DNA of 64,000 nucleotides from contig OZ242214.1 in NCBI GenBank assembly GCA_965206595.1, positions 1,728,001 to 1,792,000 of the forward strand. Reading direction: 5' to 3'. The translations under genes were made by a program, and so were the position numbers. Below are positions 1 to 64,000 of this stretch, piece by piece. The DNA comes from Candidatus Latescibacterota bacterium (GTDB taxonomy: Bacteria; Latescibacterota; UBA2968; UBA8231). Each line of letters begins with the position of its first letter. The first letter of the stretch is position 1. The notes beneath the pieces were generated by a model. It was not told the origin of the DNA. It was given only the letters and a program-made list of their open reading frames with translations, and did not search any database.

Positions 1-405
1 CGCCGCCAGCCAGCTGAAGAAGGGACTTCTCGACGGCAAAGACCGGCATATGAGGAAGAAGAGGGCCGGATAGAGGGCAAGGTAGAGAATGAGAGCAGCG
101 GTCGATGCCAGCGCCTGCATCTGGTTCAGTCCGCCGTAGTTCGCCAGCGTTTCTGCAATCCAATAGATGCGACCAACACCAGCTGCGATGCCGCATCCCA
201 GGCCGACCAGGAATATCTGGCCCGCGCCGAGTGGAATGTTTCGTCTCAAGCCGCACAGAAACGCCGGCACGAGGCAGACCCATGCGAGGAGGCCGATGTC
301 GATGGATGGGATACTCAGGGAGTAGAGCGTCCCCGAAAATCCCCCGGAAAGAAGAAGAGTCGGGAGTCCCCGGCCGCGCAGCCAGCGGACGCCCTTCCTC
401 CTCAC
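1..405 (-). CDS. lnt: apolipoprotein N-acyltransferase, N-terminal part (runs off window start)
   Basis: Not in ORF track; manual translation from GTG at 405 gives MRRKGVRWL...LYSLSIPSIDIGLLAWVCLVPAF...IYWIAETLANYGGL...LYLALYPALF, typical Lnt N-terminal TM helices. GTGA overlap with upstream stop; phoH-ybeY-corC-lnt synteny. Confidence 0.88.
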   Translation of the reverse strand, partial: MRRKGVRWLRGRGLPTLLLSGGFSGTLYSLSIPSIDIGLLAWVCLVPAFLCGLRRNIPLGAGQIFLVGLGCGIAAGVGRIYWIAETLANYGGLNQMQALASTAALILYLALYPALFFLICRSLPSRSPFFSWLAA

Positions 406-728
406 GACTCCATGTATTCGATTATGGGAGTACGGATTTTTTCCAAGGCGGAGCGCTCCAGGGCGGCGACGGCTTTCCTGTGCATCTGCAGCTTGGAAGC
501 GACCTGTCCCGGGGACTTCTTGTGTTGAAAGCGCAACTCGACGACTTGAAGCTCGTCCCGAGTCAGCTCTCCGAGCGCCTGCATGACCTGCTGGCGCAAC
601 TCCTGGCTCTCGACGCGGTCGAGAGGGGTCTCAGGCAGGAATTCGGCCAGAAACCGTTCGTCCAGGCCGACGCGTTGGGGCTTCCCCACACTTGCTGTAT
701 GGTCGGTGATGCGGCGGAAACGGCTCAT
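402..728 (-). CDS. small protein consisting of a sigma-70 region-4-like HTH only
   Basis: ALGELTRDELQVVELRFQHKKSPGQVASKLQMHRKAVAALERSALEKIR matches the sigma region 4 pattern; no region 2 in 108 aa. Confidence 0.7.
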   Translation of the reverse strand: MSRFRRITDHTASVGKPQRVGLDERFLAEFLPETPLDRVESQELRQQVMQALGELTRDELQVVELRFQHKKSPGQVASKLQMHRKAVAALERSALEKIRTPIIEYMES

Positions 729-770
729 TGGCTATGAAACTCGCGCAAGGGAACGGTCTTTCTCGCAAGC

Positions 771-807
771 AGTTGTGGGGGAAGTCTTGAGTTGTGGGGA
801 AGTCTTG
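771..807. repeat. near-perfect tandem duplication (19/18 bp)
   Basis: agttgtgggggaagtcttg followed by agttgtggggaagtcttg. Confidence 0.85.
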
Positions 808-815
808 AAATAAAT

Positions 816-847
816 AGGGAGTCGACGGCAAAGCCGACGACTCCCTA
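816..847 (-). terminator. hairpin downstream of tRNA, probable intrinsic terminator
   Basis: Imperfect inverted repeat gggagtcg-acggcaaagccga-cgactccc followed on the minus strand by T-rich sequence. Confidence 0.6.
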
Positions 848-850
848 AGA

Positions 851-927
<77 letters not shown>

Positions 928-937
928 ACACGACTAA

Positions 938-966
938 AATATACTCGACGGGGAATCGGGATGCAA
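938..966 (-). promoter_or_regulatory. sigma70-type promoter for tRNA
   Basis: TTGCAT-17 bp-TATATT about 10 nt upstream of the tRNA. Confidence 0.6.
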
Positions 967-1014
967 CAGGTCGTTGGTCGACAGTTCATCGCTTACCGGT
1001 GCGGTAACGGTCCC

Positions 1015-2325
1015 CTATTGCTCCTGGGCCTCGCCTGCTATCGGCATCCGTTTCAATTGCACTTGGGCGATTCGCTGTCCTTCCACTTTGAGGATCTCGA
1101 TGTCGAAGCCCGGAATCCGTACGGTCTGCCCCTCGTCAGGCACTTCCCCGAGATGATCGTAGATGAACCCCCCAAGGGTGTCGAAACCGTCGCTGGGAAG
1201 ATCGCTTTCAAGGATCTCGTTAAGCTCGTCGATGTTGATTCTCGGGTTAACGACCAGGATATCGCCGGGACGCCACTCAAACAGGGCTTCCTCGGCATCG
1301 TATTCGTCTTGCAGCTCACCCACGATCTCTTCGACCAGGTCTTCGGTGGTGACCAATCCGGCGGTCCCGCCGTATTCGTCGACGACGATGGCCAGGCGCG
1401 TTCGTGCGGCGCGCAGGTCGCGGAGCAACTCGTCGATCTTTTTTGTTTCGGGGATGTAGTACGGCTCATGGGCAAACGGCAAGGGGTTCGCCCCCTCGCC
1501 CTCCTCTGCCATCAGCTCAGCAACCGACATCTCCATGCCAATATCGCGGCGGTGAACGAGCATCCGCAGAAGGTCCTTCGCATAGACGATTCCCCGAATT
1601 TTATCCAGCGATTCTTCGAATACGGGCACCCTCGAATGACCCTTGTTTTCGATCACGCGAAGGAGGTCACCCAGTGAAGAGGAGATATCCAGAGAGGTGA
1701 TATCGACCCGGGGAACCATTACCTCGCGGACCACCCGATCATGGAAGCCGAACACTCCCTGAATCATGTCGCGCTCGGTTTCCTCCAACACCCCCGTCTC
1801 CTGTTCTGAGTCGACGATGTTTCTCAGCTCCGCCTCGCGGGCTTCCTTGAAATTCTCTTGAGAAGCATCGCTGCGCGCGACCCGTTCTACAAGCCGGGCT
1901 GGAACGCAGAGCAGGTGAATGGGTGCGAAGAGCAACGCCAGGCTCGGAATCCTCGCCTCCTCGCCATCCTCTTCGAAACGCACCCTGCGAGCCAGGCCGG
2001 CGAGCAATGCGACCGCTACCGATGCGATTCCCCCGGAAATGGCGGCAGCAAGTTTCGGAAATGAGAACGACAACAGGAAATGCGTGATCGACACGGAAAG
2101 AATTACGACCCCGAGGGTCTGACCGATCCTTGCCATGAGGTGGAGCAGGTGCCTGGACTCGTGGATGCGAAGCATGGTAGCGGCCCGGGGTACCCCATTC
2201 TCATGCATGCGCTCGAGGGATGATCTTGAGAGGGAAGTGAAGGTCGCCTCGTAAGAGGCCAAGGCAAAGAGCCCTATTGAGGCAAGGACAAACAGTAATA
2301 ACTCAGCTATTTGCGGGGGTTCCAA
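1015..2325 (-). CDS. hemolysin/CorC (CNNM + CBS pair + CorC_HlyC) protein
   Basis: N-terminal TM helices, VREVMVPRVDI, HSRVPV, AIVVDEYGGTAGLVTTEDLVEEIVGE, FDTLGGF. Confidence 0.93.
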   Translation of the reverse strand: MEPPQIAELLLFVLASIGLFALASYEATFTSLSRSSLERMHENGVPRAATMLRIHESRHLLHLMARIGQTLGVVILSVSITHFLLSFSFPKLAAAISGGIASVAVALLAGLARRVRFEEDGEEARIPSLALLFAPIHLLCVPARLVERVARSDASQENFKEAREAELRNIVDSEQETGVLEETERDMIQGVFGFHDRVVREVMVPRVDITSLDISSSLGDLLRVIENKGHSRVPVFEESLDKIRGIVYAKDLLRMLVHRRDIGMEMSVAELMAEEGEGANPLPFAHEPYYIPETKKIDELLRDLRAARTRLAIVVDEYGGTAGLVTTEDLVEEIVGELQDEYDAEEALFEWRPGDILVVNPRINIDELNEILESDLPSDGFDTLGGFIYDHLGEVPDEGQTVRIPGFDIEILKVEGQRIAQVQLKRMPIAGEAQEQ

Positions 2326-2334
2326 AAAAGCGGG

Positions 2335-2817
2335 CTACTCCTTTCGCGCAACACTGCCGGCCAGGACAGTCTGGGGGGTTGGGCTTGTGAACGAATCTGT
2401 TTCTGACTCCATGAAAGCCAACCTTTTGGGAGTATCGTGATCAAAACCGGCAATATGGAGGAGGGCGTGAACCATCAGGCGACCGATCTCCTCGAGCTCC
2501 CCGACGCCCATGTCGGCAGCCTGGGAGGCAGCGCGCTCTTTCGAAATGTAGATTTCTCCGCGTACTCCTCCAATCGTCGTAGGCATCTCAGGAGATTCAT
2601 CGCTTGCGGAGTAGTCGAAGGACAACACGTCGGTGGTGCGGTCGATTCCCCGAAACGTCGAATTGAGCCGGCGAAGCTGGCTGTCATCGGATAAAATCAG
2701 GTCGATATCGCCACTGATTCGGTGACGGTCCATCACCCGCCCGGCCACCTGTTCAAGGTAGGATCGAGCCGAAGTGGCGAACTCAGGTTCGTCGCACCAG
2801 CACAGGACTTTCAGCAT
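2335..2817 (-). CDS. ybeY: rRNA maturation RNase YbeY
   Basis: LNSTFRGIDRTTDVLSF, GEIYIS, HALLHIAGFDH zinc motif. Confidence 0.95.
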   Translation of the reverse strand: MLKVLCWCDEPEFATSARSYLEQVAGRVMDRHRISGDIDLILSDDSQLRRLNSTFRGIDRTTDVLSFDYSASDESPEMPTTIGGVRGEIYISKERAASQAADMGVGELEEIGRLMVHALLHIAGFDHDTPKRLAFMESETDSFTSPTPQTVLAGSVARKE

Positions 2818-4981
2818 CCTTTTTTTCCTTGAGGCCGCCCTTTTTCTGCCACGGATACTCCAGACGGCCGTGCATGGTTCCCATCAGAACCGGAATGAAA
2901 CTCTCCTCGATGCGGTGAAGATCTCTCAGGGTGAGCGGACATTCATCCAGCTCTCCACTTGTGAATTTTTGTTGAATGATATTCCGAACAAGTTGCCGCA
3001 CGCGGTCCGGGGTGCGTTCGCTCAGGGTGCGAGCCGCCGATTCCACCGAGTCGGCCAGCATCAGAATGCCAGCTTCCCTGGTCTGGGGTTTCGGCCCGTC
3101 GTAGCGATAGTCGTCCCGTCGGACGTTCTCGACTCCGAGCTCGACGGCACGTGTGTAGAAGTACTCCTGCACTGTGGTCCCGTGATGTTGAGGAATGAGA
3201 TCGATCAGGGCCTTGGGTAGCCCGTGCTCCTGCGCCAGCTCGATTCCGTCTTTCACGTGGGAGTCGATGATCAGCATGCTCATGCTGGGGGTCAAATGAT
3301 CGTGAGGGTTGCGGCCGCCCTGTAGACCTTGATTCTCTGTGAAGTATTCCGGCTTCAGCATTTTTCCTATGTCGTGGTAGTAACACCCTACGCGCGCAAG
3401 AAGCGGATTGGCGCCAATCGACTGCCCCGCAGCTTCGGAAAGGTTTGCCATGACCAAGCTGTGGGTGTACGTGCCTGGCGCACGGATGGCCAGATCGCGC
3501 AGCAAGGGTCGATTGAGGTCAGACAGCTCGAGAAGGGTTATGTCGGTCGTGATGTGAAACAGGCTCTCGAAGATGGGGAGCAGGCCTTGGATTACAATTG
3601 GCGCTGACAAGCCTGTGATAACACCGGGCAGTACGTGACCGTAGATCTCTTCATAGGGAACAAACCGCAGCAGATCGGTGGCCGCTATCAGAAGACAGTA
3701 CGATGCCGGAAGCAATATCATGGCGCGATAGAACTGATTCCGGTGGCGGACGTGCCTGACCGCGTGGACGGAGACGGCCGACGTTAGAGAAAAGACCAGG
3801 GTGACGTAGAAATCTCCAAACAAGCTGCCGATGAATAGCGCGAGCAGAAACGAGACCACGAGCCCGACCTGTGAGCTCAACAGGATGGTCATCAGCATGG
3901 CGGCCAAGGGAGTAGGCACGAAATAGGTCTGGATTTCGTTGGCGTGGATGTAGGCGGCGACAGCCGCAGTCGCCATGGCGATCAACGCCAACAGCGTCAG
4001 GTGTGCGGCACTTGCGTAAATCTGAGGCTCACGGGTCGCCAGGTAATAACCGAAAGTCAACAGCAGAAATGCAGCGATCACGGCAGCCGAGATGCTCTGC
4101 AAGTATCGGGTTGTCGGGTGTTTCAGCTCCTCGCTCGTAAACTGCTGGGCCAGCGCCTCCAGTGCTTCGACATGGACCGCCTCAACCTTCTGGTTCTTGT
4201 CGATAATCATCTCGTCGCGGAGATAACGGCGCTTGATACTGGCAACACTGCGGCGCGCCTCCTCCCGAAGGCGGCTCGTTTCGCTCTGGTCGACACTCAG
4301 GTTGGGGTAAACGAACAAAGTCAGAAGCTCCTGAACGGCTTCAGCAACGCCGCGTTCCTCGAACGCCTGGTACGCCTCGATCAGCGACATGAGCTGCCCG
4401 CGCTTCAGATCATTCTCGTTGTGCAGCATTTCTATTGAGAATGGCGTCCCGTCGATGCGAACCTGAGCAGTGACAGCGACGATATCTCCCTGTTTACTGG
4501 CGATGACCCCATTGGAATACAGGTCGGTCAACAACTGAACCCAGGTGTGCTGCAGGAGATCGAGGGAGTCCGCCGCAGTCGATGAGATCAGGAATATCAG
4601 CTGCTTGAGAGAGGTCTCCGAAAGCAAGGGTACAATGCCCGGCAGCTCCCTTTGCAGGCGACGATACTTGAGCGATTCGGGCATCTGCATGCGGCTGTTG
4701 GGCACCAGCACGGCCAACACCGAGTCGAAGCGGGACAGTTGCCGCTTCTTTACCTCTTCATGAAGCTGCAACACGGTCGGCACTGTCTTTTCGGCTGCGC
4801 TGCGCTCGATTTTCAGCTCTTCGTCACTCTTGCGGACAAGAAACAGGAACGGGGCGTTTATGCGCTCCGGGGCTACGCTGCCCTCCCGTAGCTCGCTGAT
4901 TCCGTGCGGTCGCTGGAACGGGGAGAGATAGGTCAGCAGACCGACCACGGCGATAGCGAGCACGATGCGAAACAGCCGCAT
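2783..4981 (-). CDS. 7TM-HDIG phosphohydrolase (PgpH-like)
   Basis: Extracytoplasmic domain, 7 TM, LLELSDLNRPLL, APGTYTHS, YYHDIGK, HHGT, YDGPKPQTRE, MLADSVE; ATG at 4981 preferred over TTG at 5080. Confidence 0.92.
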   Translation of the reverse strand: MRLFRIVLAIAVVGLLTYLSPFQRPHGISELREGSVAPERINAPFLFLVRKSDEELKIERSAAEKTVPTVLQLHEEVKKRQLSRFDSVLAVLVPNSRMQMPESLKYRRLQRELPGIVPLLSETSLKQLIFLISSTAADSLDLLQHTWVQLLTDLYSNGVIASKQGDIVAVTAQVRIDGTPFSIEMLHNENDLKRGQLMSLIEAYQAFEERGVAEAVQELLTLFVYPNLSVDQSETSRLREEARRSVASIKRRYLRDEMIIDKNQKVEAVHVEALEALAQQFTSEELKHPTTRYLQSISAAVIAAFLLLTFGYYLATREPQIYASAAHLTLLALIAMATAAVAAYIHANEIQTYFVPTPLAAMLMTILLSSQVGLVVSFLLALFIGSLFGDFYVTLVFSLTSAVSVHAVRHVRHRNQFYRAMILLPASYCLLIAATDLLRFVPYEEIYGHVLPGVITGLSAPIVIQGLLPIFESLFHITTDITLLELSDLNRPLLRDLAIRAPGTYTHSLVMANLSEAAGQSIGANPLLARVGCYYHDIGKMLKPEYFTENQGLQGGRNPHDHLTPSMSMLIIDSHVKDGIELAQEHGLPKALIDLIPQHHGTTVQEYFYTRAVELGVENVRRDDYRYDGPKPQTREAGILMLADSVESAARTLSERTPDRVRQLVRNIIQQKFTSGELDECPLTLRDLHRIEESFIPVLMGTMHGRLEYPWQKKGGLKEKKDAESPVLVRRT

Positions 4982-5115
4982 CCCACGCGAGCCGGATTGT
5001 GTGCCTGCTCCTGACCGCGAGCGGGCAGTCGAGCCCGTGGTACGCGCCCGCCAGCGTCGGAAGGTCGAAAAGAGATTCAAGGTGGTTTTCCCGGTCTTCG
5101 GGTCCTCGTTATCCC

Positions 5116-6093
5116 TTAACGGCAGTCCGAATCAAAGCTTTTGTCGTGGATATCGTAAGCCTTGATGATCCGTTGGACCAGTGGATTACGAACGACATCG
5201 CGTTCGGTCAGGTTAACGAATGCCAAGCCAGTTACGCAGGACAGGATTCGGCGCGCTTCGACGAGACCGGATGGCTGGGAACCAGGCAGGTCCGTTTGGG
5301 TGATATCACCAGTTACCACTGCTTTGGAGTGTGCGCCCATTCTCGTCAGAAACATCTTCATCTGAGAAGCCGTCGTGTTCTGAGCTTCGTCGAGGATGAT
5401 GAAAGCGTCGTTGAGCGTACGTCCCCGCATGAAGGCCAGTGGAGCCACCTCCACGAGCTTCATGCTTTGGAAGCGCGAGAGACGTTCCGGCTCCAGCAGA
5501 TCCTGAAGAGCATCGTAGAGAGGCCTCAGGTATGGGTCGACTTTCTCTTCGAGGGCTCCAGGAAGAAACCCCAGACTTTCCCCTGCTTCGACGGCGGGCC
5601 GGGCAAGCACGATGCGTGAAACGCGTTTTTCGCGAAGCGCGGCGACGGCGGCAGCAACTGCAAGGTAGGTCTTGCCGGTGCCCGCAGGACCAATCGCAAA
5701 AACAACATCGTGGCACTCGACAGCCTTCAAGTAGCGCGCCTGTCCAACGGTACGGGCGGCTACGGTTCTCCTGTACGTCTTGATTACGCCGTTGTCCTCG
5801 ATTTCCGGAAGGGGAGGATAGTTGCCCGGGTCGATCTGATCTTGGTCGAGAATGGATTTTACTTCCTCCTCGCTCAAGTGCGGGTTCCTTCGGATTGATT
5901 CGACGACATACCCAAGCAACCCGGATACGTGCTCGACCGATTCTCGTGGACCGTTGAGGTGGAGGTGGTCTCCTCGTGCAACAATCTTGACGCGGTAGTT
6001 GCGCTCGATCGAATCGAGATGCTCATCATTTCTGCCGAAAAGAACTAAGGGGTTTATATCGGCAAGGGAGATTGACTTTTTCAGCGTTTCCAA
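5116..6093 (-). CDS. phoH: PhoH-family ATPase
   Basis: GPAGTGKTYLA, RPAVEAGESLGFLPG, PLAFMRGRTL, ILDEAQN, GDITQTDL; start approximate. Confidence 0.95.
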   Translation of the reverse strand: METLKKSISLADINPLVLFGRNDEHLDSIERNYRVKIVARGDHLHLNGPRESVEHVSGLLGYVVESIRRNPHLSEEEVKSILDQDQIDPGNYPPLPEIEDNGVIKTYRRTVAARTVGQARYLKAVECHDVVFAIGPAGTGKTYLAVAAAVAALREKRVSRIVLARPAVEAGESLGFLPGALEEKVDPYLRPLYDALQDLLEPERLSRFQSMKLVEVAPLAFMRGRTLNDAFIILDEAQNTTASQMKMFLTRMGAHSKAVVTGDITQTDLPGSQPSGLVEARRILSCVTGLAFVNLTERDVVRNPLVQRIIKAYDIHDKSFDSDCR

Positions 6094-6300
6094 GCAGGTG
6101 GCGAAGGGGGTGGGCCGCCAATACGAGAGGATTGTTGCAGGGTTGTTACTCTCGGAGAGACTGAGAACAAATACACGAAGGGGTCCGAGCACCTGTCTCC
6201 AAGTTTGCTCGAACCCCCTTGAGATGAGAACGTCAGGACGCGGTCAATCGCTCTGCAATCCGCGGTCAATCGCCCTGGAGAGAAAGGATGAAATGAAAAA

Positions 6301-7113
6301 TCAGTTTGCAGGAACCTCCAGAACCTGGGCTGGGAAAATGATATTCGGCTCGACGATCTGTTCCATATTGGCCTTGTAGATCTTGTGCCACATGGTTGCG
6401 TCGTTGTACACCGCAGCCGCGATCTTCGAGAGAAAATCACCACGTGTGACGAGGTAGTGACCTTCGGAAACACCAAACGGAACCGAAAGCTTCTGTTTTG
6501 GATAAATCATGTCTGGATCGCTTATCTGTTCCGTGTTTGCGCGGTAGATCCGGGGCCACATGTACGGGTCTCCATAAATCGTCTCGTCCGCCGAGATGGC
6601 CCAAAGGTTATCCCCCTTTTCAACCTCGTAAACAATCGAGACGACATCGCGGATCTGGAGATCGGTAATGAGGGTGCCGAGGCGGAGAATCTTTTCGGCC
6701 ATTTCAGGTATGGCGCTGATCTTGCTGGTTTTCAATTGCTCAACCTGAGCGAAGACATCCTTGACTTCCCCTTGATGTCGCACAAGCTCTTCCGGGGCCA
6801 AGGCGGTCAAGCCTTCCAGTTGGCGAAGGAGGAGATCGAGAGTGTTTCCAAAATTACTGATCTCGGCAGCTGTCGCACCTACCAGAATATGAATATCGGC
6901 AATTATCCCAGTGATCTCGCCATCGAGTGCGGCGATCTGTTGATTCAGCGCGGCAATCTCGGCATCCAGCTGTGCAATCTGTGAGTTCGCGGCTTCCTGT
7001 CGCTGCTGATAGTCGACCATTTGGGCCTTGTACTCCTCGCGGGTCATTTTGTCTTGTGCGAAAGCAGTCCCCGCAGACAGGATTAGGACAACGGCCAGCA
7101 TTCTCTTCGTCAT
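6301..7113 (-). CDS. secreted coiled-coil protein with two LysM domains
   Basis: Signal peptide, heptad region, YEVEKGDNLWAIS...WPRIYRAN...PDMIYPKQKL and YLVTRGDFLSKIA...WHKIYKAN...PNIIFPAQVL. Confidence 0.88.
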   Translation of the reverse strand: MTKRMLAVVLILSAGTAFAQDKMTREEYKAQMVDYQQRQEAANSQIAQLDAEIAALNQQIAALDGEITGIIADIHILVGATAAEISNFGNTLDLLLRQLEGLTALAPEELVRHQGEVKDVFAQVEQLKTSKISAIPEMAEKILRLGTLITDLQIRDVVSIVYEVEKGDNLWAISADETIYGDPYMWPRIYRANTEQISDPDMIYPKQKLSVPFGVSEGHYLVTRGDFLSKIAAAVYNDATMWHKIYKANMEQIVEPNIIFPAQVLEVPAN

Positions 7114-7206
7114 CTCGTAACCTTTCAATCCAAAATCGTTAGGTCGATTTCCAAAGATAGTGGTGCATGTGTCATTAACAACTCACGCTGAGTAAGGTCG
7201 GCGGCG

Positions 7207-7494
7207 TTATTCGCCAGACATCCCAGCCAGCGCTTCGGCTGTACCGTCCCTCTTTTCCTCCAGAGCCTTCTTTTCAGCCTTTTTCTCTGCCAACTGACGC
7301 TCCCGCTCGGCTTTTTCTGCCTTTTTCTGGGTGACCTGCTGCTCGGCTGCCTCCGTTGCCTGACGATTCTCTTCCAGCACGCCCAACTCCTTCTGAGAAG
7401 GGCCGCGTGCACATCCTGCAAAAAGGGAAAGGGAAAGTGTCAGGGCGGCAAGGACGAAAAGAGCACTTGATTTTCGGAGATTGTAGGAAGTCAT
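7207..7494 (-). CDS. small coiled-coil lipoprotein
   Basis: Lipobox LFAG-C then a K/E/A-rich helix; GGAG RBS upstream. Confidence 0.8.
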   Translation of the reverse strand: MTSYNLRKSSALFVLAALTLSLSLFAGCARGPSQKELGVLEENRQATEAAEQQVTQKKAEKAERERQLAEKKAEKKALEEKRDGTAEALAGMSGE

Positions 7495-7555
7495 CAATTA
7501 TTCTCCAGATCAGCTCGAGAGGGCGCTGACATTGCTGGTGGTTAATGCTCGCCAC

Positions 7556-7584
7556 AAGGTAAAAACGTCCAATGGGGATGTCAA
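7556..7584 (-). promoter_or_regulatory. sigma70-type promoter
   Basis: TTGACA-17 bp-TACCTT upstream of the lipoprotein gene. Confidence 0.55.
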
Positions 7585-7672
7585 GTCAAGACTGGAGGAA
7601 TTACTGTTCTTACAAAGGGTTACGGCGATCCGAGGGGATGGTTGAGACCCTGGTGAACCCTGTTTTTCCAGA

Positions 7673-9463
7673 TTATACAGGCCGGGTGGCGATGCCGAGT
7701 TCGCGCAACTGAACCTCGGTGACTCTGCCTGGTGCGTGTTCCATCAGGCCGACCGCTCGGTTGGTTTTGGGGAAGGCGATCACTTCCCGGATCGAGTCCT
7801 CTCCAGCGAGCATGGCAACGACGCGATCAAATCCGAATGCGATACCGCCATGGGGAGGGGCTCCGTATTCGAGGGCATCGAGCAAGAAGCCGAATTTGGC
7901 CCCGGCTTCCTCTCCGCCCAAGGCAAGAAGTTCGAAGATCTTCGCTTGAAGATCCCGCTGGAAAATACGCATGCTGCCTCCGGCGATTTCGGTGCCATTG
8001 AGCACCAAGTCGTATGCGCGAGCGCGAGCCTTCAGAGGCTCGCTGGAAAGAATGGCGATGTCCTCCTCCAGCGGCGACGTAAATGGGTGATGGACGGCTG
8101 TAAAGCGCTTTCCTTCCTTATCGTACTCCAGCAGTGGAAATTCGGTAATCCATACAGGGCGCCAAACGTTTTCCGCGAAATGGTCGAATCGTCTCGCCAG
8201 CTCGAGTCGCAGGGCATTCAGCACCTTCGCCACTACGGACGGGTCGTCGGCCACCAACAGAAGCAGGTCTCCTGGTTCTGATCCCAGCTCGCGAATCAGA
8301 AGTTCTCTGGAACGACTGGGGAAGAACTTCACAATCGAAGATTCGAGACCGCTGTCGGTGTGTTTGATCCAGCTCAACCCCCTGGCCCCAGCATCCTTCG
8401 CGAAGGCGACTAATTGGTCGATCTGGCTTCGGGGCAATTCGCTGCCCCCCTTTACATTGATGCCTTTTACCTGACCACCTTTTTCAAGCACGGACAGGAA
8501 GACCTGAAACTGAGATGCAGCGGCCGCAGCCCCGGCATCCTTGAGTTCGAGGTCGAAACGCATGTCAGGTTTGTCGCTGCCGTAGCGGTCCACCGCCTCG
8601 GAATAAGCCATACGAGGAAATGGATCCGGCAATTCAATTCCTCGTATTTCGGCAAACAGACCCCGCGTAATGCGCTCCGATACGCCCATAATATCGTCTT
8701 CGGAGATGAACGACATTTCAATGTCGATCTGGGTGAATTCCGGCTGCCGATCAGCGCGTAAATCCTCGTCCCGGAAGCATTTGACGATCTGGAAATAGCG
8801 ATCGAATCCCGAAATCATCAGCAGTTGCTTGTACGTCTGCGGAGACTGGGGGAGAGCGAAGAAATTGCCCGGGTTTACACGGCTGGGGACAAGGAAGTCC
8901 CGGGCTCCCTCAGGAGTGCTGCGAACCAGAAAGGGGGTCTCGACCTCGATGAACCCCTCCGAATCCAGGATGTCCCGGGTTTTTCGGTAACAGCGATGCC
9001 TGATCAGGAGATTGCGTTGCATAGGGAAGCGCCGCAGATCCAGGTAACGATGGCGCAGTCTCGCCTCCTCGCCGACGTCGACATTGTCATCGAGGGGGAA
9101 CGGAATCGGGATGGACGTGTTGAGTATCCTCAGTGAATGACAATTCACCTCTATCTCCCCGGTTTTGAGCCGGGGATTGACCATGCCTTCGGGGCGGTTT
9201 TCAACCTCACCCTGGACCGCGATGACGAACTCGTTGCGCAGGGATTCCGCCTTGTGGTGAGACTCGGCATTGTTCTGGGGGTTGAAAACGACTTGGGTCA
9301 CCCCATAGCGGTCTCGGAGATCGACGAAAATAACCCCCCCGTGGTCGCGACGCGTTGCCACCCATCCCATGAGGGTCACCTGCTTACCGAGGAAATCGGC
9401 CGTCAGTGTCCCGCAGTCGTGGGATCGCTGCCATGTACCCAGGCCTTCGACGATTTCACCCAT
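7673..9463 (-). CDS. aspS: aspartate--tRNA ligase
   Basis: RRDHGGVIFVDLRDRYG, STPEGARDFLVPSR, ALPQSPQ, FRDEDLRADRQPEFTQID, GAPPHGGIAFGFDR. Confidence 0.98.
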   Translation of the reverse strand: MGEIVEGLGTWQRSHDCGTLTADFLGKQVTLMGWVATRRDHGGVIFVDLRDRYGVTQVVFNPQNNAESHHKAESLRNEFVIAVQGEVENRPEGMVNPRLKTGEIEVNCHSLRILNTSIPIPFPLDDNVDVGEEARLRHRYLDLRRFPMQRNLLIRHRCYRKTRDILDSEGFIEVETPFLVRSTPEGARDFLVPSRVNPGNFFALPQSPQTYKQLLMISGFDRYFQIVKCFRDEDLRADRQPEFTQIDIEMSFISEDDIMGVSERITRGLFAEIRGIELPDPFPRMAYSEAVDRYGSDKPDMRFDLELKDAGAAAAASQFQVFLSVLEKGGQVKGINVKGGSELPRSQIDQLVAFAKDAGARGLSWIKHTDSGLESSIVKFFPSRSRELLIRELGSEPGDLLLLVADDPSVVAKVLNALRLELARRFDHFAENVWRPVWITEFPLLEYDKEGKRFTAVHHPFTSPLEEDIAILSSEPLKARARAYDLVLNGTEIAGGSMRIFQRDLQAKIFELLALGGEEAGAKFGFLLDALEYGAPPHGGIAFGFDRVVAMLAGEDSIREVIAFPKTNRAVGLMEHAPGRVTEVQLRELGIATRPV

Positions 9464-9538
9464 ATCAACACAGATGAGGAAAGGAGATGAAATTCCCGGC
9501 GATCCAGACGCCGGAAACCGATGCCGACGGAGTTTTCA

Positions 9539-9567
9539 ACTATATGGGGAACCCCTAACACTGTCAA
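9539..9567 (-). promoter_or_regulatory. sigma70 promoter for aspS
   Basis: TTGACA-17 bp-TATAGT. Confidence 0.7.
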
Positions 9568-9730
9568 TTGATCGGAAGTGCCTCGGATATGGTGCAACTT
9601 GGTGTGTTAACGAGAGATAGGTGCCTTCGCACCGCGTTGACACTCGATTCCCTACGTGCCAATATAGAGTGAGACATTTCCGCATCGGAGTTTAGAGTAG
9701 TCAGGAGGGCGGAAAGGAGAGCGATAGAAG

Positions 9731-10183
9731 ATGGCTTCCCGTACTGGAAAGGCGGAGCGAGTTTCGTTGCCTGTGGAAGAGTCCACCCCCGAGGTTCCTC
9801 GTCTCGATCCGGAAGTGCCAGACAGAGCCAAGCGTCGGTATTTCAGTGCCCAGTATAAGCTGCGGGTACTGGAAGAAGCCGATGTCTGCCGGGCTCCCGG
9901 GGAGGTCGGTGCCTTACTGCGCCGCGAGGGCCTGTACTCCTCGCAGCTGACCGCCTGGCGGCGGGCGCGGCGGGAAGGCTCGTTGCAGGCGTTGGCCACG
10001 CCGCGGGGTCCCCAAGGCCGTCGTCGGGACCCGGTGGCCAGCGACAACGAGCGCTTGCGCATGGAGAACGCCCGTCTGCGGCGGCGTCTGGAGCAGGCCC
10101 AAGTGATTCTCGAGATCCAAAAAAAAGCCTCCGAGATCCTGGGGATCCCCCTGAACCGGCCCGCCAACGGCGACGACGCATGA
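9731..10183 (+). CDS. IS3 transposase OrfA
   Basis: RRYFSAQYKLRVLEEAD...LLRREGLYSSQLTAWR HTH, leucine zipper, ILEIQKK. Confidence 0.9.
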   Translation: MASRTGKAERVSLPVEESTPEVPRLDPEVPDRAKRRYFSAQYKLRVLEEADVCRAPGEVGALLRREGLYSSQLTAWRRARREGSLQALATPRGPQGRRRDPVASDNERLRMENARLRRRLEQAQVILEIQKKASEILGIPLNRPANGDDA

Positions 10184-11194
10184 GCGCGGCGGTCGAACAG
10201 TTGGCGACCACGGTCGGGGTGGCCCCGGCTTGCCGCGCCCTGGGGGTGGCCCGCGCTTCGGTCTATCGCCACCGCACCCCCCCGCTGCCGCGCCGGGACG
10301 CGGCGCCTTTGCCGTTCGCCTCGTGCCCTGGCCCCGGAAGAGCGCGCCCACGTACTGGCTACCCTGCACGAAGACCGTTTCGTCGACCAGGCCCCGGCCG
10401 CCGTATACGCGAATCTGCTGGAGGAAGGACGCTACCTGTGTTCCCAACGCACGATGTATCGTCTGCTGCACGGCGCCGGCGAGGTGCGGGAACGCCGCCG
10501 CCAGCGCCGCCACCCTCGGGCCGAGCCGCCGCGGCTGGTGGCCAGGGCCCCCAACCAGGTCTGGACATGGGACATTACCCGTCTGGCGGGCCCGCGTACA
10601 GGGGGGACGTATCCGCTTTACGTGGTGCTCGACCTGTTTTCGCGTTACGTCGTCGCCTGGATGGTGGCCACCCGGGAAAGCGCCGGCAGCGCACGGCGCC
10701 TGATCCGGACCGCCTGCCGCAAGCAAGCCATCGAGCCGGGGCAGCTGACCCTGCACCAGGACCGGGGCGCCCCGATGACGGCCAAGACCTTTTCGCAGCT
10801 GCTGGTCGATCTCGAGATCCTGGCCAGCTACAGCCGCCCGCGAACCGCCGACGACAACCCCTATTCGGAGAGCCAGTTCAAAACCGTCAAATACGCGCCC
10901 ACCTACCCGGGCCGCTTTGCCGACCCGGAGCAGGCGCGGGCGTATTTTCGCTCGTTCTTTCTCTGGTACAACACCCGCCATCGCCATAGCGGATTGGGCC
11001 TGCTGACCCCGGAGGCGGTACATCACGGGCGCGCCGAGGAGCTCCAGGCAGCGCGCCAATCCATCCTCGATGACGCCCATGCACGACATCCCGAGCGCTT
11101 CGTAAAGGGGCCGCCCCAAGCACCGAAAATACCAGCCGAGGTGTGGATCAACCCACCCCCGACCATCATCGAATGCGCACGAACAGGACAGTAA
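10180..11194 (+). pseudogene. IS3 transposase OrfB, frameshifted near the C7 run at 10277-10283
   Basis: N-terminus in the frame of 10180; the rest (RALAPEERAHVL...PNQVWTWDIT...LDLFSRYVVAW...HQDRG...DNPYSESQFKTVKY) is in the +1 frame. Confidence 0.82.
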
Positions 11195-11245
11195 ACTTTC
11201 ACGCGAAGTGTCTCATTTCCATTGACACGTTCCGAACCGCGGCGC

Positions 11246-12490
11246 ATGATCTGGCCCTGTAAGCGATTCGATTTTACCTGGGCGGACTGGCGTTTCGCCC
11301 TCAAGTCGTGCCTGTATCCCCCGCCGAGGGGAAGGGTCGTAGCACGTATCGAGAGCCTGTGGTGCGAGGACCGCGACGCCATCGCCTGCCTAACGGCGCG
11401 CTCGGGGTTCGACCTGTTCCTTCGGGCGAAACGGTGGAAATCTGGAGACGAGATCATCTTCAGTGCCCTGACCGTGCCGGACATGCCCCACATCGCCAGG
11501 CAGCACGGTCTGCGGCCGGTACCTCTCGACATCGACCCGCTGACGACGGTGTGGGACGCGCGCTCGCTCGACCAGCTGATCGGGCCGCGCACCCGGGCCG
11601 TCGTTCTCGCCCACCTGTTCGGAGCCCGGATCGACGTGGAGCCGGCGGTAGCCGTCGCTCGCCGGCATGGCGTCGCCGTCGTGGAAGACTGTGCCCAGGC
11701 GTACGCGGGACCTGGCTGGACCGGCCACCCGCAAGCCGACCTGACGCTCTTTTCTTTCGGACCCATGAAGATCGCTACGGCCTTCGGCGGGGCGATCGCC
11801 CGCGTGCGCCACCCGCAACTGCGCGCCGAAATGACAGCAATCCTGGAGCGGGACCCGGTCCAGTCGACGGGTGAGTTCTTGCGCCGTGTGCTACTTTTCG
11901 GCGTTCTGAAATGGGCTTCGAAGCCGACGATTTTCGCTGCTCTGGTCTTTCTGGCCAACCTTCTGGGTTTCGACCGCGATAGCTGGATTCGCACCCTCAC
12001 GCGCAACGTCCCTCGTGATTCGCTCATGCCCCACATCCGCCGCCGTCCCTGTGCCGCACTTCTCGGTCTGCTGGAGCGCAGGTTGGGGGAGGGAGAAGCC
12101 CCGGTGACCCGACGCGTAGAACCGGGCTGCGCCCTGTTTCGGACCCTGGGTCGCGAGGTCGAGCTGCCTACCCGCGACGCCCCCACGCATGCCTACTGGA
12201 TGGTCCCGGTGCTCGTCCGCGACCGGGAAGCGGTGAAGATCCACCTCCGCAGCCAGGGGTTCGACGCCATGTCGGAACGGCTTAGCGTGGTGTCCGACGG
12301 CGACTCCCCGGCCCCCGGAGCCCAGCGGCTTGCGGACGCCGTATACCTGCCGTTCGATCCCGAGATGCCCGGAAGCGAGCTCGAGCGGCTGGGGGCGCTT
12401 ATGACGCGTCTGGCCGCCCGTGGAGGAGAAGTGGAACCGGAAGAGAATTACCGGCAACTGGCCAGGGATCGCGGAATAGGAGAGGTTTGA
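11246..12490 (+). CDS. DegT/DnrJ/StrS-like PLP-dependent aminotransferase
   Basis: TARSGFDL, RTRAVVLAHLFG, VVEDCAQAY, SFGPMKIATAFGGA (PLP lysine). Confidence 0.85.
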   Translation: MIWPCKRFDFTWADWRFALKSCLYPPPRGRVVARIESLWCEDRDAIACLTARSGFDLFLRAKRWKSGDEIIFSALTVPDMPHIARQHGLRPVPLDIDPLTTVWDARSLDQLIGPRTRAVVLAHLFGARIDVEPAVAVARRHGVAVVEDCAQAYAGPGWTGHPQADLTLFSFGPMKIATAFGGAIARVRHPQLRAEMTAILERDPVQSTGEFLRRVLLFGVLKWASKPTIFAALVFLANLLGFDRDSWIRTLTRNVPRDSLMPHIRRRPCAALLGLLERRLGEGEAPVTRRVEPGCALFRTLGREVELPTRDAPTHAYWMVPVLVRDREAVKIHLRSQGFDAMSERLSVVSDGDSPAPGAQRLADAVYLPFDPEMPGSELERLGALMTRLAARGGEVEPEENYRQLARDRGIGEV

Positions 12491-12540
12491 TTGCAAGGAT
12501 GCCGGCTATCGCGAACTCACCATTCCATCACCCTATTTCA

Positions 12541-13540
12541 ATGCGCCCCACACTTCAACTAACCGCGATAGCGGTCCTGGCGGTCTCTCCGCTCCTGGCG
12601 CAGCAGGGCACGATTCGGGGAAAGGTCACCGACAGCGAATTCGCCAGTCCGCTTCCAGGGGCGAATCTGCACGTCGTAGGCACCGCAAGGGGAACGGTTT
12701 CGGATGGGAAGGGGAATTTCGAGCCGAGCGTGTCTCCAGGGTCACATACCCTGCAGGTGAACTATATCGGCTACCAGTCCGCCCGGAGCGCCGTCGCGAT
12801 TGCGGCCGCAGACACGGTGGAGGTCGATTTCGCCCTGGTCGAGCGAACCTTGATGGGGGACGGAGTGGTGGTGGTCGGATCCCGGGCGGTGCGAACCGCC
12901 CGGGAGACCCCGGCGCCGGTCGATGTCCTTTCGGAGACCGAGATCTGCCAATCCGGCGAAACCGAGACCAACCAGACCCTGGGCCAGCTGGCCCCTTCCT
13001 TCAACGCCTCTCACCAGCCTATTTCCGACGGCACCGACCACATCTACCCAGCCAGCCTTCGCGGCCTGGGCCTCGACCAGGTGAAGATGCTTGTGCTTGT
13101 CAAGGGCAAGCGCCGCCACTCCAGCGCCCTGATGCACGTCAACGGCACCTTCGGCCGGGGCACTGTCGGGGTAGACCTCAACGCCATTCCCAAGGTCGGG
13201 GTCGAGCGCATCGAGATCCTGCGCGACGGGGCCGCGGACCAGTACGGCTCGGACGCCATCGCCGGGGTGATCAATATCGTTCTGAAGGAGAGCACCGAAA
13301 GCCTCCAACTCAACAGCCTGATGGGAACTTCGGGAGAAGGGAACGGCGATCAGGTCAAGACCCGTGAACTACGTTTTTCCACTTGAGGACCGAGGTTTCA
13401 TCAACGTGACTGGAGAGTTCTTCGATCGCGGCCGCACTGCCCGCAGCGGTTTCTACACTGCGGACACAATGTGGCTGCAAGAAAACCATCTACCCCGGGA
13501 GGCATTCAACATGCCATCGGGCAGAGCAAGGCCACGTTGC
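12541..13540 (+). pseudogene. TonB-dependent receptor, frameshifted and truncated
   Basis: Signal peptide, carboxypeptidase-regulatory-like domain, plug (VVVGSR, LRGLG, ERIEILRDGAADQYGSDAIAGVINIVLK); frame change near 13360, barrel absent; end approximate. Confidence 0.85.
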
Positions 13541-13693
13541 GCGAGAGGGGGTGGAATTTGCTCGCATGGAAGGCCGATGGCGGCCCCCATGACCCGACAT
13601 GCGTCGGCACTCGAAATTTTCTTGCGCCAACTTTATCGAACTCCATTATAATTAGGTCATAGGAATTCTCCACTGAAGGGAAAGAGAACAGAT

Positions 13694-14752
13694 ATGAAAA
13701 TCACGCACTCATTCCAGCAGTTCTCACTCGCGGTACTCGCGCCCATCGCCAGCGGTTTGATGTTGGCCTCGCCTGCCCCAGCCCAGTTCGATCCCGGTGA
13801 GACGGCGGGTGTCTCGGTCGGAAGCAGCGCGGGGGGCTTGTTACCCATTACCGAGCTCGAAAACCAGATCGGCTTACGGGGTACCGCCTATTTGCGGCGG
13901 GGTCTGCTCCCGAATTGGCAGTTCGAGCTCAACGGGGGATACGAGCGCCTCTTGGCCACCGATTCCGCAACCGATGTGACCACCATCAGCGGCCGCCTGC
14001 TGTTCAGCCCCATCACCAGCAGTGATTGGAACCTGTTCCTGTTCGGGGGTGTCGGCCTGATGCGTTACGATTGGGATCAACCCGAGATTTCCAGTTTGCG
14101 CACCTCTGGACTGGATGTCATCGGATCGGTCCCGATGATTCCGCTGGGCACCGGGATCCAGTACAAACTGTCGGACAATCTCGCCCTGGAGGTCACCATC
14201 GGCTATGAGATGGCCCTCAGCGACGCCGTCAATGCGGTCGAAGAGGGAGGGAACGACGCCTCCCTGCAAGGTAGGGTCGGGCTGACTCTCGGCAGCTTCG
14301 GCCCGCCGCCGGTCCCACTCGCACCGGTCGCTCCCATGCCTGAACCTGTGGCTCCTCCTGTTGAGGCCGTCCCGGAACCCCCGATGGAAGAGGTGGCGGA
14401 TGAACCCGAGATGCCGGCTCCTGCTCCAAGAGTGGTCCTGTTCGCCCTGAATTCGACAAAGCTTTCCAGCGAAGCCATGGGAGTCCTCGACGACGTTGTC
14501 ATGGATCTGGAAGAGCTACCCGAGATCGGGGTGATGCTGCGCGGCCACACCGATAGCACCGGCAGTGTCTGGTACAACTCCAAGCTGGGTATGAGGCGGG
14601 CAGTGTCGGTCCAGAAGTACCTGATGTCAAAGGGAATCGACGCCGGACGAATGAGCCTCGAATCCAAGGGGGAGAATGAACCGGTTGCCAGCAATGCAAC
14701 CAAGGAGGGGCGTCGGCAAAATCGCCGCGTGGAGATCATAATCTCTGAGTAG
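13694..14752 (+). CDS. OmpA-family protein (beta-barrel, Pro-rich linker, PG-binding domain)
   Basis: VLFALNSTKL, GHTDSTG, RRAVSVQKYL, GENEPVASN, GRRQNRRVEI. Confidence 0.93.
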   Translation: MKITHSFQQFSLAVLAPIASGLMLASPAPAQFDPGETAGVSVGSSAGGLLPITELENQIGLRGTAYLRRGLLPNWQFELNGGYERLLATDSATDVTTISGRLLFSPITSSDWNLFLFGGVGLMRYDWDQPEISSLRTSGLDVIGSVPMIPLGTGIQYKLSDNLALEVTIGYEMALSDAVNAVEEGGNDASLQGRVGLTLGSFGPPPVPLAPVAPMPEPVAPPVEAVPEPPMEEVADEPEMPAPAPRVVLFALNSTKLSSEAMGVLDDVVMDLEELPEIGVMLRGHTDSTGSVWYNSKLGMRRAVSVQKYLMSKGIDAGRMSLESKGENEPVASNATKEGRRQNRRVEIIISE

Positions 14753-14881
14753 GCCGTCCGACCTGTAGCCATAAGGGGGCGTCCACGACTAGGAGAGGTC
14801 GTGGACGCCCTTACCGTACATCCTCTCCCTTCCATTTCCCACCAACTGAGCAACTCGTTGCGTCCGAGACCGCCCGAATAA

Positions 14882-15133
14882 GCTACGCCGGAAGGGTATG
14901 TCCTCGATGGAGTCGATCCGGACGTGGTGGAGGTGAGAGTGGCCGGTCCGCGCCGGGAGCTGCTGCTGGCCAGTCCGGAGGATTTCCAACTGGTGCTCGG
15001 CAATGCCTCTCTGGTCAAACTCAAACGCCGGACCTTCGCCATTTCTGGTGACGATGTGCGCCATCCAACAGCCCTGGAAATCCTGGGGGTAAGTCCGGAA
15101 AAAGTGCGCCTGTCGGTGCGCGAGACCCGCTGA
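14882..15133 (+). pseudogene. YbbR/CdaR-like domain fragment
   Basis: PEGYVLDGVDPDVVEVRVAGPRRELL...LEILGVSPEKVRLSV resembles a YbbR repeat; in-frame TAA just upstream, no N-terminus. Confidence 0.5.
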
Positions 15134-15168
15134 AGGTTCCACGGCGGAGGCACCGCTCCTTCACTTCG

Positions 15169-16690
15169 CTAGAAGAACTGACCGATCCCGAAGGAAAGCT
15201 GCCAGACCCCGCCCCTGGCCAGTCCGCGAGCCAAGTCGGCGCGCATGATCGGGGAGTCGTATATCCGCGGCAATCCCAACCGCACCCCGAGGCCGGCAGC
15301 CGGTTTCAGGTCGATCTCTTCCCCTCCGTACCACGCATTTCCGGCATCGAAAAAAACGGCACCCGCCAATACGTAGAGGCCGGTGCGTTTGATGGTCGGG
15401 CGAGCTTCAAGGTTGAAGAGCAGCCTTCGGAGGCCGTCGAAGCTCCTCGGGGGATAGCCGCGAAGGCCCCGGTTCAACCCCAGCAGATACTGCGTCGGGT
15501 CTTCGGGCCGCGCAATCGAGGCGTAACTGACTCGGAAGGTGACGCTGTGCACCCTGAGGATCCGCACGTACGCCTGGAATTGGGATGACGTGATGAAGTG
15601 AGACCAGGATCCCCCTCCAATTCGGGTGCTTGCGAAAAAACTGGATAAGAGGTACAGGCCGGGCCGCGGGTTGAGACGGGGAGCTACCTGAAAGGCGATC
15701 GCGGGATAGGTTCGGTTCGAGCCCAGGGCCCAGTGGGAGATGGAAAGGGTTGCACCGCTCCAGCTTCCGATCTGGAGGTCCTCCGCCCGTCCCAGGGATT
15801 GCAGGAAGCGGGCCCGGGCATACCGGGGCTGCCAAATGAGGATGCCGGTGCCGACGACAACCCGTCTCCGGTCTTCCGGCGCATGGGAGAAGGGACGCGT
15901 CGGGTCAAAGACCTAGTCGGAGACCTCGAGCCGAACACTCGATCTGACCTTGATCCGATTCCCGGCCGAATGACCGGCCCAGATGCTGGCCGCCCCCAGG
16001 CTGCTGCGGTAGCGCGCCGTCAGCGTTCCAGAAAGAGTACCGCCGGACCAGGCTTTCCGAGCTGCGCAAGGCCGCGCCGAAGCTCCACCGGGACGACAGA
16101 GAAGAGTACGGCTGCGAAAAGGAAAGGGTGGCGAGGTGCCCTTCTTCTGCGAGTTCGAGCTGGGTGCGAAAACCGAAGTGCGAACCCAGCAACCGCGGCT
16201 CCCGGTAGAGCAGGCCGGCGCTGGTTCCCGATACGGCATCGCTGCGGGCGGTCGCCTGCACCAATTGGCCACGCCCGAGGAAGTTATAATCAAGGGCAAC
16301 AAGACCGAAGCTGATCTCGCCCAGTTCCCCCGCGAAGAGCGGCGATATGGCCCGCGAGTACAGATCTCTCACTTCCACCGAGATGTCGACGCTGTCGGCT
16401 GTCGACGCCGCCGGCAGCATGCGCACGCGCACGTTTCCGAGGAATAGAAGCCGGCGAAGGTTGCGCTCGCTCTCCTTCACGAGGTTGGTGTCCAGGCGTT
16501 CGCCGCAGGCGAACAACAGCTCGCGCCTGATTACCTCGGCGCGAGTGCGGCTGTTTCCATGAACGGAAATCGAGCCGATGACCGAGGGGGCAGCCAGTGT
16601 GTCGGCAGGTTGCGAAGTCCCGGGTGCCGCTGCAAGGAGCCACCCGAGCGCCGCGGCAGCTGATGAACAGGTGGGCTGAAGCATGATCAC
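15169..16690 (-). pseudogene. Omp85/BamA-TamA-like outer membrane protein (one POTRA), disrupted
   Basis: POTRA (ISVHGNSRTRAEVIRRELLF, NFLGRGQ), frameshift near 16033, in-frame TAG at 15913-15915, then open frame to C-terminal beta-signal LSFGIGQFF. Confidence 0.85.
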
Positions 16691-16697
16691 AACCTCC

Positions 16698-17877
16698 TAG
16701 TGTCCCGTCCCAGGAATATCTTGTAAAAATGTGATCTTCTCATTAGGTTTCCCCTAATAGGGATACCGCAAGGAGGAACCTAATGGCACTGGGACGTCCC
16801 CTGAAGCCGCTCACCCTCAGTGACGAAGTTCGTGCCCAACTCGAATCCATGGCCCGTTCCCGTAGCCTGCCTCATGCGCATGTGCGGCGAGCCAAGATCG
16901 TCTTGATGAGCGATGAGGGGCTCACCAATCAACAGATCGGTCAGCATCTTGGGCTGTCGGGCGTTTCGGTTGGCAAGTGGCGCCGTCGTTTCTGCGAACA
17001 AGGCCTGATGGGGCTCTACGATGAGCTGCGCCCCGGGGGTCCGCGCTCGATAAGCGATGAGGAAGTCGCCGCGTTGATTCATAAGACGCTCGAGCATCCA
17101 CCGAAGGGGGCCACGCACTGGACGTGCCGTTCCCTCGCCGCCGAGGCCAACCTCTCCAAGTCCACCGTTCAACGAGTATGGAAAGCGTTGGGTCTGCAGC
17201 CGCATCGACAGAAGCACTTCAAGCTGTCCAACGACCCTTTTTTTTGTGGACAAAGTCAGAGACATCGTAGGCCTCTACCTGAACCCTCCGGACAAGGCCA
17301 TGGTGTTATGCGTCGACGAGAAGAGCCAGATCCAGGCCCTGGAACGGACGCAGCCGATTCTGCCTTTGGGCCTGGGCTATGTGGAAGGCGTTACGCACAG
17401 CTATATCCGGCACGGCACGACGACCTTGTTCGCGGCGCTCGAAATCGCATCGGGCAAGGTCCTGACCCAATGCAAACCCAAACCCCGGCATCGGCACCAG
17501 GAATTCCTGCAGTTCCTCAAATACATAGACCAAAACGTCCCGAAAGACCTCGACATTCATCTCGTCGTAGATAACTACGCCACGCACACGCACGAAAAGG
17601 TCAAACGGTGGATCGCAGCGCGACCGCGATACCATGTTCACTATACACCGACCTACGCCTCTTGGCTCAACCAGGTGGAGATCTGGTTCGGCATCCTCAC
17701 ACAGAAAGCCATCCGCCGTGGGACCTTCAAGAAGGTGAAGGACCTGGTCGCCAGCATTCAGGAATTCACCGACCGCTATAACGCCCACTCACACCCGTTT
17801 GTGTGGACGGCGACGGCCGAATCGATTCTCGCAAAGATCACCAGACTTTTCAAACTAATTCATGGGACGGGACACTA
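16698..17877 (+). mobile_element. IS630-family insertion sequence
   Basis: IRs TAGTGTCCCGTCCCA(G/T)GAAT at both ends including flanking TA. Confidence 0.93.
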
Positions 17878-17878
17878 A
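16783..17878 (+). pseudogene. IS630 transposase split at T8 run (17238-17245)
   Basis: HWTCRSLA...FKLSNDPFF | VDKVRDIVGLYLNPP...CVDEKSQIQAL...VDNYATH...SWLNQVEIWF; second half in +1 frame. Confidence 0.88.
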
Positions 17879-18039
17879 GAGGGGGTCCCAAAGGGCAAGA
17901 GGCTGGGGCTTGGAGTTCGGAGGCTGGTGCAATTGATTTTGCTGGCGCCTCCGGTGCAGGGGGACGATCCGATAGCCAAACCTTACCCCTGATCGGACGC
18001 GTCCCCGGATCAATTCATTCGGACCGGAAAGGAGAAATC

Positions 18040-18759
18040 GTGAAAGCGAGTGGACTGAAGCAGCGAATCCGCAGCGGCCACACCGTCATCGGTTTGGGAG
18101 CTCCGATCTCGGCGACCAGAGGTTACTTCGAGCGCGCCATGGAACAGGAGTCGTACGAGTTCGTGTTCACGGACGGGCAGCATTCTGCGGTCGGTGACTC
18201 GCAGCTGGTAGAATTCTGTGCCCTGGCAGATGAGTTCGACCTTCCTGTGCGCTTCCGGATCAAACACGCGATGCACTGCCAGCTGATCGGCAACTTCCTC
18301 GACCTCGGGGCAGGAGGCATCGAGGTGCCCCAGACTGAAACGGAGCAGACGGCCAATGAAGCGGTCTGGAATTTCTACTACCCTCCGCTGGGGAGACGGA
18401 GCCTCGGAGGAGGAGCGCGGCGCAACATCGGCGTTTTACCCGACCCCAGGGCCTACGCCGACTGGTGGAACGAGAACGGCGTGCTTTGGCTGCAGATAGA
18501 GTCTCTTTCGGCGACGTTGCACGCCCACAAGCTCGCCAGATCGGAGGTCGACTGCCTGTCGATAGGCCCTTCCGATCTCGGGTTCGACATCGAGGCTCAC
18601 CCCCATCCTCCGTACGGGTCGGTCGAGGAATGTGTCGGGGCGATCGCGAAGTCAATCGGTGGGACGGAAACAGCGATCTGCTTCCGCACCGGGACTCCGG
18701 ACCGCAGGCCCCAGTACGCCGACCTCGGGGTGTTCCTGGAGCGTCCCAACCTCGACTGA
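18040..18759 (+). CDS. HpcH/HpaI aldolase family protein
   Basis: FVFTDGQH, LDLGAGGIEVP, YYPPLGRRSLG, LQIES, SIGPSDL; GTG after AAGGAG. Confidence 0.85.
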   Translation: MKASGLKQRIRSGHTVIGLGAPISATRGYFERAMEQESYEFVFTDGQHSAVGDSQLVEFCALADEFDLPVRFRIKHAMHCQLIGNFLDLGAGGIEVPQTETEQTANEAVWNFYYPPLGRRSLGGGARRNIGVLPDPRAYADWWNENGVLWLQIESLSATLHAHKLARSEVDCLSIGPSDLGFDIEAHPHPPYGSVEECVGAIAKSIGGTETAICFRTGTPDRRPQYADLGVFLERPNLD

Positions 18760-18860
18760 ACGATAGGGCCCACTGCTTGCGAATCGAGATGGGCTTCGGT
18801 ACCATTCGAACCGAAGCTGTCTATCTTCCGACAACTACGTTTCCCACAAGGAGTTGCACC

Positions 18861-19493
18861 ATGCGAGCCCGCCGAACTGCAGCCGCCGCTGCCCTGGCAG
18901 CCGCCCTGGGGACTGTGCCCGCCGGGGCAGATCTGTCTGCCTTCGCGGGTACAGTGGAGTTCGACGAGGACGTCAATCTGGAGAGTGCCCCCGGGTTCGG
19001 CCTGCGCTGGGGCAGATCAGGGGCGACCTTCGGGGGCGAAACCTCACTGTTGATCTCGCGGCCAACCCGGAACATTCACGACGGCGTGGAGGAGACGACC
19101 ACGACCGCCGTATTTTACGAAGGCCGCTTCCTGGTCAATTTCCCCACCGGCGACCTGAAGCCGTTTGTCGGGGTCGGCATGGGAGCGGTGACCCTGACTG
19201 CCACCGATCCCCCCGGGAACATAGATGACGCCGACCTCCTGCAGGCGCTGAATGCCGTGTCCGATCTGCAGACGAACACTGCCTTGAGCTATGGCGGTGG
19301 AATTCGATACCAGGTTCAGGAGCGGTTTGATATACGGTTCGACCTCCGTCAATACCAGGTGTTTTCCGTTAGAGGGGCCGTGGTCGCCGAGGCTGCCAGG
19401 CAGGTTGAGGAAATTACGGGAGCCGACCTCGATACCGAGGACTACACGGTGCAGTTCAACGAGATCAGTGCAGGCATCGTCATCAATTTTTGA
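18861..19493 (+). CDS. outer-membrane beta-barrel protein (OmpA/PagP-like, small)
   Basis: Signal peptide, KPFVGVGMG, YGGGIRY, IRFDLRQY, terminal Phe. Confidence 0.75.
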   Translation: MRARRTAAAAALAAALGTVPAGADLSAFAGTVEFDEDVNLESAPGFGLRWGRSGATFGGETSLLISRPTRNIHDGVEETTTTAVFYEGRFLVNFPTGDLKPFVGVGMGAVTLTATDPPGNIDDADLLQALNAVSDLQTNTALSYGGGIRYQVQERFDIRFDLRQYQVFSVRGAVVAEAARQVEEITGADLDTEDYTVQFNEISAGIVINF

Positions 19494-19544
19494 TCCCCGA
19501 TGGGAAGGTAGGGCGATTCTGGTTATCCCAATTTTAGATGGATG

Positions 19545-19578
19545 GAAAACCGACCTCATCCCGGGGGTCGGTTTTTTC
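19545..19578 (+). terminator. intrinsic terminator
   Basis: gaaaaccgacc-loop-ggtcggtttttt. Confidence 0.75.
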
Positions 19579-20039
19579 ATTTCCGGACCACAACGAGGCT
19601 TGGCGTCGGATGAGTCGTTGTTCGGGGTGCTCCATGACGCCTGCTGACGGGCCGTTTGCAACCCTCTTCGCAGTCTCAGCGGAAAAGCTGGCCGCTGACG
19701 ATCGAGCCTGTCATCCGGGCGCTTTTTTCGACCGCCTTGATCGCGGTCGAACCTGAAAAGCTGCAAGCAAAGAAGCAGGCCCAATGATTTCCCGTTAGCC
19801 ACCGTCGAAGGGGAAACCGCCTGTTCCTCATATTATGGGGCTTTTCACCCCCGCATGGCGGTCAGCGGCATATTCGGGTTCGTCCGGGTGTATCGGTTCC
19901 CACCTGATACGGCTGATCGTGGGGACTCGACCTCCGGCGTCGTTCCAGGACTCGACGCCGGGACAGTCCTTTTTACCGGTCCCTGCGGACAGGGTGCCGG
20001 GTGGTGCGTCGGTGTGACCACGCACTGGCAGGATGCGGC

Positions 20040-20615
20040 GTGATTAGAAACGGACCTGTCGTGGTATCGGGGATCCCGAGATCGGGAACTTCAATGTTGA
20101 TGGAAATGCTTTCCGCCGGCGGGGTGCCGCCCCTCACCGACGGGATTCGCTCTGCCGACTGCGACAACCCGGGGGGGTACTTCGAGTTTGAGCCGGTAAA
20201 GCGGATTTCCGAGAATTCGGAGTGCCTCGAGCAAGGGGCCGGAAAGGCGGTCAAGGTGATCTCGCGGCTGCTGCAGGATCTGCCGCGGGACCGCCGCTAC
20301 CGCGTGATCTTCATGCTCCGCGACCTCGATGAGCTCCTGTCCTCGCAGCGGCAGATGCTGGTCCGCCGCGGAAGGTGGACCGGTTGTGAGGGAGAGGACG
20401 GCGTTCGCGCCGCATTCGAGAATCACCTCGAAGCCACGAAAAGGTGGCTGCGAGAACATGCGCAAAATTTCGAGGTCCTCTACCTCCAATTTGAAGAGGT
20501 GCATGCGGACCCTCGCGGTGAGGCCCGCAGGGTGTGTGAGTTTCTCGGGGGAGGGCTGGATGTCGAGAGGATGGCGGACGCAGTAAACCCGGATCTCTAC
20601 CGGCAGCGATGCTGA
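20040..20615 (+). CDS. sulfotransferase family protein
   Basis: VVSGIPRSGTSMLM PAPS-binding loop, NPGGYFE, IFMLRDLDELLSSQ. Confidence 0.85.
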   Translation: MIRNGPVVVSGIPRSGTSMLMEMLSAGGVPPLTDGIRSADCDNPGGYFEFEPVKRISENSECLEQGAGKAVKVISRLLQDLPRDRRYRVIFMLRDLDELLSSQRQMLVRRGRWTGCEGEDGVRAAFENHLEATKRWLREHAQNFEVLYLQFEEVHADPRGEARRVCEFLGGGLDVERMADAVNPDLYRQRC

Positions 20616-21448
20616 GAATGGTCCGGTGGCTCCCCGTACCTCTGCTGGGCTGCTGCGTCTACTGATTACTGATGTGTCGGCCCCAGCGACGGGATCGTGG
20701 TCTGTCGCGAAACGGATGTCCGTAGCGAATAGCCTACTCCCCTGGTCATGGATGCGGAAGATGCAACCCCCAGGTGACACAGTAACGGAGAAAAACCGAC
20801 TCCTGGATTCATTTCTGTCTGCGAGGCCGGGGGCAGGTCACAGGCGTCAGGAGGGCCGACGGGGGTGAGGGCGCGGTTTTTCGCGGGAGTATTTTTATCC
20901 ACCTCGTGGTGGTACGGGGCACCCCGAGGTCACCCTACTCAGGGGAGTCCATGGCAACAGTCTCGAAATTCTTCCCCGAGACAGGAAGCAGGACCCGGTT
21001 GGTAAACGGCATTGAGGGTGGCGAAGATGAAGGCGGACGAGGTGGCTCGGCGCGGTGTAAGTGGCTGAAACCTTCCCGAAAGGGCTGCGAGCGCAAGGGA
21101 CACTGTTTTTACTCTGGTTGCCAGGGAGCCGGAAAACGATCTTGCACTGGCATGAATCGCCTGTGGGGTCTGTTTTCGTTTTCGCTCATGGGCACCAACG
21201 CCAACGGCGCTGCGAATTTTCCGTGGCAGCGGCGATAAAACCCGGTGCCGGCGGGAGGGACTCGGAACCCGCATGGCTACCCAGCGCCGGCAAGCAGTGA
21301 GAAGGTCGTTTCCGCTCCCGCCACCTTGGCAGGCACTACCTTTAAGGATACTCTTTGCGGTGAAGTGGGCAGGTCTTCGAATCGCAGGTTTGTCGGGACC
21401 AAAAAATCGGAATTGTTTACAAAGTGTAACTCATTCTGGGAGTACAAT

Positions 21449-22078
21449 GTGAGAAGTTATATAGTTCCATTTCTGGTGTCATTCTCGCTGCTCGCCTGCA
21501 GTCAGAACTACAGCGAAAAACCGGTGGAAGAAGCCTTGCGGGAAAAGGGGTTTTCACCGCTTCCCACTGCCATCGAAGCAAGCGGTGGTCCAGCCGTTTC
21601 CTCCGGGAAACGCTGGGGAACCCTGCTCGTCACAGTGCCGCCAGGGTGGAGGTCGCGGCCTCCTTCCAGCAGCATGCGGATCGCAGAGTACGTTCTACCC
21701 GCACCGGAAGGATCGTCCGCCGGCGCGGCGGAATTGGCGGTTTTCGCCGGAATAGGAGGCAGCGCCGAGGACAATGTGAATCGTTGGTACGGCCAGTTCG
21801 AGCAGCCTGACGGGACGCCGACCGCCGAGATGTCACGTCGTTGGGATGTCTCCGGCCGCAGCGGAATCACCGCGACGGTCGTCGATATCAGCGGCACCTT
21901 TAAAGGGGGTATGGGTCCTATGGCAGGCAAGACCATGCCAGATTTCCGCATGCTTGCCGCCATCGTCCAGGCAGGGAGTACCGTTTACCACCTGAAGCTT
22001 ACAGGTTCCCGGACCTCCGTCGGTCTCTGGGCAAGTGATTTCGAACGGCTGGTGACTTCACTCGATCTGGGGGGATAG
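21449..22078 (+). CDS. lipoprotein of unknown function
   Basis: Lipobox LLA-C; VPPGW...SSMRIAEY, GGSAEDNVNRWYGQF, KLTG. Confidence 0.75.
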   Translation: MRSYIVPFLVSFSLLACSQNYSEKPVEEALREKGFSPLPTAIEASGGPAVSSGKRWGTLLVTVPPGWRSRPPSSSMRIAEYVLPAPEGSSAGAAELAVFAGIGGSAEDNVNRWYGQFEQPDGTPTAEMSRRWDVSGRSGITATVVDISGTFKGGMGPMAGKTMPDFRMLAAIVQAGSTVYHLKLTGSRTSVGLWASDFERLVTSLDLGG

Positions 22079-22138
22079 AAGCGCCTCGGGCTCGGCCGCC
22101 CGAATTGAACTGCGGGAATCCAGGGAAAGGGACGTAGT

Positions 22139-22978
22139 ATGTACATGCATCTTGAGGACGAGTTCGGGGACGTGGTCGGCAAAGCGCGTCGCGGACAGGA
22201 AATCTCCACGGCGCAGCTTGCCAGCCCTTCAGGACTGAGCGTGGAGGAGCTGGACCAAATCGAGGCGTATCGCCTGACGCCGGACATCGAGGGGGTCGAC
22301 CGCCTCGCCGACAGCCTTGGCCTCCATCGCGACAAACTTCGGGCGAGTGCGGGGAAACGATTTTTTCCGCTCTTCCCGGCAGGGCGTCCCGTCGAAGGGG
22401 CGGTCGTGGAGATGTTGGTGCTCGGCAGCGATTTCCTGATGAACGGCTACGTCGTCGGCTGCACCGCGACCCGGCAGGGAACGGTCATCGATCCGGGATT
22501 CGAGGCGGGAAAAATACTGAAGACTGTCGAGACGCTGGGTCTCGACATCGTCTCAGTGCTACTCACCCACGGTCATGGAGACCACACTGGCGCGCTGTCC
22601 GAGGTGTGTCAGGCGACAAGCGCGCCTGCCTTCATCAGTCATGCGGATTCCTCCATGCTCGGGAGTCTGCGCACCAAGATCGAAGGTGAGTTGGTGGAAG
22701 GGCAGATTTTGGCGGTGGGGAATCTCCGGTTCAGAGTGACCGCCACAGGGGGACACACGCCGGGAGGCATGACCATCGTGCACGACCAGTTCGCCTTTGT
22801 GGGGGATGCCCTGTTTGCCGGATCACTCGGGGGCACGCAAAGCCGGGCAGCATACGAGAAGCAGCGCCAGACGGTTCGCGAAGGCATCCTCGGCCTCGAC
22901 GATGTGATCCTCTATCCGGGACATGGACCGGCGACGACCGTGGGGGAAGAAAGGGCGAGCAATCCCTTTTTCACCTAG
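22139..22978 (+). CDS. HTH-fused metallo-beta-lactamase-fold hydrolase
   Basis: N-terminal XRE-like helices; THGHGDH, GHTPGG, GDALF, YPGHGP. Confidence 0.88.
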   Translation: MYMHLEDEFGDVVGKARRGQEISTAQLASPSGLSVEELDQIEAYRLTPDIEGVDRLADSLGLHRDKLRASAGKRFFPLFPAGRPVEGAVVEMLVLGSDFLMNGYVVGCTATRQGTVIDPGFEAGKILKTVETLGLDIVSVLLTHGHGDHTGALSEVCQATSAPAFISHADSSMLGSLRTKIEGELVEGQILAVGNLRFRVTATGGHTPGGMTIVHDQFAFVGDALFAGSLGGTQSRAAYEKQRQTVREGILGLDDVILYPGHGPATTVGEERASNPFFT

Positions 22979-22995
22979 TTCCGGTCCGGCCCGGT

Positions 22996-23829
22996 TCAGG
23001 GCTCGGGATATTTCCTGTCGTTCAGAGCCCAGTCGTATTCGGCGAAGGTGATGGCGACGTCGGGATTCGCCTGCAGGTATTCCGCGTCGCTCTCCTGCAG
23101 ATAGGGGAGGAGGAAGCGGAGTTGCGGGCTCAGCGTCCGAGGTTCATCCGGATTCCGCGGTGAAAACCCTGCTTCGAAGTCCGTGGCGAACCACTCGAGG
23201 AGTTTCGACAGGTAGATGGTCCCTACACCATCGTCTATGCGCACGTGGGACGCGGTGCGGGCAAACCGTCTTGTCGCCCCATCGAGGCGCTGCTCGAGAG
23301 TGGGGCCGTCGAAGACCCGATTCTCGAGCGGCGGACAGCTCGCTGCGGCGCAGTTGATGGCGAAGTGAATACGCGCATCCCTGAATTCCGGACGGATGAT
23401 CCGGTTCTCCAAGTGATCGAGGGTCAACTCCACTCCACCTAGGACGAACTTCTGTTCCCGGAAGAACCAGCCCTCGGTTCCGACCGCCATTACGCTGGCA
23501 ACGGGGTATGCGGTAACCACTCCTTTCAGGACCAGAGCGTTGTAGGCATTGATCCAGTAGGCGAGTCTGTCGCCTGGTCGGGAGAATCGATTGTCGTGGG
23601 AGTGAGGACTTTCCAGGGCAAGGCTGTCGACGTAGGTATCGAGGTCGCCAGGCTGTGAACTAAGGGCGCGATAGTCCACCGCACCTGTGTTTGCGACATG
23701 CTTTTTCAGAACGCGGTCGAGAATTTCGTGGGGGAAGGGAGCAGCTGGAGTTTCCCCCGCAAGTGCTTCGAGCGGCAGCACCACGACGAGTAGGTGCAGA
23801 GCGGCACGCAACGAAAAGCTAGAAGTCAT
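22996..23829 (-). CDS. DUF547-domain secreted protein
   Basis: VDYRAL, LAYWINAYNALV, RIHFAINCAAASCPPL, YDWALN. Confidence 0.9.
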   Translation of the reverse strand: MTSSFSLRAALHLLVVVLPLEALAGETPAAPFPHEILDRVLKKHVANTGAVDYRALSSQPGDLDTYVDSLALESPHSHDNRFSRPGDRLAYWINAYNALVLKGVVTAYPVASVMAVGTEGWFFREQKFVLGGVELTLDHLENRIIRPEFRDARIHFAINCAAASCPPLENRVFDGPTLEQRLDGATRRFARTASHVRIDDGVGTIYLSKLLEWFATDFEAGFSPRNPDEPRTLSPQLRFLLPYLQESDAEYLQANPDVAITFAEYDWALNDRKYPEP

Positions 23830-24805
23830 TCTCTGGTAAGTCCGTATCGAGCGGGGCACCTGTTTCCGGGGGTTCTGCGGCAAAGTGGTCGAGTGACGGT
23901 CCCTCTTCCAGGGGCGGATAGCCGGGTAGTTCGGGTTCTTCGAGTTCTGGCAGCCCTGGCTGCGAGATTCCCCCGAAGAAAGGGGGGTAGCAGGATGGGT
24001 GACGCAGGCGGCTCAGTGCCCTTTCTTTGATCTGCCGGATGCGCTCTCGGGTAACACCCAGCTGGTCCCCTATCTGGTCGAGGGTCAGCGGCTCGTCGCC
24101 GTCCAGGCCGAAGTAGCGCAAGATGACGTATCCTTCCCGCCCGTCGAGGTGCTGCAGGATCTCATCGATCTGGGCGCGTGCCGATTCCCCGACAAGGCCG
24201 CTGTCCGGCATGCTCTGAGCGGCATCGGTCAAGGTATCGAGCAGGTTTCGGTCGTCGTCCTTTTCGAAGGTTTCATCGAGCGAGCGAACGCTTCTCCCGC
24301 TCAGCAATGTGTTTACGACATCCTGCGCAGGTATCTCGAGTTCTTCGGCTATATCATCTACGTTGGGCTCGTTCTCGCGACCTTGCCCGAGCTTGCGGGC
24401 TGCTTCGGAAATTTCCCTCAGCTGAGAAAGCTTGTTCAACGGCAGGCGAACGGTTCGAGCCTGGTCGGCCACCGCCTGCAGAATGGATTGGCGAATCCAC
24501 CAGACCGCGTACGAGATGAACTTGAAACCTCGCGTGCCGTCGAAGCGCTCCGCCGCGGTCAACAGGCCGAGGTTGCCTGCGCTGATCAGATCCGGCAGCG
24601 ACAGGCCACGGTTCTGGTAGTTCTTGGCTACGTCGATGACGAAGCGCAGGTTCGCCTGCACGAGCTCGTTGCGGGCTTCCATGTCACCCTTGTTTATGCG
24701 CGCCGATAGCTCGACCTCGCGTTCGCGGGAGAGCGGTTTGGAGTCGGTAATGTCACTGAAGTAGAGGCGAATGGCGTTTTCACCGTCGTGCAAGGAATCC
24801 AGCAT
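23819..24805 (-). CDS. RpoD/SigA-family sigma factor (no region 1.1)
   Basis: LVQANLRFVIDVAKNY, DLISAGNLGL, FKFISYAVWWIRQSI, LGVTRERIRQIKERAL; start may be 24847 or 24862. Confidence 0.93.
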   Translation of the reverse strand: MLDSLHDGENAIRLYFSDITDSKPLSREREVELSARINKGDMEARNELVQANLRFVIDVAKNYQNRGLSLPDLISAGNLGLLTAAERFDGTRGFKFISYAVWWIRQSILQAVADQARTVRLPLNKLSQLREISEAARKLGQGRENEPNVDDIAEELEIPAQDVVNTLLSGRSVRSLDETFEKDDDRNLLDTLTDAAQSMPDSGLVGESARAQIDEILQHLDGREGYVILRYFGLDGDEPLTLDQIGDQLGVTRERIRQIKERALSRLRHPSCYPPFFGGISQPGLPELEEPELPGYPPLEEGPSLDHFAAEPPETGAPLDTDLPENDF

Positions 24806-24897
24806 GAACTCGATCTCCAGTTGCGGGAAGGGGAGTGGAGTCGGCATCAGGCCGGCCGGCAACGAACTGCTGCCTGCTGCGAAGTCAGTACGGCCGA

Positions 24898-24926
24898 ATC
24901 ATACAGCAGCTGGAAAGGGGCGTCAA
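24898..24926 (-). promoter_or_regulatory. sigma70 promoter for the sigma factor gene
   Basis: TTGACG-17 bp-TATGAT. Confidence 0.65.
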
Positions 24927-25006
24927 GACGTGGCAAGCCCAGGGACACATGGCGGTTCGGGGCCAGATGAATCGCCCCGGCTGCTCGCGATCCAAAGGAG
25001 TGACAG

Positions 25007-27337
25007 GTGAGTGAAAAGGGCGTGATCGCTATCCGCGGGGCACGCGAAGGATGTCTGCAAGGAGTGAATCTCGAGATTCCGCTCGGCCAGCTCAGCTGCT
25101 TCACAGGCCCCGCGGGTTGCGGTGCCCGGACGTTTGCGGTCGACGTTCTGTATCGCGAGGGGAGGCGGCGCTACCTGCAGGCATTTTCCGCTTTCGAGCG
25201 CGAATACCACGACGGTCTGCAGAAAGCGGAAGTGGACGAGATCCTGGGACTTCCACCCGCGATTCTGCTTCCCGGAATCCCTCCTCGACGAACGATTGCG
25301 GAATTCATCCGGTTTACGGAGGTGGTCGCCCTGCTGTTCGAGCGCCATGGCGAGAGAGCGTGTCCCGCCTGCGGTGGCAGCTGTGCGGGGTATTCTGTGG
25401 CAGAGGCGGCACGGCATGCGGTCGAAAACTTCGCAGGGACCCGGGCGCTGGTAGTAGCCCCGGTAGCATTGGAAGCAAAGGTTGAACCGGCGGCAGTGCT
25501 CGAGGAAATCAGGCGAGCCGGCTTCGCCCGCATCCTGATCGCGGGCGAGGTCGCACGAAGTGAGGAGGTTGCTCCGGACGCCCTGGCGCCGCTGGGGGAT
25601 ACCTTGCAGGTGATCGTCGACCGCGTTGAAATCGGCGAGGATACCCTCAATCGCATCGGCGAAGCCTTGCGCACCGCCCGTGCCATGTCCGGCGGGCGCT
25701 CTTCGCTGATTGCGGAGAAAAAAACCAAATCCCTGAATCAGCAGCTCACCTGCACCTCTTGCTGCAGGGAGTATCCAGACGTCTCGGGTGAAGAGCAGGG
25801 GGAGCCTGCCAATGCCGTTTCCGACAGCGGCCGAGTACCATCATCGTTTGCCGGAAATGCGCCGGAAGATGTCCTGGAGATGGGGATCGATCAGGCGGTC
25901 TCCTGGCTCGAGTATGTGGGCGAATCGACCTCCGTGAAAGGGGACGCGCTCGTTCAAGGGGCGCTTGAAGAGGCAGCCGGAACGCTCTCCCGGCTTGCAG
26001 GTCTGGGACTGGATCACGTTCCGCTGCAGCGGTCGGCTGCCGATCTGGCCTCGGGGGAGTGGCTTCGGCTGGTCCTTGCTCTGACTGCGAGCAGGTCCCT
26101 TACGGGGATCCTCTACATCGTGGAACCCTGCTCCGGTCTGGACGAGGCGAACCTGCGTCTGGCAATGCAAACCCTCGGAGAGCTGGTTTCTGCCGGTAAC
26201 ACCGTTGTGGTGATGGACAACGCCCCCTCGGTGGTCACCGCCAGCGACCAGGTTTTCGCGTTCCGCGGCGGGGAGGCTTTTTTCGCACCTGATCGGACGA
26301 TGGATGAACCTGCGAGGGAGAAAACCGTCCGCCCGGTCGAATGCTCCGGAGTTGGGGATTCAGCGGCCTCGATCCGCATCTGCGGCGCCGGAGATGGAAA
26401 GCACAACAACCTGCGTACCATCGACATCGAGATCCCCACGGGGAAGCTCGTCGTGGTTACCGGGAGTTCGGGAGCGGGGGCAACCAGCCTGCTGCGAGAC
26501 GCAATTGCCCCAGCTCTGCGGCGGCCTCCCGGTGCGAGAGGAGGCTCGGGCGCGCGTCGGGAGGGCGCCGGCCGCGGCTTGATCTCCCTGTCGACCGGAA
26601 ACCTCCGTCGCCTGACCGATCTTCGGGATCTGCGGGGCCATGGAGACGTACCAGTCGTGCAAACACTGGGACTGCTGGGGCCGATTGCCGCCCTGTTTTC
26701 CAGGCAGCCGACTGCCGAAGCCCTCGGCCTGAAACCGGAGTGGTTTCATTTGGATCGGCCGGGTGGACGCTGCCGGGTATGTCAAGGCAACGGCCAGCTC
26801 CGCTTCACCATCGATTTTCTCGACGATGTGGCCGCTCCCTGTCCCGGCTGTGAGGGACGCAGGTACTCCGCAGAAGCTCTGAAGGTCACACACCGCGGCC
26901 GCTCTCCGAGCGATATCCTCGAAATGACCGTGAACGAGGCAAGACAGCACTTCAGCCGGGAATCCAGGATCGCCTCTCGACTGGACACGCTCTCCCGATT
27001 CGACATGGGAGAATACCGACTGGGTGAGCCCACCCGCAGGCTGGAGGTGGCCGAGAGGCTCCGGCTTCAACTTGAAGTCGCCCTTTCGCGGGCATCTGAA
27101 AAGGACCTGCTGCTTCTGGATGCCCCGCTGGCGGGAGCCCATCCCGACGATGCCTCCGCCCTGGCAGATCTGCTCGCGGCGATTGTGTCCAAAAAGGCCA
27201 CCGTCATCGTCGCCGATCGCCATTCCAAACTGCTGCAAAGTGCAGACTGGATTCTAGTGGTTGGTCCGGGCAGCGGGCCAGACGGCGGCCTGGTAGTCGC
27301 CGAAGGGGTTTTACAATATGGCGGAAGTGCAGTGTAA
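25007..27337 (+). CDS. UvrA-like protein with degenerate ATPase motifs
   Basis: IAIRGAREGCLQGV, EGRRRYLQAFS, Zn fingers CPAC/CTSC/CRVC/CPGC, ADWILVVGPGSGPDGG; Walker A/B altered in both halves. Confidence 0.85.
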   Translation: MSEKGVIAIRGAREGCLQGVNLEIPLGQLSCFTGPAGCGARTFAVDVLYREGRRRYLQAFSAFEREYHDGLQKAEVDEILGLPPAILLPGIPPRRTIAEFIRFTEVVALLFERHGERACPACGGSCAGYSVAEAARHAVENFAGTRALVVAPVALEAKVEPAAVLEEIRRAGFARILIAGEVARSEEVAPDALAPLGDTLQVIVDRVEIGEDTLNRIGEALRTARAMSGGRSSLIAEKKTKSLNQQLTCTSCCREYPDVSGEEQGEPANAVSDSGRVPSSFAGNAPEDVLEMGIDQAVSWLEYVGESTSVKGDALVQGALEEAAGTLSRLAGLGLDHVPLQRSAADLASGEWLRLVLALTASRSLTGILYIVEPCSGLDEANLRLAMQTLGELVSAGNTVVVMDNAPSVVTASDQVFAFRGGEAFFAPDRTMDEPAREKTVRPVECSGVGDSAASIRICGAGDGKHNNLRTIDIEIPTGKLVVVTGSSGAGATSLLRDAIAPALRRPPGARGGSGARREGAGRGLISLSTGNLRRLTDLRDLRGHGDVPVVQTLGLLGPIAALFSRQPTAEALGLKPEWFHLDRPGGRCRVCQGNGQLRFTIDFLDDVAAPCPGCEGRRYSAEALKVTHRGRSPSDILEMTVNEARQHFSRESRIASRLDTLSRFDMGEYRLGEPTRRLEVAERLRLQLEVALSRASEKDLLLLDAPLAGAHPDDASALADLLAAIVSKKATVIVADRHSKLLQSADWILVVGPGSGPDGGLVVAEGVLQYGGSAV

Positions 27338-27367
27338 GTCGTTCCGGATCGCCGGGAGGCAGATCGC

Positions 27368-27395
27368 TTGACGCCGTATTTCACTATTGTATATT
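27368..27395 (+). promoter_or_regulatory. sigma70-type promoter for CBS-korAB operon
   Basis: TTGACG-16 bp-TATATT. Confidence 0.5.
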
Positions 27396-27444
27396 GGTGC
27401 AACCATAGAGTTTTCGAGGTATTACACGGTTTTCGCAAACCTCC

Positions 27445-27915
27445 ATGCCCGTAGAAATCGATCTTCAGCAACAGCGAGTAGCCCATCTCGATCTTACCTC
27501 TTTTGCCACCGTCAAGACCGGCGCCAAGGTGCGGGAAGCGCTGGTACGGATGCGCCAAAGCCGAGTCAGTGCCATCCTTGTCCAGGACGAGGAAGACGGT
27601 CTCATCGGAATATTTACCGAGCGAGACGTCCTGCTGAAGGTAGCGGACAACCCATCCACCCTCGACAACGTCGTCGATGACCTGATGACGGCCGATCCGC
27701 AGTCAGTTACGTCGGATACATCGGTCGGTCATGCCCTGCACCTGATGAATGCAGGTGATTATCGCAACGTCCCGGTGCGCGACGAATCCGGGGCGGTGAT
27801 CGGTAATTTGTCTCAACAGGCGATGATCACGTTCCTGACCGATCATTTTCCTCGAGAGATCTACAACCTGCCCCCGGATCCCGAGATGATTCCGACAACC
27901 CGGGAAGGGGCATGA
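27445..27915 (+). CDS. CBS-pair protein
   Basis: LIGIFTERDVL, LMTADP, YRNVPV. Confidence 0.9.
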   Translation: MPVEIDLQQQRVAHLDLTSFATVKTGAKVREALVRMRQSRVSAILVQDEEDGLIGIFTERDVLLKVADNPSTLDNVVDDLMTADPQSVTSDTSVGHALHLMNAGDYRNVPVRDESGAVIGNLSQQAMITFLTDHFPREIYNLPPDPEMIPTTREGA

Positions 27916-28007
27916 GATGATGGTCGGTACGGACACCCGGGGACAGGCATCGGATCAGCGGCACCCTCTCATTTCGTTCTCCTCCACTCGGCAGGAGTAG
28001 CTCCCCC

Positions 28008-29882
28008 ATGGTCGACTCGGCACCTTCGAAGCGATATTCCTCCGGGAATAATGAAGGGGCCGAAACCCGCGATTCCGTGGTCATCCGCTTCTCCGGTGAT
28101 TCCGGCGACGGGATGCAGTTGACAGGGGAGCAGTTCACCAACACCTCCGCGGTCTTCGGCAACGACGTCAGTACTTTTCCGGATATCCCCGCGGAAATCC
28201 GGGCACCTGCCGGGACGATTCCCGGTTTGAGCGGCTTCCAGGTCCACTTCGGCTCCTCCGATCTGTACACAGCCGGAGATCAACCGCAGGTCCTCGTCGC
28301 CATGAACCCGGCAGCTCTCAGGGCAAACCTCGAGGACTTGGAGCCGGGCGGGGTCATCATCGCCAATAGTGATGCCTTCACCAAAAACAACCTGCGCAAA
28401 GCCGGCTATTCAGAGTCACCGCTTATGGGAGATTCCCTGAATGGCTACGAACTGCACCAGGTTGCTCTGACATCGATGACCCGCAGGGCCTTGGAGGGCA
28501 TCGACGGCATGTCGAACCAGCAAAAGGACTTGTGCAAAAACGCTTTTGCGCTCGGACTTGCTTTCTGGATGTTCGACAGGCCGCTCGAAACGACCCTGAA
28601 TTTTTACCAGACGAAGTTCGGCAAGAATTCGCGGGTGGTGGAAGCAAATACCCGCGCCCTCAAGGCAGGCTATCACTTCGGCGAGACGACCGAGACGTTT
28701 CAGTCCCGGGTTCGCGTCCCGGGCCGCACGCACGTAGAGCCGGGAACGTACCGTCGCATTACCGGCAACGAAGCCCTGGTTCTCGGGTTGGTGACGGCTG
28801 CCAAGAAGGCGAACAAACCGCTCTTCTACGGCAGTTATCCGATCACCCCGGCAACTCCCATACTCGAAGGGCTCGCCCCTCTAAAGCATTTCAACGTCCG
28901 CACTTTTCAGGCTGAAGACGAGATGGCAGCCATCGGATCGGTGGTCGGGGCGGCTTTCGGGGGGGCGTTGGCTGCCACCGCGAGCAGTGGTCCCGGGATT
29001 TCGCTCAAGAGCGAGGGGGTCAATTTGGCAGTCGCTCTGGAACTACCTCTCCTGGTAATCGATGTCCAGCGCGGGGGACCGAGTACGGGTCTGCCCACCA
29101 AGACGGAACAGGCGGATCTGCTGTCCGTGTTGTACGGCCGCAACGGAGAAAGCCCGGTTCCCGTACTCGCCGCGGCGACCTCGGGTGAGTGCTTCGACCT
29201 CGCGCTTCAAGCCTTTCGCATCGCCGTACGCTACATGACCCCGGTGTACCTGTTGTCCGATGGCTACCTCGCCAATAATTCTGAGCCTTGGAAGATTCCG
29301 AATGTGGACGAGATCGAACCGATTGTCGTCGAACATCGCACCGACCCGGCAGGTTACCAGCCCTACATGCGAGACCCTGAGACTCAGGCGAGGCCCTGGG
29401 TCCTGCCGGGAACTCCCGGCCTCGAGCACCGCATTGGCGGTCTGGGCAAGCGGGATGTGACCGGGGATGTGTCGTATGCCCCCTTCGACCACGAAGAAAT
29501 CGTCGCCAAGAGGGCGCAAAAGATAGCCGGCATCGCAGATTTCATCCCCGAATTGGAAGTCGAAGGCCCCGATCAGGGGGATTTGTTGGTGTTGGGCTGG
29601 GGCGGTACGTTCGGAGCGATCAAAACGGCAGTTGGTCAGGTAGCCGCTGAGGGCAAGTCAGTAGCCAGTGCCCATCTTCGTTATCTGAACCCGTTTCCAC
29701 GCAATCTCGGAAACGTCCTCGGACGTTTTCGCCAAGTCCTGGTGCCGGAGCTGAATCTGGGTCAGCTCGCACTGCTGATCCAGGGACGCTACCCGGTGAG
29801 AGTAATTTCGTTGAACAAGGTGCAGGGACAGCCGTTCCAGATCCGCGAGATCGTCGCCAAGATCAAACAGGTAGTGGGGTAG
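28008..29882 (+). CDS. korA: 2-oxoacid:ferredoxin oxidoreductase alpha (gamma-alpha fusion)
   Basis: GDSGDGMQLTG, YPITPA, QAEDE, QRGGPSTGLPTKTEQ. Confidence 0.93.
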   Translation: MVDSAPSKRYSSGNNEGAETRDSVVIRFSGDSGDGMQLTGEQFTNTSAVFGNDVSTFPDIPAEIRAPAGTIPGLSGFQVHFGSSDLYTAGDQPQVLVAMNPAALRANLEDLEPGGVIIANSDAFTKNNLRKAGYSESPLMGDSLNGYELHQVALTSMTRRALEGIDGMSNQQKDLCKNAFALGLAFWMFDRPLETTLNFYQTKFGKNSRVVEANTRALKAGYHFGETTETFQSRVRVPGRTHVEPGTYRRITGNEALVLGLVTAAKKANKPLFYGSYPITPATPILEGLAPLKHFNVRTFQAEDEMAAIGSVVGAAFGGALAATASSGPGISLKSEGVNLAVALELPLLVIDVQRGGPSTGLPTKTEQADLLSVLYGRNGESPVPVLAAATSGECFDLALQAFRIAVRYMTPVYLLSDGYLANNSEPWKIPNVDEIEPIVVEHRTDPAGYQPYMRDPETQARPWVLPGTPGLEHRIGGLGKRDVTGDVSYAPFDHEEIVAKRAQKIAGIADFIPELEVEGPDQGDLLVLGWGGTFGAIKTAVGQVAAEGKSVASAHLRYLNPFPRNLGNVLGRFRQVLVPELNLGQLALLIQGRYPVRVISLNKVQGQPFQIREIVAKIKQVVG

Positions 29883-29904
29883 TGATGGACGTAGGAAATC
29901 CGAT

Positions 29905-30930
29905 ATGAGTGAGGCAGTCGCAGAAAGCAAGCTGACGCGGAAGGACTTCGTCTCCGACCAGGAGGTGCGCTGGTGTCCTGGATGCGGTGACTACGCAATC
30001 CTGGCCCAGATGCAAAAAATACTGCCCGAAGTGGGGGTTGCCCGCGAGAAGATGGTCTTCGTTTCCGGCATCGGCTGCTCGAGTCGTTTTCCGTACTACA
30101 TGAACACGTACGGCATACATTCCATCCACGGCAGGGCCCCGACCATCGCAACCGGGCTCAAATCGGTCAATCCCGACCTCAGCGTGTGGGTCATCACCGG
30201 GGACGGCGACGGGCTCTCGATCGGGGGCAATCACCTGCTGCACTGCCTGCGGCGCAACGTTGATCTCAAAATCATCCTCTTCAATAATCGAGTCTACGGC
30301 TTGACCAAGGGGCAGTACTCTCCGACATCGCTGATCGGTCACCGCACGAAATCGACGCCGATGGGTTCGATCGACTACCCGTTGCAGCCGATCTCAGTGG
30401 CGATTGGAGCCGAGGCTACTTTTGTCGCCCGCACGCAGGATACCAACACCAAGCACCTCAGTGAGGTCCTGAGGCGTGCAGCGGACCACAACGGAACCGC
30501 GTTCGTCGAGGTTTTTCAGAACTGTGTCGTCTACCATCCGACCGCTTGGCACCACACGACTGACACCCACGTGCGTGACGACAATATCGTTTTCGTCGAG
30601 GAAGGCCAGCCCTTGGTCTTTGGCAAGGACCGTGACCGGGGTGTGCGCATGAACGGTCAGCATCCCGAGGTGGTGACTTTGGGCAACGGAGTGACCGAGA
30701 GGGACCTGATCGTGCACACGGAAGCGATCGAAAACACCAGCTACGCGTACATGTTGTCGCGTATGGAGAATCCGGAATTCCCGTTGCCTTTCGGCATCCT
30801 CCGCGCCTTGGAGAGACCTGCGTACACGGATATGCTGATAGCGCAAGTCGAAACGGCCATAGAGCAGAATGGCGAGGGTGACTTGAATAACCTCCTTCAC
30901 AGTGCAGATACCTGGGAGGAAATCGGATGA
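29905..30930 (+). CDS. korB: 2-oxoacid:ferredoxin oxidoreductase beta
   Basis: WCPGCGD, SGIGCSS, HGRA, GDGD TPP motif, YGLTKGQYSPT. Confidence 0.94.
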   Translation: MSEAVAESKLTRKDFVSDQEVRWCPGCGDYAILAQMQKILPEVGVAREKMVFVSGIGCSSRFPYYMNTYGIHSIHGRAPTIATGLKSVNPDLSVWVITGDGDGLSIGGNHLLHCLRRNVDLKIILFNNRVYGLTKGQYSPTSLIGHRTKSTPMGSIDYPLQPISVAIGAEATFVARTQDTNTKHLSEVLRRAADHNGTAFVEVFQNCVVYHPTAWHHTTDTHVRDDNIVFVEEGQPLVFGKDRDRGVRMNGQHPEVVTLGNGVTERDLIVHTEAIENTSYAYMLSRMENPEFPLPFGILRALERPAYTDMLIAQVETAIEQNGEGDLNNLLHSADTWEEIG

Positions 30931-30996
30931 CCAAATCCCAACCGGGGCCTACGGAAATCTCCTCAATCTGGGGCCGATTCATTCCGTCAAACGGTC

Positions 30997-31665
30997 TTGC
31001 GTCCGTTCCTGATACTTCAAGACCAGTTCGACATGTCCGGCCCTCTTGCCGAGGTCGGCACTTCGGCGGCGGGATCTTATCAATCTGCTTTTAGGCGGGA
31101 CGCCACAGTGACGGGATTTGCCGGAAATGTTGGCAGCCAGGGGGTCATCTGTCCTGCGTGCGGGTACGACAACATCGCCGGATCCGATGTCTGCGAGGAG
31201 TGCAACCAGAGCCTATCCGAGCAGTACATGGAGGATGTCGAGACCGCAGCCGAGACGAGCATCTTTACACGTCCGCTTCTCGAGTTGAACCCGCGACCTG
31301 CCGAATGCGTAGAACCGCAAACATCCATAGCAGAAGCGATATCGCGTCTCCAAGGCCGCAACATGGGTTGCGTGCTGGTGACCGGAAACGGTGGTGAGCT
31401 CGCCGGTATTTTTACAGAACGGGACGTCCTCTACAAGGTGGTGGGGTTGATTGGCAATCTCGACGCCTTTACGGTCGAGAGTCTGATGACGCCGGGACCG
31501 TCGGCACTCAAGCCATCCGATCCCATCAGCCATGCCCTGCATCTGATGGGGCTTCACGGCTTTCGGCATGTCCCCCTCGTCGACGAAGACGGGATTCCGG
31601 TCGGTTACGTATCATTCAGAGATATTGTTCGTTTCATGGAGGAAATGCTCTCGCCCCCGGAATAG
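30997..31665 (+). CDS. zinc-ribbon + CBS-pair protein
   Basis: CPACGYDN...CEEC then GIFTERDVL, LMTP, FRHVPLVD; start uncertain. Confidence 0.82.
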   Translation: MRPFLILQDQFDMSGPLAEVGTSAAGSYQSAFRRDATVTGFAGNVGSQGVICPACGYDNIAGSDVCEECNQSLSEQYMEDVETAAETSIFTRPLLELNPRPAECVEPQTSIAEAISRLQGRNMGCVLVTGNGGELAGIFTERDVLYKVVGLIGNLDAFTVESLMTPGPSALKPSDPISHALHLMGLHGFRHVPLVDEDGIPVGYVSFRDIVRFMEEMLSPPE

Positions 31666-31708
31666 CGGGCCCCGAAGGGAGTCCGAGAGAGATCCAGGAT
31701 TGAACTCG

Positions 31709-31746
31709 CGAGGTTCGGCTATTAGCCGCTGGGCCTCGTTTTTTTT
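31709..31746 (+). terminator. probable intrinsic terminator
   Basis: Imperfect GC stem cgagg...cctcg followed by T8. Confidence 0.5.
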
Positions 31747-31778
31747 CGCAGACGAAATAAGGTCGGAGTCCCCCAAAA

Positions 31779-32264
31779 ATGCCAAGAATTCGCCGCCTGA
31801 CTGCTGTTTGCGCCCTCATCGTCGCCGGGGTTCTATTTCCGTCACCGGGATCGACCGAACTCCGCTCCGAAGACCTCACAATTGTTCGTTCCGTCACTGA
31901 GCGCGACTGGCTGAACCTGAAGTTGGAGCTTCTCGGACTTCGCCTCAGCTACCCGGCGTACAGAGTAAGCCTATACCTAACCCCCTCCAACGTCATCGCT
32001 TTTGATTTTTTTCTCAGCGCTCCGCTTGCCCAGCACCTCGAAGATTCCGGCCGGGGAGAGACTGAGCGTGTTCTTTCCTACCACGCCGAGGGAATCCTGA
32101 ACCAGGTGATGACGATGCTGCGCGAGGAGTTTCCGGAACTGTGGCCAGGTTTCGACTCACGGCGGGACTTCAGCGGGATCTTCCTGAAACCGGGAGAAGA
32201 GTTCGACGCCCTGCCTCAGGAGGTCGCGTTCTGGCGTAATGACCGCCTCAAATGGCGGGACTGA
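31779..32264 (+). CDS. hypothetical exported protein
   Basis: Signal-like N-terminus, plausible globular composition. Confidence 0.6.
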   Translation: MPRIRRLTAVCALIVAGVLFPSPGSTELRSEDLTIVRSVTERDWLNLKLELLGLRLSYPAYRVSLYLTPSNVIAFDFFLSAPLAQHLEDSGRGETERVLSYHAEGILNQVMTMLREEFPELWPGFDSRRDFSGIFLKPGEEFDALPQEVAFWRNDRLKWRD

Positions 32265-32311
32265 GGCGATTTCAACCCCGAATTTCCGAGGCCGCCCAAG
32301 CGACGGCCGGT

Positions 32312-32590
32312 TTATTCGGGGTCCTGCAGGTCCTGAGCCCCGTACAGCGACTCCCTCAGCGTGATCGTCTTGTCTATCACCGGCAGCTCGGTCGTGATCA
32401 CCCAGCCATCCACCCGCTTTCCGAGGACGGTGATCGTCTTCGGCTCGGCGCGGATCACTTTCTCGCCACCGTACTGAGCGTGTCTTTCCTTGTCAACGCA
32501 AAAGAAAACGTGCGTCCTGATTACTCCCTGTTCTTCGCTTTTCACCACTTTCTCCTGAATATTGCGCCGTCCTTCAGCCAGCGTATCCAT
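32312..32590 (-). CDS. hypothetical protein overlapping the end of hemE
   Basis: Natural composition, overlaps hemE 3' end. Confidence 0.6.
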   Translation of the reverse strand: MDTLAEGRRNIQEKVVKSEEQGVIRTHVFFCVDKERHAQYGGEKVIRAEPKTITVLGKRVDGWVITTELPVIDKTITLRESLYGAQDLQDPE

Positions 32591-33632
32591 GCACGGTATC
32601 GATCATGGCCCGCACCGCATCGATCGGTGTCTCGGGATGAACACCGTGGCCGAGGTTGAAGATATGGGGTGTGCCGCGCGTCTTGTCCAGGAGTTCCCGG
32701 GTGACGGCTACCACCTGCTCTATAGGTGCGAACAATGCCGCCGGGTCGAGATTGCCCTGAAGGGGCATGGAGGGGCCTAACAGATCGCGGGCATGGCGTA
32801 TATCCGTGCGCCAGTCGATGCTGAAGACATTGGCCGCCGTCCGAGGCAATAGCCGCAGCAGGTGGGCGGAGCCGTGGGCAAAATAGATGGTTGGGACCCG
32901 CAACCGCTTCAGCTCCGAAAATATCCGTTCCAGGAAGGGCAGGGCGATGCGTTCGAACTGAGCTTCCGAGAGCTGGCCAATCCAGGTGTCGAATAGCTGA
33001 ACCGCTTCGACTCCTGCGTCGACCTGCATTTTCAGGTAGGAGATTACTACGTCGGTAAGTTTGGTAAGGAGGAGATCCGCAGTATCCGGTTCGGCGTGGA
33101 GCAACCTACGGAAGTGGGTGAACTCGCGCGCACCCGTGCCTTCGGCGAGATAGGTAGCCAGGGTGACCGGGGCACCGGCGAAGCCGATGAGGGGCACGCC
33201 GGGGGGGAGCCCTGCGCGGACCAGCTCAATCTCCCTCCTCACATGAGGCAGATCGTCCTCGGGATCGATGGTGTGCAGGTGACCGACGTCATTCCTGGTG
33301 CGCACGGGGGATTTCAACACCGGACCCGGCTGGAAGGTCAGTTCACACCCCATGGGTTCGATCGGGGTGAAGATGTCGGCAAACAGGATGGCGGCATCGA
33401 CTCCCAACATCTCTACCGGCATCAAGGTCACTTGGGCGGCGAGCTCAGGCGTGTTGAAAAGGGTTGAAAGCGAGCCTGCCTCTTGCTTGAGATCGCGGTA
33501 AGGTTTGAGAATCCTTCCGGCCTGGCGCATAAGCCACACGGGCCGGCGCGCAACCACCTCCCCGGCGCAGACTCTGAGGAATTCGGAACCTTGCTGGTTA
33601 CCGGATGGCGGTGTCTTTTTCAGCGGGCACAC
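32574..33632 (-). CDS. hemE: uroporphyrinogen decarboxylase
   Basis: PVWLMRQAGR, DAAILFADI, PLIGFAGAP, LQGNLDP, HIFNLGHGV. Confidence 0.96.
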   Translation of the reverse strand: MCPLKKTPPSGNQQGSEFLRVCAGEVVARRPVWLMRQAGRILKPYRDLKQEAGSLSTLFNTPELAAQVTLMPVEMLGVDAAILFADIFTPIEPMGCELTFQPGPVLKSPVRTRNDVGHLHTIDPEDDLPHVRREIELVRAGLPPGVPLIGFAGAPVTLATYLAEGTGAREFTHFRRLLHAEPDTADLLLTKLTDVVISYLKMQVDAGVEAVQLFDTWIGQLSEAQFERIALPFLERIFSELKRLRVPTIYFAHGSAHLLRLLPRTAANVFSIDWRTDIRHARDLLGPSMPLQGNLDPAALFAPIEQVVAVTRELLDKTRGTPHIFNLGHGVHPETPIDAVRAMIDTVHGYAG

Positions 33633-33752
33633 ACCCCGAAAAATCCGTGCCGCCTTGCCGTCATCCTGAGCGCCGCCAATGAAGGTTCGGTTTTTCCAGA
33701 CGATAACCTTCTGGAATCCATTCCAGACGAGGTTTTTTGCAGGGGCTGCCGT

Positions 33753-36020
33753 CTACTTCCCGGGCTCGACCATCCATTCCGGTAGGGTGATCCTGAATTT
33801 GCAGATACCCTCGCGGGGTTCCAGCGAAACGGATGCTGCCGAGACGTTGGCTCCGATCACCTGCGGTTGGTCTTCATTCTCATGGAAGGCGAGGATGCGG
33901 AGCCTGGGCATCCTGCGGTCGGGCCACAGGCTTCCGGGTCTGATTTCGATGTCGCCTTCGCATTCGATAGGGTAGACATCGATCTGCCAGGCTTCCGTCT
34001 TGACCACGGCAGCTCCCGCAAGGGAGACCGGGCCTAGGGAAGCGCGCTCGCCGCGCGTGTCGCAGTAGAAATAATCTCCGCAGTCCGCATAGTCGATCCG
34101 TCCGTTTCCAGCGTCGGCAGAATAGACGAAAAGACCGTCCGGGGAATGGGCGAGGAATGAGGCCGGGGGAAGCCTGTACTCCCTGGCTTGGTGCTCGACG
34201 GTCCAATCGTTCGACCAGCTGGCGTTGACGCAGACGCGCAAGCCGTTCCGATAGTGCACCTCGACCTGGCTGTCTTCGTATACGCCCGATACCAAAGCCT
34301 CGGCAACTTCGAGCAGACTCCCGTCACGGTGGTAGAGAATCGACTCGACTTCACTGTTCAGATAGCGGCTCTGCAGTTTCAGCAGCAGGTAGTAGGTTTT
34401 CATCACCGAGGCCAAGCCCCAATCCTCGATTACGGGCAAAACCCCTGCGTGGCCATAGGCAACAGTTGTCGCAATGTATCGATCGAGCCAGGCGCTACGG
34501 CTGGTGCGCTCGGCAACGGGGGGCGAATGCTTTCCGAAGAATCGTTCGGTCGTTCCAACGCCGGCGTTGACATGGGCTCCGTGCAGCAGCTTCAGGTCGA
34601 AATCGAGCAGGAGCGGAATCCGGTGCGGATTCGGTCCGGAAAGGTCGGCCAGGAAACCGGACAGCAAGCCGGCGTACATCCAGTGACTGCCACCCTCACC
34701 GACGATTAGGCGCGATGATTTTCCGGCCATCCCCTGGAGCTCCTCCAGCAGCTTCCGTTCCCGATCGAGAGATTTGGAGAAACTCGCCGAGTCCGGGGTG
34801 TCTGAGTCGTAATCGATTCGACTCGAGGGCGGGGTGGCCGCGTGACCACTGATGAAGGCTCCTGCTTCTTCGAAACGCTGAAACAGCGTCGGCAAATGGT
34901 TTTCTGCCGTATCGTTCACCTTGGAGGGCTTGAGCAGGTAGCGATCCTTTCCTCTGGGGATCGGATTTCCGTCAGAGCCGAGTCCGGCACTGGTTTTGCC
35001 CCAGCCCTCCGCTTTCGAAGAAAATTCCGTATACCCGGAAGCCAGAGTGTACCTGTATCCGAGGTCCTGAACCGCTTCGAGGTATTCGAGCAGGGCGTCG
35101 TCACCTCCCTTGGCCTCGGCGCCGCTCAGCGACATGCCGAGGCCGTCTTCCCAGACGTCGGCCGGATGGTTGACGAGAACCTGTTCGAGGCCCCATTGCT
35201 TGAACGAGAGAAGCTGCTCGTAAACGTCCACGTAGGCTTCTTCGGAAGGGGGCAGAGCCGGAACCTGGTACCAGATCAAGTCGTCGAGTTCCGCGCTCCC
35301 GGAAGGGCGCTGGCCTACCGGTATAGTCGGCAGGACCTCCTCGAACTGGCGGGAGACCGTCAGAATCCAGCGTTCGCGCAGGGCTCGTCTGCGACCGTCG
35401 GAAGCCGGATGGTAGCGGCATCCGCCGCCGAGTCGAATCTCATGTGCCGAATCGTGAGCCGGGGGTGCATACAGTTCCGCGGCGGATGTTTCGGTCCAGT
35501 CCAGCATGCTGGAGACGAAAGCCCCTGAGGTTGCGAGCAGAAGCGGCGATTCGTCGCCAAATGAGAAATAGGGGATTTGAATTACGCGCGGGTGGACTGC
35601 CCCGGAGACGTACCCCAAGTCGAGTCCGCTCGCTTTGCCGTTGCCACCTTCCAACTCGATTACGAGCGACTTCTGGTGGATTCGGATCCGGTACAGAAAA
35701 TCGGCGAGCTCTTCTCCGTGTTTCCAATGCCACCTCGCCTCGATGCAGTCGCCGACAGGTTCACATGAGACGAAATGGCGCTCGACCTCTTCGTCGTCTG
35801 CGGACCAGATCTTCCCCCCCATCTCGATCGTAATGCCGCCTCCCTCTGCGAACTTGATCGCGTCGGAATTGTTGATCTCAACCTCGATGTCGGAGAGGTT
35901 CCCCTCGATCGGGGTGTAGACATAGCGGACGACCGCGGAAAGCGAGCGCGCTTCGAAGATGAAGGAGATGCCTTCCTTCTCGACGGAGTTCGATACTTCT
36001 TCAGTTACTGACGGAAACAT
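33753..36020 (-). CDS. hypothetical 755-aa protein, possible glycoside-hydrolase-like TIM barrel
   Basis: Long ORF with beta-rich ends and central alternating alpha/beta region (GGDDALLEYLEAVQDLGY, RIDYD, VGEGGSHWMYAGL). Confidence 0.65.
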   Translation of the reverse strand: MFPSVTEEVSNSVEKEGISFIFEARSLSAVVRYVYTPIEGNLSDIEVEINNSDAIKFAEGGGITIEMGGKIWSADDEEVERHFVSCEPVGDCIEARWHWKHGEELADFLYRIRIHQKSLVIELEGGNGKASGLDLGYVSGAVHPRVIQIPYFSFGDESPLLLATSGAFVSSMLDWTETSAAELYAPPAHDSAHEIRLGGGCRYHPASDGRRRALRERWILTVSRQFEEVLPTIPVGQRPSGSAELDDLIWYQVPALPPSEEAYVDVYEQLLSFKQWGLEQVLVNHPADVWEDGLGMSLSGAEAKGGDDALLEYLEAVQDLGYRYTLASGYTEFSSKAEGWGKTSAGLGSDGNPIPRGKDRYLLKPSKVNDTAENHLPTLFQRFEEAGAFISGHAATPPSSRIDYDSDTPDSASFSKSLDRERKLLEELQGMAGKSSRLIVGEGGSHWMYAGLLSGFLADLSGPNPHRIPLLLDFDLKLLHGAHVNAGVGTTERFFGKHSPPVAERTSRSAWLDRYIATTVAYGHAGVLPVIEDWGLASVMKTYYLLLKLQSRYLNSEVESILYHRDGSLLEVAEALVSGVYEDSQVEVHYRNGLRVCVNASWSNDWTVEHQAREYRLPPASFLAHSPDGLFVYSADAGNGRIDYADCGDYFYCDTRGERASLGPVSLAGAAVVKTEAWQIDVYPIECEGDIEIRPGSLWPDRRMPRLRILAFHENEDQPQVIGANVSAASVSLEPREGICKFRITLPEWMVEPGK

Positions 36021-36066
36021 TATACCGTTGGGTATGCGCAGAATTATACCGTTGGGTATGCGCAGA
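36019..36066. repeat. exact 24-bp tandem duplication
   Basis: attataccgttgggtatgcgcaga x2. Confidence 0.95.
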
Positions 36067-36469
36067 ATTCGTGGAGCAGCCCTTCGTCCCGGATTCCCTT
36101 GCCGCCAGTGATGAGGGACGCTTGCCGGGGTCCGGAGATGCAGCGCTGGACGCGTGTGTGCTCGAAATCATCTCGTGGCCGGGCTGCCCTCTCCTCGCCT
36201 GTCGGCGACAGCGGGACTGCGGAATGTTGATGCGACACGTAAATTGGAAAAATTCCAATGATAAGCCAGTGAAAGGGTCCGTGCAAGAAAACCGGGCTGA
36301 GGGAATCTCCCATCCCTGAAAGGAACCCTGTTTGGGCGGAGAATCGACGGGATCTCAGCTCCAACCGTCGGAAACGTTCTCACCGGTAAGGGGTGGGTGT
36401 TTGTCCCTATGGACTGACCGGCGAGGGCTGTTTGATTCAACCGGACTAGAGGGACGGTAAGCGGTGGAG

Positions 36470-36510
36470 TTGACACCGGCATATCCGCCCGATAGACTCC
36501 ATTAGTCTAT
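36470..36510 (+). promoter_or_regulatory. sigma70 promoter with overlapping palindromic operator
   Basis: TTGACA-17 bp-TAGACT; ATAGACT-ccatt-AGTCTAT at 36492-36510. Confidence 0.7.
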
Positions 36511-36519
36511 TTTCCACAA

Positions 36520-36575
36520 CAAGTTAGGGTTCGACAGTGTTGGTTACCAAGTTAGGGTTCGACAGTGTTGGTTAC
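36520..36575. repeat. exact 28-bp tandem duplication spanning translation start
   Basis: caagttagggttcgacagtgttggttac x2. Confidence 0.95.
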
Positions 36576-37233
36576 CGCGATCGTTTTGGCAGCCGGTCAG
36601 TCGCGGCGCATGGGGCGGTTCAAGCAGCTTCTCCCCCTGGAGGGGTTCACGGTTATCGAGACGGTGATCGAACGCCTCGGAGCCGTGGCAAGGCGGAACT
36701 TCGAGCTGGCCACCGTGGTAGTTCTCGGCCATCGGGCAAAAGAGGTCGCGCCGCTGATGGAGGGCAAAAATCTCGTTTGCGTGGTGAACGAGCGCTATCG
36801 GGAAGGGATGGCGACCTCGGTACAGGCGGGGGTTCGGGCAGCGGAGCCGGAATCCGCCGGATACCTGATCTGCCTCGGCGACCAACCCGATCTCAACACT
36901 GGCGTCGTCGAGAAGATCATCCACCGCTCGCAGTCTACCTCGGGGGGAATTGTTGTGCCGACGCATGTAGGAAAGAGAGGGCATCCGGTTTACATCTGCC
37001 GCGGCTACCGGGACGAGATTCTCGCTTTGACGGCGGACCAGGGGCTAAATACCCTCACCAGAAAACACGCCGAGGACACCGTCGAGGTCGAGGTGGATGC
37101 AGCGGAGGTGCTGGAAGACCTGGACACGCCCTCGGACTACGCACGCCTCGGTACCCGTTTCGCAATCGCGGACAGAGAGGGTCCGGTGCCGGTGGTCGGC
37201 CTGTCAGGCTCGCGTCGAGCTGAATCCCGCTGA
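36565..37233 (+). CDS. mocA: molybdenum cofactor cytidylyltransferase-like nucleotidyltransferase
   Basis: IVLAAGQSRRMG...KQLL, GMATSV, LGDQP, RGHPV, DLDTP. Confidence 0.85.
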   Translation: MLVTAIVLAAGQSRRMGRFKQLLPLEGFTVIETVIERLGAVARRNFELATVVVLGHRAKEVAPLMEGKNLVCVVNERYREGMATSVQAGVRAAEPESAGYLICLGDQPDLNTGVVEKIIHRSQSTSGGIVVPTHVGKRGHPVYICRGYRDEILALTADQGLNTLTRKHAEDTVEVEVDAAEVLEDLDTPSDYARLGTRFAIADREGPVPVVGLSGSRRAESR

Positions 37234-37238
37234 AAGCA

Positions 37239-38375
37239 ATGGAAGACATTCTGGAAGAGGTTGTGGCGATGCGGCGCCAGGGCCGGCGTGGAGCGCTGGC
37301 CTCCTTGGTGGAGAGCAGCGGTTCGATCCCGATGAGCGAGCGCGCCAAGATGCTGGTCCGCGATGACGGCAGCGTCGCCGGGACCATAGGAGGGGGCTGT
37401 CTCGAAGCGGAGATTCTCAACGTCGGCAGGGAGGTGCTGTCCAGCGGATGCGCCCATACGACGCGTTACACAATGACCGAGAAGCAGGCAGGGGAGAGTG
37501 GGCTCAACTGTGGGGGTACGGTGCGCATCTACACCGAACCGCTCGAGCCGGATATCGAACCGGATCTTTTTGCCGCAGTGGTCGACGCAAAATCCCGGCG
37601 CCGCGAGTGCGTGATGGCGACCGTGCTCGCTTCGCAGAAGCTGCCCGATCGCGAGTCGAACAAACTGCTCCTGTTTCCCGAGGGAGACCGTCTCGGGCGT
37701 CTCGGCGCAGCCGTCCTCAACGAGCGTGTCGAGCAATGGGCGGGGGAAGTGCTCCAGCGCGAAAAACCGCGGGTCTTCAACCTGCGGGAGGAGACTCTCG
37801 ACCTCGACCTCCCCAGCCGCGAGGCACTCGGGGTGGCACGGTTTGACCGGGTCGAAGTGTATCTCGAACCCTTCATGCCACCCCCGGTTCTCTACATTTT
37901 CGGCGGTGGTCACGTCGGCGCGCAGATCTGCAGCCTGGCAAAAAACTCCGGGTTTTTCGCCGTCGTCATCGATGACCGGCAGATGTTTGCAAATTCCGAA
38001 CGCCACCCCCGGGCAGACGAGTGCGTGGCCGCGGAAATCGAGGAGGTCTTCGGGCAGCTTCCGTTCGACGATCAGACCTACGTCGTGGCCGCCACTCGCG
38101 GGCACCAGCACGATGAGACCGTTGTCGAGCTGGCAATTAGAACGCCTGCCCGCTACATCGGAATGCTGGGGAGTGAGCGCAAGAAGCTGATCCTCTGGGA
38201 CCGTATCGAGGGGCGGGGCGGCGACCGCAGCCGTCTCGAGCAGGTGTATGCACCGATCGGATTCAACATCGGCGCCGACACTCCGGAGGAGATCGGGATC
38301 AGTGTAGTGGCCGAGCTGATCGAGGTCCGCAGAGGCAGAGTCAAGGAGTGGAAGACCAAGAGAGCGGGGGCATGA
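37239..38375 (+). CDS. xdhC: XdhC/CoxI molybdo-hydroxylase maturation factor
   Basis: GTIGGGCLE, GLNCGG, IFGGGHVG, TRGHQHD, YIGMLGS, APIG...ADTPEEI. Confidence 0.92.
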   Translation: MEDILEEVVAMRRQGRRGALASLVESSGSIPMSERAKMLVRDDGSVAGTIGGGCLEAEILNVGREVLSSGCAHTTRYTMTEKQAGESGLNCGGTVRIYTEPLEPDIEPDLFAAVVDAKSRRRECVMATVLASQKLPDRESNKLLLFPEGDRLGRLGAAVLNERVEQWAGEVLQREKPRVFNLREETLDLDLPSREALGVARFDRVEVYLEPFMPPPVLYIFGGGHVGAQICSLAKNSGFFAVVIDDRQMFANSERHPRADECVAAEIEEVFGQLPFDDQTYVVAATRGHQHDETVVELAIRTPARYIGMLGSERKKLILWDRIEGRGGDRSRLEQVYAPIGFNIGADTPEEIGISVVAELIEVRRGRVKEWKTKRAGA

Positions 38376-39403
38376 CGGCAGACGGCCCTCTTCGTTACGG
38401 GGTGGCGGCCTGCCAGGTCGACCAACCGAACCCCGAGACGCGCCGCGAGATATCCCGCAATACGGACCGCATGATCGAAATGATCGACATGGCGGTCACG
38501 GGATACCGGCCCTTTAGCGACGTAAGGCTGGTCGCTTTTCCCGAGTTCGGCCACGCTGCTCCAATCTATCCGACCGCGAAAAGCCTGCTGGCGAAACTGA
38601 CCCTCCCGATTCCAAACGAGCACACCGAGCGTTATGTCGAGAAGGCCCGAGAGCTCGGCATCTACATTCAGACCGGAAGTTTCCTGGAAGAAGATCCGAA
38701 GTGGCCTGGCAAGGTATTCAATGCGACCTGCCTGGTTGGTCCCGACGGCCTTCTGTCGAAGTACCGCAAGGTCAATCCCTGGATTCCCTGGGAGGTACAC
38801 GCCAGCCCGCACGATCTGGACGGGTACGACGAAGAGCTGTTCCCGGTAGCAGCGACCCCGATCGGCCGAATAGGGGCTGCGATCTGTTACGACTGGATTT
38901 TCCCGGAACCGTTGCGGCAGTTGACCGCCAACGGGGCCGAAATACTGGTCCGGGTTTCCGCCTACATGGACCCATGGGGAGCCACTTCCCCGATGGACTG
39001 GTGGACGGTGGTAAACCGCTGTCGCGCACTTGAGAACACCGCCTACGTCGTCGGCGCAAACCAGGGTGCTTCGCTCCGCCATTTCCCTCCGTTCTCCTGG
39101 CCGGGAGGGAGCATGGTAGTCGACTACGAGGGCCGGATTCTTGCCCAGGCGGACCCGGGACAGGGAGAGAAAATCGTGGTGACGACGATCGACATCGGAG
39201 CGCTGCGACAGGAGCGCGGCCGGCGCTCCGGGCACCTGGGACTGGCTCATCTGCGCAGCGAGGCGTATCAGATGTACAGGCGGTCCTTTTTTCCCCGCGG
39301 ACGTCTCACCGATGCAGGCAATAACACTTTCGAGATGAACGAAAATCTGATTGCCGAGGCCAGGTGCTCGGCCGCTGGCGAGCCTGCCGAAGCGGAGGAA
39401 TGA
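38372..39403 (+). CDS. nitrilase/carbon-nitrogen hydrolase
   Basis: E-K-C triad: FPE, YRK, ICYD; ATGA coupling to xdhC. Confidence 0.9.
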   Translation: MTADGPLRYGVAACQVDQPNPETRREISRNTDRMIEMIDMAVTGYRPFSDVRLVAFPEFGHAAPIYPTAKSLLAKLTLPIPNEHTERYVEKARELGIYIQTGSFLEEDPKWPGKVFNATCLVGPDGLLSKYRKVNPWIPWEVHASPHDLDGYDEELFPVAATPIGRIGAAICYDWIFPEPLRQLTANGAEILVRVSAYMDPWGATSPMDWWTVVNRCRALENTAYVVGANQGASLRHFPPFSWPGGSMVVDYEGRILAQADPGQGEKIVVTTIDIGALRQERGRRSGHLGLAHLRSEAYQMYRRSFFPRGRLTDAGNNTFEMNENLIAEARCSAAGEPAEAEE

Positions 39404-39826
39404 CCCAGTTCTCCCGGACCGTCTGCATGCTGGCGGGAAACCGATTAAACGGTCTTCCCGGCTGCGTTGTCCAAGGCCGTGAGCGAGACAGGAGTGCCGC
39501 AGCCGCCAGGAGGCAGGCGCAGAGGCGTCATGATTGGAGATTCAGCAGCTATTTCCAAGCGATTTTCCACAGCAAGCGAGATCCCCTCCGATGCCGAGCT
39601 GGTGAACCTGTTCCGGCAAGGGCGGGAATCTTCATTCGACGCCATAGTTCGGCGCCACCAGGACCGGATCTTTGGCTTTCTGGTGCATATAGTCAGGGAT
39701 TCGGACGAGGCCGCGGATCTCGCACAGGAGACCTTTGTGAAAGCCTACAAATCCCTGCACAGGTTTCGCGGCCATTCCTCACTATATACCTGGCTCTACA
39801 GAATCGCCTTGAATACTTACCTCAAT

Positions 39827-39922
39827 AATTTGCGGAAGACCAAGTTGAGAAATCTGTTACACCTCGATTTCGAGAATTTGCGGAAGACCAAGTTGAGAAA
39901 TCTGTTACACCTCGATTTCGAG
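39827..39922. repeat. exact 48-bp tandem duplication
   Basis: aatttgcggaagaccaagttgagaaatctgttacacctcgatttcgag x2 (NLRKTKLRNLLHLDFE x2). Confidence 0.96.
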
Positions 39923-40037
39923 GCGGTTACCCGAATTGAAAAACACGCTCTCCATGGTTGCGACCCTGAAGAGGAACTGGTGATGAAGCAGCAGATCGCT
40001 GTAATCGAGGGGGCGATCCGGGATCTGCCGCCCCGGC

Positions 40038-40059
40038 AGCGAAGTATTAGCGAAGTATT
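40038..40059. repeat. exact 11-bp tandem duplication
   Basis: agcgaagtatt x2. Confidence 0.93.
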
Positions 40060-40220
40060 TTTGTAATGCGGCATTACGACGACCTGTCCCACGGCGAGAT
40101 CGCCGAAGTGGTGGGGACATCGGAGGGGGCGGTGCGGGCTGGGTATTTTCACGCCGTCCGCAAATTGCGCGCTGTCCTGGTCGAGAGCGCCGCTTCGGAA
40201 TCGTTTACGGAGGAGGGGTA

Positions 40221-40865
40221 ATGTCAGCTGACAAGCCGAGAGCTTCGGCCTGCAACGAACAGGCCCTGCTCGAGTATCTGGATGGAAGTCTTCCGGTCCA
40301 CCGGCGCACCTTAGTCGAAAGCCATGCCGAACGGTGCGAGGTCTGCCGGCGAAATTTGGCCGGCTTTGAGAAGACCCTTGCAATGACCGCAGCCGTTCCG
40401 GTACCGGCCATGGATGCCTTCGTCTCCTCCGGGTTCGGAGCCAGGATCCGGCGTCGAATCGGGGAATACAGCGGCCGGAGGTCGTGGGCGAGGCGGTGGT
40501 CTCCTGCTTTTTCCGGAGCGATTGCCGGTGCGGCTACTGTGCTCCTTGTTCTTGCAGCCAGCGAACGCCTCTCTTTGGTCGAACCCGAGCGGCCTGCGGC
40601 TTCCAGCCTTTCCGCGGACCACGATGGCAATGAATCCGCCGGCTCTTCTGGCCTCGAAGAGTTTCTGGCAACAGTCCTCCTCCTCCTGTATGAGGATGAA
40701 GTATATGGAGGGGAAGTCCCGGGGGTGGCCGTCCCTCCCGATCTCGATTCCGAAGTCTCCGAGTATCTCCTCGACACGGCGAGCGAAGCGGAGTTGCTGG
40801 AACAGATGGAGTTGTTGGCCGAGGGAGAAGACCTCTACGCGTTGACAGGGAGTGAGGAAAGGTGA
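40221..40865 (+). CDS. zinc-finger (ZAS, HxxxCxxC) anti-sigma factor
   Basis: YLDGSL...HAERCEVC, single TM, follows ECF sigma. Confidence 0.85.
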   Translation: MSADKPRASACNEQALLEYLDGSLPVHRRTLVESHAERCEVCRRNLAGFEKTLAMTAAVPVPAMDAFVSSGFGARIRRRIGEYSGRRSWARRWSPAFSGAIAGAATVLLVLAASERLSLVEPERPAASSLSADHDGNESAGSSGLEEFLATVLLLLYEDEVYGGEVPGVAVPPDLDSEVSEYLLDTASEAELLEQMELLAEGEDLYALTGSEER

Positions 40866-41386
40866 TGGCAACCGCAACATTCGTTTTCCTGATGCTGTCT
40901 CTCACAGAGGCGGTGTGGAGTCAACCGCCTTCTGAAGACGGGCGTTCACGAGACCGCATTCAGTTCCTGAAAATGTGGAGGCTCGTCGACCAGCTAGAAA
41001 TCGACGTCGATCAGGCCGCGGTGCTGTTTCCCCTCCTGAGCCAGCACCACCGCAAAATGGACGAGATGCGGACTCAGAGAAAACAGGCTGCCCGCGACCT
41101 CAGGCATCTCCTGGGAGGGGAATCTCCCAAGGACTCTGCGTTGCTCGCTGCCATGGAAAAGGTAGCCGACCTCGACAGCCGCTTGCGGGTGACCGATGAT
41201 GAGTTCAAAAAGAGACTGGAGAGCCACTTGACGGTTCCGCAACGGGCAAAGCTCGTGCTGTTCTCGGACCATTTCCGGCGCGATCTTCGCGAAATCGTGG
41301 AAGGCATGCGGACATATGAGGGCGGCCGCGGCTCGAGGTGGCGCGAAGGTCCCCCTCCGACTCAGGAAGAGCGCAACCGGGACTGA
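40865..41386 (+). CDS. Spy/CpxP-like periplasmic helical protein
   Basis: Signal peptide, helical bundle, LTVPQRAK motif; third gene of sigma/anti-sigma operon. Confidence 0.7.
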   Translation: MATATFVFLMLSLTEAVWSQPPSEDGRSRDRIQFLKMWRLVDQLEIDVDQAAVLFPLLSQHHRKMDEMRTQRKQAARDLRHLLGGESPKDSALLAAMEKVADLDSRLRVTDDEFKKRLESHLTVPQRAKLVLFSDHFRRDLREIVEGMRTYEGGRGSRWREGPPPTQEERNRD

Positions 41387-41399
41387 CGGATCCAGGCGC

Positions 41400-42086
41400 T
41401 TGAAGCGCTATTCACCGCGGCATGTAGAGCGCACCCTGAGCAAGTACGACACCAGGGAGACGGCCGTAGCCGTGGGCAGGAACCTTGAGCTGTCCATCGT
41501 CGAGACTGCGGATGCCTACGCTCTTCTGGACCGGCTCATAGAACGGGATCCGCAATGTCATCAGCGCTTTCCGTACTGGGCCGAGGTGTGGCCGGCGGCC
41601 CTTGGTCTGTCGCGATGGTTTTACGACAGGCGATTGCCAGCGGCAGATGCCGTCGAGCTGGGCTGCGGCCTGGGGCTGGTCGGCATAGCGCTGGCGCGCC
41701 TGGGTTGGCGCGTCGAAGCGACCGATTACGTCGAAGACGCACTGGTATTCACCTCCCACAACGCCGCCAGGAACCGGGCAGGGCCCGGCCACCAGGTCGC
41801 CTATCTCGATTGGCAGCACCCGGTTGGAAGACCCCACGAGTGCATGGTCGCGTCCGATATCGCCTACGAACGCCGTGACCACCGCTACCTGAACCGCCTT
41901 CTGAAATCCCTCCTCAAACCGGGGGGAAGGCTCTATCTGAGCGACCCGCGCAGACCTGTTGTCGCCACTTTCATCTCGGGTCTTCGCAACCGGGGGTACA
42001 CCCACCACCAAGAGACAATTGAAACAAACTGGCGGGGGCAGGAACAGGAGGTCGACATCCACGTCCTGACCCGGCCTACGAACTGA
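41400..42086 (+). CDS. class I SAM methyltransferase (METTL21/Methyltransf_16-like)
   Basis: FPYWAEVWPAA, VELGCGLGLVG, ATDY, LDW, ASDIAYE, LSDP. Confidence 0.85.
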   Translation: MKRYSPRHVERTLSKYDTRETAVAVGRNLELSIVETADAYALLDRLIERDPQCHQRFPYWAEVWPAALGLSRWFYDRRLPAADAVELGCGLGLVGIALARLGWRVEATDYVEDALVFTSHNAARNRAGPGHQVAYLDWQHPVGRPHECMVASDIAYERRDHRYLNRLLKSLLKPGGRLYLSDPRRPVVATFISGLRNRGYTHHQETIETNWRGQEQEVDIHVLTRPTN

Positions 42087-42113
42087 TCTGCGGACGGGTT
42101 CCGGGATTCCGCC

Positions 42114-43061
42114 CTATCCCAGCAGCGTTTGCAGGTGAACGTCCACGGAAGACGCCGTGGCCCCGAGATCGTATCCCCCTTCGAGCAGGGAGACGAGGCG
42201 ACCGTCGCAATGGTCGCGCGCCATGGCGGCCACCGTTTCCGTCAATATCTCGAACCCTTTCTCAGTCAGCTGGACCCCTCCCAGCGGATCGGCGCGGTGG
42301 GCATCGAATCCAGCGGACAAAAGCAGGAACTCCGGCTCGAATGAGTCGATTGCAGGCCGCAGCACCTCAGCAAAAAGATGGGCGTATTCGGTGTCTCCGG
42401 TCCCCGCAGGGACGGGAACATTCAGCGTCGCCCCGGTACCGGCACCGACCCCTCGTTCCCCCGCGGCTCCCGTTCCGGGGTAGTGGGGATACTGGTGAAT
42501 GCTGAAGAACAGGATATCGGGATCCGATTCGAAGCTGTGCTGGGTCCCGTTGCCGTGATGGACGTCCCAATCGACAATGGCTATGCGACGGACTCCGTGG
42601 CGGATGCGCAGGTGCCTGGCCGCAACGGCGACATGGTTGAAGTAGCAGAATCCCATCGCCTGTTCCCGCTCGGCGTGGTGACCGGGAGGGCGGTGGGCGC
42701 AGAATGCATTGTCTACAGTACCCGAAACCACGGCATCGACAGCCGCGATCGCTCCGCCAGATGCAAGGCGGGCGGCGCCAAACGTCGCCCCTGAGATGCC
42801 GGTATCGGGCGTCAGGTCGGTGGTTCTTCCCGTCGCGGAGAGGCGCTCAATGAAGTCGACGAAGTCGACGTGGCGGGGGCTGTGGACCTGTATCAAACTC
42901 GTCCGGTCGGCCTCGGAAGGCTTGAGTCCAATCAGACGCTCCCAGGTGCCTGACTCATGCAACCGGCGCGAGATCGCCAACAACCGGTCGGCGCACTCCG
43001 GATGTCCGGGACCGTTGTAGTGATCGAGGAACCGATCGTGTGTCAGGAAGCCGGTGGCCAT
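42114..43061 (-). CDS. histone deacetylase family protein
   Basis: HPECADR, RPPGHHA, MGFCYFN, DWDVHHGNGTQ, SAGFDAH, LEGGY. Confidence 0.95.
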   Translation of the reverse strand: MATGFLTHDRFLDHYNGPGHPECADRLLAISRRLHESGTWERLIGLKPSEADRTSLIQVHSPRHVDFVDFIERLSATGRTTDLTPDTGISGATFGAARLASGGAIAAVDAVVSGTVDNAFCAHRPPGHHAEREQAMGFCYFNHVAVAARHLRIRHGVRRIAIVDWDVHHGNGTQHSFESDPDILFFSIHQYPHYPGTGAAGERGVGAGTGATLNVPVPAGTGDTEYAHLFAEVLRPAIDSFEPEFLLLSAGFDAHRADPLGGVQLTEKGFEILTETVAAMARDHCDGRLVSLLEGGYDLGATASSVDVHLQTLLG

Positions 43062-43519
43062 TGGGACCGTTCGCCATGGTAGCGAACCGCAAGGATCGCC
43101 CTTCGACCGAGATGACGGATGTCTTCGGCGATCTCGTCACCCCGCAGCTGCTCGTGGTCATACCACCTGAAACGGGCAGCCTCGCGCTCGTTGAGGAATA
43201 CCTCCCCGGAATCGCTGACCTCTGCGAAGAAAATGAGATCGATATGCTGGTGTTCCGGTGCGATATCCTCGAGGAGAATGCAGGATGGCTGCGTCAGCAC
43301 AGTGACGTTTCCGAGGATCCTCCGACTTCCGAGAAGTTCGACCTCGAGCCCGGTCTCCTCGCGGACTTCGCGAACTGCCGCCTCCTCGGGTAGCTCGTTT
43401 TTCGCTATGTGACCTCCAGGGGGAAGCCATGCTTGCATCTTGTTGTGCCACAACAATAGAACCTTATGGTTCCGGACGACGAACGTAGTCGCGGTGAAGT
43501 CTCGGGAGGGGATGGTCAT
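43043..43519 (-). CDS. NUDIX hydrolase
   Basis: PGGHIAKNELPEEAAVREVREETGL Nudix box. Confidence 0.92.
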   Translation of the reverse strand: MTIPSRDFTATTFVVRNHKVLLLWHNKMQAWLPPGGHIAKNELPEEAAVREVREETGLEVELLGSRRILGNVTVLTQPSCILLEDIAPEHQHIDLIFFAEVSDSGEVFLNEREAARFRWYDHEQLRGDEIAEDIRHLGRRAILAVRYHGERSQWPPAS

Positions 43520-43603
43520 GGAAGCGGCCTGATGTTCCCACATAATACTCCCTCCCCCGGGTCGGGCGGCGGGAGTCGGTTACAGCTGCCCTCGGAGCGA
43601 CCT

Positions 43604-43633
43604 TTGACATCCCCCTGAGGCGCAGAATATTCT
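43604..43633 (+). promoter_or_regulatory. possible sigma70 promoter
   Basis: TTGACA-18 bp-TATTCT. Confidence 0.45.
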
Positions 43634-43812
43634 AACCCCCACGAGGTTTCCTTCTACATACAATCGACGATCGGCTGCACCAGCCCGGGGTTTTCAGCCG
43701 CTACCACCCTTCCCCCACCGCCCGCGGATACCACGATCCGGGCGGATGCAGGAAGCAAGGAGGGTGAAAGCCGATCCCCTGAATGGCGCCCAGTAACGAA
43801 AAATCCCTCAGG

Positions 43813-44898
43813 ATGAATCGCACCTGGAAAACAGGATCCGTTTGGGAGCGGGCGGTTCTCAAATGGAGATCGTTGTTTCCCTCCGAGAAAGAGACACTCG
43901 ACGTTTTCTCGGAACTAAAAAGGGCGGAGCGAATTCTGGTTCTGCCCAGTGACCGCCCGGGCGGCATTTTTCTCGGGGTCCCAGTATACATGGGGCTTCG
44001 CTGGTGCTATCCGGACGCCGAAATAGCCCTCGTCTGTGGAGAACACATGGCAGGGCTCGCCAAGCAGATCCCCTGTATCGACGAGGTCATCACCGCCGAG
44101 CTGGACTCCGGCCAGATCTGGAACTCATCCCTGCGCGGATTCACAAAGTCGCTGCGGAGTCGCCAGTTGGATCTCGCTTTCTGCCTGGGACCGGACTGCA
44201 GCTTCCGACTTTGCCAGGTTTGCGCCGAGAGCGGAGCCCGGCTTCGGGTCGGATTCAGTCGCCCGGATCCGGGAAATTGGTTCAACATCGAGATCGTGTG
44301 CAAAGACAGGCATGCTTTCGAGGGGAGGCAGTACGAAGTGATGTTGAGCCTGCTAGGTCTGGAGAGTGGCGGAAAGGGCGGCTGGTCGATCCCTCAGGAT
44401 CGTTACCGTGAGGTGTGGTGCCGCCACCTCTCAGGAGAATTCGGGGCCGGCGACGTCGTCGCCATCGACCTGTCGCGGCGGGAAGGGAAGGGGATGAGCA
44501 GGCGGCAGATCGACGACATGGTCCGGGACCTGATCGAAGGGGGTTCAAGGGCGGTCCTGTTCTTTTCCCTCGCGGAGAGAAAACTGGTCGACTATCTTAA
44601 ATCGACATACGACAAACAAATTCTCGCCTTCGATTTCCAGGATGTGACCGCGGCGGCCGCCCTGCTGGGAGGTTGTCGCGCACTGATATCCTGCAACACC
44701 GATATTCTGCATTTGTCGATTTACCTTCAGGTCCCGGCGGTTGCCATCTTCGACGAAGATTCCCGGCGTTGGATCAGTCCCGGAAACGATCGGGTCGTGG
44801 TCGTTCAGGCCAAAAACGTGCGGGGGGTGAGCATCAGCGAGATCCGGGAAGCACTGGGCAAGGCCAGAAGGTTGCAGCCGCCCCCGTCCACCCTATAG
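43813..44898 (+). CDS. glycosyltransferase family 9 (heptosyltransferase-like)
   Basis: RILVL..DRPGG, YPDAEI, LDLAF, RVGF, LISCNTDILHLS, VPAVAIF. Confidence 0.78.
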   Translation: MNRTWKTGSVWERAVLKWRSLFPSEKETLDVFSELKRAERILVLPSDRPGGIFLGVPVYMGLRWCYPDAEIALVCGEHMAGLAKQIPCIDEVITAELDSGQIWNSSLRGFTKSLRSRQLDLAFCLGPDCSFRLCQVCAESGARLRVGFSRPDPGNWFNIEIVCKDRHAFEGRQYEVMLSLLGLESGGKGGWSIPQDRYREVWCRHLSGEFGAGDVVAIDLSRREGKGMSRRQIDDMVRDLIEGGSRAVLFFSLAERKLVDYLKSTYDKQILAFDFQDVTAAAALLGGCRALISCNTDILHLSIYLQVPAVAIFDEDSRRWISPGNDRVVVVQAKNVRGVSISEIREALGKARRLQPPPSTL

Positions 44899-45000
44899 TC
44901 TCCGAAACCGCCGCAAAAGGCGAGGATGTAGCCGGAGGCGAGCGGTCATTTCCCAAGCAACAACCCTGCATTCAAACAGGCGATAGACAAGAGAGGTTCG

Positions 45001-46269
45001 ATGGCTACGGAAGTCGTCATGCCCAAACTGGGACTCACCATGGAGACCGGGACGATTGGATCCTGGCTGGTATCCGAAGGGGAAACAGTGACGCGTGGGG
45101 CACCGCTGCTCGAGGTCGTCACCGACAAGGTTACAATGGAAGTGGAAGCCCAGGCCTCCGGGGTTCTCCGCAGAATCCTGGTACCGGCAGGGGAAGAGGT
45201 GGCGATCGCTACTCCGGTCGGTATCATTGCCGATGCGGAGGAAGAGATCGGCGATTTCGAGTCTCTGCTCGCGGCAAAGGCAGGAAAGGGAGAGGCGGGG
45301 AGGAGTAGTACCCCGGAGCATGCGCCCGTGTCAGGGCAGCCACTCGCAGTTACAAGAGGTTCGCCGACTCCCGGTCCCGTCTCGCCTTCGGGCCATGGGC
45401 GGCCCCATCGGGCATCCCCAAAGGCGCGCAAGATGGCGGCCTCCCTCGGCCTCGATCTGACGTCCATTCAGGGTTCGGGACCAGGCGGGCGCATTGTCAG
45501 CTCCGACCTGAAAGCCCACGGCGGCTCAGCGGCGCCAGAGGCGGTCCAAGTTCCCGAAACACCGGCCGCGGCTTCCGCGCTGGCTGCAGTCCACGCACCG
45601 GGGACGGTCGAGTTGACTCGTGCCCAGCAGGTTGCTGCCGAACGGCTTACGGCCAGCTATCAGCAGATTCCCCACATCCACATCGGGATGGAGATATCCG
45701 GGGTCTGGCTCCAGCAGTTCCGCCAGGGGTATGCCATCGAGGGGAAAAAGATCTCCTACAACGACCTGATCGTGCAGGCGGTTGGCCGGGTTTTGGGAGA
45801 ACAACCCCGTTTCAACAGCGTGCTGGACGGAACCACCTTGACGCAGCTCGGGGAGGTCAATATCGGAATCGCCGCAGACACCCCGCAGGGGCTGATGGTC
45901 CCGGTAGTCCGCAACGTCCCCAACCTTTCGCTGGAGCAGATTGCCGCTGAGTCCAGGCGCCTCGTTGATGCCGCCCGCAACGGCCGCTTGCAGCCGGACG
46001 ACATGGCAGGCGGCACGTTTACCATTTCGAATCTCGGCATGCTCGGAGTTTCTCGTTTCACTGCCATAATCAATCCCCCTCAGGTCGCAATACTCGCCGT
46101 AGGCACCCTCGAAGACAAGGTGGTGGCCATCGAGAATCACGGGATGGCGGTTCGCCCCCAGATGTCGGTGACCCTGGCAGCCGATCACCGCGCCCTCGAC
46201 GGTGCGGCCTGTGCCCGGTTTCTCGGCCGCCTGAAGGAGACTCTCGAGACGCCCGGTCTTCTGGCCTGA
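45001..46269 (+). CDS. dihydrolipoamide acyltransferase (E2)
   Basis: Lipoyl domain VVTDKVTMEV, ASPKARKMA...GSGPGGRI, GGTFTISNLG, DHRALDG. Confidence 0.95.
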   Translation: MATEVVMPKLGLTMETGTIGSWLVSEGETVTRGAPLLEVVTDKVTMEVEAQASGVLRRILVPAGEEVAIATPVGIIADAEEEIGDFESLLAAKAGKGEAGRSSTPEHAPVSGQPLAVTRGSPTPGPVSPSGHGRPHRASPKARKMAASLGLDLTSIQGSGPGGRIVSSDLKAHGGSAAPEAVQVPETPAAASALAAVHAPGTVELTRAQQVAAERLTASYQQIPHIHIGMEISGVWLQQFRQGYAIEGKKISYNDLIVQAVGRVLGEQPRFNSVLDGTTLTQLGEVNIGIAADTPQGLMVPVVRNVPNLSLEQIAAESRRLVDAARNGRLQPDDMAGGTFTISNLGMLGVSRFTAIINPPQVAILAVGTLEDKVVAIENHGMAVRPQMSVTLAADHRALDGAACARFLGRLKETLETPGLLA

Positions 46270-46291
46270 GCAGAGATCTATTCCGGAGCCT

Positions 46292-46351
46292 CTGCCCCAT
46301 ATCGCGATCACAGCCGCTTTGCTTGACCGCGATATGGGGCAGGGTTATTTT
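46292..46351 (+). promoter_or_regulatory. 15-bp perfect inverted repeat overlapping ftsH promoter
   Basis: ctgccccatatcgcg (46292-46306) / cgcgatatggggcag (46328-46342); TTGACC-17 bp-TATTTT at 46323-46351. Confidence 0.6.
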
Positions 46352-46402
46352 CAACGGCGCACGTAACTTTATGTTTCTTCAACTTCTTAGGACGATTCTC
46401 CA

Positions 46403-48370
46403 GTGAGACTGGATCGCCGAACGCAGCTGTCGATCGCGTACGCGATACTGACCGTTCTGCTCCTTCTCGTCATTCAGAGTTATCTCCAAGTCCAGGTTCA
46501 TACGCTTCCATACAGCGACTTCCGCGCCATGGTCGCTGAAGGAGCAGTCCGGGAAGTCTCCATCGGATCCGATTCGATCACTGGCAAGTATTTCTCAGAC
46601 GGTGCTGAGAAGAGTTTCGTGGTGACCCGGGTGGATGACCCGGAATTGGTCAGCCTCCTCGCCGAGCACGATATCGATTTTTCCGGTAAGATCGAGAGCA
46701 CTTGGTTCACGACGCTGCTGTCCTGGGTTCTTCCGGCCCTGATTTTCGTCGGTATCTGGATGCTGATGGCCCGCCGCATGGGGGGTGGATCCGGGGGCTT
46801 GATGTCGATCGGCAAGAGCAAGGCCAAAGTGTACATGGAGAAGGGGACGGGAATAACCTTCGACGACGTTGCCGGTATCGACGAGGCCAAGGAAGAGCTG
46901 GAAGAAGTAGTCGAGTTTCTCAAGACCCCGGAGCGGTTTCAGGCCCTCGGAGGCCGCATACCGCGGGGGGTGCTGCTGGTCGGTCCCCCAGGCACGGGAA
47001 AAACCCTGCTGGCAAAGGCCGTGGCCGGGCAGGCCGAAGTCCCCTTCTTCTCGATCAGCGGTTCGGACTTCGTCGAGATGTTCGTGGGAGTCGGGGCGGC
47101 GCGTGTTCGCGATCTTTTCGAGCAGGCGAAGAAGCACGCTCCGGCGATCGTCTTCATCGATGAGCTCGATGCGCTAGGCAAAGCCAGAGGGGTCGGCTCA
47201 TTCGGTGGCCACGACGAGCGCGAACAGACCCTGAATCAGCTTCTGACCGAACTCGACGGGTTCGGCACCAACGTTGGAATTATCCTGATGGCCGCGACCA
47301 ACAGGCCGGAAATTCTTGACCCGGCGTTGCTGCGACCGGGGCGCTTCGACCGTACCGTTACCGTCGACCGGCCTGATGTAAAGGGACGAACCGCCATCCT
47401 CGAGATTCACGCCCGCGATACCAAACTCGCCGACGAGGTCGAGCTGAAAAAGGTGGCGATCCAGACTCCTGGGTTCGCCGGTGCCGATCTCGCAAACGTC
47501 GTTAACGAAGCGGCGCTGCTCGCCGCGCGGCGTGACAAGCAAACCATCACCATGGATGAGCTCAGCGAGGCTGTGGAGCGAGCCGTCGCAGGCCTCGAGC
47601 GCAAGAGCCGTGTCCTGAACGAGAAGGAACGCCGCATCGTCGCCTATCACGAGGCGGGTCACGCGATCGTCGGAGAAGTGCTCGATGATGCGAATCCCGT
47701 TCAGAAAATTTCGATAATCCCCAGGGGAGTCGGTGCTCTCGGCTACACTATGAACATGCCGACGGAGGACCGTTACCTGATGACGAGGGAAGAGCTGCTC
47801 GACAACACCTGTGCCCTGCTGGGGGGACGCGCCGCCGAAGAGATCGTTTTCGGGGAAATTTCGACCGGCGCTGCCAGCGATCTGCAGAAAGCGACGCAGA
47901 TTGCCGAGAGCATGGTAAAGGAATACGGCATGAGCGAAAGGCTCGGCCTTGTCGCCTATCGCGAAAGCCGTCAACAGCAGTTCCTGGGAATCCCCAACGG
48001 GGAAAAACTCTACAGCGAGGACACCGCCAGGCGCATCGACGGCGAGGTAGCGCGCATCATCGACGAGTCGTACTCCAGGGCGAAGGAGGTTCTCGTCGAA
48101 CGGCGCGAGGTGTTGGAAAAGGTCGTAGGGGTGCTGTTCGAAAAAGAGATAATGGAGGGGGAAGAGTTGCGGCATCTGCTCAGCGGGGATGAATCCGAAC
48201 CGCTGTCCGAGAGCGCAGACGGGAACCAGAGCGGCTCGGAAACCGGCCCCGACTCTTCCGCTTCCGGTAATGGAAAAACCGCCGACTCCGACGTCAGCGT
48301 TGATTCCGTTCCAACCGACTCCCTCGCACCCACCCGCCCCACTGCCGACGACGGGAGCCGCGAAGAGTAA
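46403..48370 (+). CDS. ftsH: ATP-dependent zinc metalloprotease FtsH
   Basis: 2 [42 protein letters not shown]. Confidence 0.97.
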
Positions 48371-48820
48371 ACGACCCAGAAGGGAAGATGTCATCCCGAC
48401 ACCTCCCGTTTCCCGGGCTGGAGCCCAGGGCCTTGGGCCGGACCGCCGGATCGGGCAGCAGCCCTTCTGCTTCTGCACACAAGTATTTCCCCGGAGATTG
48501 ATCTTCAGGATTCCCCGGCGAAGCCCCGGCTTGGTGGAACTGGGCTCAACCCCGCACCTCTTCTGCCTTTTCTGCAGTTCGTGCGGAACGGATCAGGATC
48601 CCGCACCAGTATCCGTTCAGGAGCCACCCGCCATTCTTTTCAAGAATCTCGAGTTCGGGGCATCGCAAGCAGGAGGAGCGCCTTCATGGTGCAGTCCGCT
48701 CTCGCCTTCGCATCGTCCTTGTCAACAGGGCTGAGTTTCGCCTCTACGAACAATCCTGTACAGCTGTTCGCAGCTGTGGCGTGCAAGTGCAGCCCCTGCT
48801 CGCGCTGACGGGCTTCAATC

Positions 48821-50077
48821 TTGAACCGAAGCCTCGAAAGCTCCGGGGCCGGCGGCAATGGCTTCCTGGCGCCCCTGCGAAACCGCGATTTTCTGCGCCT
48901 GCTCATTAGCAACGGCCTCTGGTGGCAGGCCATGGGGGTCGAGCAGGTCGTCATCGGCTGGCTGGCGCTGGAGCTGACCGATTCGGCCTGGTGGGTGGCG
49001 TTGATCGGGTTTTTCCGCTCGGCCCCGATGCCCCTTGCCGGGGTTTTCGGGCCGGTTATCGTGGAGCGATTTCAGCGCCGACAGGTTATCGTTTTCGCCC
49101 AGAGTGTCACTTTTCTCTCGGTCGGCACGGTCACCCTTCTTCACCTGCAGGAGTCACTGTCGTACTGGCATCTGGCGGCCGCGGCGACGGTTACCGGCAC
49201 TGTCTGGTCCATGGACTGGCCCACGCGCCGTTCGCTCTTCCCGGACCTGCTGGGAAAAAGCAAGGTTGTCGACGCCATGTTCCTCGACAACCTGCTTCAG
49301 GGCGTTACCCGAGTGTTCGGCCCGCTTTCCGCAGGCGCCATCGTTGCCGTCATCGGCACCCGGGGGGCCCTGATCGCCCTGACTGCCACCGCAGGCGTTT
49401 CGGTGCTGGTACTGGCCGGCATCCGCACCCGGTCGCGCTCACCGCAACGACCTGGAGGTCTGGCCGATTCCGCCCGACGCTGCCGAGATGGCCTGCGCTA
49501 CGTCTTCGGCAACCGAGCCATTCTTGGGGTTCTTCTGATAACGGTGGCAATGAACCTGTGGGCGTTTCCTTACCTGGATCTGCTGCCGGTATTCGCCCGC
49601 GACATCCTCGGAACGGATGTCCTCGGGCTCGGGTTGCTCGGGGCCGCCAGCGGCCTTGGAAACCTGGCCGGTCTGCTACTGATCGCCTTGCTGAGAAGGA
49701 CCAGGAGCCAAGCGTGGATCTTCGTAGCCGCCTCCATGGTCTCCTGTCTGGGGTTGATCGGTTTCTCGCAATCGAACTCGTTGCCGGTGTCGTTGTCGAT
49801 TCTGGCAGCCGTAGGCGTCGGACATGCGGGATTCAGCGTCATGCAAAGCACGATTATTCTCGTCGAGTCCTCCGACCTGATGCGGGCGAGGGCGATGGGG
49901 ACCCTCGTGATCGCCATCGGATTCGGACCCTTGGGACGCATTCTGGCGGGGGGAATGGCCGAGACCTGGAGCCCTCCGGCCGCGGTCGGCTGTATGGCCG
50001 CGTCTGCCCTGTCGGTCATTGCCGGCATCGCCTTCGGGCTGCGGGGGTTCGTTCATCGAAACGATCCTGCCCGCTGA
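48821..50077 (+). CDS. MFS transporter
   Basis: About 12 hydrophobic segments, PLRNRDF, DWPTRRS, LLPVFARDILG, MRARAMG. Confidence 0.9.
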   Translation: MNRSLESSGAGGNGFLAPLRNRDFLRLLISNGLWWQAMGVEQVVIGWLALELTDSAWWVALIGFFRSAPMPLAGVFGPVIVERFQRRQVIVFAQSVTFLSVGTVTLLHLQESLSYWHLAAAATVTGTVWSMDWPTRRSLFPDLLGKSKVVDAMFLDNLLQGVTRVFGPLSAGAIVAVIGTRGALIALTATAGVSVLVLAGIRTRSRSPQRPGGLADSARRCRDGLRYVFGNRAILGVLLITVAMNLWAFPYLDLLPVFARDILGTDVLGLGLLGAASGLGNLAGLLLIALLRRTRSQAWIFVAASMVSCLGLIGFSQSNSLPVSLSILAAVGVGHAGFSVMQSTIILVESSDLMRARAMGTLVIAIGFGPLGRILAGGMAETWSPPAAVGCMAASALSVIAGIAFGLRGFVHRNDPAR

Positions 50078-50152
50078 TAGAGAAGTATTTGACCGGTGCC
50101 GGGGGCGATCCCTATGGTAGAGCCTTTCTACCCGCCTATGGAGATGTGAACC

Positions 50153-50914
50153 GTGTCATCGATGGTTGGGGCGCAGCTATTCACTCTGAGGGATTACCTC
50201 CAAACCACGGAGGACATTCGCGCCACCCTCAGGAGGGTCAGCGAGCTGGGGTATACCGCAGCGCAGCTTTCGGGCCACGGAGCCGGAACCCCCCAGGAGA
50301 TTGCCGATTTTGCCGCCGAGGCGGGGGTCGCCATCGTCGCCACTCACGTCAGCTACGACCGCGTACGAGATGACGTCGAGGCGGTGATCGCCGAGCACCG
50401 GCTGTGGAACTGCCGGCACGTCGGCATCGGAGGCATGCCTGCCCAATACCGCAACGCCGATGGGTTCGAGCGTTTTGCAGCCGAGGCCTCGCAGGCGGCA
50501 CGCCCCCTGATCGATGCCGGACTGACGTTCAGCTACCACAACCACAGCTTCGAGCTCGAGCGCTTCGGGGACCGCACCGGGCTTGAGATACTCGCGGCGG
50601 AGAGCGACCCGGATGTGTTCTGCTTCGAAGTGGACACCTACTGGATCCAGCACGGTGGAGGGAATCCGGTTTCCTGGCTTCGGCGGCTGCGCGGGCGCAT
50701 GCACCTGGTACACCTCAAGGACATGGCGATGAGCGGCAGCCGGCAGTTGTTCGCCGAGGTCGGGGAAGGCAACCTGGAATGGGGGCCGATCCTGGCCGCC
50801 TGCAGGGAAGCCGGCATCGAGTATTTTCTCGTCGAGCAGGACCAATGCCTGGGCGACCCTTTCGAGAGCCTCGGCACCAGCCTGAAGAACCTGGGGGCCA
50901 TGGGACTTTCCTGA
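50153..50914 (+). CDS. sugar phosphate isomerase/epimerase (xylose-isomerase-like TIM barrel)
   Basis: QLFTLRD, YHNHSFE, EVDTYW, HLKD, VGEGNL, VEQD. Confidence 0.9.
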   Translation: MSSMVGAQLFTLRDYLQTTEDIRATLRRVSELGYTAAQLSGHGAGTPQEIADFAAEAGVAIVATHVSYDRVRDDVEAVIAEHRLWNCRHVGIGGMPAQYRNADGFERFAAEASQAARPLIDAGLTFSYHNHSFELERFGDRTGLEILAAESDPDVFCFEVDTYWIQHGGGNPVSWLRRLRGRMHLVHLKDMAMSGSRQLFAEVGEGNLEWGPILAACREAGIEYFLVEQDQCLGDPFESLGTSLKNLGAMGLS

Positions 50915-50963
50915 ACCCTTTGAAGGATCCGCCGCCCTCGCAACCAACCGGAAGGAACGGAAA

Positions 50964-51740
50964 TTGGGACACCTCGAACGCTTCGAGCTGAAGGACAAAA
51001 TCGTCGTAGTCACTGGCGCCGGCCGCGGTATCGGTCGCACGATTGCCCTCGACGCGGCGCGCTCGGGGGCAGACGTGGCGGCAGGCAGCCGCACCCTGAA
51101 TGAGCTGGAAACGCTGGCCGCAGAAGTTCAAGAGATCGGGATGAACTGTTTCTACCATCCCTTGGACGTCGTCGACGTCGCCTCGATACAGGCTTTTTTC
51201 GACGCGGTGGTCGCCGAGTTCGGGCGCATAGACGTGCTTGTCAACAACGCCGGGTACAACAAGCTGGGCAAGATCCTCGATTACGACGAAGTGCTCTACG
51301 ATCAGATCGTCGACGCAAATCTCAAGAACGTCTTCTTCTGCAGTCAGATCGCAGCCAGAAAGATGATCGCCGCAGGCAACCCCGGCAGTATCGTCAACAT
51401 CTCGTCACAGGCCGGCGTCGTGGGTGCTCCGGAACGGGGTCCGTACAGCGGTGCGAAGGGCGGGGTGAACAACATGACGCGCACCATGGCCGCAGAGTGG
51501 GCTGAGTTCGGAATCCGCGTAAATGCGGTTGCCCCCACGGTAACGAGGTCCCCCCTTGCGGAAGGGGCGCTGAAGGCGAGTGCGGCGTTTCGCGAAGCGG
51601 TGCGGACCAAGAACCTGCTGCGAGGGGATCTCGCCGAACCGGAAGAGATCTCAGCCCCGGTTATTTTCCTCGCTTCCGAAGCTGCCAGTATGGTGACCGG
51701 TCACACTCTCGTCGTCGACGGAGGCTGGACTATCGTCTAG
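50964..51740 (+). CDS. SDR oxidoreductase
   Basis: TGAGRGIG, NNAG, YSGAK, VDGG. Confidence 0.94.
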   Translation: MGHLERFELKDKIVVVTGAGRGIGRTIALDAARSGADVAAGSRTLNELETLAAEVQEIGMNCFYHPLDVVDVASIQAFFDAVVAEFGRIDVLVNNAGYNKLGKILDYDEVLYDQIVDANLKNVFFCSQIAARKMIAAGNPGSIVNISSQAGVVGAPERGPYSGAKGGVNNMTRTMAAEWAEFGIRVNAVAPTVTRSPLAEGALKASAAFREAVRTKNLLRGDLAEPEEISAPVIFLASEAASMVTGHTLVVDGGWTIV

Positions 51741-51798
51741 GGCAGGGGCCAGTTGATTCGGGAGGACCTGCCAAACTGTGCGAAAGTCCGGCGGTTCT

Positions 51799-52563
51799 TC
51801 AAACCAGGACGGGGAGATTTGTGAATTCGAGGCAGGACTCGATTTCTCCTTCGTCCATCATTCCGATGACAAAGGCGTGCACTGCGGGGAGGCCCATGAC
51901 GAACTCGACTGCCCCGCCGGGATCGGACGCCAGTTCGCTTCCCCCGCCCATGACCTTCATCCCGTAGACGCCCTGCCCCCTGGCGTCCATAGCTTCGATC
52001 ACCGGAACGACCCGATCGGGGGATGCGCACATAGCGTGCCCGGCCGGGTTTATGCGCACAAGATTGACGTCTACCCAGTCGCACTCCGACGCGGCTTGCA
52101 GCGCACCGAAGTCGTGGCAGGAACAGCCCAGGGCCCGCACCCGACCTCTGGATTTGAACTCGCTGAGGACGTCCATCGGGCCACGCATCTCCTCCGGCCA
52201 ATCAGCCGAGGTCAGGCAATGCAGCAGCAGGATGTCGATATAATCGGTGCCTAGCTCCGCCAGGAAACGCTCGACGTCGGAGCGAACCTCCGATGCGGTC
52301 CGCGAGACGGTCTTCGTGGTAACTGTCACCGATTCCCTGCTCACCTGGCGGAGGGCGTCGGCCACGTGCGGGTGGGTTCCGTACATGTCGGCCGTGTCCC
52401 AGAAAGTGATTCCGCGTTCGTGGGCGTAGCGCAGCAGATAGGAGAGCCGCTCGACACCGAGGTCCCCCTGGTTCGAACGGTGATGCCACCCTTGGGTTCC
52501 GGTTCCGAAACAGAGGCGAGAGGTTCTGATCCCACTAAGGCCGATGTCGACAGTTTCCATCAT
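51799..52563 (-). CDS. aldo/keto reductase
   Basis: WDTADMYG, TTKT, LGTDYIDILLLH, GRVRALGCSCH; ATGA overlap with upstream peptidase. Confidence 0.9.
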   Translation of the reverse strand: MMETVDIGLSGIRTSRLCFGTGTQGWHHRSNQGDLGVERLSYLLRYAHERGITFWDTADMYGTHPHVADALRQVSRESVTVTTKTVSRTASEVRSDVERFLAELGTDYIDILLLHCLTSADWPEEMRGPMDVLSEFKSRGRVRALGCSCHDFGALQAASECDWVDVNLVRINPAGHAMCASPDRVVPVIEAMDARGQGVYGMKVMGGGSELASDPGGAVEFVMGLPAVHAFVIGMMDEGEIESCLEFTNLPVLV

Positions 52564-53744
52564 GGCAATGCTCCCCCAGGACGAGGCGATTGGGCTTCCT
52601 CCAAGCGAGGCCGTTGGCCCTGGTAGCGGGCTTCCAACCGGCACTCGATCTTGCGTTGCGCCTCTTCGCCGATGCCGGCCACCCCTTCCCGACAGACCGC
52701 GGCGCGGGAAAGGAGGTTGACGAGAGCGAGGGCGTCGTCGATGTCGATTGCTTCGGGTCGCAACCGCTTCTTTCCCCAATTGTGGTAATGATCGAGCGGC
52801 AGGGCGACCGCGGCCACTTGGAAACCGGCCTGCGCCAGGACCGTTGCCTCGCACGCGCCGCCATCCATCAGCTTCCGCTGGTAGGGAAATCTCGAATCGG
52901 TGCCGGTCATCTCACCTTCCGCGATGGCGACCAGCCCGGCGCTGAGCCCGGGATCGAATACCGATATGCGGTCTCCGACGCGAATGACCGGACCAGCTCC
53001 CAGCTCCGCCCCGGTACGGCAGTTCGAGCACTCGATGTTTATGTAGGTCGAATCCTGGGGCAGCAAACCGCTACTTACGGCCGCCATCATGCCGCCGAAT
53101 CCAGTCTCTTCCGCCCGGGTCAGCAGTAGTCCGGCACAGTGCTTGAAGGGACTGCGCCGCAGTTGGTCCAAAACGGCGATCGCCACTGCCACCCCGGCGA
53201 GGTCGTCGCAGACCCGGCCCCGAAGCCGGCGTCCCCGCTGCCGCAGCGCAGGTAGCCGCCACATTGCGAACGAGTCCGGGGTCAGTAGCCTGGCATCCGC
53301 CTTGGAAATGCGGACCGAAAACAGCGGCTGTCCTCCCACAGGTTCGGCATACGATTCGATAGCACCCCGAACCGGGGCCTGGTCTGCGGTTCCCGCCGGA
53401 TCGTAGATGTCGACCTCCCCCTTCTTCGCCAGATCGAGGTTCACGTTCCCGGCGAGCTCGAACAGGTGATCACGGAGCGAGAGAGGTTGGGAGTAGAGGA
53501 GTCCGGGATGGTCCATGTGGGCGGTCATTACCACCCGGGGGACTCGTCCCGAATTCCCCTCCCGATCGCAAAGGAGCAGGAGATTGCCCACCGCATCGGT
53601 CTGCATCGCTAGATCCAACTCCTCTGCATGGCGTGAGACCGCCTCTATCACGAACTGCTCGCGAAACGGCGCCGTCGGGAGCGACATCAATCGGTGGGCG
53701 AGATGCAGAAACCGCTTCTCCGCTTTGCCGTCGGTGGTATCCAT
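52560..53744 (-). CDS. M42/M20-clan metallopeptidase-like hydrolase
   Basis: AHMDHPG, CDDLAG, AEETG, GPVIRVGD, GGACEA, HYHN. Confidence 0.82.
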   Translation of the reverse strand: MDTTDGKAEKRFLHLAHRLMSLPTAPFREQFVIEAVSRHAEELDLAMQTDAVGNLLLLCDREGNSGRVPRVVMTAHMDHPGLLYSQPLSLRDHLFELAGNVNLDLAKKGEVDIYDPAGTADQAPVRGAIESYAEPVGGQPLFSVRISKADARLLTPDSFAMWRLPALRQRGRRLRGRVCDDLAGVAVAIAVLDQLRRSPFKHCAGLLLTRAEETGFGGMMAAVSSGLLPQDSTYINIECSNCRTGAELGAGPVIRVGDRISVFDPGLSAGLVAIAEGEMTGTDSRFPYQRKLMDGGACEATVLAQAGFQVAAVALPLDHYHNWGKKRLRPEAIDIDDALALVNLLSRAAVCREGVAGIGEEAQRKIECRLEARYQGQRPRLEEAQSPRPGGALP

Positions 53745-54038
53745 TCAGAAAATGCCCTGCTCGAAATTGGATTCTTGCAATGCCCGATGCCTGCGCGCGC
53801 AAGTTCGTCCGAGTACGAGATCAGAACCGCCGAATTCACGCGGCATTGCTCAAGGGACCGGTCTCAGCAAGGTCGATCAGGCGTGTACTCCGTGTCAACG
53901 CGGTAACGGACCCGGGATTTTGGATTGCCCAATCATTTCCGAAGGAATACTTTGGCTCCTGTTTCAAACCTTCCAATCGAATTTGGGCCTGTCTCCCACC
54001 TCCGCACCGGCTTTTCCGCGGGCCCGAGGATTCCCGCG

Positions 54039-57000
54039 ATGAGGTTGCCGCCCGCCCGCCGTACCGCCCTCATTGCCGCGGCATTGGCCGCTTCCGCGGC
54101 AGGCTCCTCGCAGGACGTCCGGACGACTCTGGCCCCCGACCTCACCGCCCGGGTCGAGGCGGCAGTGCACACCTTCGCCTCCGGCTCCCGTGTCACAGGC
54201 TACCCAGGAAACGCGCGTGCCGCCTCCTTCATCGAGGAGAGCCTGCGCCGCAGCGGCTGTGTCGACATTCATCGCGAACAGTACGACGTCGTGGTACCGA
54301 TCGAGGCAGGCAGCCGGCTGGTGCTTTCGGACTCTGATGAAGTTATCCCCATTTTTGGCTTGTGGCCCAACCATGTGCGCACCACCAGCACCCCGCCTGA
54401 TGGGATCGAGCTCCCCCTGGTGTACGGAGACCGGGGGGAGTACGCCGACTTCGAGGGACTTCCGCTGGAGGGCAGAGCCGTGCTCATGGAATTCAACACC
54501 TGGGATCACTGGACGCGGGCAGCCAGGTTCGGCGCCCGCGCTTTCATCTTCATCGAGCCGGAGGATACCGGCTACCTGCAGACCCTCGACAAATACACCA
54601 GCGTCCCCTTGAACATCCCCCGGTTCTGGATCGACCGCGAGAACGGCCTGAAGCTCCGCCGCCGAGTGGCCGGCGGCGACCCGGTTTCCGTCGTTATCCA
54701 CAGCCGCATGGACTGGCGTGAGCAGCCGGCGTGGAACATATGGGGAAAGGTGGTCGGGTCGGACCCGGAGCTGAGAGACCAGACCATAGTCGTCGACGCC
54801 TACTACGACGGGATTTCGGTCGTTCCCGCCCTCGCACCCTCCGCGGAGACCTCGTGCAGCATCGTCGCCCTCCTCGAGCTTGCCCGGCACCTGCAAGCGC
54901 ACCCGCCTGCCCGTACAGTGATTTTGTCTGCGACAGGGGCCCATTTCCAGGGGCAGCGCGGTATGATCGAGTTCCTCGACCGACATGCCAGAAAGGACGA
55001 GGACTACGCCAAGTGGATGGAGGAGCCTCTCAATGTCGATCTCTTCCTAAGTCTCGACCTGAGCTCGCGGACCGATCAGGTCGCCGTCTGGAACAACTCC
55101 AACCGGTTTGAGCTCAAGCGGCTGTTCGTTCCTTTCTCGCGCCGATTCACCAGGTACTCCAAGGAGGTTGCAGCCGCCCAGGGGCGTGAGCCAACCGCTG
55201 CTTTCGCCAATGGCATCAGCCCGATCAGGGGGATCGACTGGTCCACGCTGGCACCCGGCGGAGTGCCGACGAGCGGAACGGTGGCGATGGAAGCCGGGCA
55301 GCTCGCCCTCAGTTTCGTCACCACACACGACGCCAGGCTATCCCTCAACAGTCCGCTCGACCGGGCGGAGGGTGTCCGCATCGAACAGCTGGCTGCGCAG
55401 ATCCAGTTTCTGAACGGAATCCTGTCTCTTGCTTTAGACGATCCGGAGTTGCTGTCGAATCTCGAGGAGTTCGACCCTGTTCTCCGCGACAATCTCCGCA
55501 CTCACCAGATCAAGGTTCGGTCCTTTCCGAGGCGTGCACAGATTCCGAACCGCCCGGTGCCCCAGGCCGTGGTTAGCGAAGGGTTCGACCTGGTCTTCAA
55601 GGGGGTCCAACAGGAACGCTATTACCTGACGAACCAGGACGGCGACGTGACGTTGCAAGGCCTCGTGGTCGGGAATACCACCGGTATTTCCGCCTTCGTT
55701 CTGGATCCGGAGACGGGTGAGGTCCAGTTTGCCCCCGACCTGAGCAAAAGGGCGCAGAGGTTTGCGGGAGAACCGGGATTCAGCGGAAAGATCTCGTGGG
55801 TGACCCGGTGGACGGCGGACGAGAAGACCCTCGTCCTGTTTCCCTGTGTCCCCGGTGAGCTGTTCGGCCTTGGCGGTAGCTCCGACAGCTTCAAAATCCT
55901 CGACCGCAGCGGCCGCGCGCCAAGGCAGTTCGGGTATTCGCGCAGCAGCTTCGCGTCTCTGGTCTACGCCGACCGCGACCTTCCCGAACAGACCGACGGT
56001 CTGAAAATCATGGCGGGAACGTCCGGGAGTGCCCGCTTTCTTCTTAACAGCCCGGGAGGGAACGACGAGAGCACGGCGCGGGGGATCGGCTACCACTTCA
56101 AACGCGACACCTTGACCCCGACAGGCTTCTACGTGGTTCGCGACATGATGCGCCTCAACGATGCGCGCCTGCACACGATGCGGAAGCACGCCATCGAGAA
56201 CCACAGCGTTTCCCGTTTTCAGGAGAACGGGCGCCGCTTGCTGCAGCGGGCGGCGACGGCCCTTTCCGAGCACCGCTGGGACGACTACACAAGCTACATA
56301 CGCGAAGCTGGCGGGATGATCTTCCGTGCTTATCCATCGGTGATCGGTACCCTGAACGACGTGATCTTGGGGATGGCTTTTTTCCTCGCACTGGTGATTC
56401 CGGCCGCCTTCTTCGCCGAGCGGCTGCTCCTGGCCTCACCCGATATCCGCATGCAACTGACTGGCTTCGTAGCGGTCCTGATAGTGATCTGGGCGATCCT
56501 CTCCCAGGTCCATCCCGCTTTCGCGATCGCCCATCCGCTGGTCGTCCTGCTCGCCTTCGCGATCATGGCAATGGCGGTTTTCGTACTCCTGATGGTGGTG
56601 ACTCGCTTCAACCGCTACCTGCGCGAATACCGCGCCGAGCAGGCGAGGGTGCACCAGACCGACATAAGCCGGTTCAGCGCCGCCTACACCGCCTTCATGC
56701 TCGGGATTTCCAACATGCGCAGGCGCAAGCTGCGGACGAGCCTGACCCTGGGCACGATCACCTTGCTGACCTTCACGGTCCTGTCGTTCTCCTCCTTCAA
56801 GCCGGATGTCCAGTTCTTCGCCTTTTCTCACCCGCACGAGGGGGCATACGAAGGCGCCCTGATTCGCCATCACAATTGGGACTGGATCGGAAGGTGGAAG
56901 ATCGAGGCGGCGAGGTCCTACTTCGGCGAACGCGCCGTCCTTTCCCCACGCAACTGGTACATCGCCGATCCCTCCGAGGCGAAGAAGTACATCCGGGTCA

Positions 57001-58469
57001 GCCACGGAGAACGCTCCTCACTGGCCACCGCGATGCTCGGCCTCTCACCGCAGGAACGCGATGTTACGAGCGTTCACGCCGCCCTGGTCGCCGGAGACTA
57101 TTTCGATTCCCCGGAAGAGAAGAGCTGCCTGATCTCTGTCGAAATGGCGAAGAACCTCGGTTTCGGTGGAATGCGGACGCCGGCGCCCGGGGACAGTGTG
57201 CGCGTCCTCGGGACAATGCTGCGAGTGCGAGGACTGTTCGACGCCGATGCCCTTTACGCCCTTCACGACCTCGACGACGAACCGCTGACTCCGGTCGATT
57301 TCCATCGCTCCTCCGCGGAGCTCATGGGTTCCCGGCCCCAGGACGTCAAGGACACCTCGGAGAGGGAAGAAGAGACCAGGGCCTTCGTGCACCTGCACCC
57401 GGACAACGTCGTCATTCTGCCTTTCGAGGCGTTGCGCGGTGCAGGAGGGGAGCTGCGGTCCGTGGCCATGCGTTTCGAATCCGGCGCCGACATCCGGGGG
57501 ATGATCGAAGGGTTCATCACCCAGACCCCGATGACGCTGTTTGCGGGGACGCGCGACCCGGAAAGCGACCGCATCACCGTTGCCTCGTTTACCTCCTTGG
57601 GGCTGACCTCGGTCGAGGGGTTCCAGGCCCTCGTGATTCCGATGTTGATCGCCGGACTGATCGTCCTCAACGCCATGATGGGGGTGGTGTACGAGCGTTT
57701 TCGCGAGATCGACATCTACTCTGCGGTCGGGCTGGCGCCCATGCACATAGCCCTGCTGTTCATTGCCGAGGCCTGTGTGTACGCCGTCCTCGGGGTTACG
57801 TTGGGTTACCTGCTTGGGCAGACCCTCGGAAAGGCGATTGTCACCTTCGACCTCTCCGCAGGGGTCAATTTGAACTACTCCTCGTACGCGGCGATGGCCT
57901 CTGCGGCGGTGGTCATGGCGATCGTGCTCGCCTCTACGGTCTATCCGGCACGGGTCGCGTCGCGAGCGGCGGTTCCGGACCTGGTGCGACGATGGAAGCC
58001 CCCCCGGCCCATGGGAGACCGCTGGGAGTTCGAGTTCCCGTTCATGGTCAGCTCCGGGGAGGTTGTGGGAATTTGCGGTTTCCTGGCGAACTTTTTCGAC
58101 GCCTATAAGGAAGAGTCGATCGGAGACTTCTACGCCGAAAAGGTGACTCTCGTCAGTGAGGAGCCGGCACCCGGGGTCCGGCAGTACTCTCTGCAGATGC
58201 TCACTTGGCTCGCCCCGTTCGACATGGGGGTCAGCCAGTACCTGCAGCTAGATTTTCTGCCAGCCAACGACGGTAGCGGTATCTATTCGGTTGAAGTATT
58301 CATTCAGCGACTGAGCGGCCAGGATACCTACTGGCAGCGGGTCAACCAGCGCTTCATGAACACCTTGCGCAAGCAGTTTCTCCTCTGGCATACCCTCAAG
58401 GCGGACGCCCGGGACTATCACCGGGAGAAAGCCAAGGCCATGCTCGGTTCACCCGTACCGGCGACATGA
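54039..58469 (+). CDS. large membrane protein: signal + PA/M28-peptidase-like domain + TM bundle + MacB/FtsX-like permease + C-terminal domain
   Basis: SRVTGYPGN, VVDAYYD...APSAE...ALLELAR; GISNMRRRKLRTSLTL; VYERFREIDIYSAVGLAP..IALLFIAEA; STVYPARVAS. Confidence 0.85.
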   Translation: MRLPPARRTALIAAALAASAAGSSQDVRTTLAPDLTARVEAAVHTFASGSRVTGYPGNARAASFIEESLRRSGCVDIHREQYDVVVPIEAGSRLVLSDSDEVIPIFGLWPNHVRTTSTPPDGIELPLVYGDRGEYADFEGLPLEGRAVLMEFNTWDHWTRAARFGARAFIFIEPEDTGYLQTLDKYTSVPLNIPRFWIDRENGLKLRRRVAGGDPVSVVIHSRMDWREQPAWNIWGKVVGSDPELRDQTIVVDAYYDGISVVPALAPSAETSCSIVALLELARHLQAHPPARTVILSATGAHFQGQRGMIEFLDRHARKDEDYAKWMEEPLNVDLFLSLDLSSRTDQVAVWNNSNRFELKRLFVPFSRRFTRYSKEVAAAQGREPTAAFANGISPIRGIDWSTLAPGGVPTSGTVAMEAGQLALSFVTTHDARLSLNSPLDRAEGVRIEQLAAQIQFLNGILSLALDDPELLSNLEEFDPVLRDNLRTHQIKVRSFPRRAQIPNRPVPQAVVSEGFDLVFKGVQQERYYLTNQDGDVTLQGLVVGNTTGISAFVLDPETGEVQFAPDLSKRAQRFAGEPGFSGKISWVTRWTADEKTLVLFPCVPGELFGLGGSSDSFKILDRSGRAPRQFGYSRSSFASLVYADRDLPEQTDGLKIMAGTSGSARFLLNSPGGNDESTARGIGYHFKRDTLTPTGFYVVRDMMRLNDARLHTMRKHAIENHSVSRFQENGRRLLQRAATALSEHRWDDYTSYIREAGGMIFRAYPSVIGTLNDVILGMAFFLALVIPAAFFAERLLLASPDIRMQLTGFVAVLIVIWAILSQVHPAFAIAHPLVVLLAFAIMAMAVFVLLMVVTRFNRYLREYRAEQARVHQTDISRFSAAYTAFMLGISNMRRRKLRTSLTLGTITLLTFTVLSFSSFKPDVQFFAFSHPHEGAYEGALIRHHNWDWIGRWKIEAARSYFGERAVLSPRNWYIADPSEAKKYIRVSHGERSSLATAMLGLSPQERDVTSVHAALVAGDYFDSPEEKSCLISVEMAKNLGFGGMRTPAPGDSVRVLGTMLRVRGLFDADALYALHDLDDEPLTPVDFHRSSAELMGSRPQDVKDTSEREEETRAFVHLHPDNVVILPFEALRGAGGELRSVAMRFESGADIRGMIEGFITQTPMTLFAGTRDPESDRITVASFTSLGLTSVEGFQALVIPMLIAGLIVLNAMMGVVYERFREIDIYSAVGLAPMHIALLFIAEACVYAVLGVTLGYLLGQTLGKAIVTFDLSAGVNLNYSSYAAMASAAVVMAIVLASTVYPARVASRAAVPDLVRRWKPPRPMGDRWEFEFPFMVSSGEVVGICGFLANFFDAYKEESIGDFYAEKVTLVSEEPAPGVRQYSLQMLTWLAPFDMGVSQYLQLDFLPANDGSGIYSVEVFIQRLSGQDTYWQRVNQRFMNTLRKQFLLWHTLKADARDYHREKAKAMLGSPVPAT

Positions 58470-61114
58470 AATTCAGGCGCAAGCTCAAGCAGAATCAGTG
58501 GCAGGAGGTAGAGGAGTACCGGGCGCTTCTCGAGCCACCCGACAAGTTCGAGGACGGCTTTACGATCCGGACGATCGTCGGTGTCCTCTTCATTTCCCTG
58601 ATAATGACGCCGGGGGAGATGTACCTCGGTTTGGTTACCGGTGGAGGAATAGGGGATGCGGCCCAGTGGGTCACCGTCATCCTCTTCCTCGAAGTCGCCA
58701 AGCGCTCCTTCACGTCGCTGAGGAGGCAGGAGATCTTCCTGCTCGTGTACGTGGCCAGCGCGCTGGTGGCGCGCGAGGAAGGGGCCTTTCTCGACCTGCT
58801 GTGGCGCCAGTATTTCGTGCGCTCCGCGGAGGCGGAACAGTTTGGCATCTCCAAGCTGCTGCCGACGTGGTGGGCGCCGCCGCCCGACTCGGTCGCCCTC
58901 GCCGAACGCACCTTCCTGCACCCGGACTGGCTGTGGCCGATCGGCCTGCTCGTCATCGGCACCATCGTCGGCCGCATTTCCTGGTTCACTTCAGGATACC
59001 TGCTGTTCCGGTTGATGTCTGACCGCGAGCAGCTGCCGTTTCCGACGGCGCCGATGTCCGCCCTGTCCGCCATGGCGCTCGCCGAGGAGAGCGGTGACGA
59101 GGCCGAGACTTGGAAGTGGCCGGTTTTCAGCATCGGCGGCGTCATCGGCGCGATCTTCGGCTCCGTGTACGTGGGGATCCCCGAGGTAACCGCGGCGATG
59201 GGTTCCAGGATCCAGGTGATCCCGATCCCGTTCTGGGACCTTACGCCATTTTTCGGGAGTCTCCTGCCGGCCACGCCGCTCGGCATCACCCTACACCTAG
59301 GCCCGATCTTCGCCGGCTTGCTGATGCCTTTCTGGGCGGTTATCGGGTCGTTCTCCGGGGTCGTGGTGCACACCGCAGTCAGCCCCTTTCTCTACTGGAA
59401 AGGAATGCTTCCGAGCTGGGCCCCGGGGATGACGACAATCAACACCCAGATCGCCACCAGCATCGATTTCTGGCAGGCCTTCTCTGTCGGCATCACCCTC
59501 GCGGTCACCGTCATCAGCTTCTACCAGCTTCTGGCCAGCGGCCGCCGCGAGCGCGCCGAAGCGCGGGAACGGGTTCTCGGCCAGCGGAAGGAGTACCCGA
59601 GAACCTGTCGCCACGACGGTTGCAACCGGCCCTCCGAGGTGCGCGGCTACTGTCTGCCCCACCTCGGCCGCGGCGATTTCAACCTCTGGCTCTGTCTGGT
59701 GCTGTTCGGGCTTGCGGCTTTCTACCCGATCGTGCTCGCAAAAACCCTGTTCCCGACCCTGGTCACCACCGGGCTGCTTCTCACCTTTTTCGGCATCGCC
59801 TTCGTGTACGCCCCGATCATGTCGTTCGTCAGCGCCCGCCTCGACGGCATGATCGGGCGCGAGGTCTCCATTCCCTATGTCAACGAGGCCGTCATCTTCC
59901 TCACCGGGTACCGCGGCGTCGACGTCTGGTTCGTGCCGTTTCCGACGCGGAACTACGGCGGCCACGCCGAGGGGTTCCGGGTGGTCGAGCTGACCGGGAT
60001 GCGCTTCACCAGCCTGCTCAAGGCGGAGCTGTTCATGCTGCCCATCATCCTCGTGGTGAGCATGATGTACTGGAGCATGCTCTGGAGGCTCGGCCCGATC
60101 CCGTCGGAACGATATCCCTATGCACAGCTGATGTGGCCCCTCAAGGCGTACCAACAGGCCCTCTTTTTTTCCAGCACGATGTACAGCCGAAGTTGGCGAG
60201 CGGGGGAGACCCTCGCCGACGGCACGGCCATCTCCCGAGGCCAGATCGTGTGGAGCCCGCACAACCTGCAGGACGGTTACTGGTGGTACTGGCGGGTGCG
60301 CGCCTCGCATGACGTCGAGATACCGGACCCCGACAAGCGCTACTACGGCGAGTGGTCGAAGACCGGTTATTTCTACACCGATTTCAGCGGCCGCAAGCCT
60401 CCCGATGTTGCCGCAGCGCCGCACCTGCGGGCTTTTTCCCCGCCAAAGGAAAGGGCATCCGAAGGGCAACCATCCGCCCCGGAACTGGTCTGGCCGCCCC
60501 CAGGTGAAATCATCGACACCCCGAATCCGAACTTCGACGCCCGCTTGAGCACGGCCCCCCGGGATTCCGTCGAGTTCTACTTCGAGGTCGATCGCCTGCC
60601 GACCTTCGACGGCGAGTTTCTGCAGCGGTCCTCCGACATTCCCCTGCTGTTCGAGGCGCACTGGCGCGATCTCAGCTTCACCGGGGACCGGCGGGACAAC
60701 GACGGCGACGGGCTGGTCGACGAAGAGCTGAAGAACGGACTTGACGACGACGGTGACGGGATTACGGACGAGTCCGACCTGCAGCATCCGCTCGACGGAC
60801 GCAAGTGGCCGATCTCGCTTTTCGCCGCGGGCTTCGGTCTCGTCGCCTACTTCACTATGGCCTTCCTCGGCTTGCCGATATTCCTGATATGGGGGTACGT
60901 CCAGAGCGTCAACGGCATTCCCCACGCCCTGCTGCCGCAGATCGCCGGGGCCCTGTTGGCGCGCTTCTACTTCTGGAAGCGGTACGGCAAGCAGGAGTGG
61001 CGGCGCTACGCCATGGTCCTGAGCGTCGGCTTCGGGGTAGGGATGGCGTTGATCGGCATGTTCTGTGCGGCCCTGGCGATGATCAGCAAGGCAGTCACGG
61101 CCCTGCCGTACTAG
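58466..61114 (+). CDS. OPT-like (oligopeptide transporter superfamily) membrane protein with soluble insertions
   Basis: DGFTIRTIVG, YLGLVTG, LRRQE, EQLPFPTAP, many TMs, WRLGPIPS..YPY; ATGA coupling to upstream gene. Confidence 0.78.
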   Translation: MKFRRKLKQNQWQEVEEYRALLEPPDKFEDGFTIRTIVGVLFISLIMTPGEMYLGLVTGGGIGDAAQWVTVILFLEVAKRSFTSLRRQEIFLLVYVASALVAREEGAFLDLLWRQYFVRSAEAEQFGISKLLPTWWAPPPDSVALAERTFLHPDWLWPIGLLVIGTIVGRISWFTSGYLLFRLMSDREQLPFPTAPMSALSAMALAEESGDEAETWKWPVFSIGGVIGAIFGSVYVGIPEVTAAMGSRIQVIPIPFWDLTPFFGSLLPATPLGITLHLGPIFAGLLMPFWAVIGSFSGVVVHTAVSPFLYWKGMLPSWAPGMTTINTQIATSIDFWQAFSVGITLAVTVISFYQLLASGRRERAEARERVLGQRKEYPRTCRHDGCNRPSEVRGYCLPHLGRGDFNLWLCLVLFGLAAFYPIVLAKTLFPTLVTTGLLLTFFGIAFVYAPIMSFVSARLDGMIGREVSIPYVNEAVIFLTGYRGVDVWFVPFPTRNYGGHAEGFRVVELTGMRFTSLLKAELFMLPIILVVSMMYWSMLWRLGPIPSERYPYAQLMWPLKAYQQALFFSSTMYSRSWRAGETLADGTAISRGQIVWSPHNLQDGYWWYWRVRASHDVEIPDPDKRYYGEWSKTGYFYTDFSGRKPPDVAAAPHLRAFSPPKERASEGQPSAPELVWPPPGEIIDTPNPNFDARLSTAPRDSVEFYFEVDRLPTFDGEFLQRSSDIPLLFEAHWRDLSFTGDRRDNDGDGLVDEELKNGLDDDGDGITDESDLQHPLDGRKWPISLFAAGFGLVAYFTMAFLGLPIFLIWGYVQSVNGIPHALLPQIAGALLARFYFWKRYGKQEWRRYAMVLSVGFGVGMALIGMFCAALAMISKAVTALPY

Positions 61115-61169
61115 CGCGGTCTCTGTGTGGACCAAGGGAACTCGCGCTTCTATATTCGAACCGAGGGCC

Positions 61170-61538
61170 ATGAACCTTTTCCGCCGCCTCTTTGAGATCG
61201 GCCGCTCGCGGCTTCAGGATCGCCAGCCCGGGCAGGCACCCTGGTTCGAAGCGGATGGTTTCGGCGGGGACAAGCCCGATTCCAAGGGAAAGCGCACGGG
61301 CTCCGGTCCCAATGTCGACCCGGCTCTGGCCGAGTATTACGCAAACCTCGAATTGCCGTTTGGATCCGATCTGGAGACCGTGCGTGCCGCATGGCGCCGG
61401 ATGATGAAGCAATACCACCCTGACAGACATGCCCGGGACGAGGAGAAGCGCCGCATGGCGGGCGAGCTGACGGCGCGACTCACAAAGGCTTACAGGGAGC
61501 TTGAAACCGCGCTGTCAAACCGGGAGAAGGAGCATTGA
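61170..61538 (+). CDS. small J-domain (DnaJ-like) protein
   Basis: YYANLEL...VRAAWRRMMKQYHPD...LTKAY. Confidence 0.9.
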   Translation: MNLFRRLFEIGRSRLQDRQPGQAPWFEADGFGGDKPDSKGKRTGSGPNVDPALAEYYANLELPFGSDLETVRAAWRRMMKQYHPDRHARDEEKRRMAGELTARLTKAYRELETALSNREKEH

Positions 61539-61951
61539 TGTCGGAGCGCTTTGACATGGTCAAGGAATACGTCCTCGAGCTGGGTTTCGAAATCGACGAG
61601 GAAATCCCCGAGGAGGAGATCGTCATCATCAACGACCACGAGCGCGGCATTCACAACCTCGTCATCGACTGCGAAGAGTCGGTGCTCGTGCTCGAACAGT
61701 TGATCATGAAAATCGATACCGAAGCGGGGCAGGAGGTGTACCGACGAATTCTGCAGATGAACCGCGAGCTCGTGTTCGGGGCCTTCGTCCTCAACGATGC
61801 CGCCGATACCCTCTTGTACCGGAACACCCTCGCCCTCGGCACTCTCGATCTCAACGAGCTCGAAACCACCATCAACGCACTCAGTCTCGGCCTTGCCGAG
61901 AACGGGGAAGAGCTGCTGAGGTTCGCGGAACAGCTAGCGCCCGAAGCCTAG
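61538..61951 (+). CDS. YbjN/CesT-like chaperone-fold protein
   Basis: Acidic ~137 aa, YRRILQMNRELVFGAFVL, LDLNEL; TGATG coupling. Confidence 0.8.
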   Translation: MSERFDMVKEYVLELGFEIDEEIPEEEIVIINDHERGIHNLVIDCEESVLVLEQLIMKIDTEAGQEVYRRILQMNRELVFGAFVLNDAADTLLYRNTLALGTLDLNELETTINALSLGLAENGEELLRFAEQLAPEA

Positions 61952-61971
61952 AACGAGAGGAGCAGCAACTC

Positions 61972-62679
61972 ATGGGGGGTATTTTCCAACGTCTTTTCAA
62001 AACCGGGCAGGCCGAGGCACATGCCCTTGTCGACAAGCTCGAGGATCCCATCAAGATCAGCGAGCAGGCGATCAGGGATCTCAAGAAGGATCTAACCGAC
62101 AGCCTCAAGAGTCTGGCCGAGGTCAAGGCCTTGGCCATTCGCATGGACAAGGATGCCGAAGACGCCAAACGGCTCGCAGGCGACTACGAGCGCAAGGCGA
62201 TGCTGCTGCTGCAGAAGGCGCAGTCCGGGGATATGGAAATGGTGGATGCCGAGCGCTTGGCCGGGGAAGCGCTGACCCGCAAGGAGGAGGGAACGACCAG
62301 AGCTCTTGAGTCGACCCGGCAGGCTCACGCCCAGCACGCGATGGTCGACAAGATCCAGGCCAACGTTAACGACATGAAGTCGAAGCTCGCGTCGTACGAA
62401 AACGACCTGACCATGCTCAAGGCCCGCGCGAAGACCGCGGACGCGACCCGGAAGATCAACCAGAGACTGGCCAACGTCGATTCTCGAGGCACAGTCGCCC
62501 TGCTGGAGCGTATGAAGGAAAAAGTGGACGAGCAGGAGTCGCTGGCGGAAGCGTATGGGGAGATGGCCGATTCCTCGCGCTCCGTCGACGACGAAATCGA
62601 CAAGGCCCTGACACAGGGCTCCTCCTCCAAGGCGGACGACTCGTTGGCCGATCTCAAGGCCAAAATGGGAATTTCGTAG
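61972..62679 (+). CDS. pspA: PspA/IM30 (ESCRT-III superfamily) protein
   Basis: MGGIFQRLF, DKLEDP..EQAIRDL, LKARAKTA, LERMKEKV, LADLKAKM. Confidence 0.92.
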   Translation: MGGIFQRLFKTGQAEAHALVDKLEDPIKISEQAIRDLKKDLTDSLKSLAEVKALAIRMDKDAEDAKRLAGDYERKAMLLLQKAQSGDMEMVDAERLAGEALTRKEEGTTRALESTRQAHAQHAMVDKIQANVNDMKSKLASYENDLTMLKARAKTADATRKINQRLANVDSRGTVALLERMKEKVDEQESLAEAYGEMADSSRSVDDEIDKALTQGSSSKADDSLADLKAKMGIS

Positions 62680-62792
62680 CTCTGCGGCGGGTAGACTTCC
62701 ACCTTTCTTCCTGATATCGCCGTTCCCACTTCATTGTCGGGCGCTCCTGCGATGGATGGCGTCCTTCCCAGCGGCCTTTCCCGCGATCTCCC

Positions 62793-64000
62793 ATGAGACC
62801 CCTGTCGCGGAGGGCCTTCCTGCGGGCTTTGGCCGGTGGTATGGCCCTCGGCTGTGGAAGCGCCGGAGACAGGCCAAACCGCACTTTCGGGATCCCAGGA
62901 GAGATCGCCAACGCAAACTCGGCGCAACGCGGGCATCTGCTGCGCTCACGCCACGCACCCGAGGATTTTCCTGCTGTCGCGGGGCCGGCCCTCGATGTCG
63001 CCATCGTGGGTGGCGGTGTCTCTGGACTGGCCGCGGCCTGGAAGTTGAAGGCCGCGGGGGTTGACCGGCTCTGTCTGTTCGAGTTGGAACCCCGGACCGG
63101 TGGAACCTCGATGTCCGGGTCGACCGACGGCCGGGTTTTTCCGTGGGGAGCCCACTACATCAACATCCCACCTGCGGAAGCCGATTGCATCCACGAGTTG
63201 CTCGCCGACATCGGGGTCATTGCCGGGTACGACGCCGCCGGAAGGCCGCGGGTGAATCCGGAGCACCTCGTCAAATTCCCGCGCGAGCGGCTCTTCCTCG
63301 AAGGGGACTGGAAAGAAGGGCTCGACCCGCTCCGCAACGCCAGCTCCGAAGCGGTGGAACAGGGGCGCGAGTTCGAGGACGAGATGCTGCGCTGGACGAT
63401 TCTGGCAGGACGCGACGGGCGCCGCGGCTTCGCAATGCCGGCTGCCTACAGCACCGCGGATTCGGCGGTCCGTGATCTGGACCGGATATCGATGGCCGAC
63501 TACATGGAAAGCCGGAAGTGGACGGCCGCGCCGCTGCGCTGGCTGGTAGACTTCTGTTGCAGGGATGACTACGGCTGTCTCAGCAGCGATGTCTCGGCCT
63601 GGGCCGGGATCCACTATTTCGCATGCCGGCTCTACGACCCGCGGATCTCCGAGCAGTACCCCAGCGACACCCTGACCTGGGAACAGGGAAACGGCTACCT
63701 GACTGAGGCGTTGGCGAGCCGATTGATGCCTGAAGAACTGCGCACCCAGACCGCAGTGGTGGCCATCGGACCCGCTTCCGAAGGGGCCGAGCTTGCCTGC
63801 GTCGACGTAGTATCGGGCCGGCGTTACCGGGTGCGTTCCCGCTCTGTCGTCTATGCCGGCAAGCTGCACACGGCTCCTTTCGTCGTCCCGGAAATGCCTG
63901 CGGAGCAGCGCCGTGCGATGTCGCGGTTGCGCTACTCTCCCTGGCTGGTCGCTGCCCTGCACCTGAACAAGGTTGGCGCCGCCGACCTGTCGCCCGCCCG
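62793..64000 (+). CDS. Tat-exported FAD-dependent amine-oxidase-like protein (runs off window end)
   Basis: Not in ORF track; manual translation MRPLSRRAFLRALAGGMALGC...RGHLLR...DVAIVGGGVSGLAAAW...ELE...GGTS...PWGAHY...CRDDYG...SAWAGIHYF. Confidence 0.88.
   Translation, partial: MRPLSRRAFLRALAGGMALGCGSAGDRPNRTFGIPGEIANANSAQRGHLLRSRHAPEDFPAVAGPALDVAIVGGGVSGLAAAWKLKAAGVDRLCLFELEPRTGGTSMSGSTDGRVFPWGAHYINIPPAEADCIHELLADIGVIAGYDAAGRPRVNPEHLVKFPRERLFLEGDWKEGLDPLRNASSEAVEQGREFEDEMLRWTILAGRDGRRGFAMPAAYSTADSAVRDLDRISMADYMESRKWTAAPLRWLVDFCCRDDYGCLSSDVSAWAGIHYFACRLYDPRISEQYPSDTLTWEQGNGYLTEALASRLMPEELRTQTAVVAIGPASEGAELACVDVVSGRRYRVRSRSVVYAGKLHTAPFVVPEMPAEQRRAMSRLRYSPWLVAALHLNKVGAADLSPA

Follow-up and report, generated by a model that had tools for sequence, protein, structure and literature searches.

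The window analysed here, the whole 64-kb stretch of DNA at positions 1728001-1792000 of a contig from an uncultured Latescibacterota bacterium, contains a pair of genes in which a giant protein joining a degenerate peptidase-like ectodomain to an FtsX/MacB permease core is followed by an 882-aa protein with a predicted OPT/Yellow Stripe-like (YSL) membrane fold (Table 1). An ATGA overlap joins the stop codon of the giant to the start of the 882-aa gene (gcgacATGAaattc). The open reading frame of the giant spans 53925-58469 (+) and comprises 1514 aa when counted from the first TTG; the ATG at 54039 is the likely start, and the resulting 1476 aa agree with the length of homologues (1430-1510 aa) and with an earlier note on this DNA, which had described a protein of about 1480 aa composed of a signal peptide, a PA/M28-like domain, three extra transmembrane (TM) helices and a MacB/FtsX permease.

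Table 1. Genes and features at the locus, in window coordinates
Feature	Position	Strand	Basis or remark
Divergently oriented gene for a 394-aa M42-family aminopeptidase-like protein	52560..53744	-	Pfam Peptidase_M42, 55.5 bits
Giant M28-FtsX gene	54039..58469	+	1476 aa from likely ATG start
Giant: Sec-type signal-peptide-like N-terminus, MRLPPARRTALIAAALAASAAGS	54039..54107	+	reading of the translation
Giant: PA + M28-like ectodomain, degenerate active site	54129..55124	+	profile alignments, motif table
Giant: middle ectodomain (aa 401-790)	55125..56294	+	
Giant: extra three-helix TM bundle (aa ~805-895)	56337..56609	+	hydropathy, model helices
Giant: MacB-type periplasmic core domain (aa ~963-1225), TM1-TM2 interval	56811..57599	+	
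Giant: FtsX C-terminal module (TM2-TM4), ERFREI coupling-helix motif	57606..57968	+	
Giant: cytoplasmic C-terminal alpha+beta domain (aa ~1366-1508), conserved	58020..58448	+	
Divergent OPT/Yellow Stripe-fold permease gene, 882 aa	58466..61114	+	
882-aa protein: Cys/His cluster C381, H383, C386, C396, H399, K/R-rich loop	59606..59662	+	
882-aa protein: acidic beta-rich insert (aa ~575-780)	60188..60805	+	DSSP, pLDDT
J-domain protein	61125-61538	+	Pfam; 10-base gap after 882-aa gene
YbjN/CesT-Tir-like protein	61535-61951	+	CesT_Tir_1, 144.9 bits; gap -4 bases
PspA/IM30	61972-62679	+	PspA_IM30, 150.8 bits; gap 20 bases

Downstream, the J-domain, CesT/Tir-like and PspA genes probably belong to the same transcription unit as the pair. 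The CesT/Tir-like gene lies directly ahead of PspA/IM30, the arrangement of the CesT/Tir-PspA dyad as described in the accessible part of PMC11237479, and this dyad would be equally compatible with an envelope-maintenance role of the locus. The genome has 76 ABC_tran matches, all of them outside the window, and no solute-binding protein was found among the 11 neighbouring ORFs scanned, as the earlier note had remarked of the immediate surroundings of the pair.

Upstream, the divergent M42-like protein has no signal peptide and looks cytoplasmic; it keeps the AHMDH / DD / EE / H motifs and aligns to PhTET1 (2cf4, E 6.9e-7). Of 80 related loci, 17 have a gene of this type as their divergent upstream neighbour, and these 17 belong to a single clade; the proposal that the divergent peptidase forms part of the machine is not borne out by a cytoplasmic-looking enzyme of such restricted synteny, which may at most be a downstream consumer rather than a component.

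Domain architecture of the giant

The family profile of the giant matches PA+M28 aminopeptidases (2ek8, E 9e-12; YwaD 6hc6, E 5.9e-10), and Pfam M28 (PF04389) is matched in homologues and in three paralogues from the same genome, the giant of the window alone giving no Pfam M28 match at E<=0.1. In a motif table of 29 homologues and five own paralogues, in which two later metal ligands are unaligned, the M28 site of the giant has YYD in place of HxD, E at the position of the bridging D and HF instead of EE; H is replaced by Y in 28/29 homologues, the bridging D by E in 29/29, and EE by H followed by F, Y or H in 29/29 homologues and 5/5 own copies. Judged from these alignments, the head lacks the canonical M28 catalytic and metal residues at the aligned positions and, because YYD, E and HF stand in their place, the giant is not classed as an active M28 peptidase. 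This loss makes a binding role plausible, so that the earlier idea of a peptidase fold serving for capture remains plausible with binding in place of cutting; the former metal site nonetheless shows strict conservation of Y-D, E and H, and other chemistry is conceivable.

Nicalin, nicastrin and the transferrin receptor carry catalytically inactive M28-fold ectodomains, in which, as suggested for the giant, an aminopeptidase fold acts as a binding or gatekeeping domain of a membrane complex. Nicalin (7tm3) is itself matched by the giant-family profile at E 0.058. The giant differs in being bacterial and fused to an ABC permease, and its head would exemplify the natural conversion of a peptidase fold into a receptor.

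The middle ectodomain (aa 401-790) matches nothing in the PDB or Pfam, retrieves only its own cluster from the ESM Atlas, and is the part varying most between paralogues (26-34% identity). Across the five paralogues, membrane parts are best kept (45-68% identity) and periplasmic parts least (25-37%). Hydropathy peaks at 813-831, 841-859 and 873-891 mark three extra helices ahead of the canonical TM1, a bundle that takes the chain from periplasm to cytoplasm and shows 45-66% identity between paralogues; the TM helices of the giant are modelled with a pLDDT of only 45-65.

The permease core is recognised by Pfam as FtsX (PF02687, 43.1 bits at aa 1237-1347; cut-off 25.5 bits), and the family profile also matches MacB, LolC, YtrF and LolF. 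PF12704 gave no Pfam match in the giant of the window, and MacB_PCD is found in homologues. The structural model confirms a MacB periplasmic domain fold, with Z 14.4 (rmsd 4.5, 182 aligned) against 3ftj, Z 13.2 against YknZ 5f9q and Z 12.6 against LolE 5udf (VIA), a Foldseek match to MacB 5gko at E 2.2e-7, and TM scores of 0.5-0.6 against isolated MacB domains. The segment VYERFREIDIY aligns with TERTQEIG of YtrF and MacB, E, R and I being invariant in the family alignment; we take this ERxREI motif between TM2 and TM3 to be the cytoplasmic coupling helix.

The cytoplasmic tail is modelled with a pLDDT of about 90. It possibly adopts a helix-grip (START / Bet v 1 / Aha1-like) fold, the matches in the model comparison (1vjh, Z 7.8, rmsd 3.2, 114 aligned; 8z3j, Z 7.8; 6cay, Z 7.2; VIA) being middling and within the stated noise level of the tool. 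The tail family gave no Pfam match at E<=10 in six homologues and nothing in the ESM Atlas.

The OPT-fold partner and its linkage to the giant

The 882-aa protein matches no Pfam family at E<=0.1, OPT (PF03169) included, and this model is passed by 5 of 14 scanned, more distant homologues (28.9-55.1 bits; cut-off 25.8 bits). The predicted structure (pLDDT 84, pTM 0.82) was matched by Foldseek to barley Yellow Stripe 1, HvYS1 (7wst_A, E 1.5e-8, TM 0.53 over 570 columns; 7wsr_A, E 2.2e-8, TM 0.55), the following match standing at E 0.018. On the strength of the model, the protein has the OPT/YSL membrane fold (TC 2.A.67), and its previous labelling as OPT-like is upheld by this fold match together with the homologues that pass PF03169. 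It shares about 14% identity with HvYS1 and, unlike known OPTs, bears an acidic insert of about 200 aa as well as a Cys/His cluster, and genes of its type invariably accompany an ABC-type giant. The insert (40 D+E vs 23 K+R) lies between late TM helices and is probably periplasmic, PDZ domains occupying this position (Pfam) in many homologues; the Cys/His cluster sits just ahead of a near-invariant GRGD motif and is clade-specific (12/44 rows of the family alignment). To our knowledge no OPT has been reported to act as an ABC-system subunit, and literature searches returned no such report.

A second usual partner of the giant, encoded upstream or fused, is DUF6785 + DUF6784 (PF20581, PF20580), whose profile alignment to the 882-aa family (hhalign probability 97.7, E 2.4e-12, 572 columns) indicates homology, as a separate subfamily. 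The upstream copy has been lost from the locus in the window, and neither DUF name appears in the literature searched.

Linkage between the giant and an OPT-superfamily partner, adjacent or fused, was found at all 80 related loci examined, spanning at least two phyla. The same OPT-like type lies directly downstream at 50 of them (49 at <=147 bp, 12 with the identical 4-base overlap), DUF6785/84 lies upstream at 34 and downstream at 5, the downstream OPT-like gene and upstream DUF6785/84 occur together at 25, and giant and partner form a single polypeptide at 17. Within the source genome, the pairing recurs at five paralogous loci, with one giant fused to DUF6785/DUF6784 and another adjoining UPF0182, and a decayed copy retains a giant fragment joined to an OPT-like fragment. 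That the two genes are unrelated neighbours, their ATGA overlap reflecting chance operon packing, is contradicted by these linkage counts, the repeated paralogous pairing and the joined decayed copy, and is almost certainly wrong. As far as gene arrangement can tell, the giant and OPT-like genes constitute a conserved functional pair, and the linkage on which the earlier note depended holds in other genomes; the pairing was absent from the literature searched, in agreement with its statement that no functional characterisation was known.

A candidate ABC motor

A search for a LolD/MacB-type ATPase found none in cis in the source genome, neither in the window nor beside its five giant paralogues, and exactly one pair of a small FtsX and a specific ATPase elsewhere (4577083-4578607, unlinked). 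Among the 80 related loci, this ATPase type is missing within 10 kb at 70, and a small FtsX with an ABC ATPase is encoded in cis at 10, all in a single Armatimonadota clade (SH-aLRT 100). Compared with the source genome, the Armatimonadota ATPases score 347-375 bits against the ORF at 4577083-4577871 (next best 262-274), and their small FtsX proteins 126-170 bits against that at 4577903-4578607 (next best 38-54). The small FtsX (234 aa) has the ERFREI motif in common with the giant and almost no periplasmic domain, and for the latter reason looks like half of a heterodimer.

Across 121 Latescibacterota genomes, the giant occurs in 107 (1-10 copies each) and the small FtsX in 101, in single copy every time; both are present in 100 and neither in 13, the eight discordant genomes being 57-89% complete. 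Much of the co-occurrence signal stems from one family, f10 (0/13 for both genes), and may represent a single evolutionary event. Where a genome of the phylum encodes just one giant, the small FtsX follows it on the same strand at a distance of 3.6-4.4 kb (4/4), and complete operons add to the pair a 300-340-aa protein, a PqqD-like protein, the small FtsX and the ABC ATPase, in the order giant, OPT-like, p338, PqqD, small FtsX, ATPase at L119, L120, L095 and L100.

Complex prediction that combined the small FtsX with aa 780-1514 of the giant gave a weak score of 0.36, against 0.00 for the best of three controls; the mark applied is attained by 116/157 solved complexes and 2/215 mismatched pairs, and scores of 0.60 or under include just 18/157 solved complexes and both mismatches. 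At least 82% of the contacts are shared between runs, with a partner pLDDT of at least 64, and the weak pass may reflect likeness only, because LolC-LolE-type complexes have already been solved.

The earlier note had envisaged a hybrid complex in which the peptidase fold would capture a (glyco)peptide or polymer and hand it to the OPT subunit. If such a hybrid worked independently of any ATPase, the FtsX core would be a structural relic in Latescibacterota, the giant would assist a proton-driven OPT-fold carrier as a passive receptor or scaffold, and the single pair of small FtsX and ATPase would have some other function. The missing ATPase at 70/80 loci and throughout the window, the presence of five giants for one motor pair, and the conserved cytoplasmic tail, which might stand in for a nucleotide-binding domain, are what such a view can draw on. 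It has to contend with a single-copy small FtsX that co-occurs with giants in 100 genomes and is missing together with them in 13, with the placement of this gene in the same operon in 4/4 single-giant genomes and in Armatimonadota, with a giant whose conservation is highest in the coupling-helix motif and the TM segments, and with the heterodimer-half appearance of the small FtsX. Overall, the ATPase-independent reading is improbable: with both a small FtsX and an ABC ATPase encoded in the Armatimonadota and single-copy Latescibacterota operons, a machine devoid of an ABC motor finds no support there, and the giant/OPT system is, from gene content, probably not ATPase-free.

Proposed mechanism, direction and relation to known systems

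The explanation we prefer, at roughly even odds, is that the pair forms one of the substrate-specific modules in a type VII (MacB/Lol/FtsEX-like) ABC machine of several components, physically joined to OPT-fold permeases, with a motor shared in trans. The giant would partner the small FtsX as LolE partners LolC, two ATPase copies would bind the coupling helices of both, and one motor would serve several giant + OPT-fold modules; because no ATPase lies in the window, beside the paralogues or at 70/80 loci, it is gene counts and co-occurrence that point to such sharing. ATP-driven motion of the periplasmic domain and of the dead-peptidase head would capture a ligand from the periplasm and either load or gate the OPT-fold permease. 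Most speculatively, the ligand would be a peptide or other oligomer moved inward, our best guess, and be broken down in the cytoplasm, for instance by the adjacently encoded M42 aminopeptidase. Hints of a peptide are the OPT fold, the PqqD-type (peptide-binding) protein of the full operon and the intact M42 gene next door.

A bolder version, which we hold only tentatively, is that the single-copy stub FtsX and ATPase, perhaps with the PqqD-like pair, energise up to ten dead-peptidase giant + OPT-fold modules per genome by ATP-driven gating or loading of permeases with a secondary-transporter fold, the scaffold having also been recruited to UPF0182 and thereby tied to membrane-protein homeostasis. 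If so, this would be a type of modular ABC system that has yet to be described. Group II ECF transporters and TonB-ExbBD likewise use a once-encoded energising module for scattered substrate-specific membrane modules. The protein families are unrelated and the likeness is one of analogy only, by which a motor might be shared here as ECF modules serve many S components.

The same architecture could also work in the opposite direction and for another purpose, as an outward-acting or envelope-maintenance machine whose ABC part extracts, presents or expels a membrane-embedded or periplasmic molecule (for example a lipid-linked compound, a lipopeptide or a misfolded membrane protein) by mechanical work on the periplasmic side, in the manner of LolCDE, MacAB, FtsEX and YbbAP-TesA, while the OPT-fold proteins would provide conduits or flippases. 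The OPT/YSL members characterised so far are known as importers, however, and the 1-10 copies per genome with divergent periplasmic parts resemble a nutrient-receptor expansion. The accessible part of PMC12646458 describes characterised type VII systems as acting on the envelope or in export, and names no importer, in favour of outward action. Pointing the same way, the tail of the giant resembles lipid- or ligand-binding helix-grip domains, albeit within the noise level given above; the pair is packed ahead of the CesT/Tir-PspA membrane-stress dyad, PspA being present at 18 of 41 loci with the OPT-like gene downstream and sufficient room, though in one clade only; and a sister paralogue precedes UPF0182 in four genomes, a family linked to FtsH and membrane-protein quality control in the accessible part of a preprint. 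On balance, an outward role is rather unlikely. Two side observations speak against uptake, namely that UPF0182, partner of one giant paralogue, is no OPT relative and is tied to FtsH control, and that a syntenic M42 gene occurs in a single clade only (17/80 loci).

Compared with the type VII ABC systems covered by the accessible part of PMC12646458 (MacAB-TolC, LolCDE, FtsEX-EnvC, YbbAP-TesA), the giant has in common the four-helix FtsX core, the periplasmic Porter/Sabre-type domain in the TM1-TM2 interval, the ERxREI coupling helix and, in complete operons, a MacB/LolD-type ATPase; it likely also forms a heterodimer of unlike permeases with the small FtsX, as do LolC and LolE, and carries a hydrolase-fold periplasmic partner domain, as YbbAP has in TesA. 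It departs from them in a PA/M28-like ectodomain of about 750 aa and three TM helices N-terminal to the core, a conserved cytoplasmic tail C-terminal to it, a hydrolase-fold head that is covalently attached and devoid of canonical catalytic residues, a second permease pared down to a 234-aa stub, an OPT-fold permease as obligate neighbour or fusion partner, and, in the source genome, a motor that is unlinked and outnumbered five to one.

ABC (ATP-driven) and OPT (ion-coupled) systems are usually treated as separate transport solutions, and a conserved, often covalent link between a mechanotransmitting type VII ABC permease and OPT-fold proteins would amount to a novel construction principle for a transporter or envelope machine. 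Given its presence in 107/121 sampled Latescibacterota, with up to ten copies, and in Armatimonadota, the system is likely central to feeding or envelope upkeep in these abundant, uncultured bacteria. Functional context is also gained for three families hitherto without it, DUF6785, DUF6784 and the prokaryotic OPT-like proteins, and one paralogue extends the link to UPF0182.

The pair and its components

The giant, a 1476-aa M28-FtsX protein, and P0002, its OPT-like partner, form a system in which a type VII ABC transporter and an OPT fold, each known by itself, are joined in an undescribed union. Literature searches returned no relevant paper on the combination of FtsX, the OPT family and M28 (judged by titles and abstracts), none on this system by title among the matches listed for Latescibacteria, and no paper naming DUF6785, in agreement with the earlier note, which knew of no characterised pairing of this kind. 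The genes (Table) lie in the window, bases 1728001-1792000 of a 7.05-Mb genome on a single contig, and their GC3 values of 0.79 (giant) and 0.86 (OPT-like gene) fall in the range typical of real genes in this genome. The names carried by the nearest protein relatives point to Candidatus Latescibacterota. For the giant, the probable start codon is the ATG at 54039; a signal-peptide-like segment follows, and the resulting length agrees with homologues. The TGA that closes the giant shares bases with the start codon of the OPT-like gene (ATGA), and the ATGA coupling of a protein of about 1480 aa described in the earlier note can be read directly in the sequence.

Coordinates of the features discussed (window, positions within the 64-kb stretch; genome, positions on G000:C1, the contig of the source genome; L numbers, loci).
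Feature	Coordinates	Strand	Length	Content or neighbours
M42-type ORF	window 52560-53744	-	394 aa	
Giant ORF (giant 1)	window 53925-58469	+	1514 aa counted from first TTG	OPT-like partner
OPT-like ORF (P0002)	window 58466-61114	+	882 aa	
Cys/His cluster of P0002	window 59606-59662			C-x-H-x2-C-x9-C-x2-H
Insert of P0002	window 60188-60805		~200 aa	acidic, beta-rich
J-domain, YbjN/CesT-Tir-like and PspA/IM30 genes	window 61125-62679			gaps of 10, -4 and 20 bases
RNA-library contig	window 58170-58629			crosses giant/OPT-like gene junction
FtsH gene	window 46403-48370			
Giant 2	genome 1068479-1073263			OPT-like partner, p338 (300-340-aa protein), PqqD
Giant 3	genome 1304597-1311244 (L016:5597-12244)		2215 aa	one ORF, fused to DUF6785+DUF6784
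Giant 4	genome 3761071-3766443			UPF0182 protein after 39 bases
Giant 4 with UPF0182	L018:5071-13317 (G000:C1:3761071-3769317)			
Giant 5	genome 6510371-6515380			no adjacent partner
Locus of giant 5	L019:246-10380 (G000:C1:6505246-6515380)			
Decayed locus	L021:6461-9039 (G000:C1:5082461-5085039)			giant fragments
ORF past PqqD gene	L017:14802-17084		760 aa	no Pfam family
Candidate motor pair	G000:C1:4577083-4578607 (L103:9083-10607)	-	234 aa + 262 aa	small FtsX + ABC ATPase
ATPase of motor pair	genome 4577083-4577871			
Small FtsX of motor pair	genome 4577903-4578607			

The layout suggested in the earlier note, a PA/M28-like domain followed by three extra membrane helices and a MacB/FtsX permease, is borne out by profile and structure comparisons. 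Pfam recognises FtsX alone in the giant (43.1 bits, aa 1237-1347), NCBIfam gave only sub-threshold matches for all three proteins of the pair region, and comparing the ectodomain sequence (aa 39-779) directly with the PDB gave no match. A profile of 34 family members, in turn, matches the N-terminal third to the PA+M28 aminopeptidases 2ek8 (E 9e-12) and YwaD 6hc6 (5.9e-10) and the C-terminal part to YtrF, MacB, LolC and LolF. The model of aa 780-1514 (mean pLDDT 72.8; high confidence in the periplasmic and C-terminal domains, low in the TM helices at pLDDT 45-65) retrieves MacB, LolCDE, YbbAP and HrtBA with Foldseek (E 2e-7 to 1e-5) and resembles stand-alone periplasmic domains of the MacB type (3ftj, Z 14.4, rmsd 4.5, 182 aligned). 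Ahead of the canonical TM1 come three additional hydrophobic helices (aa 813-891), an odd number being what the topology needs to return the periplasmic head to the cytoplasmic start of the FtsX core.

The middle ectodomain of the giant returned its own cluster alone in the ESM Atlas. The C-terminal tail, a conserved domain of alpha+beta type that spans about 145 aa behind TM4, has no Pfam family at E<=10 in six homologues and no ESM Atlas match. The best structural neighbours of the tail are helix-grip folds (Bet v 1-like 1vjh at Z 7.8, the Aha1 C-domain and StART-like 6cay); these matches stay at Z 7-7.8, a range that the tool rates as common, with KA1, BamC-like and unrelated entries alongside, and a helix-grip fold is no more than possible.

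Positions of the M28 head aligned to YwaD and 2ek8 were compared across 29 homologues, an alignment that leaves out two later ligands. The histidine of the HxD motif is tyrosine in 28 of the 29, the bridging aspartate is glutamate in every one, and the Glu-Glu pair is replaced by His plus Phe/Tyr/His in all 29 as well as in all five copies of the source genome. By its residues, the head is thus not a canonical peptidase. The replacements are themselves conserved (Y-D / E / H now at the old M28 site), so the dead site is kept by selection for some purpose besides di-zinc hydrolysis.

P0002 has no Pfam match, and its family profile found nothing but a chance match among PDB sequences (E 0.56); 939 representative relatives were collected at E<=0.001, and the OPT model was passed by 5 of 14 scanned. 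Its structure model (pLDDT 84, pTM 0.82) has barley Yellow Stripe 1 structures as its sole confident matches (E 1.5e-8 and 2.2e-8; TM 0.53-0.55), the next match standing at E 0.018. One or two PDZ domains occupy the position of the P0002 insert in relatives about 1070 aa long. The insert ends in an acidic D/G-rich stretch, modelled at pLDDT <50, with a sub-threshold NCBIfam match to an acidic double-disulfide repeat (21 bits vs a cut-off of 41). The Cys/His cluster, in a K/R-rich loop before a near-invariant GRGD, is restricted to the closely related clade (12 of the 44 sequences aligned). It may be a small zinc-binding knuckle facing the cytoplasm.

Linkage across genomes and among paralogues

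Linkage of the two genes elsewhere, on which the earlier note had made its proposal depend, clearly holds. A one-genome-per-species scan gave 594 confirmed relatives of the giant, and in each of the best 80 of these 594 loci an OPT-superfamily gene adjoins the giant or is fused to it, an obligate pairing on whose counts chance adjacency was rejected. The P0002 type lies downstream in 50 of the 80 (49 of them at most 147 bases away, 12 with the identical 4-base overlap), a DUF6785/DUF6784 protein lies upstream in 34, and both partners are present in 25; the DUF6785/DUF6784 protein lies downstream in five. The two partner types are homologous (hhalign probability 97.7, E 2.4e-12, 572 columns). 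Single fused polypeptides of about 2100 aa occur at 17 of the 80 loci, and the fused giants form one tree group (18 rows, support 89). Most of the window's clade keeps the upstream partner, which has been lost at the window locus, at L023 (96% identical), L028 and L029.

The source genome holds five full giants as well as a lone OPT-like gene of 665 aa. At the decayed locus, one ORF corresponds to aa 70-293 of the giant and a second to aa 365-605; directly after them comes an ORF in which the OPT-like protein is represented by its C-terminal half alone. The arrangement looks like that of a former pair deleted across its gene junction. Identity among the paralogues is highest in the membrane segments (45-68%) and lowest in the periplasmic parts (25-37%), the pattern expected if the paralogues shared a membrane partner and bound different periplasmic ligands.

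Giant 4, a sister of the PqqD-linked paralogue (support 99), is followed by the genome's own UPF0182 protein (PF03699, 944 aa). UPF0182 adjoins a giant in genomes G000, G078, G087 and G094; in G072, G079 and G111 the listed giants lack it as a neighbour, and searches of G043, G055, G061 and G110 found no copy. On this distribution a general partnership was rejected in favour of lineage-specific recruitment.

Giant 5 sits on a long branch (1.86) and has no OPT-like neighbour; upstream on the same strand are a protein with a type IX secretion C-terminal sorting domain, a DUF4159 protein and two Pfam-less ORFs. The 760-aa ORF just past the PqqD gene has a GC3 of 0.48 vs 0.8-0.9 in its neighbours and may be foreign DNA or no gene.

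A candidate shared motor

No ABC ATPase lies inside the window or adjoins any giant paralogue of the genome, so the earlier observation of a missing neighbour stands; a candidate for the LolD/MacB-type ATPase asked for in the earlier note is absent in cis here, present elsewhere in this genome and present in cis in relatives. Beside the giant, a small FtsX and an ATPase occur at 10 of the 80 loci, and these ten belong to a single Armatimonadota clade (support 100). These ATPases best match the ATPase of the candidate motor, a small FtsX and ABC ATPase pair at 4.577 Mb of the source genome (347-375 bits, about 100 above the next best), and the small FtsX proteins best match its FtsX (126-170 bits vs 38-54). 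An ATPase about 7 kb from the giant at L044 and L045 best matches a different ATPase of the source genome and was rejected as a component.

The motor pair stands alone between glycosyltransferase and anthranilate synthase genes, and its two genes are neighbours in all 12 sampled relatives. Walker and signature motifs of the ATPase are normal; in the small FtsX, TM1 and TM2 are only some 50 residues apart, with almost no periplasmic domain. Of 121 genomes of the phylum, 101 carry the small FtsX, never in more than one copy, and 107 carry the giant, with 1 to 10 copies each; 100 have both and 13, all of one family, have neither, although related genomes are not independent and this double absence may be one event. 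The eight discordant genomes, with a giant or a small FtsX alone, are 57-89% complete.

The four genomes of the phylum with a single giant all place the small FtsX gene 3.6-4.4 kb downstream of it. The complete operon, in the order (DUF6785/84), giant, OPT-like gene, p338, PqqD-like gene, small FtsX and ATPase, is seen in two of the single-giant genomes and at two Armatimonadota loci; p338 has no Pfam family in four homologues. The set is scattered in the source genome, with its sole PqqD gene and the 338-aa neighbour after paralogue pair 2 at 1.07 Mb, and the gene ratio there is one such pair to many giants. The 4.577-Mb pair is the candidate shared motor for all of them.

Complex prediction lends weak support to an assembly of the giant's C-terminal half with the small FtsX (score 0.36, best of three controls 0.00; contact agreement between runs at least 82%, partner pLDDT at least 64). 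Of 157 solved complexes 116 reached the mark, as did 2 of 215 mismatched pairs; at scores <=0.60, only 18 of the 157 and both mismatches did so. Solved complexes of the LolC-LolE type may explain the pass. We propose that the giant and the stub FtsX would form a LolC/LolE-like heterodimer seated on two ATPase copies, that one motor could serve several giant/OPT-fold modules in trans, and that ATP-driven motion of the periplasmic domain and head would load or gate the OPT-fold permease.

Cargo, direction and the envelope alternative

The OPT-like gene is followed closely by J-domain, YbjN/CesT-Tir-like and PspA/IM30 genes. PspA and YbjN genes occur at 18 of 41 comparable loci (an OPT-like gene downstream and enough room), with the J-domain gene in 16 of these 18, and all except L047 fall inside the window's 27-row tree group. 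The CesT/Tir-PspA dyad has been described (PMC11237479); the available text of that paper does not mention its attachment to a transporter module or the added J-domain gene. RNA-library runs X19 and X20, from one study, contain short contigs that resemble parts of the giant, OPT-like, J-domain and YbjN genes at 90-99%, one of them crossing the junction of the pair; coming from relatives, they are no more than a hint of expression, and transcription, strand and a single transcript lie beyond them.

An outward-acting or envelope-maintenance role is a serious rival to uptake. The pair is packed ahead of the J-domain gene and the dyad, the abstract of PMC12646458 names characterised type VII systems that act outward or on the envelope, and one giant paralogue has recruited UPF0182, which a preprint ties to FtsH regulation (10.1101/2025.11.14.688347). 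We nevertheless lean towards uptake of peptides or other oligomers, on the strength of the OPT fold, the peptide-binding PqqD-type protein within the operon, the receptor-like expansion of paralogues and, adjoining the pair, an M42 aminopeptidase that appears intact and cytoplasmic.
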